Source of the DNA: a virus | Taxonomy: Duplodnaviria > Heunggongvirae > Uroviricota > Caudoviricetes | Length of the DNA stretch: 12,219 nt | Strand: one strand, 5' to 3' | Virus record (IMG/VR): IMGVR_UViG_2545824708_000010 | Location: 1-12,219 of that record | Shown here: positions 1 to 12,219 of the stretch, piece by piece | How positions within the stretch are numbered: the first letter of the stretch is position 1 | Layout: each line of letters starts with the position of its first letter | Made by a program: the position numbers and the translations under genes | The notes under the pieces: model-generated | What the model saw: the letters and a program-made list of their open reading frames with translations, nothing else | Told to the model about the DNA's origin: nothing | Databases searched by the model: none

Positions 1-250
1 GCTCAGCGGCTTTTTCCACCCACGGCCTGATATTGCTGTACGGTGGGTTATTCCAGATTGCACCGTGGCTTACCCACTCAGAATTGAGCGCGTCGTCGGC
101 CTCAGTTAGCCAGTGAGCACACAGAGCATTTTTGTCGCTCGCTGCCGAATCCAGCCAGAATCCAAACTCAATATCCAGTGCATCAAAAAGCCAAAGCGGC
201 GTTTGCCAGCAGTCCTTGTCGTGTGCCGGCGTATTTGATTTGATAGTCAT
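1..250 (-). CDS. Phage Dam-like N6-adenine DNA methyltransferase, 5' part only (gene continues past the window's left edge)
   Basis: Minus-strand translation from ATG at 250..248 gives MTIKSNTPAHDKDCWQTPLWLFDALD...AIWNNPPYSNIRPWVEKAAE with an NPPY motif typical of N6-adenine methyltransferases. Start overlaps the NinB stop (ATGA). Not in the ORF track because no stop lies in the window. Confidence 0.65.
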   Translation of the reverse strand, partial: MTIKSNTPAHDKDCWQTPLWLFDALDIEFGFWLDSAASDKNALCAHWLTEADDALNSEWVSHGAIWNNPPYSNIRPWVEKAAE

Positions 251-693
251 GCAGCCTTCCCTTTTCGTTGTGACCATTCATACTCTCGCCGGGAGTCATC
301 ACTCCACCGCACGTTGCGCTCTGAGCCGAACCAGAACATGATTTCGATAAGCTCAGTCATGCTGGCCTTTCGCATTTTGCTGGTACGCACGCCAAGCATG
401 ACAACGCCACCGTCGATACCAGGAACACTTCGTTGCTCCAGTTTTTTGGTCTTAAGCCACAGGGCAGTGAACAGGTCTTTCCAGTCTTCCGGTGCCAGCC
501 GTTGACCATGCCATAGCACCTGACGCGAAACATCGTTCAGCATCGGCCACATACGGTCATTCTGCGCTTTGCTGCGTTTGGGTTCTTTAAGGTGGACTTC
601 GTGGGGTGACTTGTCGTCGATGGGAAGTGAGAGTATTGCGTCTATGGCGTTATTTCTGATTGCTTCGTTGCGAAGCATGTATATTTGCTTCAT
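247..693 (-). CDS. ninB: NinB-like recombination protein (nin region)
   Basis: 148 aa ORF. The segment LNDVSRQVLWHGQRL...WKDLFTA...RWSDDSRREYEWSQRKGKAA resembles my recollection of lambda NinB (DVSRQVEWHGRWL...KWSDEARLALEW...RAA). Position downstream of the replication genes fits. Confidence 0.8.
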   Translation of the reverse strand: MKQIYMLRNEAIRNNAIDAILSLPIDDKSPHEVHLKEPKRSKAQNDRMWPMLNDVSRQVLWHGQRLAPEDWKDLFTALWLKTKKLEQRSVPGIDGGVVMLGVRTSKMRKASMTELIEIMFWFGSERNVRWSDDSRREYEWSQRKGKAA

Positions 694-979
694 CGAAATT
701 CTTCTCTTTAATTCCAGCGGATCTGATAGCTTTCATTACTGCAATTACCGTTTTGTCTCTCCCATCCTCATAACCCATCGCATAAGCACCTTCTTCACCA
801 TCTTTCCAAAAGTCGTCATTCGATTCGGGCCAGTCGATATCCAGTTCAATAGCTGCTCGCGATGCCTGCCATGCCTCCCATGCAATCTCGACCTTGATGT
901 GCATAATCTTCATCACGTCACTTGAAACGTGATATTTGTTTTTAAACCATTCTTCAAACTGCTTTCTTGATTCGTCCAT
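650..979 (-). CDS. Hypothetical nin-region protein (109 aa, acidic)
   Basis: ORF-track ORF with a GAGGG ribosome-binding site about 9 nt upstream of the ATG at 979. Overlaps the ninB start by about 44 nt. No motif recognised. Confidence 0.55.
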   Translation of the reverse strand: MDESRKQFEEWFKNKYHVSSDVMKIMHIKVEIAWEAWQASRAAIELDIDWPESNDDFWKDGEEGAYAMGYEDGRDKTVIAVMKAIRSAGIKEKNFDEANIHASQRSNQK

Positions 980-996
980 CGATACTTACCCTCAGT

Positions 997-1203
997 TCAA
1001 CTCACAAAACGCCACGCCATTTTTGCTACGACAACAGGCATAACACCGATAATCACCCAGACAAATGCAGCGCCAAACAACGTATACCATGGGTCTTTAC
1101 CGTCATTCACAAGACGAATGTAGCTATTCAGAACAATAAAAAACGTCAGAAGAATCCATCCAACGCCAACGCATTTGAATGCGACGAGCATAAACTCAGC
1201 CAC
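997..1203 (-). CDS. Small hydrophobic membrane protein (68 aa, about 2 TM segments), probable GTG start
   Basis: ORF-track ORF. The codon at 1203..1201 is GTG, preceded by GGGGGGAGAG at about 7 nt. Two hydrophobic stretches (WILLTFFIVL and FGAAFVWVIIGVMPVVVA). First ATG is at 1191. Confidence 0.45.
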   Translation of the reverse strand: MAEFMLVAFKCVGVGWILLTFFIVLNSYIRLVNDGKDPWYTLFGAAFVWVIIGVMPVVVAKMAWRFVS

Positions 1204-1216
1204 GATTTACTCTCCC

Positions 1217-1251
1217 CCCAAATAAAAAGGCCTGCGATTACCAGCAGGCCT
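1217..1251 (-). terminator. Intrinsic terminator between helicase and nin genes (tR2-like position)
   Basis: Perfect 8-bp stem AGGCCTGC/GCAGGCCT (1228-1235 and 1244-1251) with an 8-nt loop. On the minus strand it is followed by TTTTTATTT. Confidence 0.6.
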
Positions 1252-1279
1252 GTTATTAGCTCAGTGATGTAGATGGTCA

Positions 1280-2716
1280 TCAGAATCCTCCTTTCTTCTT
1301 GGACTGCGGTTCCTCGCGTTCACGGCGGCGCATTTCAGCAGACTGTTGGTCTGTGTCATAAATAGCGCCATTTGCCTGAATGCAATACACCGTGCCGGTA
1401 TTGCCATGACGATTGAGGCGAAGGATTAGTTCGGTTTCACCAGGAGGAACGCTGTCATCAAAAGCGCCTTCACGATGGATCCCCACCCAATAATCGCAAT
1501 CCTGTTCAATCTGCCCTGTATCTCGTGAGTCACTTGGTAATGGGCGTTTATTGGTTCGGCTTTCCAGTGCGCGGTTAAGCTGTGTCAGAAGCACAACAAC
1601 GCAATCAAGCTCTTTGGCAAGGTTCTTCAGTCCTTTGGTGATCATGCCGTAAGCAAGGTCGTTGCGATCGGCCTTCTCAGCGGTCATTAGTGTCAGGTAA
1701 TCGACCAGAATCATGCCAACACATCCTTTTTCTCGCTTGATTCGACGGCTTTCGCTGACGATTTGAGCCAGAGATAATCCCGGCGTGTCGTCGATGTAAA
1801 GCAGGTCGATTTCACTCAAGCGATTGGCTGTTTCGATCGCCCTGTTGAAGTCACCATCGTAATCACCCTGATAGCCGTCATCAGCGTCATTTGTCGCCAG
1901 AAGGTAAAAAATATTGGGGTTAACACCTGACTTTTGCCCTACCAGTTTTTCCAGTATCTGGTCACCTGGCATTTCAAGGCTGAACATCAGAGCGGGCTTT
2001 TTCTCATGCACTGCGCAGTTGATTGCCATCTGGCTGTATAGCGTCGTTTTCCCCATCTTAGGGCGAGCGCCAATGACAAACAAAGAGCCTTTCACCAGAC
2101 CTTTCGGTGACAGCATCCTGTCCAGCGATGGGATCCCTGTGCTCATTCCTCGTTGTTCGCCTGACGGGTCAAATCGCTTCTCAAGGTCGCTAACCCAGTC
2201 TTCCATGACCTCACCAAATGAGCGAAGGCCGCGACGCGATCCGGTTTTTGCATGGTCTGTCAGTTGCGTGAAAATCGCCTGAATAGCTTCGTACTTCTGC
2301 GTTGCAGTCATTCCGTTGCGGGAATAGAGCAATTCCGTCGCTTCAGTCATGCGGTTGATGGCGTAGCGTTCCATTGCGGTTTCACGAACCTGCATTGCAT
2401 AGGCAACGATGTTTGCTGCGCTTGGCGTGTTCTTTGCGATCTCAGCGATATAAGCAAAACCGCCAACAGACTCCGTTAACGATTTACGCTCCAGTTCATC
2501 GAAAAGCGTCAGGCCATCTACTGGCTTTTGCTCCCGGTGCATTATGGTTATTTCTTCGAAAAGGATTTTGTGTGGCCGGCTGTAAAATGAATCAGGCTTC
2601 AGCATCGCCAGAACTTTCTGGACGCGCTCACTGCTGTCATCATCCAGAAGCAATCCACCAATCACCGCCTGCTCTGCCTCGATGCTATGGGGCGGCGCAT
2701 AAAAATTATCGGTCAT
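1280..2716 (-). CDS. DnaB-family replicative DNA helicase (P22 gene 12-type)
   Basis: Walker A VIGARPKMGKTT, N-terminal DnaB-like HSIEAEQAVIGGLLLD, and a RecA-like core. The ORF-track start at 2731 is a GTG; the ATG at 2716 (MTDNF) has a GAGGG ribosome-binding site. Confidence 0.9.
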   Translation of the reverse strand: MTDNFYAPPHSIEAEQAVIGGLLLDDDSSERVQKVLAMLKPDSFYSRPHKILFEEITIMHREQKPVDGLTLFDELERKSLTESVGGFAYIAEIAKNTPSAANIVAYAMQVRETAMERYAINRMTEATELLYSRNGMTATQKYEAIQAIFTQLTDHAKTGSRRGLRSFGEVMEDWVSDLEKRFDPSGEQRGMSTGIPSLDRMLSPKGLVKGSLFVIGARPKMGKTTLYSQMAINCAVHEKKPALMFSLEMPGDQILEKLVGQKSGVNPNIFYLLATNDADDGYQGDYDGDFNRAIETANRLSEIDLLYIDDTPGLSLAQIVSESRRIKREKGCVGMILVDYLTLMTAEKADRNDLAYGMITKGLKNLAKELDCVVVLLTQLNRALESRTNKRPLPSDSRDTGQIEQDCDYWVGIHREGAFDDSVPPGETELILRLNRHGNTGTVYCIQANGAIYDTDQQSAEMRRREREEPQSKKKGGF

Positions 2717-3605
2717 CGTGTTCACCCTCACGAACTTTCAGGTAGGTATTATCGTTAAGCAGGAAATCAAATCCCTTTTTGTGCCAGACGGTTCCGCGTT
2801 GATGGTTTGGGCGCTCTTCGAACATCCATCGGCAATTTTCGCCTACGTAGCTCAAATAATTTCTCCAGTCCTGCATCGTGAACCCATGCCCGTCAAGCTG
2901 GCGGGGTATCACTCCGGCTTTGCGCCAGAACGTTCGGATCTGGTTTTTACGCTTGTCATTCAGTGCGCGGATTCTTGGCGCTTCAGGAAGGATTTCGTGG
3001 TAAGCATCGACAACATCCTGACAGCTAACGGAAGGTTTTTTCTTGTCAGACTTTTTGTCTGCTGCGGTACTCTCTAATACGTCAGTATTAGAGATAATAT
3101 TATTATATTCTTTATCTGTGGTAATTTGCTGGTAATCTGCTGGTACAGTATTGCTTGCAGGCATTGGTATTGCTGGCTTTGAGGTGGTAATTTGCTGGTA
3201 ATCTGCTGGTACAAAATTTGACTGATAATCGTCATATTTCTCTACCGAGAAAACTGAGAATTTACCGTGTGAAACCCAGTCAATCATGCCGAGTTTTTTG
3301 AACTTTCTAAGCAGGTACTGAACGCGATCTGGTTTGAGTCCTGTTTCAAACGCCAGAGAGTTTCTACCGCCAAGTAGCTTCCCTCTGCCTACCAGAATTT
3401 CTCCTGCGTCAGTCATTACATACTCAGGCGTATGCTTTGCTTTGAGGATTAAGTGAACCCACAGATGCGCAGCTTCTGCGTCCTTGTAAAACGGCACATC
3501 CATAATTTTACGGTGCAGCAAGGCATACCCCTTACCGCTGCTTTGATGCGGTTGTTGTAGCCTTCTGGCCTCTCTGGCTTCGGCTAGATTAGATATGTTA
3601 CTCAT
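2706..3605 (-). CDS. O-like replication initiator protein (origin-binding; P22 gene 18-type)
   Basis: 299 aa ORF directly upstream of the helicase with an AGGAG ribosome-binding site. Contains the iteron DNA repeats, which produce the duplicated peptide [10 protein letters not shown]; placement of ori inside the initiator gene is the lambda O/P22 18 arrangement. Confidence 0.8.
3074..3213. repeat. Replication origin: iterons plus adjacent AT-rich region inside the O-like gene
   Basis: Two near-identical roughly 30-bp blocks (3118-3148 and 3183-3213), each holding two GTAATNTGCTG units (3121-3131, 3132-3142, 3188-3198, 3199-3209). Flanked at 3085-3115 by an AT-rich stretch and a 7-bp inverted repeat CTAATAC/GTATTAG at about 3074-3091. 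Confidence 0.75.
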
Positions 3606-3744
3606 GACCTTTCTCCTTCTGCATCAGCTTCACTTTTTCCAACTCAGCCCGGAATCGACCAGGCTGCTTGAAGCTGGACAGGAAGCGATCACGTAGTATG
3701 TGTTTGTGAATTTTGTCCTGGTAAGGACTGAGTTGTTTTGTCAT
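3598..3744 (-). CDS. Hypothetical small protein (48 aa) between cII and the O-like gene
   Basis: Minus-strand ATG at 3744 preceded by AGGAG. Translates [48 protein letters not shown] and its stop overlaps the O start. Below the ORF-track size cutoff, found by hand. Confidence 0.35.
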
Positions 3745-3778
3745 AATTACTCCTGTGGATTGATCCAGTCTTTCTACA

Positions 3779-4057
3779 TCAGGCCTCGAAGAATTTGCCG
3801 TTCTTCGGGGCTTTTTCTTTTGTCAGCATTCTGGCTACTTTCTTAGCCAGTTCCGCCAACTCCTCGTCTTCAACACCCCATTCAAGAACAGCCAGAAGCA
3901 TTCCCATTTTTGGGATGAAGCTGTCTTTCCATCGCGAAATTTGCGATTCATTAATTCCTAACGCGTCAGCAACCTTTCGCTGGCCACGTACAGCAATTCG
4001 ATTCAGGATGTTGCTTGTAATTGCATTCGCTTTCTTGCGAGTACTTGTAAGTTGCAT
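3779..4057 (-). CDS. cII: CII transcriptional activator
   Basis: 92 aa. The segment [42 protein letters not shown] matches my recollection of lambda CII ([42 protein letters not shown]). The RBS/start context TTAAGGAAATACTTACATATG also matches recalled lambda. Confidence 0.9.
3784..3821 (+). terminator. Plus-strand intrinsic terminator inside the 3' end of cII (oop-like antisense RNA terminator)
   Basis: Stem CCTCGAAGAA/TTCTTCGGGG (3784-3793 and 3801-3810, one G-U pair), 7-nt loop, then CTTTTTCTTTT. It is antisense to the cII C-terminal codons, as for lambda oop RNA. Confidence 0.5.
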
Positions 4058-4066
4058 ATGTAAGTA
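4035..4066 (+). promoter_or_regulatory. pRE-like CII-dependent promoter (TTGC-N6-TTGT box plus -10 region)
   Basis: TTGC (4035-4038), 6 nt, TTGT (4045-4048), then 12 nt, then TAAGTA (4061-4066). This is the same spacing as recalled for lambda pRE. A perfect TTGC-N6-TTGC also lies at 4011-4024. Direction is toward cI. Confidence 0.5.
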
Positions 4067-4116
4067 TTTCCTTAACTAATAAGAAGTTATGCGCATCAAC
4101 TTATGCGCGTTGTATT

Positions 4117-4160
4117 CCCGCATTTCGGCGGGAATGAGGACCATGACTGTTAAAGAGCGG
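4117..4160 (-). promoter_or_regulatory. nutR (boxA plus boxB) between cro and cII
   Basis: On the minus strand: boxA CGCTCTTTAACA (plus 4149-4160), then a boxB hairpin UCCCGC-CGAAAU-GCGGGA (plus 4117-4132). The same boxA/boxB recurs on the plus strand downstream of PL. Confidence 0.6.
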
Positions 4161-4165
4161 TGTTA

Positions 4166-4360
4166 CTATTTGTTTTTCTTGTTGCTTGGGAAAGGACGAA
4201 CTTCCTCTCCAATCACACTGCCATCAGGCTTTACCGTAACCATGATGTTACGGCCTGCCAGAATGGCCTTGCTGATAGCGCACTGGATTACACCAAAGTC
4301 ACTGGCTGCTTTAGCCTGTCCATGGATTTTGGCGTAATCGGCAAGTGTCATTCGAATCAT
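4166..4360 (-). CDS. cro: Cro repressor
   Basis: The segment [62 protein letters not shown] closely matches recalled lambda Cro ([59 protein letters not shown]). The ATG at 4360 has a GGAG ribosome-binding site; the ORF-track start at 4366 is a GTG. Confidence 0.9.
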
Positions 4361-4385
4361 ATGCACTCTCCGTTATTAACCATGA

Positions 4386-4466
4386 ACAAAGAATACTACA
4401 GGTATTCAAAGCAATCAATACTCAGGGTATTTTTAGTTTAAGTACCTTAGCTATTAGAATTAAGCT
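4386..4466. promoter_or_regulatory. OR operator region with divergent PR (toward cro) and PRM (toward cI)
   Basis: Two palindromic operators: GAATAC-TACAG-GTATTC (4391-4407) and AATAC-TCAGG-GTATT (4418-4432), with a possible degenerate third near 4437-4454. PR candidate on the minus strand: -35 TTGATT (plus 4413-4418), 17 bp, -10 TATTCT (plus 4390-4395). PRM candidate -10 TAGAAT (4455-4460) ends 6 nt before the cI ATG, implying a leaderless cI mRNA as in lambda. Confidence 0.65.
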
Positions 4467-5183
4467 ATGGAAAATAAAAAATCACTGACGACAGAACAGC
4501 TGGAAGACGCTAAGCGGCTTAAGGCTTTGTATGAGTCAAAAAAGAAAGAATTGGGAATAACCCAATACTCAATCGCTGATGAACTGGGTATCACCCAAGG
4601 AGCGGTAGGGCATTATCTTAATGGCAGAAATGCGCTAAACGTTGAGGTTGCATCTGGTTTTGCACGATTGTTGCAAGTCTCAATTGCTGATTTTAGCCAG
4701 TCAATTGCTGCCAAGGTTGCAGAACAGGCAGAAAGCCTTAAGAGCGATGCCAACGTAAGGTATGCAGGGGAATACAGAGCAGGAAAGAGGTATCCGGTGT
4801 TAAGCAGTATCCAGGCTGGCTCGTGGTGTGAAGCATGCGAACCATACACCATTAAAGACATAGATGTTTGGCTTGAGTCTGACGCGCATATTCAAGGTAA
4901 TGCGTTCTGGCTTAAAGTGGAAGGTGATTCAATGACGGCACCGGTTGGGTTAAGCATTCCAGAGGGAACATTCGTTCTTTTCGATACCGGAAGGGAGGCG
5001 ATCAACGGCAGCTTGGTCATAGCAAAACTTTCTGACTCTAACGAAGCAACATTCAAGAAGCTGATAATCGACGGCGGAAATAAATACCTCAAGGGACTTA
5101 ATCCTGCATGGCCTCTCGTGCCAATCAATGGAAACTGCAAGATTATAGGCGTTGCAATTGAGACAAAACTAAGGCTGGTTTGA
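4467..5183 (+). CDS. cI: CI-type prophage repressor (HTH DNA-binding domain plus S24 LexA-like autopeptidase domain)
   Basis: N-terminus LTTEQLEDAKRLKALYESKKKELGITQYSIADELGITQGAVGHYLNG resembles lambda CI. The C-terminal domain has Ala-Gly (YAGEY), the GDSM serine and the FKKL lysine, and resembles the recalled P22 C2 C-terminus (FWL.V.GDSMTAP.GLSIPEG...NEATFKKL...NGNCKIIGV). Confidence 0.93.
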   Translation: MENKKSLTTEQLEDAKRLKALYESKKKELGITQYSIADELGITQGAVGHYLNGRNALNVEVASGFARLLQVSIADFSQSIAAKVAEQAESLKSDANVRYAGEYRAGKRYPVLSSIQAGSWCEACEPYTIKDIDVWLESDAHIQGNAFWLKVEGDSMTAPVGLSIPEGTFVLFDTGREAINGSLVIAKLSDSNEATFKKLIIDGGNKYLKGLNPAWPLVPINGNCKIIGVAIETKLRLV

Positions 5184-5200
5184 TCACGCAAGGGGCGATT

Positions 5201-5569
5201 ATGGTTGGAACCGCTATAGCAAGCTTTTTTGGGATGTTGGCAATCTCGACAATTTACGGCTTAGCGCATGCTTTTATTGCGAAATCTCTATCAGAAAAAA
5301 TAAGCCAGGCTTGGGCGCATAGATCAGCTCGTTTCATGATTCTAGTGATCATAGCAATACAAGGGATATCTGCATTTATCCTCTATGGTTCAAGCTTATA
5401 CCTGTTGTATCAAGGCGCGACATTTACGCCTTACACCAGTGATTACGGAACTCTATACGATGGTAGTGAAGACATCTCTATGGCTTGGATTGTCTTTGGT
5501 TTATCTATGGCCGTGTCTGTTGTAGCAGATATCATTAAGGTAATTCTCGTCTTAACCTTCGCTGACTAA
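5201..5569 (+). CDS. Small multi-pass membrane protein cotranscribed with cI (rex/sie position)
   Basis: ATG at 5201 with an AGGGG ribosome-binding site, 18 bp after the cI stop. 122 aa with 3-4 hydrophobic segments (AIASFFGMLAISTIYGLAHAFIA, FMILVIIAIQGISAFILYG, MAWIVFGLSMAVSVVADIIKVILVLTF). The ORF-track start at 5180 is a TTG overlapping the cI stop. Confidence 0.6.
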   Translation: MVGTAIASFFGMLAISTIYGLAHAFIAKSLSEKISQAWAHRSARFMILVIIAIQGISAFILYGSSLYLLYQGATFTPYTSDYGTLYDGSEDISMAWIVFGLSMAVSVVADIIKVILVLTFAD

Positions 5570-5655
5570 CCTATAATCCCGGCAGCAATAGCTATCGGGA
5601 TCCACTTCACATATCCCGCATAAAAAGCACTGAACAAGCAGACACCGAAAAAATA

Positions 5656-5745
5656 AATATCCTTTGTATTCATTTGCTTATCATTATTTCATCAAAAATA
5701 AATACCTTGGGTATTTACACAATAAAATACCTACAGTATTCTTTA
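5656..5745 (+). promoter_or_regulatory. OL operators and PL promoter
   Basis: Operators with the same half-sites as OR: AATAC-CTTGG-GTATT (5701-5715), AATAC-CTACA-GTATT (5727-5741), and a degenerate AATAT-CCTTT-GTATT (about 5657-5671). PL candidate: -35 TTTACA (5714-5719), 17 bp, -10 TATTCT (5737-5742). Confidence 0.65.
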
Positions 5746-5788
5746 GCCATCAGCAGGACGCTGGAAGCCAAACGGAACAGATTGGCAG

Positions 5789-5828
5789 GCTCTTTAACAT
5801 TGATGGGATTGTCCCGCCGAAATGCGGG
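5789..5828 (+). promoter_or_regulatory. nutL (boxA plus boxB)
   Basis: GCTCTTTAACA (5789-5799), 13 nt, then CCCGCCGAAATGCGGG (5813-5828). This is the same boxA/boxB RNA sequence as the nutR site on the opposite strand, about 45 nt downstream of the PL -10. Confidence 0.65.
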
Positions 5829-6273
5829 AACTGAGTTTAACCAAACAGGAGGTGCCGTAATGGTGCACTAACGCGGTTAGACCGCAGCCGAAAGGAAATG
5901 CAGCAGTAATGATGCTGCCCTGAGTCGCCATTGAGCGAGCCTGCTTAGCATCGGGTTAGGGTCAATATATTAAAAGTAGCTCCGGTAAAGCAGCGCGAAT
6001 GCCAGACGCGCACCGGTTATCAGCGGCGATGAAGCGGCAGAGACTCAAGGGCATGAGCGCGCTCACTGCGAGAGTGTGAGTCAAAGAGTAGTTGGCTTTG
6101 GGATTGGATGAATGAGCAGGCTGATGCTCGACCAATGTATAAACAGCGCTCATGGCAAGCAGTAACCAATCTGCGCCTCAAGACAGCGTCACTGGTAGTG
6201 CGGGCGCTCTAACCAGTAAGCCGGAATTCAGCACCGGCCATCCAATCACCAAAGTCAATCATCGGAGGTCAAC

Positions 6274-6546
6274 ATGACAGTAGTCATTACATATCTGGCT
6301 GACGATAACGCCAGAAATCGCCGCAGAGCACGCAGACAGGCTCAACGTGAACAGGCAATGCAAGAACAGCGACTGGCGCGAAAAATTGCGCTAAAGCTCT
6401 CTGGTTGCGTCAGAGCAGACAAAGCAGCATCACTCGGAAGCCTTCGCTGCAAGAAGGCAGATGAATGCAGTGGAAGTATTTGCCTGCCAAACGTAGCCAT
6501 TTACGCGGCAGGCTACCGGAAATCAAAACAACTGACGGCGAGGTAA
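6274..6546 (+). CDS. N: N-like transcription antitermination protein
   Basis: 90 aa. First gene downstream of PL/nutL, with a GGAGG ribosome-binding site. N-terminal arginine-rich motif NARNRRRARRQAQREQA, as in lambdoid N proteins. Confidence 0.75.
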   Translation: MTVVITYLADDNARNRRRARRQAQREQAMQEQRLARKIALKLSGCVRADKAASLGSLRCKKADECSGSICLPNVAIYAAGYRKSKQLTAR

Positions 6547-6548
6547 TT

Positions 6549-6941
6549 ATGGGTCAGGAAGAAAAATATGAGCTTAAAAAGCTCATTGAAGAAGACGCCA
6601 TAGAAGAAATTGCAGCATTAACAACAGCTATAAATAATATTAGGTATGCGCTAAATACGCTTATCTCCTCATGCGACAAAAATAGCAGGGAATTTTTGAT
6701 ACTTGGCGCAGCTCTAGGAATAGTTGATGCGGCAACGCTTCACCTAATTACTCATGACGATATTCTTATTGAGCCGTATGAAACATTACTGCTTGTCAGG
6801 CAAAAAATGGCTGATGCCGCAGCAAATGGAGACCTTCAACTTTACATCGACTTAAGGAAAGTATTAAGGCGAATGGTCAGAACTGAAGGAGATATCCCAC
6901 TGAGCGATGCTAAACAAGGCATACAAGCAAAGCTGGAATGA
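6549..6941 (+). CDS. Hypothetical protein (130 aa) in the early-left operon
   Basis: ATG at 6549 with a GAGG ribosome-binding site, starting 3 nt after the N stop. The ORF-track start at 6465 would overlap N. No motif recognised. Confidence 0.6.
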   Translation: MGQEEKYELKKLIEEDAIEEIAALTTAINNIRYALNTLISSCDKNSREFLILGAALGIVDAATLHLITHDDILIEPYETLLLVRQKMADAAANGDLQLYIDLRKVLRRMVRTEGDIPLSDAKQGIQAKLE

Positions 6942-7001
6942 CCATTATCCTGATGAAGTATCGAAAGCACAGTCAGCAATTAGCAAAGCTCTTGGGGAAG
7001 A

Positions 7002-7163
7002 ATGATGAATAAGAAATACATTGTTGAAGTTATAGAGCGAGAAACGAAAGAAGTAATCAAACATTTCGAATTTGATAATTATAGAAAACCTGACCGCGTA
7101 GAAGAAGGATTGTTGCGACAAAGTAATCTCGAAAAATTTGATGTTGTCATGCGATGCGAATAA
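7002..7163 (+). CDS. Hypothetical small protein (53 aa)
   Basis: ATG at 7002 preceded by GGGGAAG. Translates MMNKKYIVEVIERETKEVIKHFEFDNYRKPDRVEEGLLRQSNLEKFDVVMRCE. Below the ORF-track cutoff. Confidence 0.4.
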   Translation: MMNKKYIVEVIERETKEVIKHFEFDNYRKPDRVEEGLLRQSNLEKFDVVMRCE

Positions 7164-7256
7164 GCGCCTATAGCAGATTTACGAGTCTGCTATGTGAGCA
7201 ATGTCGCTCGTAACTAAACAGGAGCCGACTTGTTCTGATTATTGGAAATCTTCTTT

Positions 7257-7281
7257 GCCCTCCAGTGTGAGGGCCTTTTTA
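7257..7281 (+). terminator. Intrinsic terminator (tL-like) in the early-left operon
   Basis: Stem GCCCTC/GAGGGC (7257-7262 and 7269-7274), 6-nt loop, followed by CTTTTTAT. Confidence 0.55.
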
Positions 7282-7346
7282 TATGCATACCAATAACGCT
7301 TCACTCGAGGCGTTTTCGTTATGCAATCAAACAGAAGGAGCATCCT

Positions 7347-7517
7347 ATGCAACAGTTCGCTATTGCAGGGGCGGCATCGGTTCGCCCTTTCAACCCGATT
7401 TTATCGGTACAGCATTCACGAAAAAATATTTTAACCGGAGCAGACTTTAAACAACCAAGAATGAAAAGCTTGCTCGAAAAGCTTTGGGATATTTTGAAAC
7501 AACAAGGCCGTCCATGA
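7347..7517 (+). CDS. cIII: CIII-like small protein (56 aa; candidate FtsH inhibitor that stabilises CII)
   Basis: Strong AAGGAG ribosome-binding site 6 nt upstream. N-terminus MQQFAIAGAA and SLLEKLWDILKQQGRP resemble recalled lambda CIII (MQYAIAGWPVAG...SLLERITRKLRDGWKRLIDILNQPG). Position after N fits. The ORF-track start at 7242 is judged to be upstream read-through. Confidence 0.5.
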   Translation: MQQFAIAGAASVRPFNPILSVQHSRKNILTGADFKQPRMKSLLEKLWDILKQQGRP

Positions 7518-7543
7518 GTTTTACCAATAAGGGGAGCAAGTAA

Positions 7544-8635
7544 ATGGCTATTCAGACTAAAACATTGCAGGTACGCGTCAAAGACCGCCACGCCGCCTTG
7601 TTGCGTCAGATGGCCTTTGAAGTGAACCAAGTTTTTAACTTTATCAATGAAATGACTGCGACTGAATACAGCACTGTCAGCGAATACGGACCAAAACAAA
7701 GAGTTTGGTTAACTGAATTTGACGTAGATAAACGCATTGCTGGTATTCAAAAGGAGCGCGGATACCACATACAAGCAGCTACTTGTCAGGAAATCTCAAA
7801 ACATCACGCTAAAGCGCGTAAACAGTTTAAACGCAGTAAGCTGCGCTGGCGTAAAAGTGGCGGTGCTGGGCGTAGTCTTGGTTGGGTTCCGTTCAAAGGT
7901 GCTCAAGTGAAATGGGTAAACGGCTGCATCAAGTTTGCCGGGCACTATTTCAAAGTGTGGGATAGCTATGGATTAAATGGCTTTAAATTCCGTGCTGGTA
8001 ACTTTGCAGAAGATGCGCGCGGTCGCTGGTATTTCAATGTTGCAGTTGAATACGAATGCGAACCAACTAAAGGCACTGCCGACGTGGGTATCGATCTTGG
8101 TCTGAAAGACATTGCCACCACTTCGGATGGTGAAAAACTTCCTGCTAAACGTTGGTATCGTGAATTAGAAGGCAAATTAAAAATTGCTCAACGTGCCCAT
8201 AATAAAAAACGTGTTAGAGCTATCCACGCAAAAATCAAAAATCGCCGTAAAGATGCACACCATAAGTTTTCTACGGCGCTGGTTAATAAATACGCCGCTA
8301 TTTTTGTAGGCGACGTAAGCAGTAAAAAGTTATCAAAAACAAATTTGGCAAAAAGTATCTACGACGCCGGCTGGTGTCAGCTAAAAAATCAGATTCAGTA
8401 TAAAGCGATTGCGCGGAGTGTGGTTTTTGAGGTCGTAGATGAAGCGTACACCACCCAGACTTGCTCGTGCTGCGGAGCTATTAGCTGCAGTAGTCCGAAG
8501 GGTAGGGTAGGCCTTGGAATAAGAGAATGGATCTGCGTGGAATGTGGTGAACTCCACGACCGCGACGTAAACGCGGCAAAGAACATTCTCGCGGCGGGAC
8601 ATCGCCGTCTCGAAGGAGGAATCCACGCCCTTTAG
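7544..8635 (+). CDS. tnpB: TnpB-family protein (IS200/IS605 OrfB-type RNA-guided nuclease fold)
   Basis: 363 aa with a GGGGAG ribosome-binding site. RuvC-I VGIDLGLKDIATTSDG; an acidic residue in IFVGDVSS at the RuvC-II position; C4 zinc finger CSCCG...CVECG; RuvC-III HDRDVNAAKNI. Confidence 0.9.
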   Translation: MAIQTKTLQVRVKDRHAALLRQMAFEVNQVFNFINEMTATEYSTVSEYGPKQRVWLTEFDVDKRIAGIQKERGYHIQAATCQEISKHHAKARKQFKRSKLRWRKSGGAGRSLGWVPFKGAQVKWVNGCIKFAGHYFKVWDSYGLNGFKFRAGNFAEDARGRWYFNVAVEYECEPTKGTADVGIDLGLKDIATTSDGEKLPAKRWYRELEGKLKIAQRAHNKKRVRAIHAKIKNRRKDAHHKFSTALVNKYAAIFVGDVSSKKLSKTNLAKSIYDAGWCQLKNQIQYKAIARSVVFEVVDEAYTTQTCSCCGAISCSSPKGRVGLGIREWICVECGELHDRDVNAAKNILAAGHRRLEGGIHAL

Positions 8636-8643
8636 GGCGTGGA
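8622..8643 (+). other. Perfect hairpin at the tnpB stop codon (candidate right-end or guide-RNA scaffold element)
   Basis: TCCACGCCC-TTTA-GGGCGTGGA, a 9-bp perfect stem around a 4-nt loop that contains the TAG stop. Confidence 0.5.
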
Positions 8644-8901
8644 GGATGTCAAAGATAACTGGTCAGACAAAGAATTCATTCGTCAGATGAAAGAATTAAT
8701 CGGTAACGAAGGAGATATGCATGTCACTTGCAACCACAGTGAAGGAGAGCAAGTTACAGAGACGCATGTACACGCAGAAAGCTCTCTGGTATCGCCATAA
8801 TGGCGACCGCGAAGGAATGCGGGTATGCCTTAATTTGTCCCGAGTCGAAGTATTAAATCAGCGTTATTTCCTTGGGCCATGTCCATTCTGAGAACAATCA
8901 T

Positions 8902-9507
8902 ATGAGCAAAGAATTTTACGCAAGACTGGCAGCTATTCAGGAGAATCTGAACGCGCCAAAGAATCAGTACAACTCATTCGGCAAATATAAATACAGAAGC
9001 TGCGAAGACATTCTTGAAGGCGTTAAGCCGTTACTGAATGGCCTGTTTTTATCAATCAGCGATGAAGTTGTGCTGATTGGTGATCGGTATTACGTGAAAG
9101 CCACGGCAACTATTACCGATGGCGAAAACAGCCATACGGCAACCGCTCTTGCACGAGAGGAAGAAAGCAAGAAAGGAATGGATTCTGCACAAGTTACGGG
9201 AGCTACAAGCTCTTATGCACGCAAGTATTGCCTCAATGGTTTGTTCGGCATTGATGATGCGAAAGATGCAGATACCGACGAGCATAAACATCAGCAGAAC
9301 GCAGCAGCAAAGCAATCAAAACCATCACCTACACCTGAACAGGTTCTAAAAGCATTCACTGACGCAGCATTGCAGAAAAACACCGTAGAAGAGCTTAAAC
9401 AGGCGTTCGCCAAAGCGTGGAAGATGCTCGAAGGCACACCGGAGCAGCACAAAGCACAGGACGTTTACAACATCAGACGAGACGAATTAGAAGGAGCGGC
9501 TGCTTAA
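8902..9507 (+). CDS. erf: Erf-family single-strand annealing recombinase (P22 Erf-like)
   Basis: From the first ATG: MSKEFYARLAAIQENLNAPKNQYNSFGKYKYRSCEDILEG..., which matches my recollection of P22 Erf. Its stop overlaps the ssb start (TAATG). The ORF-track start at 8872 is a TTG. Confidence 0.8.
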   Translation: MSKEFYARLAAIQENLNAPKNQYNSFGKYKYRSCEDILEGVKPLLNGLFLSISDEVVLIGDRYYVKATATITDGENSHTATALAREEESKKGMDSAQVTGATSSYARKYCLNGLFGIDDAKDADTDEHKHQQNAAAKQSKPSPTPEQVLKAFTDAALQKNTVEELKQAFAKAWKMLEGTPEQHKAQDVYNIRRDELEGAAA

Positions 9508-9890
9508 TGGCACATTCGATTACTGTAAGACTAAACAAGCCCGCAAGAGAGTTTCAGGCCGGGGAAAATATCGGATTCAACATCCGTGCTGGCGTTCAGT
9601 ATTACGATCGCCAGACAAAAAAGAAAGAATGGACAAACTACAGCGCCGTTGTATTTGCCAAGCCGGGAGCGCAAGCGGATTACTACCGTAGTGTTCTTGT
9701 TGAAGGTGGCATTGTGGAAATTACCGGAGAAAACATCAGGGTTGATGTTTATCAGGGGCAAAATGGTCAATCAATCACTCTTGAATTACTGAATGCAAAG
9801 ATTGGATTTGCAACTTCAGGAAACAGCCAACAGCAGCAAAGTAGCAATCATCAAAATCATCCTGAATACGACGATTCAATTCCCTTCTAG
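9507..9890 (+). CDS. ssb: Single-stranded DNA-binding protein (short phage SSB)
   Basis: 127 aa. Predicted OB-fold N-terminus, a Q/S/N-rich linker and a C-terminal acidic tail DDSIPF (E. coli SSB ends DDDIPF). Translationally coupled to erf. Confidence 0.8.
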   Translation: MAHSITVRLNKPAREFQAGENIGFNIRAGVQYYDRQTKKKEWTNYSAVVFAKPGAQADYYRSVLVEGGIVEITGENIRVDVYQGQNGQSITLELLNAKIGFATSGNSQQQQSSNHQNHPEYDDSIPF

Positions 9891-9913
9891 ATTAGCAAAA
9901 TAAGGATTCCATT

Positions 9914-10207
9914 ATGCCAGCGCCTCTGTATGGTGCGGATGACCCGCGCCGCTGTTCCGGCAATTCCGTATCGGAGGTGCTGGATAAATTCAGAAAAAAC
10001 TACGATCGAATAATGTCTCTACCGCAGGAAACGAAAGAGGAAAAGGAGTTTCGCCACTGCATATGGCTTGCAGAGAAAGAAGAACGAGAGCGAATTTACC
10101 AGACATCAATCCGACCATTCCGCAAAGCCACATATACCCACTTCCCTGAAATCGACCCGCGCCTGCGTAATTACCGCTCACGCTATGGCGCTATCAGTAA
10201 TGACTGA
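9914..10207 (+). CDS. abc2: Abc2-like protein (candidate anti-RecBCD function)
   Basis: 97 aa with an AAGGA ribosome-binding site. Size and position immediately after erf/ssb match P22 abc2. The sequence identity is from uncertain recollection. Confidence 0.5.
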   Translation: MPAPLYGADDPRRCSGNSVSEVLDKFRKNYDRIMSLPQETKEEKEFRHCIWLAEKEERERIYQTSIRPFRKATYTHFPEIDPRLRNYRSRYGAISND

Positions 10208-10217
10208 GGAATTAACA

Positions 10218-10508
10218 ATGAAAACAATGAAGCTAAACATCGACCTCGGAAAATACGTTATTACCGGAACAAAACACGATCTGATTCTTAGCGAAAGAGG
10301 AATTATCAAAGAAGGCGAGAATGCAGGGAAAGAAACACTAAGCCGTATCGGTTATTACAGCAAGTTTGAGCATCTGGTTAAAGAGTTATGCAACCGTGAA
10401 ATCCTGTTATCTCAGGCGCAGACGCTACAGGATATTCAGCAGCATATCGAGACTTTAGGTGTGTCACTTAGCATGGCTATTGACCAGTTCGTGGAGAGTA
10501 AATCATGA
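10218..10508 (+). CDS. Hypothetical protein (96 aa) at the abc1 position
   Basis: ATG at 10218 with a GAGG ribosome-binding site 8 nt upstream. The ORF-track start at 10068 would overlap abc2. Confidence 0.5.
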   Translation: MKTMKLNIDLGKYVITGTKHDLILSERGIIKEGENAGKETLSRIGYYSKFEHLVKELCNREILLSQAQTLQDIQQHIETLGVSLSMAIDQFVESKS

Positions 10509-10666
10509 GAGGTCTTGCATACAATCCCGGCATTCTTCCGGCAGAAATGATTATTCGCCAACGCGTATAAGCCAATGCCATCGAGAGAGGAATTGCTTAA
10601 GAGAAATTCTTTTCCATCAGTGAATCAAAACAAATATCTGAATGCGATGTGGCGGAGTGGGAAGAA

Positions 10667-11110
10667 ATGAAACAAATGTCACTAATTGAGATGGATGGAT
10701 TTCTGAAAGGTAAATGCATCCCAAGTGATTTAAAGGTTAACGAAACAAACGCTGAATATCTGGTGCGTAAGTTCGGTGAACTTGAATCAAAACTAGAAAC
10801 AGCGTTGCGTGAGTGTCGTTCTGCTGGAATCACGATTGATAACCTTGAGGCCAAGTGCGCGGCGCTGGCTGTGGAGAATGCGGGGATGAAAGAATATCTA
10901 GCTCCAGTAGGGTTAGTGGTAGAGGGAACCCCAGCCACCGACGCCTTCCTGGCTGAAGTGCGGGCGCAGGGTGTGGAGATGGCTCGTAACGCGATGATTG
11001 ATTTTGTTGATGGTGAAGTTGGGCCAAACAAGAACGTTCCGGGGCTGATTAGAGGCGCAGAGATATGCGTAAGTATTGCTGCCCAGCTTCGCAAAGGAGG
11101 CAACCAATGA
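10667..11110 (+). CDS. Hypothetical protein (147 aa)
   Basis: ATG at 10667 with a GGAG ribosome-binding site. The ORF-track start at 10649 is a GTG. Stop overlaps the next gene's start. Confidence 0.55.
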
Positions 11111-11388
11111 GCGTAATCCAGTACGTAGTTAGAGATGCAGGCACGTTTCCTGAGGATGCGTTTTTTCTCGATCCTCGACACATCGATGAGCTCATTTCTG
11201 AGTGGGAATTGGAATGCTTGTCTCAGGATGCCTCCCTTGATTATTTTGACAATCATGACGGCTTGGAATCTGACTGGCCGTTGGATATCGAGCTATTCAT
11301 TGACGGTGAGAGCGTAGGTGTATTCACGGTTGAAATGGAACATGTACCTCAATTCAGCGCAAGAAAAATACCGGAGGCCGCCCAATGA
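11107..11388 (+). CDS. Hypothetical acidic protein (93 aa)
   Basis: ATG at 11107 with an AGGAGG ribosome-binding site. ATGA overlap with the following gene. Confidence 0.55.
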   Translation: MSVIQYVVRDAGTFPEDAFFLDPRHIDELISEWELECLSQDASLDYFDNHDGLESDWPLDIELFIDGESVGVFTVEMEHVPQFSARKIPEAAQ

Positions 11389-11915
11389 GCAACATCGACA
11401 AACGCGCATTACGTCATAGCGCAGAAAGCATAATCGGCATTCTGGAAAACATTGCCGGGTTCGAACCATCTGATATCGACGGCGACTCTGTAGAGCTCCG
11501 CTTTGAAACTGAGGACGGTTTCGATACTGGTTGTGACGTTAGCATTGTTGACCAGTGCCAGAAAACCGCTGATGTAGTTCGGGCGCTGCTGGATGAGCTG
11601 GAAAGAAACCAGCAATACATCAAACGCCGCGATCAGGAGAACGAGGATATTGCGCTAACGGTAGGGAAGCTGCGCGTTGAGCTTGAAGCAGCAAAATCAA
11701 AACTCAACGAGCAGCGTGAATATTACGAGGGAGTAATCGCGGATGGAAGTAAGCGCATAGCAGAACTGGAGGAGCGGGAAATACTGCTCCCGGAACGTAG
11801 CAGCATGCTTCATCGAACAGATTTTCACGAGGATTACCAAACGGTAATGGCATACAAAGTTTCTGAAGTCATCGATGCAATCCGCGCTACTGGCATTCGC
11901 ATCAAAGGAGAGTGA
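11385..11915 (+). CDS. Hypothetical protein (176 aa) with probable coiled-coil segment
   Basis: ORF-track ORF, translationally coupled to the preceding gene. Central heptad-like stretch ELERNQQYIKRRDQENEDIALTVGKLRVELEAAKSKLNEQREYYEG. Confidence 0.6.
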   Translation: MSNIDKRALRHSAESIIGILENIAGFEPSDIDGDSVELRFETEDGFDTGCDVSIVDQCQKTADVVRALLDELERNQQYIKRRDQENEDIALTVGKLRVELEAAKSKLNEQREYYEGVIADGSKRIAELEEREILLPERSSMLHRTDFHEDYQTVMAYKVSEVIDAIRATGIRIKGE

Positions 11916-11916
11916 T

Positions 11917-12219
11917 ATGAGCGCTATAACCAAAGAACGTGTCGAATTATTCATTAAAAATCCGCTTGATAACGGACTTACCCGTGGCGAACAAATGGAA
12001 CTGGCACGAATTGCACTGGCATCGCTGGAAGCAGATCCAGTTAAACGAGTTAACTCAGATCAGATGCGCCGAGTCTGCTTAGAAGCTAATCGCCATTTAG
12101 ATAAATATGACGCGATGGCGAAAGAGGTAAATAAGTTGCTTGGACGCATCGCCCCGCCAGCGCCGGTAGTGCCGGAAGAAGCAACTCCGGAAAACGTAGA
12201 AATGCTCTCTGGCTATGTT
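11917..12219 (+). CDS. Hypothetical protein, 5' part only (runs off the right edge of the window)
   Basis: ATG at 11917 with an AAAGGAGAG ribosome-binding site, 2 nt after the previous stop. Open for 101 codons to the window end. Not in the ORF track because it lacks a stop. Confidence 0.5.
   Translation, partial: MSAITKERVELFIKNPLDNGLTRGEQMELARIALASLEADPVKRVNSDQMRRVCLEANRHLDKYDAMAKEVNKLLGRIAPPAPVVPEEATPENVEMLSGYV

Follow-up and report, generated by a model that had tools for sequence, protein, structure and literature searches.

The CI/Cro lysogeny switch of the HK620 type is already known, and its module, repressor and operators have been in GenBank since 2001. The HK620 paper is that of Clark et al. 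2001 (J Mol Biol 311:657). The HK620 GenBank record (AF335538/NC_002730) annotates cI, cro, OR1-3, OL1-3, pR, pL, pRE and the nut sites; our literature search on HK620 Cro and its operators found nothing specific. Domain-level mosaicism of lambdoid repressors has been documented, e.g., for the epsilon34 repressor (PMC2629481). For Cro proteins, an "evolutionary code" has been published (PMC6649833) in which Gln H1 goes with A+2, Ala H3 goes with A+5, and Lys H6 goes with C+6.

We compared these systems with the window, the whole stretch of 12,219 nucleotides analyzed here. Positions 4166-5742 very probably constitute the lysis/lysogeny (immunity) module of a lambdoid prophage with HK620-type immunity. 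Nucleotide identity to the HK620 immunity region (AF335538) was 99.1% over 1701 bp, and the arrangement cro-OR-cI-hkaS-OL was found at 99.1-99.4% nucleotide identity over 1.7 kb in HK620, mEpX2, HF4s, HK630, and others. HK140, phi296/phi367 and some Stx2c phages carry the same module as well, as do 146 of 5426 complete E. coli genomes (about 2.7%). OR1-3, OL1-2, pR, and pL of the HK620 record coincide with features detected here (Table 1). HK620 differs in covering only 55% of the window, which as a whole is a different mosaic. The initial annotation expected AATAC-N5-GTATT to define the immunity group; the specificity is not a new one, in view of the near-identity of the whole module to HK620 (99.1%), where the operators are already annotated. 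With the module in GenBank since 2001 and lambdoid repressor mosaicism documented, the locus carries little weight as a discovery. It does mark one immunity type, including some Stx phages, and could aid prophage typing. An Rfam scan of the whole window gave no matches.

Table 1. Predicted features in and next to the immunity module (window positions; PWM, score of the operator weight matrix).
Feature	Position	Strand	Description	Basis
cro	4166..4360	-	64 aa, lambda-Cro family, recognition helix Q-C-A-I-S-K	Pfam, HK620 annotation
PR	4390..4418	-	-10 TATTCT (4390-4395), -35 TTGATT (4413-4418), 17-bp spacer, towards cro	read from sequence
OR1	4391..4407		GAATACtacagGTATTC; perfect 6-bp arms; overlaps PR -10	motif search, HK620 annotation, PWM 21.3
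OR2	4416..4432		CAATACtcaggGTATTT; overlaps PR -35; centre ~-43 from cI ATG	motif search, HK620 annotation, PWM 21.7
putative PRM	4432..4460	+	-35 TTTAGT (4432-4437), -10 TAGAAT (4455-4460)	read from sequence
OR3	4440..4456		AAGTACcttagCTATTA; degenerate, between PRM -35 and -10	HK620 annotation, PWM 10.6 (window rank 6)
cI	4467..5183	+	238 aa; lambda-type HTH N-domain (about 1-92), linker, S24 autopeptidase C-domain	
hkaS	5201..5569	+	122-aa predicted membrane protein, downstream of cI, position of lambda rex	HK620 annotation
candidate distal OL3	5655..5671		AAATATcctttGTATTC; 1 core mismatch; centre 45 bp from OL2	motif search, PWM 14.2 (rank 5)
OL2	5700..5716		AAATACcttggGTATTT; overlaps PL -35	motif search, HK620 annotation, PWM 21.5
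PL	5714..5742	+	TTTACA-17-TATTCT, towards nutL and N	promoter scan
OL1	5725..5741		AAATACctacaGTATTC; overlaps PL -10	motif search, HK620 annotation, PWM 20.4
N	6274-6546			Pfam N_peptide

To score the operators, we searched the 12.2-kb window for AATACNNNNNGTATT with up to one mismatch. Five matches were obtained vs. 0.32 expected by chance, and none of 200 shuffles reached five. Four matches are exact (4392-4406, 4417-4431, 5701-5715, and 5726-5740), the fifth (5656-5670) contains one mismatch, and all five are located either between cro and cI or beyond the cI operon, shortly before the N gene. The AATAC-N5-GTATT palindromes that had been noticed in OR and OL were thus recovered, only in the control regions flanking cI, and the description of OL as two clear sites plus one degenerate site was accurate. 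For OR, the two clear sites are exact and their centres lie 25 bp apart, but a degenerate third site had been missed. The core of this OR3 (AGTACcttagCTATT) has two mismatches and is not significant by sequence alone, as about five two-mismatch matches are expected. It is supported by its position, 24 bp from OR2 and overlapping the PRM -10, and by homology with the OR3 of relatives (family sequence AATAGnnnnnGTATT), which is placed alike. Divergent cI and cro genes with a tripartite OR overlapping PR and PRM are therefore present, OR3 being weak. A position weight matrix built only from other loci was then scored across the window; the six sites of Table 1 ranked ahead of every other position, the next best scoring 4.0 (note that training sites were pre-selected at no more than one mismatch to the motif, which inflates the information content of the core). 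Operator motifs of lambda, 434, and P22 were absent from OR and OL, and sites of the lambda type (TATCACCGC) were not found there even at three mismatches.

The promoter scan detected PL only, and the weak PR and PRM hexamers were assigned by eye and from the GenBank record. PR matches 8 of 12 consensus positions, below the scan threshold, and lies inside the HK620 pR feature (window 4383-4418); the pL feature of HK620 covers positions 5714-5749. The ATG at 4467 is not preceded by a Shine-Dalgarno sequence, so that cI, like its lambda counterpart, is probably translated from a leaderless mRNA. A GTATT plus AGAAT/ACAAT element followed by ATG 6-8 nt later was kept in 13 diverged relatives.

A tripartite OL over PL, upstream of nutL and N, is also present, with its third site at a larger offset from OL2 than in lambda (45 bp vs. 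about 20-24 bp). The site at 5655-5671 looks like a real OL3, because it has a good matrix score and the same 45-bp offset is seen in four diverged relatives. In these relatives (L050, L064, L088, and L014) the 25+45-bp spacing is kept and the spacer sequences differ. On the DNA helix, a spacing of 45 bp is in phase with one of 24 bp; the role of the site is uncertain. The OL3 position given in the HK620 record (window 5678-5694) does not match the motif and scored -26 with the matrix (rank 2654). The HK620 OL3 annotation is likely to need correction.

The repressor protein is identical to mEpX2 CI (238/238 residues) and differs from HK620 CI at one residue (237/238). Uniform similarity to a single known repressor, which had been named as an argument against a mosaic, is therefore what the mEpX2 comparison gives (100% in both halves). 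In domain-wise alignments the proposed lambda-CI-like N-terminal HTH was borne out: residues 27-76 match Pfam HTH_3 (E 8e-10), residues 3-90 match the lambda repressor N-domain 1LMB (E 7e-23), and the N-domain shares 53% identity with lambda CI (E 1e-29), with no significant match to P22 C2 (E 1.4). The C-domain (Peptidase_S24, residues 110-231, E 5e-24) had been called P22-C2-like. This is correct insofar as its identity to P22 C2 (55%) exceeds that to lambda CI (40%), but 434-type repressors (70%) and Erwinia phage Midgardsormr38 (83%) are closer still. The full-length protein matches lambda 3BDN (E 3e-52), and Ala117-Gly118, Ser155, and Lys197 align with lambda Ala111-Gly112, Ser149, and Lys192 in the QAG, GDSMTAP, and TFKKL motifs. 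In the alignment, considered in the light of the lambda CI-operator structure, equivalents of lambda Gln33, Gln44, Asn52, Asn55, and Lys4 are kept. Ser45 is replaced by Gly and Ala49 by His, and the operator is unlike that of lambda at positions 3-4.

The lambda switch shares with this locus its gene order, divergent promoters, tripartite 17-bp operators with a central base pair, N-terminal arm, Cro family, S24 Ala-Gly/Ser/Lys motifs, and probably a leaderless cI. It differs in the half-site (TATCAC vs. nAATAC here), in recognition-helix residues 45, 46, and 49-51, and in carrying rexA/rexB where hkaS stands here; OL and OR are 1.3 kb apart in the present module. The 434-type repressors (HK446, Sf6) and P22 C2 share the S24 C-domain and linker and fall with the present CI in one C-domain clade without lambda CI. 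Their N-domains belong to the short 434/P22 class, 434 matching only 32 aa of the HTH, and their operators (ACAA-N6-TTGT for 434; 18-bp sites for P22) are different and absent here. The window Cro matches the full 59-position model of Pfam PF09048 (E 3.6e-26). Its Q-C-A-I-S-K helix and the half-site n-A-A-T-A-C fit all three pairings of the Cro code.

A scan of viral contigs yielded at least 119 loci with tandem AATAC-N5-GTATT sites, 74 of which carry a repressor with a lambda-type N-domain (45 distinct sequences). The recognition helix is conserved as [IV][TS]QG[AG]VGHY[LM]NGR[NI]. The motif in other phages flanks homologous repressors, including those of phages from another genus. It cannot serve as the mark of one narrow immunity group, since the repressors that share it, along with the helix QG[AG]VGHY[LM]NGR, number at least 45 distinct sequences, and their N-domain identity goes as low as 57%. 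Erwinia phage vB_EhrS_49 (NC_048197), for example, encodes a full-length 238-aa homologue (68% identity in the N-domain, 67% in the C-domain) whose recognition helix is identical. Its Cro is of the lambda family, and OR and OL have three AATAC-N5-GTATT sites each. This phage differs in host genus, in operator spacers and flanks, in a proximal OL3 (21 bp from OL2), and in a TPR protein in place of hkaS. One could tentatively propose that the helix QG[AG]VGHY[LM]NGR together with AATAC-N5-GTATT forms a single super-specificity, shared by dozens of repressors from phages of E. coli, Erwinia, and further Enterobacterales, with N-domains at least 57% identical and interchangeable S24 C-domains, and that the distal OL3 is a conserved alternative layout missed by the HK620 annotation. 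We consider this broad proposal possible but rather doubtful. If it is true, phages counted as different could be cross-immune or disturb each other's switches. The operator/helix pair across a diverged family also offers a data set for repressor divergence at constant specificity and for prediction of cross-immunity.

The palindromes might be explained as chance A+T-rich promoter sequence or as sites for another factor. The motif is indeed rich in A+T and lies over promoter hexamers, and some viral contigs have tandem motifs without a recognizable repressor. We consider this explanation extremely unlikely, because all five matches (vs. 0.32 expected) are in OR or OL, three sites at 24-25-bp spacing cover PR and PRM in a lambda-like layout, the half-site fits the published Cro code, and in at least 45 distinct repressors the conserved recognition helix goes with this motif while the spacer varies. 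The sequence evidence supports the assignment of the palindromes as the OR and OL operators of the CI/Cro switch. A separate question is the origin of the uneven similarity of the two CI domains. A fairly recent recombinant, with a lambda-like cI 5' half joined to a P22-c2-like 3' half in a new hybrid module, would account for the 53% N-domain identity to lambda CI without a P22 C2 match and for the 55% vs. 40% in the C-domain. Such an event is highly unlikely: at the DNA level the gene resembles lambda cI and P22 c2 only over stretches of 42-64 nt, closer C-domains exist in the 434-type repressors and Midgardsormr38, and the protein is that of mEpX2, one residue off HK620 CI. The combination of a lambda-type N-domain with a 434/P22-type C-domain is moreover common to dozens of diverged family members, such as the vB_EhrS_49 repressor, and therefore the fusion predates this lineage.

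It is also very unlikely that no recombination took place and that the domains simply evolved at different rates, the C-domain of lambda CI sitting on a long branch. Lambda, P22, and the present CI alone do fit one tree with a fast-evolving lambda C-domain, but with more taxa the N- and C-domain clades conflict at 99-100% bootstrap in neighbour-joining trees on short domains. The N-domain tree groups the window repressor (WIN) with L018 and L096, and the L096 C-domain is unrelated (21% identity). The C-domain tree groups L064 with Midgardsormr38, although the N-domain type of the latter differs. L096, L102, and L088 have N-domains 76-86% identical and an unrelated S24 C-domain at 21-24%, while the Midgardsormr38 and 434-type C-domains are close (70-83%) and their N-domains are of a different class. 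The nucleotide alignments break at the linker: DNA similarity to L096 stops at cI nucleotide 272, and similarity to Midgardsormr38 starts at nucleotide 325. HK620-type modules aside, relatives of either domain do not exceed about 76% nucleotide identity. We concluded that domain shuffling, as read from these alignments, is real, but old (no more than 76% DNA identity) and family-wide. The recombinant immunity module suggested in the initial annotation holds in that its domains have different affinities and conflicting trees, but a recent lambda x P22 hybrid it is not. The repressor is a member of a large family of Enterobacterales phages, whose lambda-type N-domain is conserved, always with AATAC-N5-GTATT, and has been joined at the linker (about residues 92-108) to one S24 C-domain after another.

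By analogy with lambda, we infer CI binding, cooperativity, activation, looping, and cleavage for this switch; cooperativity, PRM activation, and looping are suggested by the 25-bp site spacing and the OR2 centre at ~-43. CI dimers would bind the 17-bp nAATAC-N5-GTATTn sites through the lambda-type HTH (recognition helix QGAVGHYLNGRN) and the N-terminal arm. Binding at OR1 and OR2 would block PR and turn off cro, cII, O, and P, and binding at OL1 and OL2 would block PL and turn off N. CI at OR2, ~43 bp upstream of the cI start, would be placed to stimulate the weak PRM and the probably leaderless cI-hkaS transcript. OR3, which is weaker, and the distal OL3 would provide negative autoregulation, possibly by OL-OR looping over about 1.3 kb. 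DNA damage would be followed by RecA-stimulated self-cleavage at Ala117-Gly118, carried out by the dyad Ser155/Lys197; this would part the DNA-binding from the oligomerization domain and lead to prophage induction. The lambda-family Cro is expected to read the same sites and to shut down PRM.

A 35-aa ORF on the minus strand (5566-5673), considered as a possible CI-controlled gene, gave no family match; it was seen only in near-identical modules, with a stop codon in one copy. HkaS belongs to phrog_6534 (function listed as unknown) and has one sub-threshold Pfam match. Homologues of hkaS with 52-56% identity occupy the same position in the relatives L018 and L021.

The window is the early control region of a lambdoid prophage, running opposite to the standard lambda map, with ninB, a DnaB-like P gene and O on the minus strand. 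The region under study comprises OR (between cro and cI), cI, hkaS, and OL on the downstream side of hkaS, upstream of nutL and N. Across the entire stretch 4100-5800, identity to the immunity regions of phages HK620, mEpX2, HF4s, HK630, HK140, phi296/phi367 and some Stx2c phages was 99.1-99.4%. The encoded CI is identical to mEpX2 CI and differs from HK620 CI by a single residue change (A66T), and 146 of 5426 complete E. coli genomes carry the module (≥95% identity). The module is already known, already annotated and common; the novelty implied by the initial annotation did not hold, since the HK620 record AF335538 already lists cI, cro, hkaS, OR1-OR3, OL1-OL3, pR, pL, pRE, nutL/nutR and the tIMM terminator. 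HK620 spans only 55% of the window, which overall is a different mosaic.

Features of the immunity region and its surroundings (operators as 17-bp sites, 15-bp cores in brackets; PWM, position-weight matrix score)
Feature	Position	Strand	PWM	Remark
cII	3779-4057	-
nutR	~4115-4135	-		position of its boxB, nearly identical to that of nutL
cro	4166-4360	-
PR	4418-4390	-		TTGATT-17-TATTCT; by eye, agrees with GenBank feature
OR1	4391-4407 (4392-4406)		21.3	exact; in AF335538
OR2	4416-4432 (4417-4431)		21.7	exact; in AF335538
OR3	4440-4456		10.6	two core mismatches; in AF335538
cI	4467-5183	+
HTH_3	CI residues 27-76			Pfam
Peptidase_S24	CI residues 110-231			Pfam
hkaS	5201-5569	+		122 aa
35-aa ORF	5566-5673	-		putative
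OL3	5655-5671 (5656-5670)		14.2	putative; one mismatch
OL2	5700-5716 (5701-5715)		21.5	exact; in AF335538
PL	5714-5742			TTTACA-17-TATTCT; promoter scan
OL1	5725-5741 (5726-5740)		20.4	exact; in AF335538
nutL	~5789-5832			boxA GCTCTTTAACA, boxB hairpin CCCGCCGAAATGCGGG
N	6274-6546	+		antiterminator
TnpB-like ORF	7544-8635	+		363 aa

The AATAC-N5-GTATT palindromes first noticed from the sequence of OR and OL were confirmed. With up to one mismatch allowed, the window holds five matches to AATACNNNNNGTATT (expected number 0.32), all of them within OR or OL, and none of 200 dinucleotide-preserving shuffles gave five matches. Adding one flanking base per side gives 17-bp sites, and the inverted arms of OR1 (GAATACtacagGTATTC) are perfect over 6 bp. 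The initial annotation counted two sites in OR and overlooked a third (AAGTACcttagCTATTA). By sequence alone OR3 is not significant, with ∼5 two-mismatch matches expected in the window; it is supported because it lies 24 bp from OR2, between the putative PRM hexamers, at the same position as the better conserved OR3 of relatives (AATAGnnnnnGTATT). A matrix trained only on 19 of the tandem-site viral loci described below, with the window excluded, ranked all six sites above the next-best window position (4.0); outside the core it preferred C/T at position 7 and A/T-rich flanks, and the central bases carried zero information. Operator motifs of lambda, 434 and P22 were not found in OR or OL. The -10 of PR lies inside OR1 and its -35 inside OR2, while the -35 and -10 of PL overlap OL2 and OL1, respectively. 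This overlap, together with the comparative evidence, supports the palindromes as operators, most likely those of the CI/Cro switch. The centre of OR2 falls near -43, from where CI could activate PRM. TAGAAT (4455-4460) lies seven bases ahead of the cI ATG, which is preceded by no Shine-Dalgarno sequence. The right arm of OR3 (GTATT) followed by AGAAT/ACAAT, with an ATG 6-8 nt on, was kept in 13 of 13 relatives inspected, pointing to a cI mRNA that is leaderless, like that of lambda.

The placement of OL3 differs from the public record. AF335538 puts it at 7888-7904, or 5678-5694 in the window (TTATCATTATTTCATCA), a position that we rejected because it scored -26 with the matrix and ranked 2654 in the window. 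The OL site that the initial annotation called degenerate has one mismatch, and four diverged relatives (loci L050, L064, L088 and L014) keep the same layout, 25 bp from OL1 to OL2 and 45 bp from OL2 to OL3, with different intervening sequence. We therefore assign the putative OL3 to 5655-5671, and the GenBank position is probably an annotation error. In other family members OL3 is proximal, 21-30 bp from OL2, and the distal position is degenerate. As 45 bp exceeds 24 bp by two helical turns, the distal OL3 would lie on the helix face that a conventionally spaced neighbour occupies. A putative 35-aa hydrophobic ORF (MNTKDIYFFGVCLFSAFYAGYVKWIPIAIAAGIIG), convergent with cI-hkaS, begins with a start codon that falls within the distal OL3. 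It is annotated in phage HF4s only, had no PHROG match, and is present only in near-identical HK620-type modules, with an in-frame stop in one copy.

The repressor had been described as lambda-CI-like in its N-domain and P22-C2-like in its C-domain. CI Ala117-Gly118, Ser155 and Lys197 are the counterparts of Ala111-Gly112, Ser149 and Lys192 in lambda. In blastp comparisons of residues 1-93 and 108-238, lambda CI was 53% identical in the N-domain (E 1e-29) and 40% in the C-domain; P22 C2 gave no significant N-domain match and 55% in the C-domain. The description thus holds as far as it goes, although nearer C-domains than that of P22 C2 exist: the 434-type repressor (HK446) reached 70% (N-domain 34%, over 32 aa only) and that of Erwinia phage Midgardsormr38 83% (N-domain 40%, over 50 aa only). 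Lambda CI was the outlier among the compared C-domains. To tell recombination apart from uneven evolutionary rates, we built neighbour-joining trees of each domain apart (24 sequences, 200 bootstraps), and these were in strong conflict. The window grouped with loci L018 and L096 in the N-domain tree (99%) and with L018 and L030 in the C-domain tree (100%); the L030 N-domain groups elsewhere. L064 paired with Midgardsormr38 by C-domain (100%), the latter having a different class of N-domain, and the 434-type was nested among C-domains of repressors with lambda-type N-domains. The repressors of the IMG/VR contigs L096 (3437-4186), L102 and L088, which have the same operators, match the window CI at 76-86% identity in the N-domain; after approximately residue 93 this is fused to an S24 peptidase domain unrelated to that of the window (...GDSMWPRMQSGEFVVIEPG..., 21-24% identity). 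DNA similarity to L096 stops at cI nucleotide 272 and that to Midgardsormr38 starts at nucleotide 325, placing the exchanges in the linker, at approximately residues 91-109.

Lambda cI and P22 c2 share DNA stretches of only 42-64 nt with the window cI, and we rejected a recent lambda × P22 hybrid. Since nucleotide identity in the L096 and Midgardsormr38 relationships is at most ∼76%, the domain shuffling is real, but old and family-wide. The proposed recombinant immunity module is thus supported in its incongruent domain histories and not in its recency or its P22 label. Comparable intragenic mosaicism was described previously for the lambdoid repressor of phage epsilon34 (PMC2629481).

Aligned to lambda repressor, CI retains Lys4, Gln33, Gln44, Asn52 and Asn55; Ser45 is replaced by Gly and Ala49 by His. 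These seven positions have roles in the lambda CI-operator structure. Cro was assigned to the lambda Cro family (PF09048, E 3.6e-26) and has the recognition helix Q-C-A-I-S-K. The half-site n-A-A-T-A-C agrees with the Cro 'evolutionary code' pairing Gln H1 with A+2, Ala H3 with A+5 and Lys H6 with C+6 (PMC6649833). Base pairs 3-4 are T-C in lambda and A-T in the window, a change accompanied by Ser to Cys at H2 and Asn to Ser at H5.

A search of other phages found the same operators in Erwinia phage vB_EhrS_49, three in OR and three in OL, with diverged spacers and flanking DNA. Its 238-aa CI matches the window CI at 68% identity in the N-domain and 67% in the C-domain and has an identical recognition helix (ITQGAVGHYLNGRNALN); the phage also encodes a lambda-family Cro. 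Among viral contigs, at least 119 loci had two tandem AATAC-N5-GTATT sites; 74 of these encode a repressor with a lambda-type N-domain (45 distinct sequences, N-domain identity to the window down to 57%) and the helix [IV][TS]QG[AG]VGHY[LM]NGR[NI]. Most loci extending far enough have a lambda-family Cro (46-100% identity). This co-conservation, like the sequence features and homologies, is observed directly; the operator/recognition-helix pair is common to a large family of diverged repressors in which the C-domains are interchangeable. Our additions are small: this pair across the family, and an OL3 position that probably corrects the HK620 record. Eight matches, mostly ∼29 bp apart, in a 255-kb IMG/VR contig (L039, 1363-1602) had no CI/Cro homologue at the locus and are an unrelated tandem array containing the motif by chance.

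The switch most likely works like that of lambda, from which we infer binding, cooperativity, activation, looping and cleavage by homology. CI dimers on OR1/OR2 and OL1/OL2 would repress PR and PL, and CI at OR2 would activate PRM. The weak OR3 and distal OL3 may serve autoregulation, perhaps by looping over ∼1.3 kb. RecA-stimulated self-cleavage at Ala117-Gly118 would lead to prophage induction, and Cro would act on the same sites as CI.

The ∼530 nt that separate PL from the start codon of N (5743-6273) contain no annotated gene, only short unannotated ORFs, with nutL near the 5' end; no Rfam family matched there. The early-left (PL) operon also contains the TnpB-like ORF (Pfam OrfB_IS605 and a Cas12f1-like TNB domain). 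In related phages only the flanks of 7200-8900 were matched, in two pieces (spanning ∼570 bp in their records), so the segment looks like a ∼1.1-kb IS200/IS605-type insertion absent from sequenced relatives; the Rfam scan of the window gave no TnpB-associated RNA. HkaS is a predicted multi-pass membrane protein (phrog_6534); its gene, probably cotranscribed with cI, takes the place that rexAB has in lambda. Homologues (52-56%) occur at the same position in loci L018 and L021, and hkaS could be a candidate prophage-expressed exclusion gene.

Follow-up and report, generated by a model that had tools for sequence, protein, structure and literature searches.

The window, a stretch of 12,219 nucleotides comprising positions 1 to 12,219 of the Caudoviricetes record IMGVR_UViG_2545824708_000010, was recognized from its ORF calls and its Pfam and PHROG matches as the early region of a lambdoid prophage. 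Genes for a DnaB-type helicase, an O-like initiator, cII and cro lie on the minus strand, while cI, the target ORF, the OL/PL operators, nutL and N are arranged on the plus strand, followed by further early-left genes, a solo tnpB, erf and ssb among them. A pattern search for AATAC-N5-GTATT returned five matches against 0.32 expected, two of them at OR and three at OL. The two perfect OR operators (4392-4406 and 4417-4431, unstranded) are located in the divergent cro/cI promoter region (PR/PRM), and the HK620 record annotates OR1-OR3 at the equivalent position. The first gene of the immunity operon is cI (4467-5183, plus strand), encoding a repressor of 238 aa with HTH_3 and Peptidase_S24 domains (Pfam E=5e-24 and 8e-10) that is 99-100% identical to the cI proteins of HK620, mEpX2 and HK630. 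Next comes hkaS (5201-5569, plus strand), whose 122-aa product has three predicted transmembrane helices. A stem-loop without a U-tract (AUCCCGGCAGCAAUAGCUAUCGGGAU, 5576-5601, plus strand) starts 7 nt past the hkaS stop, and beyond it the pattern search located the OL operators (5656-5670 with one mismatch, 5701-5715 and 5726-5740, unstranded). PL, supported by a promoter scan and by the HK620 annotation, has its -35 element TTTACA at 5714-5719 and its -10 element TATTCT at 5737-5742. The start of the early-left operon is marked by nutL (5788-5829, plus strand; HK620 annotation transferred by alignment), which is composed of boxA GCTCTTTAA and the boxB hairpin CCCGC...GCGGG, and the far end of the cI-to-N slot is formed by the N antiterminator gene (6274-6546, plus strand; Pfam N_peptide E=1e-15, PHROG 271). 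From cI to N, the window shares 99% identity with the immunity regions of HK620, HK630, HK140, mEpX2, HF4s and vB_EcoP-611R6, and likewise to those of two Stx2c-converting phages.

Several other features were observed in and around the window. A 250-bp segment directly past the nutL boxB (5832-6081) is missing from HK620 and 611R6; it occurs in 54 complete E. coli genomes, always once per genome, is present in Stx2c phages as well, and is 100% identical in O145:H28 RM12581. Because it is single-copy in each genome, the possibility that it is a mobile element was rejected. A minus-strand terminator-like hairpin lies inside this segment at 5900-5918, and Rfam searches at gathering thresholds found no structured RNA anywhere in the window, the segment included. 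An ORF at 6465-6941 (plus strand), listed with 158 aa, overlaps the end of N; its match to PHROG 7374 begins only at residue 29, and the real start is therefore probably the ATG at 6549, for a product of about 130 aa. The solo TnpB gene (7544-8635, plus strand; flanks about 7200-8870) encodes a member of the RNA-guided endonuclease family (NCBIfam guided_TnpB, E=1e-61) that also matches Cas12f profiles, and no tnpA accompanies it within the window. Against HK542, 720R6 and mEp043 the TnpB region aligned as separate blocks, which cover a much shorter distance in those genomes; since the blocks lie closer together there, ~1.1-1.4 kb carrying tnpB seems to have been inserted upstream of erf within the early-left operon. 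The annotation of an E. coli strain 631 prophage with an identical hkaS splits the DnaB-like helicase gene into two pseudogene halves separated by ~1 kb, suggesting that the replication gene has been interrupted by an insertion in this copy (2051-4516 of the extracted locus).

The target ORF is hkaS of coliphage HK620 (AF335538; AAK28867 / NP_112052), where it is annotated "unknown". The HK630 record names the product "HkaS protein" and all other records list it as hypothetical. The window's protein is 97.5% identical to that of HK620, and identities range from 97.5 to 99% across the listed phage copies, which come from HK630, HK140, mEpX2, HF4s, 611R6, phi296/phi367 and the Stx2c phages Stx2_EH1904 and Stx2_5044. 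PHROG 6534, a family of unknown function, matches over the full length (residues 1-122/122, E=2.9e-79). The gene is already catalogued as an ORF, and its PHROG membership supplies a name but no function; a literature search recovered no functional, expression or phenotype study of hkaS under any name or accession.

The coding sequence runs from its ATG to a TAA at 5567-5569, confirming the 122-aa ORF called by the first-pass annotation. It starts 17 nt past the cI stop; the 18 bp stated in that annotation is correct as a stop-to-start offset but not as the actual gap. Direct reading of the spacer revealed a Shine-Dalgarno sequence AAGGGG (5190-5195, plus strand) 5 nt before the ATG. Both the ATG and a purine-rich element of this kind persist in six divergent variants, whose protein identity falls as low as 52%, in agreement with the earlier claim that the gene has its own ribosome-binding site. 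An upstream TTG start (5180; 129 aa) used by some gene callers was rejected for want of conservation. hkaS was intact and exactly 122 codons long in 81/81 loci from IMG/VR and GTDB, and the length remained constant at 122 aa down to 50% identity. Pairwise dN/dS values, calculated for pairs without synonymous saturation, were 0.12-0.21, and two Salmonella copies showed 11.8% synonymous and 0% non-synonymous differences. Within E. coli, piN/piS was 0.26 for hkaS versus 0.014 for cI, so that constraint on hkaS is roughly 18 times looser, yet purifying selection is clear. Synonymous diversity was equal in the two genes (0.028 in hkaS and 0.024 in cI), indicating that they share one common history. 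Judged from these comparisons, hkaS is a genuine gene under purifying selection. The opposite proposition, that it is a mis-called or non-functional hydrophobic frame kept only by its linkage to cI, would fit the missing domain matches and the very narrow distribution, but the uniformly intact reading frames, the low dN/dS (0.12-0.2), the absence of non-synonymous change between the Salmonella copies, the conserved Shine-Dalgarno sequence and ATG, the constant length and a confident structure model all speak against it, and the conservation data essentially exclude it.

The gene is co-oriented with cI, and the gap between the two measures 17-20 nt in 80/80 loci that contain upstream DNA. A promoter and terminator scan found no promoter-like or terminator-like site in the cI-hkaS interval, and across 4000-6600 PL at 5714-5742 was the sole consensus promoter. 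From the shared orientation, the 17-nt spacing and the lack of an intervening terminator, co-transcription of hkaS with cI from PRM/PRE can be soundly inferred. The order cI, hkaS, OL/PL, nutL, N places the gene at the rex position, and it stands alone behind the repressor, both as previously proposed: zero ORFs were found between cI and hkaS, and a later ORF is not conserved. A very hydrophobic antisense ORF of 35 aa (MNTKDIYFFGVCLFSAFYAGYVKWIPIAIAAGIIG, 5570-5677, minus strand), convergent with hkaS, was considered as a partner or toxin and rejected; it has no counterpart in the variants from Salmonella and metagenomes, differs in Hafnia, and probably does not represent a gene. The interval after hkaS carries additional small ORFs in the annotation of some phage records.

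The stem-loop at 5576-5601 had an RNA fold z-score of -2.7, and the Salmonella, metagenome and Hafnia variants carry a hairpin of other sequence at the same place (z -2.6 to -3.9). The terminator scan reported no plus-strand terminator at the post-hkaS hairpin, and none of the hairpins has a proper U-tract. Together these hairpins look like a conserved transcript-end structure, and the one in the window is a candidate 3' end of the cI-hkaS transcript, serving as a terminator or a stabiliser. In the HK620 record, the annotated tIMM corresponds to 5651-5681 of the window and OL3 to 5678-5694. Because the one-mismatch operator at 5656-5670 (AATATCCTTTGTATT) is conserved in all divergent loci, and because a better hairpin is present at 5576-5601, the positions published for OL3 and tIMM may be shifted.

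The distribution of hkaS was then surveyed at several depths. A word-seeded search yielded 12 clusters (90% identity). Exhaustive profile searching across 1.84 billion representatives yielded one cluster at 50% identity plus a 44-aa fragment, and the GTDB species representatives contained one Buttiauxella hkaS locus. The family is represented in E. coli, Hafnia, Salmonella, Buttiauxella and metagenomes, and none of the cluster, profile and GTDB searches found HkaS relatives in bacterial chromosomes outside prophages. Every member has a repressor with HTH_3 and S24 domains 17-20 nt upstream and the region leading to N downstream. cI and hkaS each occur in 146/5426 complete E. coli genomes (2.7%), at 147 places each, and hkaS is linked 1:1 with the HK620-type cI. 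Sliding-window comparison delimited the homologous block as cro to OL/PL, at about 4166-5795; beyond its ends, neither cII on one flank nor the leader and N on the opposite flank are related from locus to locus. Inside the block, identity is 79-95% for cI and cro (cI alone 85-95%) as opposed to 50-83% for HkaS. The block resides in P22-like Lederbergvirus podoviruses, in Lambdavirus, in HK97-like Hendrixvirinae and in Stx2c phages. Since it is found across such unlike phage types, we assign hkaS on sequence grounds to a cro-cI-hkaS-OL/PL immunity module that is independent of virion type. Composition was of no help in judging a foreign (moron) origin, as the difference in GC content between hkaS (41.5%) and cI (45.3%) is too small to use.

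Hydropathy analysis of HkaS revealed three hydrophobic spans at roughly residues 4-24, 45-70 and 94-118. AlphaFold2, supplied with an 8-sequence alignment, modelled three long helices (2-29, 41-73 and 89-121; mean pLDDT 89.6), a short amphipathic helix (31-38) and a small beta-hairpin in the second loop. In all five lineages loop 1 contains 4-6 K/R, and loop 2 contains 0-1 K/R and 2-4 D/E; this charge bias predicts an N-out/C-in orientation. HkaS is therefore likely an inner-membrane protein whose N-terminus and loop 2 are periplasmic and whose loop 1 and C-terminus are cytoplasmic. The first-pass annotation had described a polytopic membrane protein with 3-4 helices; the polytopic character is upheld, and hydropathy and AlphaFold2 concur on three helices rather than four. 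Invariant residues include Q54, YLLY 67-70, D110, K113 and the TFAD that ends the C-terminal ...ILVLTFAD. The best-conserved features, which are cytoplasmic or intramembrane, comprise a KIxQxWxHRxARF loop, Q54, the D110/K113 pair and the TFAD tail, and the periplasmic loop is the fastest-evolving part of the protein (2/23 positions invariant).

We compared HkaS with known exclusion and defence proteins by profile and structure searches. There was no significant match in Pfam or NCBIfam, no match to holin families in Pfam or PHROG, and PADLOC-DB 2.0 gave 0 families at E<=1. A sub-threshold match to Cation_ATPase_C (19 bits against a cut-off of 27) was confined to four close members; because it is missing in divergent HkaS members, it was rejected as hydrophobic-composition noise. 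The hhalign probability was 0.6% for RexB and 0.3% for P22 SieA, and 0.15% against HK620 hkaP, which is SieB-like; no RexB model appeared among the Pfam and PHROG matches at E<=1, and there was no Pfam SieB match. A structure search with HkaS returned only generic helix-bundle matches and no structural analogue. By these profile comparisons and its model, HkaS is a sequence and fold orphan. The lack of similarity to RexB noted by eye in the first-pass annotation is thus confirmed, whereas its description of the locus as the classic signature of a superinfection-exclusion or abortive-infection determinant did not gain from the HMM and structure searches proposed alongside it: RexB, SieA and SieB all fell below 1%, no exclusion or defence family proved homologous, and the argument is one from position alone.

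Likeness to known systems is more readily found in architecture and location. RexB of lambda occupies the same slot between cI and OL/PL, co-oriented with cI, and both RexB and HkaS are small polytopic inner-membrane proteins expressed, or presumed to be expressed, in the lysogen. RexB spans the membrane with four helices. HkaS differs in having 122 aa and three predicted helices as opposed to 144 aa and four; moreover, the RexB gene adjoins its partner rexA, whereas hkaS has no RexA-like neighbour, and the promoter scan detected no internal promoter equivalent to lambda PLIT for hkaS. T4 Imm, P22 SieA, HK97 gp15 and lactococcal Sie2009 are small inner-membrane proteins that block injection as single proteins. 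HkaS, being small, predicted to lie in the inner membrane and solo, resembles SieA, T4 Imm and HK97 gp15, with Imm and gp15 likened by description, although it has no Pfam match to any injection-blocker family. sieA also differs in its setting, as it adjoins ejection-protein genes and has its own promoter, whereas hkaS sits behind cI. Class I holins have three transmembrane helices in an N-out/C-in orientation, the topology predicted for HkaS from the charge bias in five lineages. However, these holins bear a highly charged cytoplasmic C-terminal tail and are encoded in the lysis cassette, whereas HkaS ends in its TFAD motif and is encoded in the immunity operon. SieA is documented as a small inner-membrane protein acting alone (PMC10883804). 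BstA of BTP1 and other prophages shares the locus downstream of cI and a presumed common promoter (PMC8585504), but in contrast to BstA, HkaS is a predicted membrane protein and lacks a PADLOC match.

In lambdoid phages the stretch from cI to N is a mosaic hotspot, with rexAB and bstA among its occupants (PMC8585504), and BstA is, by analogy, the best modern precedent for regarding the slot as a defence site. Two orphan genes, 44 and 45, lie behind the repressor of epsilon34 (PMC2629481), and a 2025 survey described RdgC/RexA-like genes at the cI-adjacent position and implicated lambda RexA in prophage induction as well as exclusion (PMC12315714). We surveyed the slot in Sf6, BHUENT3 and ST64T, whose repressors are 48-65% identical to the window cI. 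Sf6 carries gene 38 (2208-2612 of the extracted locus), the 134-aa product of which was judged by eye to have a signal-peptide-like N-terminus and no further hydrophobic stretch, and was read as secreted. Enterobacter phage BHUENT3 carries two ORFs unrelated to hkaS (2270-2986 of the extracted locus), one of 127 aa with paired CxxC motifs and one of 109 aa with a C-terminal hydrophobic stretch, and ST64T has no gene in the slot behind its repressor. Thus Sf6 gene 38, the BHUENT3 ORFs and epsilon34 44/45 share the position of hkaS, with cI proteins 53-65% identical, but encode unrelated proteins. Given that the cargo behind related repressors is unlike or missing, the slot is a variable cargo site that holds cargo of mixed types.

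We propose that HkaS is lysogen-expressed cargo of the HK620-type immunity operon. hkaS would be transcribed with cI from PRM, and additionally from PRE at establishment, and translated from its own ribosome-binding site. The protein would insert by its three helices, with the N-terminus and the acidic 23-residue loop in the periplasm and the basic amphipathic loop and the invariant TFAD tail in the cytoplasm. Acting alone at the inner membrane, it would keep heteroimmune phages out by preventing their genomes from entering or a channel from forming, much as T4 Imm, P22 SieA and HK97 gp15 do, and the lysogen would survive. Expression in the lysogen, exclusion and the step of action are what we infer, and we assign this reading, in which a single inner-membrane protein bars the entry of heteroimmune phages, a probability of about 40%. 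An exclusion or abortive role is plausible from context, and homology neither strengthens nor contradicts it. The slot is documented as a hotspot of lysogen-expressed defence (rexAB and bstA, PMC8585504; epsilon34 44/45, PMC2629481), which by analogy favours exclusion. The spread of the module among virion types fits a function that serves the lysogen, the variable periplasmic loop accords with a surface that faces incoming phage, hkaS stands without a sensor partner, a protein made constitutively with cI must be harmless, and the known solo blockers are likewise small inner-membrane proteins. On the other side, no homology or fold match connects HkaS with exclusion or defence proteins. Sie genes of P22-like and HK97-like phages, sieA for example, typically adjoin tail or ejection genes and not cI, and known Sie proteins target a matching injection apparatus, whereas the hkaS module is independent of virion type. 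Only about 23 HkaS residues are predicted to be exposed to the periplasm; the best-conserved parts are cytoplasmic or intramembrane and might instead indicate a partner in the cytoplasm; the quicker evolution of HkaS may be due to no more than weak constraint; and the slot also carries non-membrane and secreted cargo.

HkaS might instead be an abortive-infection effector: a pore or holin-like protein, latent until a product of the infecting phage triggers it, that depolarises or permeabilises the inner membrane and kills the cell before progeny are made, resembling RexB in function but without a RexA-type sensor. The predicted topology is that of class I holins, and the invariant polar or charged residues Q54, D110 and K113 within helices are not what a passive anchor usually contains and could form the lining of a pore. 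Shut-off of PRM on induction would presumably spare the phage's own lytic growth, and the slot is common to rexAB and bstA (PMC8585504). Nevertheless, we consider such an effector improbable: there is no RexA-like or other sensor gene, and a solo gene without a partner argues against a Rex-type two-component sensor/effector; RexB is dissimilar both by hhalign and in having four helices, not three; the charged C-terminal tail typical of holins is absent, as is any PADLOC match; and constitutive co-expression with cI in every lysogen implies that HkaS is not toxic at rest.

The remaining alternatives concern the lysogen itself. HkaS could be a lysogenic conversion factor that alters the envelope, transport, stress tolerance or a host membrane protein, a role in keeping with a cargo site expressed in lysogens, with the presence of the gene in 2.7% of complete E. 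coli genomes, in many hosts and in Stx2c phages too, with a conserved cytoplasmic loop and C-terminal tail that suggest a host partner, and with the heterogeneity of other slot cargo such as the secreted Sf6 gp38. It is nonetheless unlikely, as the family is limited to one immunity module with no relatives on non-prophage chromosomes and bears no transporter or enzyme signature, Cation_ATPase_C being below threshold and missing in divergent members. The strict pairing with cI could alternatively reflect functional coupling beyond linkage, with HkaS modulating the phage's own life cycle, that is, lysogeny establishment, induction or lysis timing, for example via FtsH/HflKC or holin triggering. 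Its perfect co-inheritance with one cI/cro/operator specificity in E. coli, Hafnia, Salmonella and Buttiauxella would agree with this, as would its production from PRE at establishment, expected from the operon layout, and the role in the lysogenic-to-lytic transition with which lambda RexA and RexB are credited in work cited in PMC12315714. However, the 17-nt spacing by itself accounts for the co-inheritance, being too short for recombination to act within it; divergence is far faster in HkaS than in cI and cro, which is unexpected for a tightly co-adapted regulatory partner; and related repressors operate with other slot cargo or none. We regard a life-cycle modulator as more doubtful still than an abortive effector.

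Returning to exclusion by a single inner-membrane protein, HkaS may, although we put this forward only tentatively, be the founder of a new anti-phage family of this kind, with a mechanism unlike those of RexB, SieA and Imm. Such a family would have co-diverged with one repressor specificity in Escherichia, Hafnia, Salmonella and Buttiauxella, and would protect its lysogens, those of Stx2c phages included, against heteroimmune phages, possibly by means of the intramembrane D110/K113 pair and the TFAD tail. The presence of a gene at this position will not surprise a specialist; HkaS is nevertheless a candidate new small anti-phage membrane protein, and the uncharacterised slot genes of Sf6 and BHUENT3 are worth study beside hkaS. 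Should HkaS prove not to exclude phages, it would serve as a further reminder that a position behind cI alone does not mean defence. If it does, a minimal one-gene membrane defence would join the short list at the rex locus, the cargo carried by the HK620 immunity module in about 3% of E. coli genomes and in some Shiga-toxin phages would be explained, and a protein of 122 residues would become available as a model for the arrest of infection by a tiny membrane protein.

Follow-up and report, generated by a model that had tools for sequence, protein, structure and literature searches.

Two accessory structured-RNA modules account for the long N leader of a lambdoid prophage

The leader between nutL and the N gene in the 12,219-nt stretch of Caudoviricetes DNA analysed here (hereafter the window) is real and unusually long, and its extra length is made up of two inserted modules of large families that a first-pass annotation of the same DNA had not recognised. 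The region is a lambda-type N leader, consisting of pL, nutL, a long RNase III-type stem, a Shine-Dalgarno sequence (SD) and N, to which two accessory structured-RNA modules, here called A and B, have been added. Both modules move among phages by recombination, and neither matches a catalogued RNA family.

Results

Layout and composite origin of the leader

The plus strand of the window corresponds to the leftward direction of lambda, and pL, nutL and N were assigned by anchoring on the annotation of HK620. A cI-like repressor gene (4467-5183, plus strand) is followed by the pL promoter (5714-5742, plus strand; -35 TTTACA, -10 TATTCT), which was located by a consensus scan and aligns co-linearly with the pL annotated in HK620 (98.7% identity). 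The interval from cI to pL holds a small membrane ORF (5180-5569, plus strand) of 129 aa with hydrophobic segments, which takes the rex position; its counterpart in HK620 is the unknown gene hkaS. The plus-strand nutL (5789-5829) is the annotated nutL of HK620, with an exact boxA (GCTCTTTAACA, 5789-5799) and a boxB hairpin, TCCCGC-CGAAAT-GCGGGA (5812-5829). Both boxes recur identically in nutR (4110-4158, minus strand), and nutL and nutR hold the only exact boxA matches in the window.

All further elements of the leader lie on the plus strand. Module A (5832-6081), a 250-nt insertion relative to HK620 that was delimited by BLAST junctions and the covariance model R1, carries an SD (AGGAGG, 5847-5852), a start-stop mini-ORF (ATG GTG CAC TAA, 5860-5871) and a structured RNA core of ~208 nt (5873-6080). 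Beyond it lies a long stem, by likeness a lambda-type RNase III site in the boxC region, whose 5′ strand (6091-6108) and 3′ strand (6241-6259, with a bulged A at 6248) enclose the apical domain of module B (6109-6240). The SD of N (GGAGG, 6264-6268) and its start codon (6274-6276) complete the leader. N is of the HK620/21 type (ORF 6274-6546, 90 aa), matches phrog_271 (N-like) and shares 99.3% DNA identity with HK620 N; identity to HK620 is thus 98.7-99.3% across pL/nutL and across N.

From the end of boxB (5829) to the AUG of N (6274), the gap measures 444 nt, versus 158 nt in lambda and 107 nt in HK620, whose nutL and N are the same; this bears out the long leader described at first pass. 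The excess over HK620 is fully explained by two differences (107 + 250 + 87 = 444): window positions 5832-6081 (250 nt) are absent from HK620, and positions 6103-6248 (146 nt) stand in place of 59 nt. According to BLAST the remainder is co-linear, with window 5800-5831 equal to HK620 (locus L001) 1651-1682 and window 6082-6102 equal to L001 1683-1703, so that module A is inserted cleanly, directly after boxB. Each difference was found separately in other phages, which argues for a composite origin: mEp213 has the 250-nt piece of module A with the remaining leader and stem of the HK620 type, and IME10, Gally and 611R6 match window 6082-6273 at 100% identity and lack the 250-nt module A. The whole leader folds better than its shuffles (z = -3.2).

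The early-left operon of mEp213 (locus L002; 394-726, 1879-2151) contains two different N genes. Half a boxB, module A and the long stem come before the second, HK620-type gene, as if this phage had acquired a further nutL-N cassette by recombination.

Structure of module A

The core of module A comprises nine helices: P1 (5873-6/5882-5), P2 (5887-9/5894-6), P3 (5900-5/5913-8), P4 (5919-21/5959-61), P5 (5925-8/5935-8), P6 (5939-43/5952-6), P7 (5982-5/6013-6 and 5993-7/6007-11), P8 (6044-7/6054-7) and P9 (6062-6/6076-80). A pseudoknot joins the P6 loop (5947-9) to 5979-81, and an alternative closing helix can form between 5883-5 and 6059-61. Pairs were counted in a model-based alignment (A3) and in an alignment made by MAFFT only (A2), and mutual information places the proposed pairs at the top. 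In the MAFFT-only alignment the structure is paired in 96.1% of cells, compared with 28-35% when the partners are slid, and 30 of 47 pairs are compensatory; its covariation score of 0.397 (0.142 in shuffles) was reached by 0 of 500 shuffles. The 82-sequence alignment agrees, with 94.6% paired and compensatory changes in 33 of 51 pairs, and it supports the pseudoknot, which is absent from the model, with 38 AU, 20 CG and 7 UA pairs. P3 is the best-supported helix: it is the GCAGCA-GTAATGA-TGCTGC hairpin picked out by eye in the first-pass annotation (5900-5918), and all six of its pairs show compensatory changes. The folding energy of module A alone is unremarkable (z = -0.06), and its structure therefore rests on covariation, not on folding energy.

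Several stretches are invariant and unpaired (CCCYGAGUC, GGUNAGGGUUAAU and CUCAAGGGCAUGAGCGCG), and GCC 6001-6003 and GGC 6050-6052, whose bases are invariant, are a candidate kissing pair. P1 is weak, with three solid pairs and 87.7% of cells paired, and its 3′ strand overlaps the three-pair closing helix with 6059-6061, which would close the whole domain and is compatible in 98.8% of cells, absorbing 37 one-sided changes (30 G-U, 7 U-G). The two helices thus share nucleotides and are each compatible with almost all members, with no more than one to three double-compensatory cases each. Other pairings were considered and set aside. AGC 6023-6025 as partner of GCU 5979-5981 is paired in only 18%, and the pseudoknot with the P6 loop is preferred; for a long-range CGCAG/CUGCG pairing predicted from nine sequences, the CUCCG-type 3′ hairpin loop does not compensate; and a terminator-like site on the minus strand (5918-5900) is helix P3 read in reverse.

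Could the inserts instead be non-functional mosaic junk, selfish DNA repeats or a protein gene on the minus strand, as annotated in RothC and some E. coli? The module does occur as an indel, hypothetical CDSs lie on the opposite strand in RothC and many members have long open minus-strand frames. However, the compensatory changes lie on the plus strand with many G-U pairs, which makes the structure specific to the transcribed strand; no period-3 signal was detected on either strand (lag-3 autocorrelation was not raised); element lengths are evenly spread modulo 3 (23, 31 and 28), as a conserved frame would not allow; and the minus-strand frames of the window contain stops. We therefore hold this explanation to be highly improbable. 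Alignment across related phages, in short, returned conserved structure by covariation and no coding signal, and we regard the structural and family claims for the modules as strong.

Annotated CDSs labelled 'hypothetical protein' overlie modules A or B in RothC (locus L005 2416-2752, minus strand), in ON470589.1 (over window 6082-6273) and in several RefSeq E. coli records, and one public annotation over the modules reads 'repetitive proline-rich cell wall protein 2'. Because covariation is present and a coding signal is absent, these are probably false gene calls.

A positioned start-stop site and its possible role

Immediately upstream of P1, A, T and G occupy positions -13, -12 and -11 from the first P1 nucleotide in 64, 57 and 55 of 82 sequences, respectively. 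Most of the 82 also have a purine-rich GGAG/GAGG block at -25 to -21 and an A-rich spacer, and the spacing from SD to ATG, counted from the motif start, peaks at 11-12 nt. Among the 86 unique module A sequences with an ATG that could be anchored 9-13 nt before P1, 79 stop after one (12), two (16) or three (51) codons. The codons themselves are highly varied (e.g., ATG TAA, ATG TGA, ATG CTG TAG and ATG AAG CAA TAA, with ATG GTG CAC TAA in the window). A fixed ATG position combined with free codons points to selection on a ribosome start site kept a set distance away from the fold, not on a peptide, so that the strong SD and three-codon ORF flagged at first pass are conserved as a positioned start-stop device but not as the micropeptide that was also considered.

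In the nutL-associated subfamily, GUUUAACC (window 5836-5843) is able to pair with GGUUAGAC (5875-5882), and CUAAC 5868-5872, which overlaps the stop codon, with GUUAG 5876-5880. These alternative pairings are subfamily-specific; they would surround the mini-ORF and P1 or form at their expense.

From the overlap of P1 with the closing helix and the spacing of the AUG, we infer that module A is a ribosome-gated leader RNA that acts in cis as a block on its own transcript, a reading offered tentatively, with confidence just short of even. With the A of the AUG as +1, P1 starts at +14, which is the 3′ edge of an initiating ribosome; one sitting on the AUG would reach as far as about +15 and occupy the 5′ strand of the weak P1. 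P1 would then be unable to form, its CCGC 3′ strand would be free for the closing helix, and pairing with GCG 6059-6061 may lock the compact fold. Ribosome and folded module A together would make a bulky block near the 5′ end that could protect or insulate the RNA of a long antiterminated operon; possible threats include RNase E scanning that depends on the 5′ end, Rho loading and, in the pL context, repression by the N/Nus loop reaching downstream. Given the few double-compensatory cases, the switch between P1 and the closing helix is a proposal. Three further observations weigh against the block. An RNA of 208 nt with many invariant unpaired bases points to something more elaborate than a simple roadblock, and those bases indicate a specific partner; module A is dispensable, since HK620, IME10 and Gally have the same nutL and N without it; and some copies lie in mid-operon, after lysis genes, and not at a 5′ end.

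The module A family

Distant BLAST matches to the module A core share 69-90% identity, are nearly always unannotated and come from phages of Hafnia, Klebsiella, Edwardsiella, Providencia and E. coli. A 24-nt pattern from the 3′ part matched at least 119 IMG/VR contigs, from which came 107 unique sequences that form 81 clusters at less than 90% identity, as well as 57 stretches in species-representative genomes, which are all Enterobacterales except for two odd records and range from Kluyvera and Citrobacter to Xenorhabdus, Proteus, Pectobacterium and Edwardsiella. The pattern is present in 118 of 5426 complete E. coli genomes, where it is usually unannotated and in a few cases lies beneath a 'hypothetical protein' CDS. 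The window reaches 231.5 bits (E = 7e-65) against model R1, for which 41 sequences were used, and the model found no match in 0.9 Mb of unrelated phage loci.

Two records labelled as Firmicutes, a Vagococcus sp. (L166) and a Bacillales MAG (L182), also match module A and stand out from the Enterobacterales pattern. The latter additionally has a module B with a lambdoid-type stem, and both are likely contamination or mis-binning.

Genomic context of module A and alternative roles

For each module A locus the nearest same-strand ORF of at least 100 aa was recorded, which upstream gave 100 unique proteins. Of these, 19 are S24/LexA-type repressors, 18 have a Q-antiterminator Pfam match, a few are Rz/LysC lysis proteins and four carry an Acb2/Tad1 hairpin domain. 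The nearest downstream ORFs include 11 N-like proteins, 12 holins and 10 members of phrog_571 (an unknown family), with others scattered. Module A is thus observed mainly in the leaders of two long antiterminated operons, the early-left operon (repressor/nutL to N) and the late operon (Q/tR′ to lysis). Flanking coding sequence is co-directional with the module in most loci, and runs opposite on both sides in 1 of 101. In late-operon copies an intrinsic terminator, presumably tR′, often ends ~10 nt before the SD, and early-left copies follow boxB hairpins of at least four different sequences. An intrinsic terminator also comes 7-50 nt after the module in 13 of 86 copies, at ~20 nt or less in 10 of them.

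Four downstream neighbours are TerB-like. Together with the Acb2/Tad1 proteins, which are anti-CBASS and anti-Thoeris sponges, they suggest that module A is often found in hot spots of accessory or anti-defence genes, and the existence of close relatives without it marks it as an accessory element. A riboswitch or gene-specific cis-regulator would be expected beside a constant gene; the downstream ORFs are spread over 83 PHROG families, with no constant gene class or spacing (~-7 to ~800 nt to the next ORF). A fixed linkage between the two modules was likewise discarded, as they are adjacent, in either order, in only 12 of 184 module A loci.

One early-left leader with both modules is that of the Edwardsiella phage EPP-1 (L009 1815-2891), which is non-coding over ~1 kb and has module B followed directly by module A. 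No recognisable N gene precedes rdgC, and the leader is a candidate for RNA-only control of an early operon.

The same observations bear on a role in trans. Module A could be the gene of a stable RNA, an 'RNA moron' that is co-transcribed with the operon and trimmed out, e.g., by RNase III at the neighbouring stem, with a bound ribosome shielding its 5′ end, the P9 hairpin its 3′ end, and the invariant loops binding or sponging some factor of host or phage, e.g., to counter defences or to take over the host. The complex fold with its many invariant unpaired bases speaks for this, as do the clean cassette boundaries that end exactly at P9, the patchy, accessory distribution, the mutually unrelated downstream genes, the four Acb2/Tad1-like anti-defence proteins upstream and the terminators directly after the module in 13 of 86 copies, an arrangement more readily expected of a discrete RNA or an antiterminator than of a ribosome-gated block. 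Yet a promoter of its own is not evident, a trans-acting RNA would need neither the bias towards operon leaders nor the fixed distance from AUG to P1, and tRNA genes rarely adjoin the module (few of ~60 loci; the association is weak). We consider such a gene rather unlikely, if still the chief rival of the ribosome-gated block. A small RNA, another option raised in the first-pass annotation, is plausible on sequence grounds for modules A and B, because each is a conserved structured RNA family.

As an antiterminator, module A might work like put of HK022, an RNA-only modifier of RNA polymerase that suppresses downstream pausing or termination. The promoter-proximal site of module A in long operons that contain terminators, the terminators directly downstream of 15% of copies and the occurrence of early-left leaders with no recognisable N gene (EPP-1, with its ~1-kb leader and modules B and A) are consistent with this. 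On the other hand, module A resembles neither putL nor putR in sequence or structure, its covariance model is negative in HK022, most copies reside in phages that already have N or Q, and module A is three times the size of put, which needs no ribosome site. A put-like role therefore appears doubtful, and clearly improbable. The ribosome-gated block remains the reading that we prefer for module A.

The long stem and module B

The minimum free energy fold of 6082-6300 (z = -4.9) contains a stem of ~18-20 bp, formed by 6091-~6110 with ~6239-6259, directly before the SD of N. In HK620 the stem is retained but its upper part differs in sequence, and lambda has a GGCUUUGGGGUGUGUG / CACACACC(A)CCAAAGC stem at the same place (z = -4.05). 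The stem base, GGCUUUGGG / CC(A)CCAAAG with its bulged A, is common to the window and lambda, and across the module B family the closing stem shows compensatory changes at 7 of 7 pairs tested (e.g., UA 21, GC 15, AU 3 and CG 1 at one pair), although it played no part in selecting the sequences. Both features expected of a lambda-type RNase III site were thus found, namely a stem between nutL and the SD of N and its compensatory conservation. The N leader stem of lambda is reportedly an RNase III site, cleavage of which is said, in the work of Wilson et al. of 2002, to relieve repression of N translation by N/Nus. Judged by sequence, the stem at 6091-6259 is homologous to it, and cleavage is predicted. 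The shared base and bulged A make the RNase III-type site suggested at first pass right in kind, but its place is the long stem 6091-6108/6241-6259 and not the short hairpins listed there. Cleavage at 6091-6259 would part a fragment with nutL and module A from the N mRNA. The lambda leader has extensive structure, and translation of N is repressed from nutL by the N/Nus complex (PMC5725501).

Module B would be the decorated top of this processing stem. From 5′ to 3′ it consists of the 5′ strand of the closing stem, UGAAUG, hairpin 1 (loop AGGCUGAU), a variable insert of 28-300 nt, hairpin 2 (loop AGAUCAGCA; AAUUCAGCA in the window), CA and the 3′ strand of the closing stem; in the window, hairpin 1 occupies 6114-7/6126-9, the insert 6130-6217 and hairpin 2 6220-4/6234-8. 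The loops GCUGA and UCAGC are complementary and almost invariant, and the 100% pairing of hairpin 2 is biased because pairing was a selection criterion. The pattern TGAATGMGCAGGCTGATGC matched at least 120 IMG/VR contigs. The copy in the window shares 97.7% identity over 132 nt with that of ep3, an unrelated phage, and 90% with that of BUCT554.

The first-pass annotation had read the 3′ part of this domain as a possible second nut-like element, and an ORF of 34 codons (6108-6212) within it as a possible micropeptide. The GCCGG-AATTCAGCA-CCGGC hairpin at 6220-6238 is indeed real and conserved, as hairpin 2 of module B, GCGCTCTAAC at 6204 before it does resemble boxA, and the ORF starts with ATG. 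Yet GCGCTCTAAC has two mismatches, and the window contains 18 such matches with 12.1 expected by chance; the boxA-like GCGCTCTAA sits in the variable insert; and GCCGG-AAUUCAGCA-CCGGC is unlike the boxB hairpin common to nutL and nutR. Among family members the frame of the ORF stays open for anything between 7 and more than 60 codons, and the codons of the upstream mini-ORF, the other candidate peptide, are unconserved. A second nut site, a micropeptide or both can thus be given very little credence.

Module B frequently lies within same-strand tRNA gene arrays or directly beside them, and same-strand tRNA genes are next to the module or close by in 11 of 60 loci. In at least two copies (L273, L288) the variable insert contains a tRNA-like T-arm sequence. 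These associations suggest a cassette for RNA processing or cargo display whose use extends beyond the N leader. Of 107 copies, 28 are preceded, at a distance of at most 40 nt, by a boxA-like GCTCT[TC]. Loci with both module B and tRNA gene arrays are L192 (4689-4707, minus strand; 6455-6473, plus strand), L207, L233, L242, L243, L197 and L217, and one contig has two module B copies on opposite strands.

Discussion

The immunity, N and Q control regions of lambdoid phages are among the best-studied regulatory DNA in biology, yet two widespread and conserved RNAs have gone unannotated there. Module A couples a translation start-stop site to a complex fold at a fixed distance, and we found no description of such a bacterial or phage RNA family. 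Beyond the block on its own transcript, it may represent, in temperate phages of Enterobacterales, an undescribed ribosome-coupled RNA class, in which a start-stop site 13 nt before a pseudoknotted fold of ~208 nt would let ribosome or 30S subunit and RNA form one functional particle that heads early and late operon transcripts, and module B may represent another new class, in which kissing hairpins are the scaffold for a variable cargo presented within an RNase III stem; we consider this pair of proposals possible, with our judgement leaning somewhat against it. Such a particle might, for example, travel with the nutL/N-modified polymerase once RNase III has cut, or module A might regulate elongation, decay or host defence as RNA alone.

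The position of module A is where phages, Shiga-toxin prophages included, make their antitermination decisions. If it controls the fate of transcripts or recruits ribosomes to the transcription complex, it would add a new layer to the control of early and late phage genes, and it would also constitute a compact, portable RNA part. Both families are diverse enough for structure probing, cryo-EM and genetics, and HK620 and IME10 versus the prophage of the window and mEp213 provide natural controls without and with module A.

Comparison with known systems

At gathering score, Rfam 15 gave no match in the window, and at E values up to 10 it gave a single spurious match in 5700-6300 (12.6 bits against a cut-off of 105). 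ARAGORN detected no tRNA or tmRNA in the window, and in the literature we found no description of a lambdoid leader RNA motif, start-stop ORF, minigene or put-like element of this kind. The prophage sRNAs Pas, STnc100, AgvB and AsxR (2026 prophage sRNA survey preprint), which belong to Rfam families or other loci, do not match either. GOLLD and ROOL resemble the modules as conserved, complex, prophage-borne RNAs with strong covariation whose function is not known, but they come from Gram-positive hosts, are much larger and tRNA-associated and have no ribosome site.

Like module A, HK022 put is a structured RNA just 3′ of a lambdoid early promoter that adjoins no dedicated gene. However, put has ~70 nt and two stems with no SD or start-stop ORF, whereas module A has 208 nt and a pseudoknot and coexists with N or Q; putL and putR, read from the genome, are unlike either module, and identity with put was rejected, R1 being negative in the HK022 loci. 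With the lambda bar minigenes and bacterial start-stop or mini uORFs, module A shares a strong SD, an AUG with 0-2 sense codons before the stop and a pL-type transcript. The bar minigenes are defined by AUG-AUA-stop and by toxicity in pth mutants, whereas module A conserves the distance from AUG to fold and leaves the codons free; with AUG GUG CAC UAA in the window and varying codons and lengths in the family, its mini-ORF is not a bar minigene.

Module B recalls the logic of rrn leaders, in which boxA, boxC and an RNase III stem surround a stable RNA: its closing stem joins the flanks around a cargo, part of the copies have a boxA-like GCTCT[TC] upstream, and copies frequently lie within tRNA gene arrays. 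It differs in that the cargo contains no rRNA and is a variable 28-300 nt between two conserved hairpins with complementary loops, and processing is proposed by analogy. The RNase III hairpin (boxC stem) of the lambda N leader shares with the window its position directly 5′ of the SD, a long near-perfect stem and the stem base with its bulged A; the upper stem and top have been replaced, by a 128-nt two-hairpin module in the window, a 59-nt top in HK620 and another sequence in lambda.

Follow-up and report, generated by a model that had tools for sequence, protein, structure and literature searches.

The early-left region of the prophage considered here carries two small genes, encoding proteins of 130 and 53 amino acids (ORF130 and ORF53), between the antitermination gene N and a terminator. 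Together they occupy positions 6549-7163 of the window, by which we mean the whole 12,219-nucleotide stretch of DNA that was analysed. The question raised by this arrangement is whether the two genes belong together as a functional unit or whether their proximity has some other origin. The first-pass annotation had described them as a discrete, N-dependent cassette, and it considered a small toxin/antitoxin-like or inhibitor pair possible. Analysis of the locus confirmed that both genes are present where described and that purifying selection acts on each of them. The relationship between them, their expression and the sequence that separates them required a different interpretation.

The window corresponds to the immunity and early-left region of a lambdoid E. 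coli prophage of the HK620/P22 type. Alignment with HK620 gave 98.6% DNA identity for positions 2937-5831 and approximately 99% for the N region. Unless stated otherwise, the features described below lie on the plus strand. The gene cI (4467-5183) and an hkaS-like membrane ORF (5180-5569) are followed by the pL promoter with its OL operators (5714-5749) and by nutL with boxA and boxB (5788-5829). Both of these sites were placed by homology to the HK620 annotation (pL at 2778-2813 and nutL at 2852-2893 of L001, with a window offset of 2936), and a promoter-like match was detected at 5714-5742. The early-left transcript starts at pL and runs through N, ORF130 and ORF53 in that order. N (6274-6546, with its TAA stop at 6544-6546) encodes a 90-aa protein of the HK620/H-19B type that is matched by Pfam N_peptide (E 1.1e-15) and by PHROG 271. 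On the far side of the two genes lies a cIII-like gene of 56 aa (7347-7517; PHROG 550 'CIII', E 1e-22). Beyond the cIII-like gene we also observed a TnpB-only insertion (tnpB 7544-8635), followed by Erf, an SSB-like gene and Abc2.

The terminator that had been proposed at 7257-7281 was recovered as a hairpin at 7257-7274 followed by a U-run extending to about 7281, and it is accompanied by a second hairpin at 7295-7314 (terminator feature 7295-7320). The folding z-score for 7240-7330 was -4.4, and both hairpins align with the HK620 stretch annotated as tL2A and tL2B. A scan of the plus strand from 5500 to 7257, an interval that includes pL at approximately 5714, detected no intrinsic terminator-like site; the hairpin at 7257 is the first intrinsic terminator after pL. 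The HK620 stretch with the annotated tL1, which is located inside hkaP, is missing from the window. Because no intrinsic terminator separates pL from 7257, ORF130 and ORF53 are predicted to share the immediate-early transcript of N and not to need N for their expression, a prediction that applies to intrinsic and not to Rho-dependent terminators, the former being what the scan covered. Both genes stand before, not after, the first terminators, and the N dependence originally attributed to them is doubtful. N should first be needed at the cIII-like gene, the first one past the terminators, and then for the genes beyond it. The possibility that an internal promoter serves expression in the lysogen was also considered and set aside; a single weak match was present at 6696-6724, and the matches were fewer than in shuffled sequence.

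ORF130 extends from 6549 to 6941. Its ATG at 6549 is separated from the N stop by 2 nucleotides, not by the 3 that had been counted previously, and its Shine-Dalgarno sequence, GAGG, is located within the last codons of N. Comparison of ORF130 with the hkaQ product of HK620 (AAK28865.1, 120 aa, annotated 'unknown') demonstrated 96-98% protein identity over residues 1-118 and 98.8% DNA identity up to position 6903. The PHROG 7374 profile matched ORF130 with an E value of 1e-78 (residues 1-120 against profile positions 1-120 of 120). Judged by these sequence matches, ORF130 is the hkaQ gene of phage HK620, a member of PHROG 7374 whose function is unannotated. Measured against the 58%-identical gene of the homologue P0003, ORF130 is under purifying selection (dN 0.35, dS 1.59, dN/dS 0.22). 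The family to which it belongs is very narrow. A word-index search of 5.8 billion proteins returned five proteins, an exhaustive search of 1.84 billion cluster representatives with a profile yielded only three genuine clusters of hkaQ (the E. coli type, P0003 at 58% identity and a distant 93-aa protein, P0020), and no hkaQ relative turned up when one genome per species was scanned. Two further candidates, the plant repeat protein P0019 and the Calx-beta-like repeat protein P0022, were rejected as relatives, their scores being sums of short repeated motifs. Pathogenic E. coli also carry the gene, in Stx1-converting prophages. Some records, and only some, use an alternative gene model in which ORF130 carries a 28-codon upstream extension. 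The idea that a programmed -1 frameshift leads from N into the ORF130 frame in its upstream-extended form (6465-6941) was considered and rejected; no canonical slippery heptamer was seen in the overlap.

Although residues 1-118 of ORF130 correspond to hkaQ, the resemblance to HK620 breaks off at 6903, short of the native hkaQ stop by two codons. From this point the sequence 6904-7005, in another frame than ORF130, translates as AMLNKAYKQSWNDHYPDEVSKAQSAISKALGEE followed by a stop codon. These are the final 33 codons of a gene of 96-98 aa that is intact in L015, L016 and L021 and that is named 'XkdD/Y8K6 family phage-associated protein' in RefSeq (PHROG 1273). The end of homology at 6903 and the out-of-frame Y8K6 C-terminus together indicate that ORF130 consists of hkaQ codons 1-118 (6549-6903) joined to a junk tail, and that the spacer behind it is a gene remnant. 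The tail, SDAKQGIQAKLE, comprises 12 out-of-frame residues after hkaQ codon 118 (6904-6941, 12 codons and a stop). The 60-nt gap between ORF130 and ORF53 noted previously therefore stands as to its length, while its description as intergenic does not, being the 3' remnant of the Y8K6-family gene. The junction falls at a CCCTGA microhomology, where hkaQ reads CCCCCTGA followed by CAAAG and Y8K6 reads GCCCTGA followed by AAGCGATGC. The same junction was found in all eight IMG/VR fusion loci, indicating that the deletion arose once. An ancestor-like order, N, hkaQ, convergent hkaP, a 156-aa ORF, Y8K6 and ORF53, is present in L056, L113 and L115.

These observations point to one illegitimate deletion at CCCTGA, which removed the DNA from hkaQ codon 118 to approximately codon 64 of a Y8K6/XkdD-family gene. 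The corresponding interval of relatives contains the convergent hkaP ('putative superinfection exclusion protein' in the HK620 annotation) and other cargo. As a result of this event, hkaQ gained its 12-residue out-of-frame tail, the last 33 Y8K6 codons persisted as the apparent 60-nt spacer, and ORF53, normally a distal gene overlapping the stop of a full-length Y8K6 gene, came to adjoin hkaQ. The chimeric 130-aa form is already represented in RefSeq (WP_072658121.1). Among the fusion loci the tail varies by S119N, by L129Q and by a premature stop in L090; the tail is unconstrained.

ORF53 (7002-7163) begins 60 nt after ORF130 and has a second in-frame ATG at 7005, giving a product of 52 or 53 aa. 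The window contains 89 ORFs of at least 40 aa, and a length of 53 codons alone is within chance. The PHROG 6949 profile matched ORF53 with an E value of 9.6e-40 (residues 2-53 against profile positions 1-52 of 52), and the predicted protein shares 98% identity with mEp043_045 and mEp213_048, both hypothetical proteins (52-53 aa). Homologues with 80-98% identity were found in prophages of Escherichia, Salmonella, Klebsiella, Citrobacter and Atlantibacter. Comparison with the Atlantibacter homologue gave 22.5 synonymous and 7.5 non-synonymous differences, and dN/dS relative to the L020 copy was approximately 0.1. An antisense ORF of 58 codons at 6945-7121 was treated as spurious in view of the strong purifying selection on the sense frame. 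Since both ORF130 and ORF53 are under purifying selection, both are real genes. Both are also already catalogued ORFans, as hkaQ of HK620 and as the hypothetical proteins of mEp043 and mEp213.

In an effort to assign a function to either product, sequence searches of Pfam, NCBIfam, PADLOC and the PDB were performed and returned no match for ORF130 or ORF53, in agreement with the earlier remark that neither has a recognisable motif. NCBIfam likewise holds no family that matches the 148-aa gene model of ORF130. Weak matches to FlaG, acyl carrier protein and Tim29 were dismissed as noise. Fold searches of the two proteins were non-specific, and a BFVD fold search gave nothing at E ≤ 0.001. The profile and structure searches that the first-pass annotation had recommended for both proteins did not produce a functional lead, and a literature search found no functional study of hkaQ, the ORF53 family or Y8K6. 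The AF2 model of ORF130 consists entirely of helices, four or five in number, and its confidence is moderate (pLDDT 68.7, pTM 0.43). The protein is acidic (pI 4.9), and its most conserved motifs are AIxNIRYxL and IVDAATLHLIxHDDxLxEPY. Its helix 49-67 is hydrophobic on the Kyte-Doolittle scale (2.03), while the Hessa value of +2.8 is unfavourable for membrane insertion, and a transmembrane segment was judged unlikely; the corresponding helix of the distant homologue P0020 scores +4.9 on the Hessa scale. ORF53 is hydrophilic, and its AF2 model adopts a beta-beta-alpha-beta arrangement (pLDDT 78). Enzymatic and DNA-binding signatures are absent from both proteins. Their position, size and timing tentatively suggest, as the likeliest role, that the products may be small early binders of host or rival-phage proteins. 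Each would bind such a protein early in infection, which would place it in the same host-takeover or counter-defence class as Ral.

If the two genes formed a unit, they would be expected to travel together. Among the 234 complete E. coli genomes that contain any part of 6549-7163, only 10 contain the whole stretch with ORF130 and ORF53 together. HK620 and most relatives carry hkaQ without ORF53; mEp043 and most relatives carry ORF53 without hkaQ. The sequence downstream of hkaQ is variable, in that the convergent hkaP, a 156-aa ORF, Ral or a Y8K6-type gene may come next, or cIII may follow at once. Manual counting of the 61 IMG/VR loci with ORF53 showed a full-length Y8K6-type gene directly upstream in most of them, and the hkaQ fusion upstream in 6. 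The two genes therefore mostly occur apart, their adjacency here stems from one deletion, and the description of the locus as a discrete cassette does not hold. Our preferred reading, to which we assign a probability of roughly 0.55, is that ORF130 and ORF53 are real and mutually independent early-left accessory genes, part of the mosaic cargo of lambdoid phages, which one old deletion has adjoined.

The usual neighbourhood of ORF53 raises the alternative that its natural partner is the Y8K6-family gene and that ORF53 is the small member of that pair (a regulator, adaptor or antidote), orphaned in the window. In the usual context the ORF53 ATG overlaps the Y8K6-type stop (ATGA), and this coupled order is that of most of the 61 loci. 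Divergent genes upstream of ORF53 retain a C-terminal module, A(R/Q)xAIxKA(L/I)GEE directly before the stop, and deletion of the partner seems to have been followed by drift of ORF53. In the window the usual PHROG 6949 context is absent, the upstream gene being reduced to its last 33 codons and stop (6904-7005). Those same C-terminal codons, however, constitute the ORF53 Shine-Dalgarno, which in the window is contained in the remnant's final codons, GGGGAAGAA, and they may persist merely as its ribosome-binding site. Elsewhere Y8K6-type genes are followed by a different 62-aa gene or by none (L016, L100, L101, L122), an extra ORF separates the two genes in L080 and L081, and the Y8K6 family is itself of unassigned function. 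On balance, we consider a pairing of this kind unlikely.

A further possibility is that hkaQ is an N-linked factor, made stoichiometrically with N through translational coupling, that modulates N and not host defences. It might, for example, shield N from Lon, or tune antitermination or N autoregulation. Exactly 2 nt separate N from hkaQ in 39 of the 41 IMG/VR loci (N was not detected in L106, and hkaQ aligned only in part in L123). The spacing is likewise 2 nt in P0003, where the N-terminal half of N is different, and the P0020 homologue lies 37 nt behind a protein of 123 aa that has an arginine-rich N-like motif. The GAGG in the last codons of N is conserved across all three hkaQ lineages, and hkaQ moves together with the last 22 N codons as a module among different N alleles. 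Conversely, the same N allele and the same N C-terminus are found in many phages that lack hkaQ (mEp213, JEP4, CUS-3, L043, L044 and L047), from which it follows that N can do without it. The close linkage could also simply reflect the absence of a recombination boundary within a 2-nt gap, and hkaQ has no similarity to known N-interacting proteins. Homologues of hkaQ are called 'antitermination N domain protein' in RefSeq, and this name is without model support, as Pfam N_peptide (PF25694) matches N and not ORF130. A role for hkaQ in modulating N thus appears rather improbable. We take a similarly sceptical view of a combined proposal in which hkaQ is an unrecognised immediate-early partner of N, tuning antitermination or N stability, or else an early neutraliser of defence, and in which Y8K6 and ORF53 separately make up a two-protein module.

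The deletion could also have crippled the locus, leaving ORF130 as a truncated chimera and ORF53 without its coupled partner, with neither gene adding to fitness. The variable tail of ORF130, with its premature stop in L090, is compatible with such decay, as is a 1-nt deletion within the Y8K6 remnant of L086. ORF53 points in the same direction. Among the fusion loci it is frameshifted in L088, altered by A30P in the window and L084, altered by D47Y in L086 and replaced by a 62-aa gene in L090; of the seven fusion loci with an ORF53, a single one retains the consensus protein. The A30P change is lineage-specific and was found in only L022 and L023 among the 61 loci. As a hint drawn from few and phylogenetically related copies, ORF53 appears to be less constrained, and drifting, in the deletion lineage. 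Against a general decay of the locus, codons 1-118 of hkaQ are intact and 97-100% conserved in all eight fusion loci, just 2 of the 120 native residues have been replaced, ORF53 retains its own Shine-Dalgarno inside the remnant, and the fusion arrangement has been kept in 10 complete E. coli genomes. The conserved core suggests that hkaQ has probably retained its function, and we doubt that the locus is simply a relic.

That ORF130 and ORF53, being small, adjacent and co-directional between N and a terminator, constitute a two-gene toxin/antitoxin-like or inhibitor cassette, as initially proposed, is very improbable in view of their rare co-presence (10 of 234 genomes), the other usual neighbours of each gene, the single deletion to which their adjacency traces, the failure of toxin, antitoxin and defence models to match either ORF, and a fusion lineage that shows decay of ORF53 and not co-maintenance.

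Returning to the reading of two independent accessory genes, the apparent two-gene cassette is best described as a deletion scar uniting two unrelated, catalogued ORFans. Toxin/antitoxin experiments on the ORF130/ORF53 pair are accordingly unwarranted, and the sensible units of study are hkaQ alone and Y8K6 together with ORF53. The one observation that experiments might usefully take up is that hkaQ, in its immediate-early position, is linked to N by a fixed gap of 2 nt. A defined role for hkaQ, if true, would add an immediate-early function co-expressed with N to the lambdoid pL operon.

Comparison with known systems serves to place both genes. Type II toxin-antitoxin modules resemble the ORF130/ORF53 arrangement in consisting of two small adjacent genes on one transcript. 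Unlike such modules, ORF130 and ORF53 lack conserved co-occurrence and toxin-antitoxin homology, are separated by a 60-nt relic and owe their adjacency to a deletion. The slot between N and cIII is hypervariable, and relatives have Ral, SieB-type or hkaP genes there; the suggestion that this N-proximal position carries early host-takeover and anti-defence genes is borne out by the Ral and SieB-type genes found there in sister prophages. Ral of lambda and P22 (PF11058) is, like the products of ORF130 and ORF53, a small early protein of the pL operon encoded between N and cIII, and in sister prophages Ral sits exactly at the site of the window's deletion. It differs in having no sequence likeness to either protein; Pfam Ral matches neither ORF130 nor ORF53, and a tblastn search with lambda Ral gave matches in other loci only. 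Lambda Ral lies downstream of tL1, whereas ORF130 and ORF53 precede the first terminator. SieB and the HK620 hkaP share with ORF130 and ORF53 the hypervariable slot next to N. Their genes are convergent to N, whereas ORF130 and ORF53 are co-directional with it and lack a convincing membrane segment, Pfam SieB (PF14163) matches neither of them, and the HK620 alignment placed no hkaP homologue in the window.

The closest counterparts are the catalogued homologues themselves. The genes for the hypothetical proteins mEp043_045 and mEp213_048 occupy the same pL-operon slot as ORF53, with the same terminator-containing boundary sequence downstream. In mEp043 and mEp213 the Y8K6-type gene in front is still full-length (98 aa) and the ORF53 homologue overlaps its stop, whereas the window has a remnant of that gene and the A30P change. 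The hkaQ gene of HK620, like ORF130, begins 2 nt after an almost identical N and uses the same Shine-Dalgarno. It is followed in HK620 by the convergent hkaP and the annotated tL1, both deleted in the window, where a 12-residue out-of-frame tail replaces the last 2 native residues of hkaQ.

RefSeq and nr name the hkaQ homologues (window 6465-6941; RefSeq WP_072658121.1 and its cluster members) as 'antitermination N domain proteins'. Comparison of the hkaQ homologues with the Pfam N_peptide and the NCBIfam models returned no match. Some of their gene models use an upstream ATG start, giving products of 148 or 158 aa, and the added codons lie over the 3'-terminal part of N in another reading frame. 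The N-domain name looks like an annotation artefact.

Two N genes that differ in type are present in phage mEp213 (1675-3432 of its locus), and between them lie a module of the Y8K6-family gene and ORF53 as well as a nutL-like leader. This flanking arrangement indicates that part of the mEp213 pL operon is arranged in tandem. In the lineage of P0003, an hkaQ homologue 58% identical to that of the window, the homologue is followed by a convergent 94-aa gene (loci L009-L012; 5430-5714 in L009) with a weak Pfam match to GhoS (type V antitoxin-like), and a second N gene, of the PF26859 type, is located further downstream. The leader between nutL and N (5831-6249) spans approximately 418 nt in the window versus 81 nt in HK620; the part at 5809-6102 is shared with mEp213 and the part at 6082-6259 with the E. 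coli ExPEC XM prophage.

The 5'-terminal part of ORF130 contains an inverted repeat of 8 bp without mismatch (ATGAGCTT AAA AAGCTCAT; 6568-6586). On the minus strand the repeat is followed by a T-run and scores as a weak terminator. It might halt transcripts that arrive from a gene in convergent orientation, hkaP being an example in relatives; alternatively, the repeat may have arisen by chance.

Downstream of the cIII-like gene, a TnpB-only IS200/IS605-type element is inserted at 7525-8652, with tnpB itself at 7544-8635 (Pfam OrfB_IS605 and Cas12f1-like TNB) and TTAC directly 5' of the insertion point. Two compared loci (L004 and L005) represent empty sites without the element, reading ...CCATGAGTTTTAC|GGATAACTGG. 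The insertion interrupts a small ORF between MSFT and DNWSDEEF..., which overlaps the stop of the cIII-like gene. E. coli strain A2 and IMG/VR locus L023 carry the identical insertion. Rfam matches below threshold at 8527-8664, to HgcC (full-model match; 26.9 bits, E 0.0018) and sot0042, families that overlap tnpB 3' ends, together suggest an omega-RNA at the right end of the element.

Directly 3' of cI, an hkaS-like ORF of 129 aa (5180-5569; PHROG 6534, function unknown) contains strongly hydrophobic segments. Its product is a candidate for an exclusion or defence function encoded by the prophage; in other lambdoid phages, the lysogen-expressed slot after cI houses rexAB and further prophage defence genes.

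Follow-up and report, generated by a model that had tools for sequence, protein, structure and literature searches.

A tnpB element without a left end in lambdoid phages: an immobilized IS200/IS605 derivative and a candidate RNA-guided homing element

An immobilized derivative of an IS200/IS605 insertion sequence, with IS608-like ends, occupies positions 7525–8652 of the window, that is, of the whole 12,219-nt stretch of tailed-phage DNA analyzed here. The element has lost its left end, retains an intact tnpB gene and omega-RNA scaffold, and is followed by a predicted guide that exactly matches the uninterrupted allele found in related phages. In the reading we favor, at a probability of roughly 0.6, this derivative is expressed from pL and owes its spread to RNA-guided homing. 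The features on which the analysis is based are:

6274–6546: N (Pfam N_peptide)
7347–7517, + strand: cIII-like ORF of 56 aa, without a Pfam match; the HK542 counterpart is annotated CIII
7514–7524, + strand: start of a conserved small phage ORF (11 nt, ATGAGTTTTAC), upstream of the insertion
7520–7524, + strand: TTTAC/TTAC, the target-adjacent motif (TAM) preceding the element
7525–8652, + strand: inserted element, 1128 bp, tnpB-only, IS200/IS605-derived, without target duplication
7525–7543, + strand: residual left end, 19 nt, CAATAAGGGGAGCAAGTAA, holding only a Shine-Dalgarno sequence (GGGGAG, 7531–7536)
7544–8635, + strand: tnpB, 363 aa, RuvC-II-rearranged type
8523–8652, + strand: omega-RNA scaffold core, from RNAalifold and pair counts
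8622–8643, + strand: right-end subterminal hairpin, identical with the terminal omega-RNA stem, TCCACGCCCT-TT-AGGGCGTGGA
8644–8652, + strand: linker, 9 nt, GGATGTCAA, ending with TCAA at the right-end boundary, which is set by the empty sites
8653–8668, + strand: predicted guide, 16 nt, AGATAACTGGTCAGAC, just outside the right end
8653–8800, + strand: remainder of the small conserved phage ORF (HK542 gp31, HK97 gp42)
8902–9507, + strand: erf, single-strand annealing recombinase (Pfam ERF, E=2e-44), directly downstream in the same operon

The boundaries of the element, 7525 and 8652, were defined by comparison with phages lacking the gene. In blastn alignments the flanks 7200–7524 and 8653–9300 are contiguous in HK542, vB_EcoP-720R6 and HK97, and in the empty sites of HK542 and HK97 ATGAGTTTTAC is followed directly by AGATAAC; TTTAC and AGATAAC, adjacent in the empty allele, flank the element in the occupied one. 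The element was inserted directly after TTTAC, within the fourth codon of the small conserved ORF, the ATG of which overlaps the stop of the cIII-like ORF (ATGA). Both junctions are canonical for IS200/IS605, with TTAC before the element, TCAA as its last four nucleotides (the element terminates in a canonical right end, ...GGAGGATGTCAA) and no target duplication, as expected for a family whose insertions follow a specific motif of four or five nucleotides without duplicating it. The TAMs observed across the family of the element are TTAT, TTAC, TCAC and TGAC. Judged from these alignments, 7525–8652 is a clean insertion and not an ancestral operon gene.

This changes several points of a preliminary description of the locus, which had correctly recognized a full-length TnpB-family ORF (confirmed by Pfam domains) starting 26 nt after the cIII-like ORF end at 7517, and had taken it for an ordinary operon gene in the kil slot, followed by about 265 bp without a convincing ORF. 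Related phages are contiguous across the site; 8653–8800 of the supposedly empty tail is the remainder of the split ORF; and the element, instead of occupying the kil slot, splits this ORF, which comes after cIII in HK542-type phages and after kil in HK97-type phages. A replacement of kil by the element was rejected, as HK542-type phages have no kil here. The remainder of the small ORF could restart at an in-frame GTG (8639), inside the right end.

The left end is missing. The preliminary description had seen neither a left end nor room for one, and indeed only 19 nt remain before the tnpB start codon; pattern and inverted-repeat searches of 7300–7650, including the 5′ coding region, found no left-end-like hairpin. 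In relatives the left end comprises 110–270 nt with a subterminal hairpin and a promoter, laid out as the TAM, CA, about 19 nt, the hairpin (CCCCGTCC..GGCGGGG) and the promoter; such canonical left ends were found in L008, L206, the P0016 IS, Thiofilum, Azomonas and other chromosomal copies. The loss was judged by alignment with LPSTLL and L008. Since the hairpin that IS200/IS605 elements carry about 19 nt from the cleavage site is absent, the Y1 TnpA transposase is no longer able to excise the element. Excision of the left-end-less element via an internal pseudo-site (GAC followed by CAAT) was considered and rejected, as TnpA needs a hairpin and none follows. Nor is there a tnpA in the window, or any autonomous tnpA+tnpB cousin among all 5426 complete Escherichia coli genomes; such a cousin does move among sites in lambdoid phages. 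The element thus shows neither a Y1 TnpA in cis or in trans nor multiple copies at different sites. The junction sequence suggests that insertion came first and deletion of the left end second; no full-length copy with a left end was found at the same site.

The TnpB protein is full-length. Pfam domains OrfB_IS605 (PF01385, E=1e-12) and Cas12f1-like_TNB (PF07282, E=3e-21) identify tnpB as the accessory gene of IS200/IS605 elements, and a structural-database search matched TnpB of ISDra2 (PDB phmmer, E=9e-22), with D184 and D341 aligned to D191 and D361 of ISDra2. The key residues, D184, G256 (the canonical Glu position), E300, D341 and the zinc finger C307/C310/C331/C334, are invariant or nearly so in the window protein and 118 homologs: D341 is present in 118 of 119 sequences, while G256 and E300 are kept in all 119. 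The RuvC carboxylates and zinc finger of OMEGA nucleases are therefore present only in the rearranged sense of PMC10691335, where a Glu-to-Gly change with an alternative Glu was reported; the substitution of the RuvC-II Glu by Gly, as in type RIIr-5, with a conserved alternative Glu downstream corresponds to this RIIr class, for which activity is only predicted. We rejected the notion of a dead nuclease based on the alignment of ISDra2 E278 with Gly, as this Gly is invariant family-wide, including multicopy IS, and the alternative Glu is also invariant. In the favored reading the protein would be an active nuclease. Compared with phage relatives, tnpB evolves under purifying selection (dN/dS = 0.05–0.08), and dS drops to about half or less over the final 73 codons, the stretch that the gene shares with the RNA.

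A structured scaffold overlaps the 3′ end of tnpB and ends at the right end, as in TnpB/OMEGA systems and as the preliminary description had anticipated. Its helices are 8523–8529/8584–8590, 8591–8597/8602–8608, 8609–8611/8616–8618 and the terminal hairpin. Covariation computed on 35 family members supports this fold: the 25 scaffold pairs are paired in 98.6% of cases, vs 40–56% in slid controls, nine pairs show compensatory changes (75 compensatory cells), and none of 500 shuffles reached the scaffold score. The single-sequence fold has z=–4.27. A long-range pair 8451–8452 with 8644–8645 is possible, and the scaffold may therefore begin near 8450. The terminal hairpin is the perfect palindrome previously noticed around the tnpB stop codon, with fully (100%) complementary arms of 10 nt each (8622–8631 and 8634–8643) set 2 nt apart and the TAG (8633–8635) in the loop and 3′ arm; compensatory variants occur in LPSTLL, L008 and others. 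Downstream, at the distance of about 10 nt typical for the cleavage motif of IS200/IS605 right ends, the terminus GAGGATGTCAA is near-invariant in about 50 family copies. All Rfam matches are below threshold: HgcC (RF00062) scores 26.9 bits against a gathering threshold of 50, and sot0042 (RF02656) 17 against 88, and the RNA does not qualify as a member of HgcC. These archaeal RNAs, which also overlap tnpB 3′ ends, share the terminal hairpin and the GAGGAUGUCA tail near base-for-base, but the likeness is confined to the 3′ third. The omega-RNA would presumably be processed.

The 16 nt next to the right end, the predicted guide, are together with the preceding TTTAC identical to the uninterrupted HK97-type allele. 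Exact matches to TTTAC plus this 16-mer are present in at least 120 IMG/VR contigs; HK97, HK022 and phages of the HK542 type have either this target or a version with one mismatch, such as G10T in HK542, and the 60-nt empty site is present in 1105 of 5426 complete E. coli genomes (about 20%). As for homing endonucleases, the predicted target is the version of this locus that lacks the element. The guide sequence is no more than the flank that the insertion brought next to the right end, and nothing points to retargeting. Of the targets proposed earlier, a competing phage is the likely one; the predicted guide matches the allele that related phages carry uninterrupted.

Expression of tnpB probably depends on pL. 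We found no sigma-70-like or other promoter-like site upstream of tnpB on the + strand of 7300–7544. With only its own ribosome-binding site, the gene would be transcribed within the N-antiterminated pL operon, and terminator-like hairpins at 7257–7314, upstream of tnpB, suggest that N is needed for this.

The population pattern separates the element from its surroundings. It is present as a single copy in one of 5426 complete E. coli genomes and absent from PLSDB plasmids; the statement that it is not a plain multicopy IS hence holds in E. coli, while elsewhere, in other gammaproteobacteria, the family includes ordinary multicopy IS with canonical ends. E. coli A2, L006, L007 and L186–L195 carry these same 1128 bp at this very position, and all 22 contigs carrying the element have it there. 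At least 12 lambdoid phages that differ in immunity (five cI types), N (two types) and recombinase module (ERF or Rad52) harbor the left-end-less element at this one site. Ten copies are identical over 1128 bp, with flanks in 10 haplotype combinations, and segregating sites number 0/1128 in the element vs 8/300 in the flank (Fisher p=3.5e-6, a significance that is overstated, as the carriers are not independent). The 12 carriers lie on six left and eight right flank haplotypes, most of them also seen as empty alleles, and the flanks are polymorphic, in variants shared with empty alleles, within 17–120 nt of the element. Hence the element is younger than its flank haplotypes and uncoupled from them, as is characteristic of homing endonuclease genes. 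Mosaic breakpoints at about –250/–350 and +250/+1250–1550 coincide with ordinary module boundaries. The 363-aa ORF and every RNA helix are intact in all copies; one left-end-less lineage has diverged by about 7% along with its flanks, and intact left-end-less copies recur in several unrelated phage groups.

These observations can be combined in the following scenario. Canonical insertion after a TTAC motif placed a tnpB element in the genome of a lambdoid phage, inside the small ORF that separates the cIII-like gene from erf. The left end, with its subterminal hairpin, promoter and any tnpA, has been lost, probably after the insertion and by deletion between short ACCAAT-type repeats. The nuclease module is still complete, with TnpB, the omega-RNA scaffold over the last ~130–200 nt of tnpB and the right end; the 16 nt outside it would act as the guide. 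During lytic growth or co-infection, the TnpB-omegaRNA complex may cut element-free alleles, and the phage recombinase (the adjacent Erf or a Rad52-type protein) may repair the cut from the occupied template, copying the element in. Erf is the likely repair partner in the window phage; other carriers have a Rad52-type recombinase and SSB at the erf position instead. Homing would in this case be the cause of the spread of the element. Several considerations tell against it: the occupied allele is rare (1/5426) while the target is common, and an efficient drive might be more frequent; RuvC-II-rearranged TnpB proteins are active only by prediction; and constant recombination among lambdoid phages could carry a young allele to several backgrounds, perhaps aided by selection, without any nuclease.

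One alternative is an inert passenger, a decaying IS remnant that was inserted once, lost its left end and was moved by ordinary modular recombination, with TnpB inactive or irrelevant. The rarity of the allele (1/5426), the missing left end and the match of mosaic breakpoints to ordinary module boundaries agree with it, but every copy retains an intact 363-aa reading frame and the full set of RNA helices, purifying selection on the phage-borne clade, including the left-end-less lineage diverged by ~7%, is strong (dN/dS about 0.05), and the absence of variable sites over 1128 bp next to polymorphic near flanks would require many close exchanges in a short time; we regard this alternative as rather unlikely. 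Still less probable, although not negligible, is a domesticated weapon, a cassette kept for cutting element-free co-infecting phages or prophages (marker exclusion), with the spread as a by-product. About 20% of the E. coli genomes and many phages have the guide site, expression appears linked to the lytic early operon, and left-end-less copies are intact in several unrelated phage groups; on the other hand, the guide is the flank that the insertion produced and has not been redirected as far as the sequence shows, the occupied allele is infrequent, a promoter that would serve in lysogens was not found, and by sequence alone such a weapon looks the same as selfish homing. The earlier suggestion of a domesticated locus is not borne out: the allele is rare, and the guide is directed at its own empty site, as in a selfish IS, and not at a new target in the host or in phage regulation.

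Two further readings have very little in their favor. An operon gene ancestral to the phage group, perhaps replacing kil, would account for the co-orientation with the operon, the position 26 nt after the cIII-like ORF and the missing left end; it is refuted by the empty-site comparison, in which relatives are contiguous across the site, and by the canonical TTAC and TCAA junctions, the split of a conserved ORF and the existence of HK542-type phages without kil at the site, which makes it highly improbable. Hardly credible is a nuclease-dead, RNA-guided transcription regulator similar to TldR. Such phage-encoded TnpB-derived regulators are known in prophages of Enterobacteriaceae. TldR and other immobilized, exapted TnpB homologs (Wiegand et al., 10.1101/2023.11.30.569447; Altae-Tran 2023, PMC10691335) resemble the window locus in being prophage-borne and having an adjacent guide RNA. 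However, TldR has lost catalytic residues or the C-terminus and is retargeted to host promoters, whereas the window protein is full-length, has the zinc finger and every catalytic residue that is invariant in the family, and its guide matches its own empty site.

We favor RNA-guided homing over these readings, and a more general one may be put forward tentatively, at somewhat less than even odds: left-end-less TnpB-omegaRNA cassettes could form a recurrent, self-sustaining class of phage RNA-guided homing elements, freed from TnpA by the loss of the left end, spreading purely by cleavage of empty alleles and repair by phage recombinases, and maybe serving as weapons against element-free competitors. 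The lambdoid copy would be young and spreading, and the LPSTLL/L196 copy in virulent siphoviruses, old. TnpB is the ancestor of Cas12. If the homing reading is true, an RNA-guided nuclease by itself suffices to spread an element laterally, in the manner of a homing-endonuclease gene programmed by RNA; the element would be an intermediate between a selfish IS and an immobilized, exapted TnpB or Cas12, and a new force that shapes how lambdoid and Stx-type phages compete and exchange DNA. The window locus is a naturally occurring example in which the structure of the element rules out movement by a transposase. The role of phage-borne tnpB genes is still being asked about in recent papers, and our literature search turned up no account of homing from one phage to another mediated by TnpB.

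Among known systems, the element is most readily compared with tnpB-only IS200/IS605 elements with IS608-type ends (IS1341-like; OMEGA, e.g., ISDra2 and ISGst of G. stearothermophilus). The window element shares with them a TnpB carrying OrfB_IS605 and TNB domains, an omega-RNA that covers the 3′ end of tnpB together with the right end, and a right end in which a subterminal hairpin precedes a linker of ~10 nt closed by TCAA. As in those elements, the insertion site is preceded by a TTAC-type motif and not duplicated, and the guide derives from the flank, so that the target is the empty donor site. Unlike them, the window element lacks the left-end hairpin and promoter and thus cannot be mobilized by TnpA, is single-copy at one phage site only, seems to rely on the phage pL operon for transcription, and has Gly in place of the RuvC-II Glu with an alternative Glu at position 300.

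The demonstrated natural role of TnpB is to prevent transposon loss after excision, by reinstatement through recombination (PMC10055086). This “cut-and-copy” homing (Meers et al., 2023) also involves cleavage of the element-free allele, as predicted here, and recombinational copying, but with the sister chromosome as a template after TnpA excision, while the window element is not excisable and would target other phage or prophage genomes, its spread being lateral. Free-standing phage homing endonuclease genes (T4 seg/mob; HNH genes at exchange boundaries; PMC10448857) share with it the presence/absence polymorphism at a fixed site, the empty allele as a target, an element much younger than its flanks and, probably, the reliance of the spread on phage recombination functions. 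The specificity of the window element, in contrast, would come from an RNA guide and not from the protein, and its origin is an IS.

The window is the early region of an HK97/HK542/P22-type lambdoid phage, with the following genes:

247–693, minus strand, ninB
1280–2731, minus strand, DnaB-like helicase
2706–3605, minus strand, replication protein
3779–4057, minus strand, cII
4166–4366, minus strand, cro
4467–5183, plus strand, cI
6274–6546, plus strand, N (Pfam N_peptide)
7347–7517, plus strand, cIII-like ORF
7544–8635, plus strand, TnpB ORF
8902–9507, plus strand, erf (Pfam ERF)

The gene layout on either side of cI identifies the plus strand to its right as the pL operon. Two 30-nt direct repeats within the replication-protein gene (3118–3147 and 3184–3213), probably origin iterons, gave cross-matches in the blastn comparison with the prophage of E. 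coli A2. Directly after cI, in the same orientation, comes a hydrophobic ORF of 129 aa (5180–5569), where rex/sie-type exclusion genes would be located.

The TnpB-family ORF of the preliminary description is real (363 aa, with OrfB_IS605 and Cas12f1-like TNB domains) and starts, as described, 26 nt past the cIII-like ORF. No record in the phage collection spans the entire region 7200–9300, the best matches being to the two flanks only. Segments 7200–7524 and 8653–9300 adjoin in HK542, vB_EcoP-720R6, and HK97 (blastn), hence 7525–8652 (1128 bp) is an insertion; comparison with phages lacking tnpB thus sets the boundaries and contradicts the earlier suggestion of a resident locus rather than an IS insertion. 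The interrupted gene is a small phage ORF (HK542 gp31, HK97 gp42) with the first 11 nt (ATGAGTTTTAC) at 7514–7524 and the rest at 8653–8800, so that the stretch following the tnpB stop, initially taken to be ORF-free, contains the body of a conserved gene. An in-frame GTG within the right end would restart this ORF (8639–8800) with MEDVK replacing MSFT and nearly equal length, and therefore the insertion may not abolish the protein.

The left junction is ...ATGAGTTTTAC|CAATAAGGGGAGCAAGTAAATG... and the right one, ...TCCACGCCCTTTAGGGCGTGGAGGATGTCAA|AGATAACTGGTCAGAC..., while the empty sites read TTTAC|AGATAACTGGTCAGAC in HK97 and TTTAC|AGATAACTGTTCAGAC in HK542. Hallmarks of IS608-type transposition in the IS200/IS605 family are insertion 3' of TTAC, no target duplication, and a right end formed by a hairpin and a linker of ~10 nt ending with TCAA. 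The element likewise lies 3' of TTAC without target duplication, and has a hairpin and a linker ending with TCAA. We consider it nearly certain that this is an IS200/IS605-derived cassette of tnpB and omega-RNA, canonically inserted, since deprived of its left end, and now part of the pL operon.

About 50 gammaproteobacterial relatives share an almost invariant right end GGAATCCCCGNCCTTTAGGGNGGGGAGGATGTCAA, with at least six copies in Thiofilum flexile and others in Azomonas, Thiopseudomonas, Pantoea, and Klebsiella spallanzanii. Their left ends comprise a motif (TTAT, TTAC, TCAC, or TGAC) followed by CA.., ~19 nt, a hairpin CCCCGTCC..GGCGGGG, and 100–250 nt to the ATG, the latter stretch containing a TTGAC-N17-TATAT promoter in close relatives. 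An autonomous cousin, with a TnpB of 75% aa identity to the window's, is a full IS of 1649 bp that carries tnpB and a divergent Y1 tnpA (loci L202–L205, 2464–4112). It occupies at least three different sites in lambdoid phages (behind dnaB, between N and cIII, and elsewhere), with motifs TGAC, TCAC, and TTAC, and occurs in none of 5426 complete E. coli genomes. Multicopy relatives with canonical ends and the mobile cousin indicate that the family overall is an ordinary IS family. In phages of distant hosts (Ralstonia phages Dimitile, Gamede, and Heva, Bacillus phage Dartukuta, Acinetobacter phage HFM1, and Morganella phage IME1369_01), the last ~200–235 nt of tnpB are 75–80% DNA-identical to those of the window, the omega-RNA and the right end being conserved across phyla.

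As noted previously, the left end is absent: no left-end-like hairpin is seen upstream of tnpB or within its 5' end. Only 19 nt, holding the ribosome-binding site, precede the ATG; the window copy has lost both the hairpin and the promoter seen in L206 and in the 87%-identical copy at locus L008. The left end of relatives starts with AC|CAAT.. (L206: TTGAC|CAATGAAGCC), and shortly before the ribosome-binding site there is another ..GAC CAAT.. (L196: ATAGACCAATGGGG). Deleting the DNA between the two short ..AC CAAT.. repeats would yield exactly the observed junction TTTAC|CAATAAGG; no full-length copy was found at this insertion site. Motif ATAGACCAAC occurs in two copies flanking the tnpB promoter (TTGAC-N17-TATAT) in relatives (L008, 2900–3000; L203, 2915–3000; L005, Salmonella phage LPSTLL, 3935–4014), and in both phage elements without a left end the truncation falls on or beside one of the two copies.

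By the IS608 mechanism, the Y1 transposase cannot excise an element lacking the left-end hairpin, and hence should be unable to excise this one. Moreover, no sigma-70-like promoter is observed on the plus strand at 7300–7544, and two terminator-like hairpins lie upstream of tnpB (7257–7314), hence its transcription probably relies on N-antiterminated pL.

Close relatives (at least 82% aa identity) all reside in phage contexts; the hairpin is retained in L008 and L206 and missing from LPSTLL/L196, L209, L211, L009/L010, and L012. Between LPSTLL and L196 the copies differ by ~7%, having diverged along with their flanks, so a left-end-less copy with an intact ORF can persist for a long time. In these virulent siphoviruses the element has a copy of a 9-bp direct repeat AGAATTAAT on either side (LPSTLL, 3935–3948 and 5125–5133; L196); the repeat is single-copy in the empty site of L185 (VSt472, ~895–915), and its left copy takes the place of AGACCAACC in relatives. 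IS200/IS605 elements normally produce no duplication.

Alignment of 35 family 3' ends gave a scaffold consensus of 25 pairs, 98.6% paired, compared to 40–56% with partners slid. Compensatory changes occur in nine pairs (75 cells), and none of 500 shuffles reached the covariation score. All helices are intact in the window:

8523–8529/8584–8590, plus strand, scaffold helix
8591–8597/8602–8608, plus strand, scaffold helix
8609–8611/8616–8618, plus strand, scaffold helix
8622–8629/8636–8643, plus strand, scaffold helix

The window sequence alone folds into the same helices (z = –4.27). The proposed scaffold search is thus borne out by covariation, with only sub-threshold Rfam matches (HgcC and sot0042, both RNAs overlapping tnpB 3' ends). 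The palindrome across the tnpB stop is confirmed, with fully (100%) complementary 10-nt arms (8622–8631 and 8634–8643) separated by 2 nt. Covariation in the helix at 8591–8608 (alignment columns 179–196) accounts for coupled changes at the TnpB C-terminus (L-A-A-G-H-R-R, L-A-L-G-H-E-R, and L-A-V-G-H-G-R). Compared with five phage-borne relatives, dN/dS is 0.05–0.08 over codons 1–290, and dS in the last 73 codons drops from 1.0–1.9 to 0.4–0.7 (roughly halved or more), as an overlapping RNA structure would predict.

TnpB residues D184 and D341 align with ISDra2 D191 and D361, and the canonical RuvC-II Glu position is G256. Both G256 and E300, ~44 residues downstream, are invariant among 119 sequences (the window protein and 118 homologs), as are, fully or nearly, four zinc-finger cysteines (C331 in 118/119). 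The G256/E300 pattern matches the RuvC-II rearrangement of Altae-Tran et al. (PMC10691335), who predicted such TnpBs to be active. The nuclease module is intact.

The predicted 16-nt guide just outside the right end (8653–8668) occurs once in the window. Searching with this 3' flank, as had been proposed, revealed exact matches of TTTAC plus guide in at least 120 IMG/VR contigs, and among complete E. coli genomes the 60-nt empty site turns up in 1105 of 5426. The predicted target is thus the element-free allele of related phages and prophages, in line with the competing phage initially listed among possible targets. A guide against its own empty site is the arrangement that drives recombinational reinstatement of IS elements (Meers et al., PMC10055086). 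By analogy, TnpB–omegaRNA would cut element-free alleles during lytic growth, the adjoining phage recombinase carrying out the repair. Such RNA-guided homing is the most likely mode of action, at about even odds; for the full reading, a left-end-less, pL-wired cassette homing with recombinase repair, our estimate is about 0.6.

The main rival, in which the element is an inert passenger that spreads as mosaic genomes recombine in the ordinary way, seems rather unlikely. Among 5426 complete E. coli genomes, only strain A2 carries the element (99.6% identity, same site); no plasmid does. The identical protein is encoded on 22 contigs; in the ten placements listed, tnpB lies between the cIII-like ORF (absent from the gene caller's list in two) and the recombinase. 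The lambdoid phages that carry it differ in cI length (210, 216, 231, 237, or 238 aa), in N (N36- or N_peptide-type), and in recombinase (ERF or Rad52+SSB).

Ten of these copies are identical over all 1128 bp; the window copy has a single synonymous difference from them (at 7661), and the A2 copy differs from the window one at five positions. By contrast, 300 bp of immediate flank at the same ten loci have eight segregating sites (Fisher p = 3.5e-6, the samples not being independent). Hence the element is much younger than the surrounding diversity. Six left and eight right flank haplotypes form ten combinations in 12 carriers; most of these haplotypes are also found as empty alleles, and one empty locus is identical to a carrier's haplotypes on both sides, so the element has come to sit on many older alleles, whether placed there or brought in by recombination. 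Such a pattern is what homing would generate, but a young allele that often undergoes ordinary recombination could also give rise to it.

In one carrier, contig AAUNNO010000002.1 (GCA_013771725.1; L187, from 4110 onward), exactly the 16 nt past the right end (AGATAACTGGTCAGAC, the predicted guide and target) are deleted, with GTCAA joined directly to GAAGAATTC without microhomology; the deletion may be the trace of cleavage and repair, or may have disarmed the guide.

Follow-up and report, generated by a model that had tools for sequence, protein, structure and literature searches.

A prophage-borne TnpB of the RuvC-II rearranged type that is probably catalytically competent

RESULTS

The open reading frame (ORF) at 7544 to 8635 of the window (the whole stretch of viral DNA analyzed here, 12,219 nucleotides) encodes a bona fide TnpB and, judged by its residue pattern as matched to published descriptions, is a TnpB of the RuvC-II rearranged type. 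Glycine (Gly256) stands at the site of the usual catalytic glutamate, and the catalytic triad would consist of Asp184, Glu300, and Asp341. We consider it highly probable that such a protein is catalytically competent together with its own guide RNA.

The assignment to TnpB is supported by both profiles and fold. NCBIfam model NF040570 matches the ORF with an E value of 9.6e-62 and 209.5 bits (cutoff, 100), Pfam models PF01385 and PF07282 both score above their gathering thresholds, and the Pfam domain Cas12f1-like_TNB spans residues 277 to 348. The AF2 model has a mean pLDDT of 85.9, and in structure it most closely matches TnpB ternary complexes, with ISDra2 TnpB (8h1j) as the top Foldseek match (E = 1.3e-19, TM 0.72). 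Every motif quoted in an earlier, sequence-only reading of this DNA was located in this plus-strand ORF (Table 1).

TABLE 1 Window coordinates of the tnpB cassette, its catalytic residues and its surroundings
Feature	Position	Strand	Basis or remark
cIII-like gene, 56 aa, directly upstream	7347..7517	+	Called in carrier loci
TTAC immediately 5' of the insertion; presumed to be the TAM and the target site of the transposase	7521..7524	+	Sequence
Inserted IS200/IS605-type element, 1,128 bp (solo tnpB, guide-RNA scaffold, right end)	7525..8652	+	Empty-site comparison
Shine-Dalgarno-like AAGGGGAG, 7 nt upstream of ATG	7529..7536	+	Sequence
tnpB ORF, 363 aa, not truncated compared with its family	7544..8635	+	Profile matches and fold
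GIDLGLKD, residues 182-189	8087..8110	+	
Asp184, RuvC-I catalytic aspartate	8093..8095	+	Pairs with ISDra2 Asp191 (phmmer, MAFFT)
IFVGDVSS, residues 253-260	8303..8320 (FVGDVS)	+	
Gly256, at the canonical RuvC-II Glu position	8309..8311	+	Pairs with ISDra2 catalytic Glu278
Asp257, candidate of the sequence-only reading, +1 position	8312..8314	+	Pairs with ISDra2 His279
Glu300 (VVDE-AYTTQTC), relocated RuvC-II glutamate, 44 residues after Gly256	8441..8443	+	Conservation, predicted strand, published descriptions
Guide-RNA (omegaRNA/reRNA) scaffold; shares the last ∼60 codons with tnpB and runs to the right end ...GGATGTCAA	8453..8652	+	Covariation; 5' limit approximate
C4 zinc finger: Cys307, Cys310, Cys331, Cys334	8462..8545	+	Conservation
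CSCCG, residues 307-311	8462..8476	+	
CVECG, residues 331-335	8534..8548	+	
HDRDVNAAKNI, residues 338-348	8555..8587	+	
Asp341, RuvC-III catalytic aspartate in HDRDVN	8564..8566	+	Pairs with ISDra2 Asp361 (phmmer, MAFFT)
Best-supported scaffold helices	8591-8597/8602-8608; 8609-8611/8616-8618; terminal hairpin 8622-8643	+	
Presumed 16-nt guide AGATAACTGGTCAGAC, from the right flank	8653..8668	+	Analogy with characterized TnpB systems

Catalytic positions were paired with those of ISDra2 TnpB by phmmer and by an independent MAFFT alignment, which agreed with each other. Conservation was scored in 121 close relatives of 60 to 100% identity (120 non-gap at some positions) and in 74 representatives of more distant relatives, with 37 to 54% identity. 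Asp184 is conserved in 121/121 close and 73/74 distant relatives and Asp341 in 119/120 and 70/74, respectively, while the cysteines of the zinc finger, which is placed between RuvC-II and RuvC-III as in TnpB, are retained in 120/120 or 119/120 close and 70 to 74 of the 74 distant ones. The description of RuvC-I, the zinc finger, and RuvC-III as canonical in the sequence-only reading is thereby borne out. The same reading had noted, correctly, that the usual RuvC-II glutamate is missing from the 363-amino-acid protein and that a Gly-Asp pair stands in its place. Its placement of the aspartate at the RuvC-II position was off by one residue: the glycine that it saw just before the aspartate is Gly256, which itself occupies the catalytic position. 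As this glycine is found in 121/121 close and 72/74 distant relatives, we regard it, on the basis of the alignments, as a lineage-wide trait and not a product of chance.

The glutamate found 44 residues farther on, Glu300, is present in 120/120 non-gap close relatives and 71/74 distant ones; its ISDra2 counterpart is Pro323 in the MAFFT alignment or the adjacent Tyr324 in that of phmmer. In the AF2 model, predicted strand 250 to 257 has Gly256 and Asp257 at its C-terminal end, and Glu300, by its secondary-structure position, directly follows predicted strand 294 to 299, which is the next strand past that of Gly256; the pLDDT drops to ∼67 just past residue 300. This predicted placement is consistent with the β5 position described in PMC10691335, and we infer the location of Glu300 within the active site from published models. 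As alternative catalytic acids, Glu296, Asp299, Glu333, and Asp339 were rejected, all being variable across the family. A residue-level equivalence of Glu300 with Glu467 of mimivirus Fanzor2 (PDB 9b0l) was discarded as well, given a sub-sequence match of only E = 1 and an unreliable alignment.

It could be argued that Asp257 itself serves as the RuvC-II acid in a D-D-D triad, since it closes its strand only one residue off the canonical position and is the majority residue in the family. We consider this extremely unlikely. Residue 257 is Asp in 91 and Asn in 28 of the 121 close relatives, and Asp in 39 and Asn in 27 of the 74 distant ones, with an occasional Gly, Ser, Ala, or Leu; since Asn thus replaces it in about one-quarter to one-third of relatives, Asp257 is unlikely to be catalytic, and the idea that it stands in for the glutamate finds no support. 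In the same sequences, Glu300 is invariant. Furthermore, an aspartate at +1 also occurs beside a normal catalytic glutamate, as in the common “ED” pair of the AI-designed TnpB 9yyg (“VEDLN”), to the D of which Asp257 corresponds, and ISDra2 has a histidine there.

The combination of Gly256, conserved across the clade, with a conserved glutamate 44 residues on has close published parallels. In RuvC-II rearranged TnpBs, the alternative glutamate lies downstream of the canonical site by ∼45 residues (PMC10530073), and large TnpB clades have exchanged the glutamate for glycine and gained a compensating glutamate, resembling β5 of RuvX; the largest of the RIIr clades of Altae-Tran et al. (2023), RIIr-5, has this replacement by glycine (PMC10691335). 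The “TnpB2” group of Jiang et al. (2023) includes the rearranged TvTnpB of Thermoplasma volcanium, for which TAM-specific DNA cleavage was observed in vitro; ApmFNuc E467A is inactive, and the rearranged class was reported to be without collateral activity (PMC10530073). Absence of the canonical glutamate defines the rearranged subgroup and is no ground for exclusion from the TnpB superfamily. Judged by its residues and by analogy with these proteins, the 363-amino-acid TnpB is most likely catalytically competent.

The gene lies in an inserted element that separates cIII from kil in a lambdoid (lambda-like) prophage. Comparison with phage ON470605, in which the site is empty, places positions 1501 to 1829 of that locus (L001) opposite window positions 7196 to 7524 and positions 1830 to 2277 opposite 8653 to 9100, showing that the insertion is precise, with no bases lost or ambiguous. 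The stop codon of the cIII-like gene lies 7 nt ahead of the insertion, and in HK97-like phages the region matching this locus carries the annotations cIII and kil. The element contributes only 19 nt ahead of the start codon, and the ATG-proximal stretch is homologous to the same region in a 91%-identical relative (L092). Directly 5' of the left ends in multicopy relatives, we found TTAC, TTGAC, TGAC, TCAC, or TTTAT.

No tnpA is present in the element (7525 to 8652), and no sigma-70-like promoter was found on the plus strand between 7000 and 9000. The right-end hairpin motif occurs in the whole window only at 8623 to 8642, with no second copy that could represent a left-end hairpin, and neither a displaced left-end hairpin nor any inverted repeat could be located near the 5' end of the element. 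The cassette thus appears to be stripped of the left-end hairpin, of a promoter region of its own, and of any tnpA; we infer that it therefore does not transpose by the TnpA route and that its transcription must come from the phage early-left operon (pL). As a speculation, the TTAC/CAAT left junction could have arisen by deletion between short ACCAAT repeats, one at the original left terminus and one near the ribosome-binding site. Left-end starts such as CAATGAAGCC in relatives are the basis of this speculation.

Given that no Rfam family matched anywhere in the window at gathering thresholds, the support for the guide RNA was drawn from a de novo alignment. Across its 49 loci, 97.2% of cells are paired, compared with 44 to 50% in slid controls, and compensatory changes occur at 17 of 43 scaffold pairs; the observed values were reached by 0 of 500 shuffles. 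The copy in the window folds with −82.2 kcal/mol (z = −3.4), and the scaffold is intact and supported by covariation. The loop of its terminal hairpin contains the TAG stop codon. With one mismatch allowed, GGATGTCAA was found in all but one of 80 loci, and among the relatives listed, conservation ends exactly after TCAA.

The presumed guide begins at this boundary, and its assumed length follows a 16-nt guide reported for a TnpB relative (bioRxiv 10.1101/2023.11.30.569447). The 16-mer is unique in the window and does not vary in 10 of 11 carriers; variation in the flank starts at 8669. Preceded by TTTAC, it is intact in at least 120 IMG/VR contigs, and guide and putative TAM together match the empty insertion site exactly.

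Among the 11 carriers, the 1,128-bp insert has 1 variable site; of 240 flank sites on each side, 11 vary on the left and ∼37 on the right. Flank alleles around the identical insert differ at 4.6 to 15% of sites, and each carrier has a flank haplotype that corresponds to a different empty allele. Such an insert, unchanged between diverged flanks, indicates repeated crossing into diverged backgrounds within a short time, and the 11 near-identical inserts fit a recent spread by recombination, possibly through nuclease-driven homing. The cassette is rare: of 5,426 complete Escherichia coli genomes, 1 carries it versus 328 with the empty site, it was found in 2 IMG/VR contigs, and occupancy of the site is only ∼0.3 to 2%. 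None of 50,697 records of isolated phages contains the element, the sole match being a right-end remnant of 98 nt from a Ralstonia phage.

Between TnpA-less, phage-borne solo copies at other sites (85 to 91% identical), dN/dS is ∼0.05, and dS is about halved where tnpB overlaps the guide RNA. In lambdoid prophages, at least three sites are occupied by a 75%-identical relative that has a left-end hairpin together with a divergent Y1 tnpA; Y1_Tnp is combined with a left-end hairpin in the P0016 element, and several other genomes hold multiple copies of relatives.

DISCUSSION

In the explanation that we favor, Glu300 would complete the acidic triad with Asp184 of RuvC-I and Asp341 of RuvC-III, leaving Asp257 as a bystander. 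The protein would pair with a guide RNA made from the 3' end of its own gene (∼8453 to 8652) plus ∼16 nt of the right flank (8653 to 8668), and the resulting RNP would recognize TTAC-AGATAACTGGTCAGAC, the sequence of the cIII-kil site where it is uninterrupted in related phages.

A different outcome would be a binding-only, TldR-like derivative, in which loss of the RuvC-II glutamate inactivates the nuclease and leaves an RNA-guided repressor in the phage early operon. The replacement of the canonical glutamate by Gly256, the immobilized state of a cassette with neither left end nor tnpA, and its location in a temperate phage, where TldRs also occur (bioRxiv 10.1101/2023.11.30.569447), would agree with such a role, which we nevertheless judge very unlikely. 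TldRs have deteriorated DED triads, often with a C-terminal truncation that removes the zinc finger and RuvC-III, and come with conserved partner genes and promoter-targeting guides; their discovery required at least two deteriorated triad positions, and single-position cases were left out as spurious (bioRxiv 10.1101/2023.11.30.569447). In the present protein, the canonical position alone is altered and the family-invariant Glu300 offers an alternative; all 363 residues are in place, with an untruncated C terminus and intact zinc finger and RuvC-III. The neighbors are ordinary cIII and kil genes, and the guide corresponds to the element's own insertion flank, not to the promoter of an associated gene. 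The same Gly/Glu pattern also occurs in clearly mobile relatives, some with tnpA and some in multiple copies. A relocated glutamate has often led to TnpB-like proteins being miscalled as catalytically inactivated (bioRxiv 10.1101/2023.11.30.569447). The sequence-only reading had allowed for a binding-only derivative; this is unsupported because the alignments reveal, in sequence terms, a conserved glutamate elsewhere that matches a published type, one member of which cleaves DNA.

A functionless relic is somewhat easier to reconcile with the data, though still improbable: the cassette could be a recently immobilized, intact-looking fragment that persists passively in the cIII-kil module through lambdoid mosaic recombination. 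Lacking the left-end hairpin, promoter region, and tnpA, this copy could indeed have been immobilized recently and have no ongoing role; its rarity in E. coli genomes and IMG/VR contigs points the same way, and with 11 copies differing at a single site, selection on the lineage is not measurable. Against this stand the full-length ORF with intact catalytic and zinc-binding residues and guide-RNA helices, the low dN/dS of the other TnpA-less phage-borne copies, and the identical insert within diverged flank alleles. More tentatively, and with less than even confidence, we suggest that the cassette acts as an RNA-guided homing element, a phage-to-phage gene drive reduced to tnpB, scaffold, and right end. 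Transcribed from the N-antiterminated early-left operon, the system would, on infection or induction, cut co-resident lambdoid phages lacking the cassette at TTAC-AGATAACTGGTCAGAC, within their cIII-kil spacer. With the carrier as template, the break would be repaired by means of two functions encoded just downstream, the ERF or Rad52 recombinase and the anti-RecBCD genes, and the cassette would thereby be copied into new alleles. Such movement would run from phage to phage via the phage's own ERF/Rad52, re-excision or transposition being impossible without a left end and tnpA. The near-invariant insert against variable flanks, the match of each carrier flank to a different empty allele, and the abundance of perfect TAM and target sites are all consistent with homing, and an identical insert in diverged flanks is, by analogy, the pattern expected from break-induced copying. 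The low occupancy of the site tempers this suggestion. In the literature on phage TnpB homing, we found nothing specific to lambdoid phages.

For annotation, these results mean that the absence of the canonical RuvC-II glutamate is, alone, no sign of a dead repressor and that a relocated glutamate should be checked for first. A misannotation is averted in this case, as the residue pattern makes the locus best read as a prophage carrying an RNA-guided nuclease that is probably active, rather than a regulator. A compact, 363-amino-acid rearranged TnpB with a defined scaffold and the presumed TAM TTAC, carried by an E. coli phage, is also a convenient experimental system, suited to the study of how a rearranged active site behaves and of transposase-free, phage-to-phage homing by TnpB.

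Among known systems, TldRs share with this locus a protein derived from TnpB and a guide RNA next to it, residence in a temperate enterobacterial phage, and the loss of transposon mobility, whereas triad decay, truncation, a partner gene, and a promoter-directed guide are TldR traits, none of which is seen here. IS608 of Helicobacter pylori inserts 3' of TTAC and has a right end that finishes in TCAA, and these two tetranucleotides also delimit the present cassette; IS608 has both ends and tnpA, whereas this cassette has neither left end nor tnpA. The TnpB of IS608 belongs to a typical clade with the canonical glutamate (PMC10691335).

ISDra2 TnpB of Deinococcus radiodurans (PDB 8H1J, 8EXA, and 8BF8) shares the fold, the aspartates of RuvC-I and of RuvC-III, and the zinc finger, and its guide RNA and right end are arranged alike. 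The two proteins have ∼20% sequence identity and differ in Glu278 versus Gly256, and the ISDra2 TAM is TTGAT, compared with the TTAC site here. The closest likeness is to the RuvC-II rearranged TnpBs (TnpB2/RIIr), with which the protein shares glycine at the canonical site and glutamate 44 residues later, past the next predicted strand, RuvC-I and RuvC-III with their aspartates intact, an intact C4 zinc finger, and an IS200/IS605 context with Y1 TnpA in relatives and a guide RNA over the 3' end of the gene. It is set apart by its DRDxN-type RuvC-III motif (HDRDVN) and by its occurrence, in this copy, as a cassette without TnpA and left end in a lambdoid prophage. The gene is thus an ordinary member of a known TnpB branch, with its glutamate moved ∼44 residues along the chain.

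Prophage setting and boundaries of the tnpB insertion

The window comes from a lambdoid (P22/HK97-like) prophage and covers its immunity and early region. The DNA on either side of the tnpB segment matches many lambdoid phages, whereas the segment itself does not. The 363-aa product of this segment matches NF040570, an NCBIfam TnpB subfamily model (E = 9.6e-62; 209.5 bits, cut-off 100), and contains Pfam matches to OrfB_IS605 and Cas12f1-like_TNB. By Foldseek, its AlphaFold2 model best matches two TnpB ternary complexes, 8h1j and 8iaz (E ~1e-19).

Coordinates of genes, terminators and guide-RNA structures in the window
Feature	Position	Strand	Remark
DnaB-type helicase, replication O-like gene, cII, cro	within window	-	
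cI, N-like gene, cIII-like gene, ERF, SSB-like gene, Abc2	within window	+	
tL-like terminator	7257-7274	+	hairpin upstream of cIII; matches an annotated "terminator" of HK97 and HK106
Second terminator-like hairpin	7295-7314	+	upstream of cIII
tnpB ORF	7544-8635	+	363-aa product
Guide-RNA helix	8591-8597 with 8602-8608		among the clearest
Guide-RNA helix	8609-8611 with 8616-8618		among the clearest
Terminal hairpin	8622-8643		loop holds the TAG stop codon

Apart from an exact 1,128-bp insertion at 7525-8652, the window is collinear with phage vB_EcoP-720R6. Both junctions are unambiguous, the left flank terminating in TTTAC and the insert in GGATGTCAA. Of 80 related loci, which come from diverse Proteobacteria, all but one carry an end of this type (one mismatch allowed), and in the loci listed conservation halts exactly past it. 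Copies in multi-copy genomes start right after TTAC or the variants TTGAC, TGAC, TCAC and TTTAT, which makes TTAC the likely TAM and the likely target of TnpA.

P0016, a relative from E. coli with 75% identity, is complete: it has a divergent Y1 transposase gene and, at its left end, a hairpin similar to that of the right end, and it occupies at least three different sites in lambdoid prophages. In another lambdoid prophage (L099:2469-4112, corresponding to window ~7230), a complete 75%-identical relative with divergent Y1 tnpA and left-end hairpin is inserted just before the tL-like terminator and cIII, ~300 bp upstream of the site used in the window; two further sites of the same element are known, one of them between dnaB and ninB.

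The window copy lacks the whole left end, the promoter region and any tnpA, with its left junction still flush with TTAC. Just 19 nt separate this junction from the ATG, and these (7525-7543) share homology with the ribosome-binding region in a 91%-identical relative (L092:2977-3000). No left-end hairpin was found anywhere in the 12-kb window and no promoter-like site upstream of tnpB. The flush junction could, speculatively, stem from a deletion between short ACCAAT repeats. This copy cannot be a TnpA substrate, and expression of tnpB must rely on the early-left transcript, the gene lying past both cIII and the tL-like terminator; transcription from pL would need N antitermination.

Two TnpB copies without tnpA, L092 (91% identical) and L103 (85%), have unrelated phage surroundings: head-morphogenesis and lysis genes flank one, and a DNA polymerase A gene lies near the other. 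This TnpB lineage thus appears to be phage-borne in general. Ralstonia phage RpY1 (MN996301.1) carries, near attL and the integrase gene, an unannotated tnpB remnant of the same family (L226:1393-1598), consisting of only the last 62 codons and the right end, i.e., the guide-RNA-coding part, and ending in GGATGTCAA; its record has two such remnant places.

A conserved guide RNA overlaps the end of tnpB

For 49 loci, we aligned the 200 nt that precede the TCAA end. Of the 43 pairs in the RNAalifold consensus, 17 show compensatory double changes. On this consensus 97.2% of cells are paired, compared with 44 to 50% when partners are slid by 1 to 3 columns, and the covariation score is 0.311 versus 0.05 to 0.07 in the slid controls; none of 500 shuffles reached the observed values. 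All of the clearest helices are kept in the window copy. Among phage-borne copies, synonymous divergence is approximately halved where tnpB and the guide RNA overlap, and dN/dS outside the overlap is ~0.05, pointing to strong purifying selection on the TnpB protein.

The presumed guide, AGATAACTGGTCAGAC, comprises the 16 nt past the right end (8653-8668) and is unique in the window. Exactly these 16 nt are missing from the carrier GCA_013771725.1 (L083:5110), where GGATGTCAA is directly followed by GAAGAATTC, so that this copy would have a different guide.

One cassette in several phage alleles

The identical protein is encoded on 22 contigs, and in all 10 that were examined it lies between cIII and kil. 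The cI, cro and N genes vary among these prophages, as does the recombinase (ERF in some, Rad52 in others). Mosaic break-points 3' of the cassette, seen in comparison with the loci L084, L085 and L090, fall at 8892 and 10221; what follows 8892 in carriers is a recombinase module of either the ERF or the Rad52 type, and homology is back at ~9911-9914, at the Abc2 anti-RecBCD gene. Across 11 carriers, the insert has one variable site, compared with 11 in the 240 bp to its left and ~37 in the 240 bp to its right, and the flank haplotype of each carrier corresponds to a different insert-free allele (0 to 2 mismatches per 240 nt). The near-invariant insert, together with flanks matching different empty alleles, shows that the cassette recently entered several pre-existing alleles by recombination in short flanking homology.

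This population pattern fits a putative TnpB-stimulated homing between phages, which we regard as possible but rather unlikely; ordinary mosaic recombination fits it equally well. At least 120 IMG/VR contigs have the exact TAM-plus-target in uninterrupted form, and an 80-nt probe across the uninterrupted junction has matches (95 to 99% identity) in 328 of 5,426 complete E. coli genomes, while the occupied site was found in two contigs and one genome; this low occupancy argues against strong drive. The cassette without transposase and left end, with its population signature, is a modest lead.

A probably relocated RuvC-II glutamate

The sequence-only reading had picked out four motifs (RuvC-I, RuvC-II, the zinc finger and RuvC-III), all of which lie where it placed them, and had put an Asp at the RuvC-II position, which proved to be off by one. 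In a phmmer search of solved structures, the protein aligns with ISDra2 TnpB (8bf8/8exa/8h1j; E ~1e-21), and counting along this alignment pairs Asp184 with ISDra2 Asp191, Gly256 with Glu278, Asp257 with His279 and Asp341 with Asp361. An independent MAFFT L-INS-i alignment of 40 family representatives with ISDra2 and 9yyg fragments agrees. The AI-designed TnpB 9yyg reads V-E-D-L at RuvC-II, indicating that an Asp is often found next to the catalytic Glu without being the catalytic residue. On both alignments, the catalytic RuvC-II position is held by a glycine.

To see which acid could complete the triad, we compared a close set of 121 sequences (60 to 100% identity) with a distant set of 74 near-full-length cluster representatives (37 to 54%) from an exhaustive HMMER search. 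Gly256 is conserved in 121/121 and 72/74 sequences, respectively. Position 257 is D in 91 and N in 28 close sequences, and D in 39 and N in 27 distant ones (plus G, S, A and L). Glu296 is variable (105 close, 10 distant), and position 299, Asp in the window protein, is mostly N in both sets. Glu300 is present in all 120 nongap close sequences and in 71/74 distant ones, at least two of the three exceptions appearing frameshifted or broken in that region; conservation is just as strong at Asp184, Asp341 and the four zinc-finger cysteines. In the AlphaFold2 model (86-sequence alignment; mean pLDDT, 85.9), strand 250-257 carries Gly256 and Asp257 at its C-terminal end, and Glu300 directly follows strand 294-299, the next strand on. 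This secondary-structure position and published models suggest that Glu300 is in the active site, and the triad of what is most likely an active TnpB is predicted to be Asp184, Glu300 and Asp341.

This Gly256/Glu300 layout is the arrangement already in print for RuvC-II rearranged TnpB. The largest rearranged group has Gly in place of the RuvC-II Glu and compensates with an alternative Glu facing the active site, as in RuvX, whose Glu is on beta-5 instead of beta-4 (Altae-Tran et al., PMC10691335). Jiang et al. (PMC10530073) place the alternative Glu ~45 residues downstream, showed TAM-specific DNA cleavage by the rearranged TvTnpB and abolished cleavage by ApmFNuc through mutation of this Glu; they also report that rearranged enzymes lack collateral activity. 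The suspicion of a binding-only protein finds no support, the family-conserved Glu300 fitting the published relocated Glu, and the paper on TldRs, nuclease-dead TnpB-like repressors, remarks that Glu relocation often got catalytically intact proteins wrongly flagged as inactive (bioRxiv 10.1101/2023.11.30.569447). The window TnpB is most likely an active nuclease, and it is a further member of the known RuvC-II rearranged class.

Follow-up and report, generated by a model that had tools for sequence, protein, structure and literature searches.

Four open reading frames at the 3' end of the window (the whole 12,219-nt stretch of DNA analysed) represent genuine genes: they are conserved and belong to the accessory gene set of a lambda/P22-like E. 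coli prophage. Three of the four fall into named families, namely EaE/HkaH/Oad2 (ORF1), Ead/Ea22 (ORF3) and EaA/DUF551 (ORF4), and ORF2 alone is truly unplaced. We consider it probable that the block acts as a pL-driven, translationally coupled and recombination-shuffled eaE-(insert)-eaD-eaA cassette for counter-defence and host modulation, carried by an E. coli prophage of mosaic, HK97/P22-like type. Few parts of lambdoid phages are still as poorly understood as the ea/exo-xis accessory region, which is now being recognised as a counter-defence hotspot, situated beside recombination genes that trigger host immunity. Apart from the Oad2-family allele and the ORF2 family, the block has the usual make-up of a mosaic prophage cassette.

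Gene content and operon context

Table 1. Coordinates of the block, its conserved junctions and the genes immediately 5' of it.
Feature	Position	Strand	Description
abc2 (anti-RecBCD)	9914-10207	+	PF11043 at 6.1e-64
DUF5405 gene	10218-10508	+	PF17399 at 1.9e-5
DUF2737 gene (HK620 hkaI / HK97 gp38 / P22 orf56-like)	10505-10670	+	frameshifted; HK620 and E. coli chromosome alignment
ORF1	10667-11110	+	147 aa
Conserved junction 1 (ORF1 C-terminus QLRKGGNQ, Shine-Dalgarno, ATGA)	11083-11112	+	14 loci compared with the window by local blastn; protein alignment
ORF2	11107-11388	+	93 aa
ORF3	11385-11915	+	176 aa
Conserved junction 2 (ORF3 end, Shine-Dalgarno, ORF4 start)	11886-11919	+	local blastn against 14 loci
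ORF4	11917-12219, open at the window end	+	first 101 codons

The reality of the four genes was assessed through homology and selection. Homologues were found for each frame, the frames are kept in related prophages, and dN/dS in the called frames lies between 0.10 and 0.22, with ORF2 at 0.10, indicating genuine genes under purifying selection. The initial annotation had proposed that frame conservation be examined in related phages; this comparison found the frames conserved, and the claim of genuine genes stands. ORF4 is truncated by assembly and not by biology, since the window is the whole 12,219-bp contig APZJ01000152.1. An antisense ORF of 219 aa (10597-11256) had no family match and was rejected as a gene.

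Inspection of the gene junctions reveals an ATGA overlap between ORF1 and ORF2 (11107-11110) and another between ORF2 and ORF3 (11385-11388). ORF3 and ORF4 meet at TGAtATG (11913-11919), where the TGA stop at 11913-11915 is followed, after a 1-nt gap, by the ATG at 11917. All four starts are preceded at 7-10 nt by a Shine-Dalgarno sequence (GGAG for ORF1, AGGAGG for ORF2, GGAGG for ORF3 and AGGAG for ORF4). The overlaps and good ribosome-binding sites described initially are therefore correct, but the 2-nt separation given for the last pair is not. Across ORF1-ORF4, the combination of an overlap or gap of at most 1 nt with a Shine-Dalgarno sequence inside the upstream gene is that expected of a translationally coupled polycistron, in which ribosomes would be handed from gene to gene via the ATGA overlaps. 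A scan of 8600-12219 for sigma-70-like promoters gave none, against 4.3 expected; no terminator-like site was found inside the block, and Rfam returned no RNA family anywhere in the window.

The block lies at the distal end of an early-left operon. The plus-strand order in the window is cI, N, cIII, Erf and Abc2, followed by ORF1-ORF4, an arrangement that fits the proposed co-expression and points to transcription from pL. The same order as in the block is found in P22 (eaE-eaD-eaA), in HK620 (hkaH-hkaG-hkaE) and in at least 12 other loci, and the operon layout is alike in P22 and HK620. This synteny, together with the cI-N-cIII-Erf-Abc2 genes on the 5' side, bears out the placement of the block in an ea-type accessory region. 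Window positions 8653-10890 align with HK446 as a single piece at 95.7% identity. The ea modules also occur behind different recombinases (Erf, Rad52, RecT and Sak4), and in one genome they adjoin replication genes far from any recombinase.

The presumed coupled chain begins 5' of ORF1 and runs through Abc2, DUF5405, DUF2737 and ORF1; in relatives, the DUF2737 stop overlaps the start of the ORF1-like gene by ATGA. In the present copy, a 1-bp insertion in the DUF2737 gene (an extra T at ~10568) produces a TAA stop after 21 codons, and sister loci carry an intact 54-aa gene called with PF10930. An IS200/IS605-type tnpB element is also present in the pL operon, 17 nt into a gp33-like gene and with tnpB on the operon strand; this insertion is common to several otherwise intact-looking loci. 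The frameshift and the IS element, which may reflect decay or assembly errors, make the expression of the present copy uncertain.

Family assignment of the block proteins

The profile searches that had been recommended placed ORF1 in phrog_614, ORF2 in phrog_20438, ORF3 in PF13935 and full-length ORF4 in PF04448. The initial description of four unknown ORFs thus holds for ORF2 and needs qualifying for ORF1, ORF3 and ORF4. PDB sequence searches with the single proteins and the ORF2 family profile returned nothing significant, Pfam and NCBIfam returned nothing for ORF1 or ORF2, and no nucleic-acid-binding or enzymatic domain was detected in the block proteins. PADLOC (E <= 0.01) gave no defence-protein match for ORF1-ORF4, nor for the proteins encoded at 5180-5569, 6465-6941, 9507-9887 and 10218-10505.

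ORF1 matches phrog_614 at 1.1e-48, the family of HK97 gp37, HK620 HkaH, P22 EaE and HK446 gp27, and its homologues form more than 7600 clusters. By blastp, ORF1 is 62% identical to HkaH and 33% identical to EaE. HK446_027 is 56% identical to ORF1 (E 3e-57), rising to 93% over the first 75 aa, and both proteins keep a 14-residue motif and the QLRKGGNQ end. Both genes also occupy the same slot, directly 3' of the DUF2737 gene in an erf-abc2 early locus. ORF1 is the shortest allele seen of this highly polymorphic family. The variation is concentrated at residues 76-87, where identity falls to 22% and length ranges from 12 to 89 aa, flanked by blocks that are 92-95% identical; a hypervariable segment of this kind resembles the signature of an arms race. 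The AF2 model of ORF1 is all-alpha and of low confidence (pLDDT 64, pTM 0.32), and on this model ORF1 is predicted to be an all-helical, coiled-coil-type protein. Ead_Ea22 is matched by one of 32 ORF1 homologues; ORF1 itself was rejected as an Ea22 paralogue, having no detectable similarity to ORF3 or lambda Ea22.

A biochemical activity has been reported for one member of the ORF1 family. HK446 gp27, named Oad2 (OLD anti-defence 2), is reported to bind the P2 abortive-infection nuclease OLD directly and to block OLD toxicity and defence; it is related to P22 EaE, and fusions with HNH or EaD/Ea22 were noted (10.64898/2026.07.10.737580). This result comes from one recent, non-peer-reviewed preprint (July 2026), and gp27 is equated here with the locus tag HK446_027 by number, position and EaE similarity. 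Both fusion types are seen among the ORF1 homologues. The homology of ORF1 to a phage protein reported to inhibit the OLD nuclease fits the host-interaction or anti-defence role suggested initially for such genes. In the same study, an HK75 homologue 54% identical to Oad2 did not inhibit OLD (10.64898/2026.07.10.737580). ORF1, at 56%, is as distant from Oad2 as this inactive homologue, and may therefore have another target or none.

ORF2 is the strongly acidic protein noted initially (pI 4.05; 22 D+E versus 4 K+R). It matches phrog_20438 at 4e-44, as do all 66 tested relatives, and it carries the family core motif AEDYxxNHDGWExxWP...PxFSA except for a Trp53-to-Leu change. The family is uniformly acidic, with a median pI of 4.28 and a net charge of -13 among 155 members, and comprises at least 484 representative clusters at 50% identity. 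Its members are spread through phages of Enterobacterales, Acinetobacter, Xenorhabdus, Bordetella and Vibrio and one candidate-phyla-radiation (Shapirobacteria) genome. Neither P22 nor HK620 nor lambda has a counterpart of ORF2, which occurs in one of 5426 complete E. coli genomes and separates the eaE-like from the eaD-like gene as a rare insert. The AF2 model (pLDDT 81) predicts a beta-alpha-beta3 arrangement. Searches found no Pfam entry, solved relative or fold relative for the family, and nothing useful was found in the literature on the NHDGWE motif.

Remote ORF2 homologues sit in phage early recombination/methylase loci, for example ExoX-ERF-SSB-X-Dam in Xenorhabdus, where they adjoin ERF, SSB, ExoX or AAA_24 (Sak4-like) genes. 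An ORF1-like gene lies next to an ORF2 homologue in Enterobacter prophages (40% and 84% identity, respectively) and in Klebsiella phage VLCpiS13d (28% and 55%). A search with phmmer beside remote ORF2 homologues detected no relatives of ORF1, ORF3 or ORF4, except weakly in VLCpiS13d, so a strict ORF1-ORF2 functional pair is not established; a genome search with the trimmed ORF2 core alignment returned six genome loci only. As a tentative and rather speculative proposal, phrog_20438 could be an unrecognised, widespread class of inhibitors that are expressed early and act on a host protein of defence or DNA metabolism; in enterobacterial prophages the family sits beside, and perhaps works with, an Oad2-type gene. 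ORF2 is the only fresh lead of the block, and a modest one. As a conserved family of small acidic proteins lacking annotation anywhere, phrog_20438 is a cheap candidate for anti-defence screens.

ORF3 is the protein for which a coiled coil had been noted. Its score against the Pfam Ead_Ea22 profile PF13935 is 94.2 bits, above the cut-off of 27, with residues 2-129 aligned to profile positions 1-139. Its residues 47-133 are 74% identical over 87 aa to residues 20-105 of lambda Ea22 (E 4e-40), a region that is mostly central coiled coil. Blastp gives 45% identity to HkaG and 80% identity over 44 aa to EaD, and the last ~55 aa show 95% DNA identity to HkaG. That is to say, ORF3 is a three-part protein with an N-terminal domain of its own, a lambda-Ea22-like coiled-coil core (~47-133) and a short HkaG-like C-terminal domain. 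Beyond residue 133 no alignment to the lambda Ea22 C-terminal domain and no PDB sequence match was found. The literature describes this domain as the variable part of the family, and lacking the lambda type thus does not exclude ORF3 from Ead/Ea22.

The complete ORF4 was read from a copy in another E. coli chromosome that is 100% identical over 623 nt, and is 267 aa long. In this full-length copy DUF551 (PF04448) covers residues 198-263 at 77.3 bits against a cut-off of 22; the domain lies past the contig end. The ORF4 N-terminus is 66-80% identical to EaA and HkaE by blastp.

Mosaic structure and proposed role of the block

The mosaic structure of the block is evident at its gene borders and within ORF3. 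Junction 1 is 93-97% identical in loci where the flanking DNA is unalignable on at least one side (HK620; second junction in L002), and is likely, to judge by the alignments, to be a mosaic recombination joint. Junction 2 is 94-100% identical in loci that differ on both sides. Within ORF3, mosaic breakpoints fall at ~11603, 11696 and 11783, and the exact ORF3 allele was found on four contigs only. Diversification may proceed by recombination at conserved gene junctions of ~30 bp and within the coiled-coil core.

Under the counter-defence and host-modulation reading, infection or induction would lead to N-antiterminated transcription through the erf, abc2, DUF5405 and DUF2737 genes into the block. 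ORF1 would most likely bind an abortive-infection nuclease of OLD type (ABC-ATPase/TOPRIM), or a similar one, and keep it inactive; without ORF1, the genes with which the phage modulates RecBCD (abc2, gp33-like) would trigger this nuclease. The hypervariable middle and C-terminal segments of ORF1 probably determine target specificity. For ORF2, the most likely role would be that of a second inhibitor, with a host protein as its target, which may itself bind nucleic acid. ORF3 is pictured as an Ea22-type coiled-coil oligomer with exchangeable end domains that, by analogy with lambda Ea22, could tilt the lysis/lysogeny balance to lysogeny, and ORF4 as an EaA/DUF551 protein drawn from the same module pool. 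The Ea22 literature supports a lysogeny-related phenotype and not counter-defence, which counts against this explanation. Literature searches on DUF2737, on exo-xis with anti-defense and on HK97 gp37/gp38 found nothing useful.

A possible, though clearly less probable, alternative is that the main role of the block is regulatory, in phage development and host physiology, with a pro-lysogenic Ea22-type protein, DUF551 and its neighbours acting on stress and replication initiation, and ORF1 and ORF2 as further modulators of lysis/lysogeny. Lambda Ea22, a tetramer of three-part architecture, is reported as pro-lysogenic, and cell-cycle effects as well as an inhibition of DNA replication in the host have been connected with the exo-xis region (PMC10834534). 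In prophage CPS-53, the DUF551 protein YfdS has been associated with tolerance of H2O2 and, together with YfdQ and YfdR, contributes to inhibition of oriC initiation (PMC4776307). Regulation is thus consistent with the Ea22 coiled-coil core in ORF3 and with DUF551 in full-length ORF4. However, ORF3 and lambda Ea22 have different end domains, and it is the C-terminal domain that distinguishes functional variants according to the Ea22 literature. The sole biochemical activity reported directly in the ORF1 family is that of inhibiting a defence nuclease, and hypervariability and module swapping are more in keeping with an arms race than with conserved regulation. Regulation and counter-defence are not mutually exclusive.

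It is improbable that the four genes serve the adjacent recombination module (erf, an SSB-like gene and abc2) as accessory factors and directly aid recombination or replication of the phage, for example by modulating RecBCD or loading the annealing protein. The position immediately 3' of erf, abc2 and the DUF5405 gene favours such a role, as do the recombination genes beside remote ORF2 homologues and the PHROG labels of neighbouring families (phrog_154, 'replication initiation protein'; phrog_2123, 'recombinase'). These labels are annotations and not tests, however, the variety of recombinases beside ea modules shows that the modules are not tied to one recombination system, and the block proteins lack a detectable nucleic-acid-binding or enzymatic domain. 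Least probable of all is that a decaying prophage carries the block as silent cargo, the frames intact by inheritance and no longer expressed or useful in the present genome: the DUF2737 insertion, the tnpB element in the operon and the lack, in sister loci, of an integrase in the interval from the xis-like gene to the csc genes of the host suggest decay, but all four frames are intact, family-level dN/dS is low, the IS element is shared with intact-looking loci, the frameshift may be a sequencing error given that sister assemblies with the intact gene are 99.9% identical, and a tnpB on the operon strand should be no barrier to N-antiterminated transcription.

Comparison with known systems

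The closest functional reference for the preferred counter-defence reading is HK446 Oad2, in which the hypervariable segment spans ~44 aa by pairwise alignment, compared with 12 aa in ORF1; the segment after the TPATD motif also differs between the two proteins. ORF1 is a new minimal Oad2/EaE allele; set against the active HK446 Oad2 and the inactive HK75 homologue, it could help to map target specificity.

ORF3 shares its three-part layout and operon position with lambda Ea22, P22 EaD and HK620 HkaG. Its N-terminal domain is longer than, and unrelated to, that of lambda Ea22, and its C-terminal domain of ~43 aa is unrelated to the lambda Ea22 domain solved by NMR. Full-length ORF4 has its DUF551 C-terminus in common with P22 EaA, HK620 HkaE and E. 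coli CPS-53 YfdS, whereas in its middle region it carries another module (phrog_5117/660-like). DUF551 is fused to Ea22 itself in some Stx phages, in contrast to the present block, where DUF551 is in the separate gene ORF4. By analogy only, ORF2 resembles Ocr, ArdA, some anti-CRISPRs and Dmd in its small size, early locus, strong and conserved negative charge and simple alpha/beta fold.

Gene order and reality of the four-gene block

The window is the whole of contig APZJ01000152.1 (12219 bp) in the E. coli draft assembly GCA_000356905.1; it covers the immunity and early regions of a mosaic lambdoid prophage. Because the plus strand runs from cI through N and cIII to the DUF2737 gene and ORF1-ORF4, it follows the pL (early-left) direction, with the block at its far end. 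In related prophages (sister loci), the order continues with a DUF551 gene, an EaG/Lar-like gene and a TorI/Xis-type gene, followed by host DNA.

Features of the window and candidate exchange joints of the block
Feature	Position	Strand	Remark
NinB-like, DnaB-type helicase, O-like, cII-like, Cro-like ORFs		minus	named by eye from translations
cI	4467-5183	plus	
N	6274-6546	plus	
cIII	7347-7517	plus	
IS200/IS605-type tnpB	7544-8635	plus	
gp33-like gene	8639-8800	plus	
Erf	8902-9507	plus	ATG start
SSB-like 127-aa gene	9507-9890	plus	
Abc2	9914-10207	plus	
DUF5405 gene	10218-10508	plus	
DUF2737 gene	10505-10670	plus	ORF1-ORF4 directly after
ORF1	10667-11110	plus	
ORF2	11107-11388	plus	
ORF3	11385-11915	plus	
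ORF4	11917 to window end	plus	
~30-bp junction	11083-11112		gene end, ribosome-binding site, next start codon
~30-bp junction	11886-11919		gene end, ribosome-binding site, next start codon

The four-gene finding is real, and all four reading frames of the initial annotation are present. ATGA overlaps join ORF1 to ORF2 and ORF2 to ORF3 as described, but the gap between ORF3 and ORF4 is 1 nt (TGAtATG) rather than 2. Ribosome-binding sites GGAG, AGGAGG, GGAGG and AGGAG lie 7-10 nt before the respective ORF1-ORF4 starts. The frame called strongly acidic is ORF2 (pI 4.05, 22 acidic versus 4 basic residues), and the one credited with a coiled coil is ORF3, which shares the coiled-coil core of lambda Ea22. 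Loss of the frames in related phages had been named as a refutation; inspection of these phages reveals that the frames are kept. Nei-Gojobori dN/dS, computed in the called frames, indicates purifying selection, with values of 0.10 for ORF2 (versus an Enterobacter copy), 0.15-0.22 for the N-terminal half of ORF1 (versus HK446 and HK620) and 0.16 for the ORF3 coiled coil (versus lambda ea22). No promoter-like site was found in 8600-12219, where 4.3 are expected by chance, and no terminator-like site within the block. A 219-aa antisense ORF (10597-11256, minus strand) overlaps ORF1 and part of ORF2, has no PHROG phage-family match and faces conserved plus-strand frames; it is most likely a shadow frame.

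Several features upstream of the block were also noted. For Erf, a mechanical ORF list gives TTG 8872 as the start, whereas HK446 and sister-locus gene calls place it at ATG 8902 (201 aa). The 127-aa gene between erf and abc2 is the equivalent of HK446 gp31; it lacks a Pfam match and matches only the C-terminal part of phrog_44, the PHROG single-strand-binding family (profile positions 89-228). Relative to HK620 and an E. coli chromosome, the DUF2737 (hkaI/gp38-like) gene has an extra T at ~10568 and stops after 21 codons, while sister assemblies 99.9% identical carry an intact 54-aa gene; the 1-bp insertion is either a recent pseudogene mutation or a sequencing error. With this frameshift, ORF1 translation would no longer be coupled to that of the DUF2737 gene. 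The IS200/IS605-type element (~7531-8652) has tnpB only (363 aa; OrfB_IS605 and Cas12f1-like_TNB domains), and Rfam returned no RNA family there. The element lies ~17 nt inside the homologue of HK446/HK75 gp33, which is reported to trigger the OLD nuclease, and its insertion replaces the first codons of that homologue; several other E. coli assemblies have the same insertion.

Family membership of ORF1 and ORF2

ORF1 (147 aa) has no match in Pfam or NCBIfam, but matches phrog_614 at 1.1e-48 and has homologues in more than 7600 90% clusters (126-231 aa), with EaE as the annotation in several phage records. Identity is 62% to HK620 HkaH, 59% to HK97 gp37 and 33% to P22 EaE (E 4e-8). Phage HK446 matches 8653-10890 in one piece at 95.7% identity, and its HK446_027 (175 aa) fills the ORF1 slot directly after the DUF2737 gene. 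The two proteins are 56% identical overall and 93% over the first 75 residues, keeping a 15-residue motif and a C-terminal QLRKGGNQ in common, whereas the middle and the post-motif segment differ. Among the best 120 homologues, ORF1 residues 1-75 and 88-103 are 92-95% conserved in contrast to 22% for residues 76-87, a segment of 12 to 89 aa of which ORF1 has the shortest version. The AlphaFold model of ORF1 is all-helical and of low confidence (pLDDT 64).

HK446 gp27, which we match to HK446_027 by number, position and EaE similarity, is reported to have been recovered from a genomic library as the inhibitor of the P2 OLD abortive-infection nuclease and was named Oad2; through direct binding to OLD it keeps the OLD tetramer from being activated, and gp33 of HK75 and HK446 triggers OLD (bioRxiv preprint, July 2026, 10.64898/2026.07.10.737580). 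The same study relates Oad2 to P22 EaE, describes fusions with HNH nucleases or EaD/Ea22 proteins, and reports no OLD inhibition by an HK75 homologue 54% identical to Oad2 (10.64898/2026.07.10.737580). Both fusion types occur among ORF1 homologues, as 226-aa proteins named 'hNH endonuclease' by NCBI and one Ead_Ea22-positive member. Judged by sequence, ORF1 adds a new allele to the Oad2/EaE/HkaH family.

Alone in the block, ORF2 (93 aa) has no counterpart in P22, HK620 or lambda. Its close relatives, those with 76% identity or more, fall into only 10 clusters, from E. coli and Enterobacter hormaechei. ORF2 DNA is present in 1 of 5426 complete E. coli genomes, with gene order unchanged, and no isolated phage was found with ORF2 at >55% identity. 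An exhaustive profile search (E <= 0.001) gives a family of 484 representative clusters, mostly 80-110 aa, with the core motif AEDYxxNHDGWExxWP ... GxFxVExExxPxFSA. Each of the 66 members tested matches phrog_20438 (unknown function), and they have no Pfam family in common. Acidity is uniform across the family (median pI 4.28, median net charge -13, n=155), and the fairly confident AlphaFold model of ORF2 (pLDDT 81) comprises a strand, a long helix and a three-stranded sheet. Remote members lie in early regions of other temperate phages: within ExoX-ERF-SSB-X-...-Dam in one Xenorhabdus prophage, after AAA_24 and a methyltransferase in an Acinetobacter prophage, and beside C5 and D12 methylases and MazG on a metagenomic contig. 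An ORF1-like gene (40% identity) directly precedes ORF2 (84%) in Enterobacter prophages. Klebsiella phage VLCpiS13d keeps this adjacency weakly, with 55% identity for ORF2 and 28% across the C-terminal half of ORF1, and more distant family members do not have it.

Two further observations concern this family. Codon 53 of ORF2 (11263-11265) is TTG (Leu), where relatives encode the near-invariant Trp of NHDGWE; this Leu53 allele is the commonest close variant, on 35 contigs. In a Xenorhabdus santafensis prophage (L019:3203-3391), a 62-aa Cys-rich ORF directly downstream of a remote ORF2 homologue resembles by eye a TraR/DksA-type zinc finger (cf. lambda Orf73, exo-xis region), with no Pfam hit.

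ORF3, ORF4 and mosaic structure

ORF3 (176 aa) passes the Pfam Ead_Ea22 threshold of 27 with 94.2 bits. Ea22 is described as tetrameric and pro-lysogenic, its coiled coil lying between a short N-terminal region and a variable C-terminal domain (PMC10834534). Residues 20-105 of lambda Ea22, most of the central coiled coil, are 74% identical to ORF3 residues 47-133, while HK620 HkaG shares 95% DNA identity with the C-terminal ~55 residues and P22 EaD 80% identity over a 44-aa stretch. The first ~65 residues are a different N-terminal variant, and the exact 176-aa allele is on only 4 contigs in the collection.

Only 101 codons of ORF4 lie inside the window. E. coli strain 602687 has a copy with 100% identity across the 623 nt compared, and this gives a 267-aa protein with a DUF551 domain at residues 198-263 (77.3 bits versus 22). 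Compared with P22 EaA and HK620 HkaE, the N-terminus is 66-80% identical and the DUF551 part 45-60%. Three independent assemblies break inside this gene (window end 12219 and loci L012 and L013), probably because DUF551-type sequence is repeated, with up to 9 copies per complete E. coli genome; the contig end at 12219 is thus probably a repeat-induced assembly gap. In strain 602687 (L014:3526-4804), another type of phage carries the same C-terminal two-thirds of Ea22 together with an identical DUF551 gene, whose 267-aa frame PGAP annotates as two genes, one of them 'partial'. There the modules lie downstream of DnaT-like and P replication genes and upstream of a small terminase subunit, so the early-left operon is not the only place where ea modules occur.

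In none of the phage records or complete E. coli genomes is 80% or more of 10400-12219 found together, although 2965 of the 5426 genomes contain parts of it. Breakpoints inside ORF3 fall at ~11603, 11696 and 11783 in different sister loci, and ORF2 travels with the ORF3 N-terminal variant as one module (11113 to ~11600) that stands in place of the HK620 HkaG N-terminus. Both ~30-bp junctions are 93-100% identical despite unrelated coding DNA on one or both sides (e.g. HK620); these junctions and the conserved coiled-coil core resemble joints for module exchange.

Possible roles of the block

The analysis establishes that the genes are real, as well as their families, synteny, mosaicism and purifying selection; from these we infer expression, coupling, targets and activity of the ORF1-ORF4 alleles as follows. 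The block would act as a translationally coupled cassette expressed early from pL, with products that bind host proteins. ORF1 would most likely block an OLD-type or similar abortive-infection nuclease that senses RecBCD interference, a role in keeping with its position beside abc2 and the gp33-like trigger gene. ORF2 would be a second, acidic inhibitor and ORF3 an Ea22-type oligomeric scaffold that favours lysogeny, while ORF4 is an EaA/DUF551 module from the same pool.

The main rival is that the block serves to regulate lysis/lysogeny and the physiology of the host, not to counter defence. This reading agrees with the Ea22 literature and with that on YfdS of prophage CPS-53, a DUF551 protein associated with H2O2 tolerance and, along with YfdQ and YfdR, with inhibition of replication initiation (PMC4776307); it is also compatible with an anti-defence reading. 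The copy in the window might instead be silent, as the DUF2737 frameshift and the IS element would suggest, but near-identical sister assemblies lack the frameshift and the IS is common to several loci. A role as recombination-accessory factors has less in its favour, since these ea modules are found behind Erf, Rad52, RecT or Sak4 recombinases and in one case beside replication genes.

The anti-defence cassette remains our preferred reading, and the initial interpretation of an ea-type accessory region with likely host-interaction or anti-defence roles is supported as a whole. Its description of the four ORFs as unknown holds for the ORF2 family, which lacks annotation in any library searched and is the sole fresh lead of the block. 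It does not hold for the other three genes, which belong to named families, one with a newly reported anti-defence member: in gene order, ORF1, ORF3 and ORF4 are the counterparts of eaE-eaD-eaA in P22 and hkaH-hkaG-hkaE in HK620.
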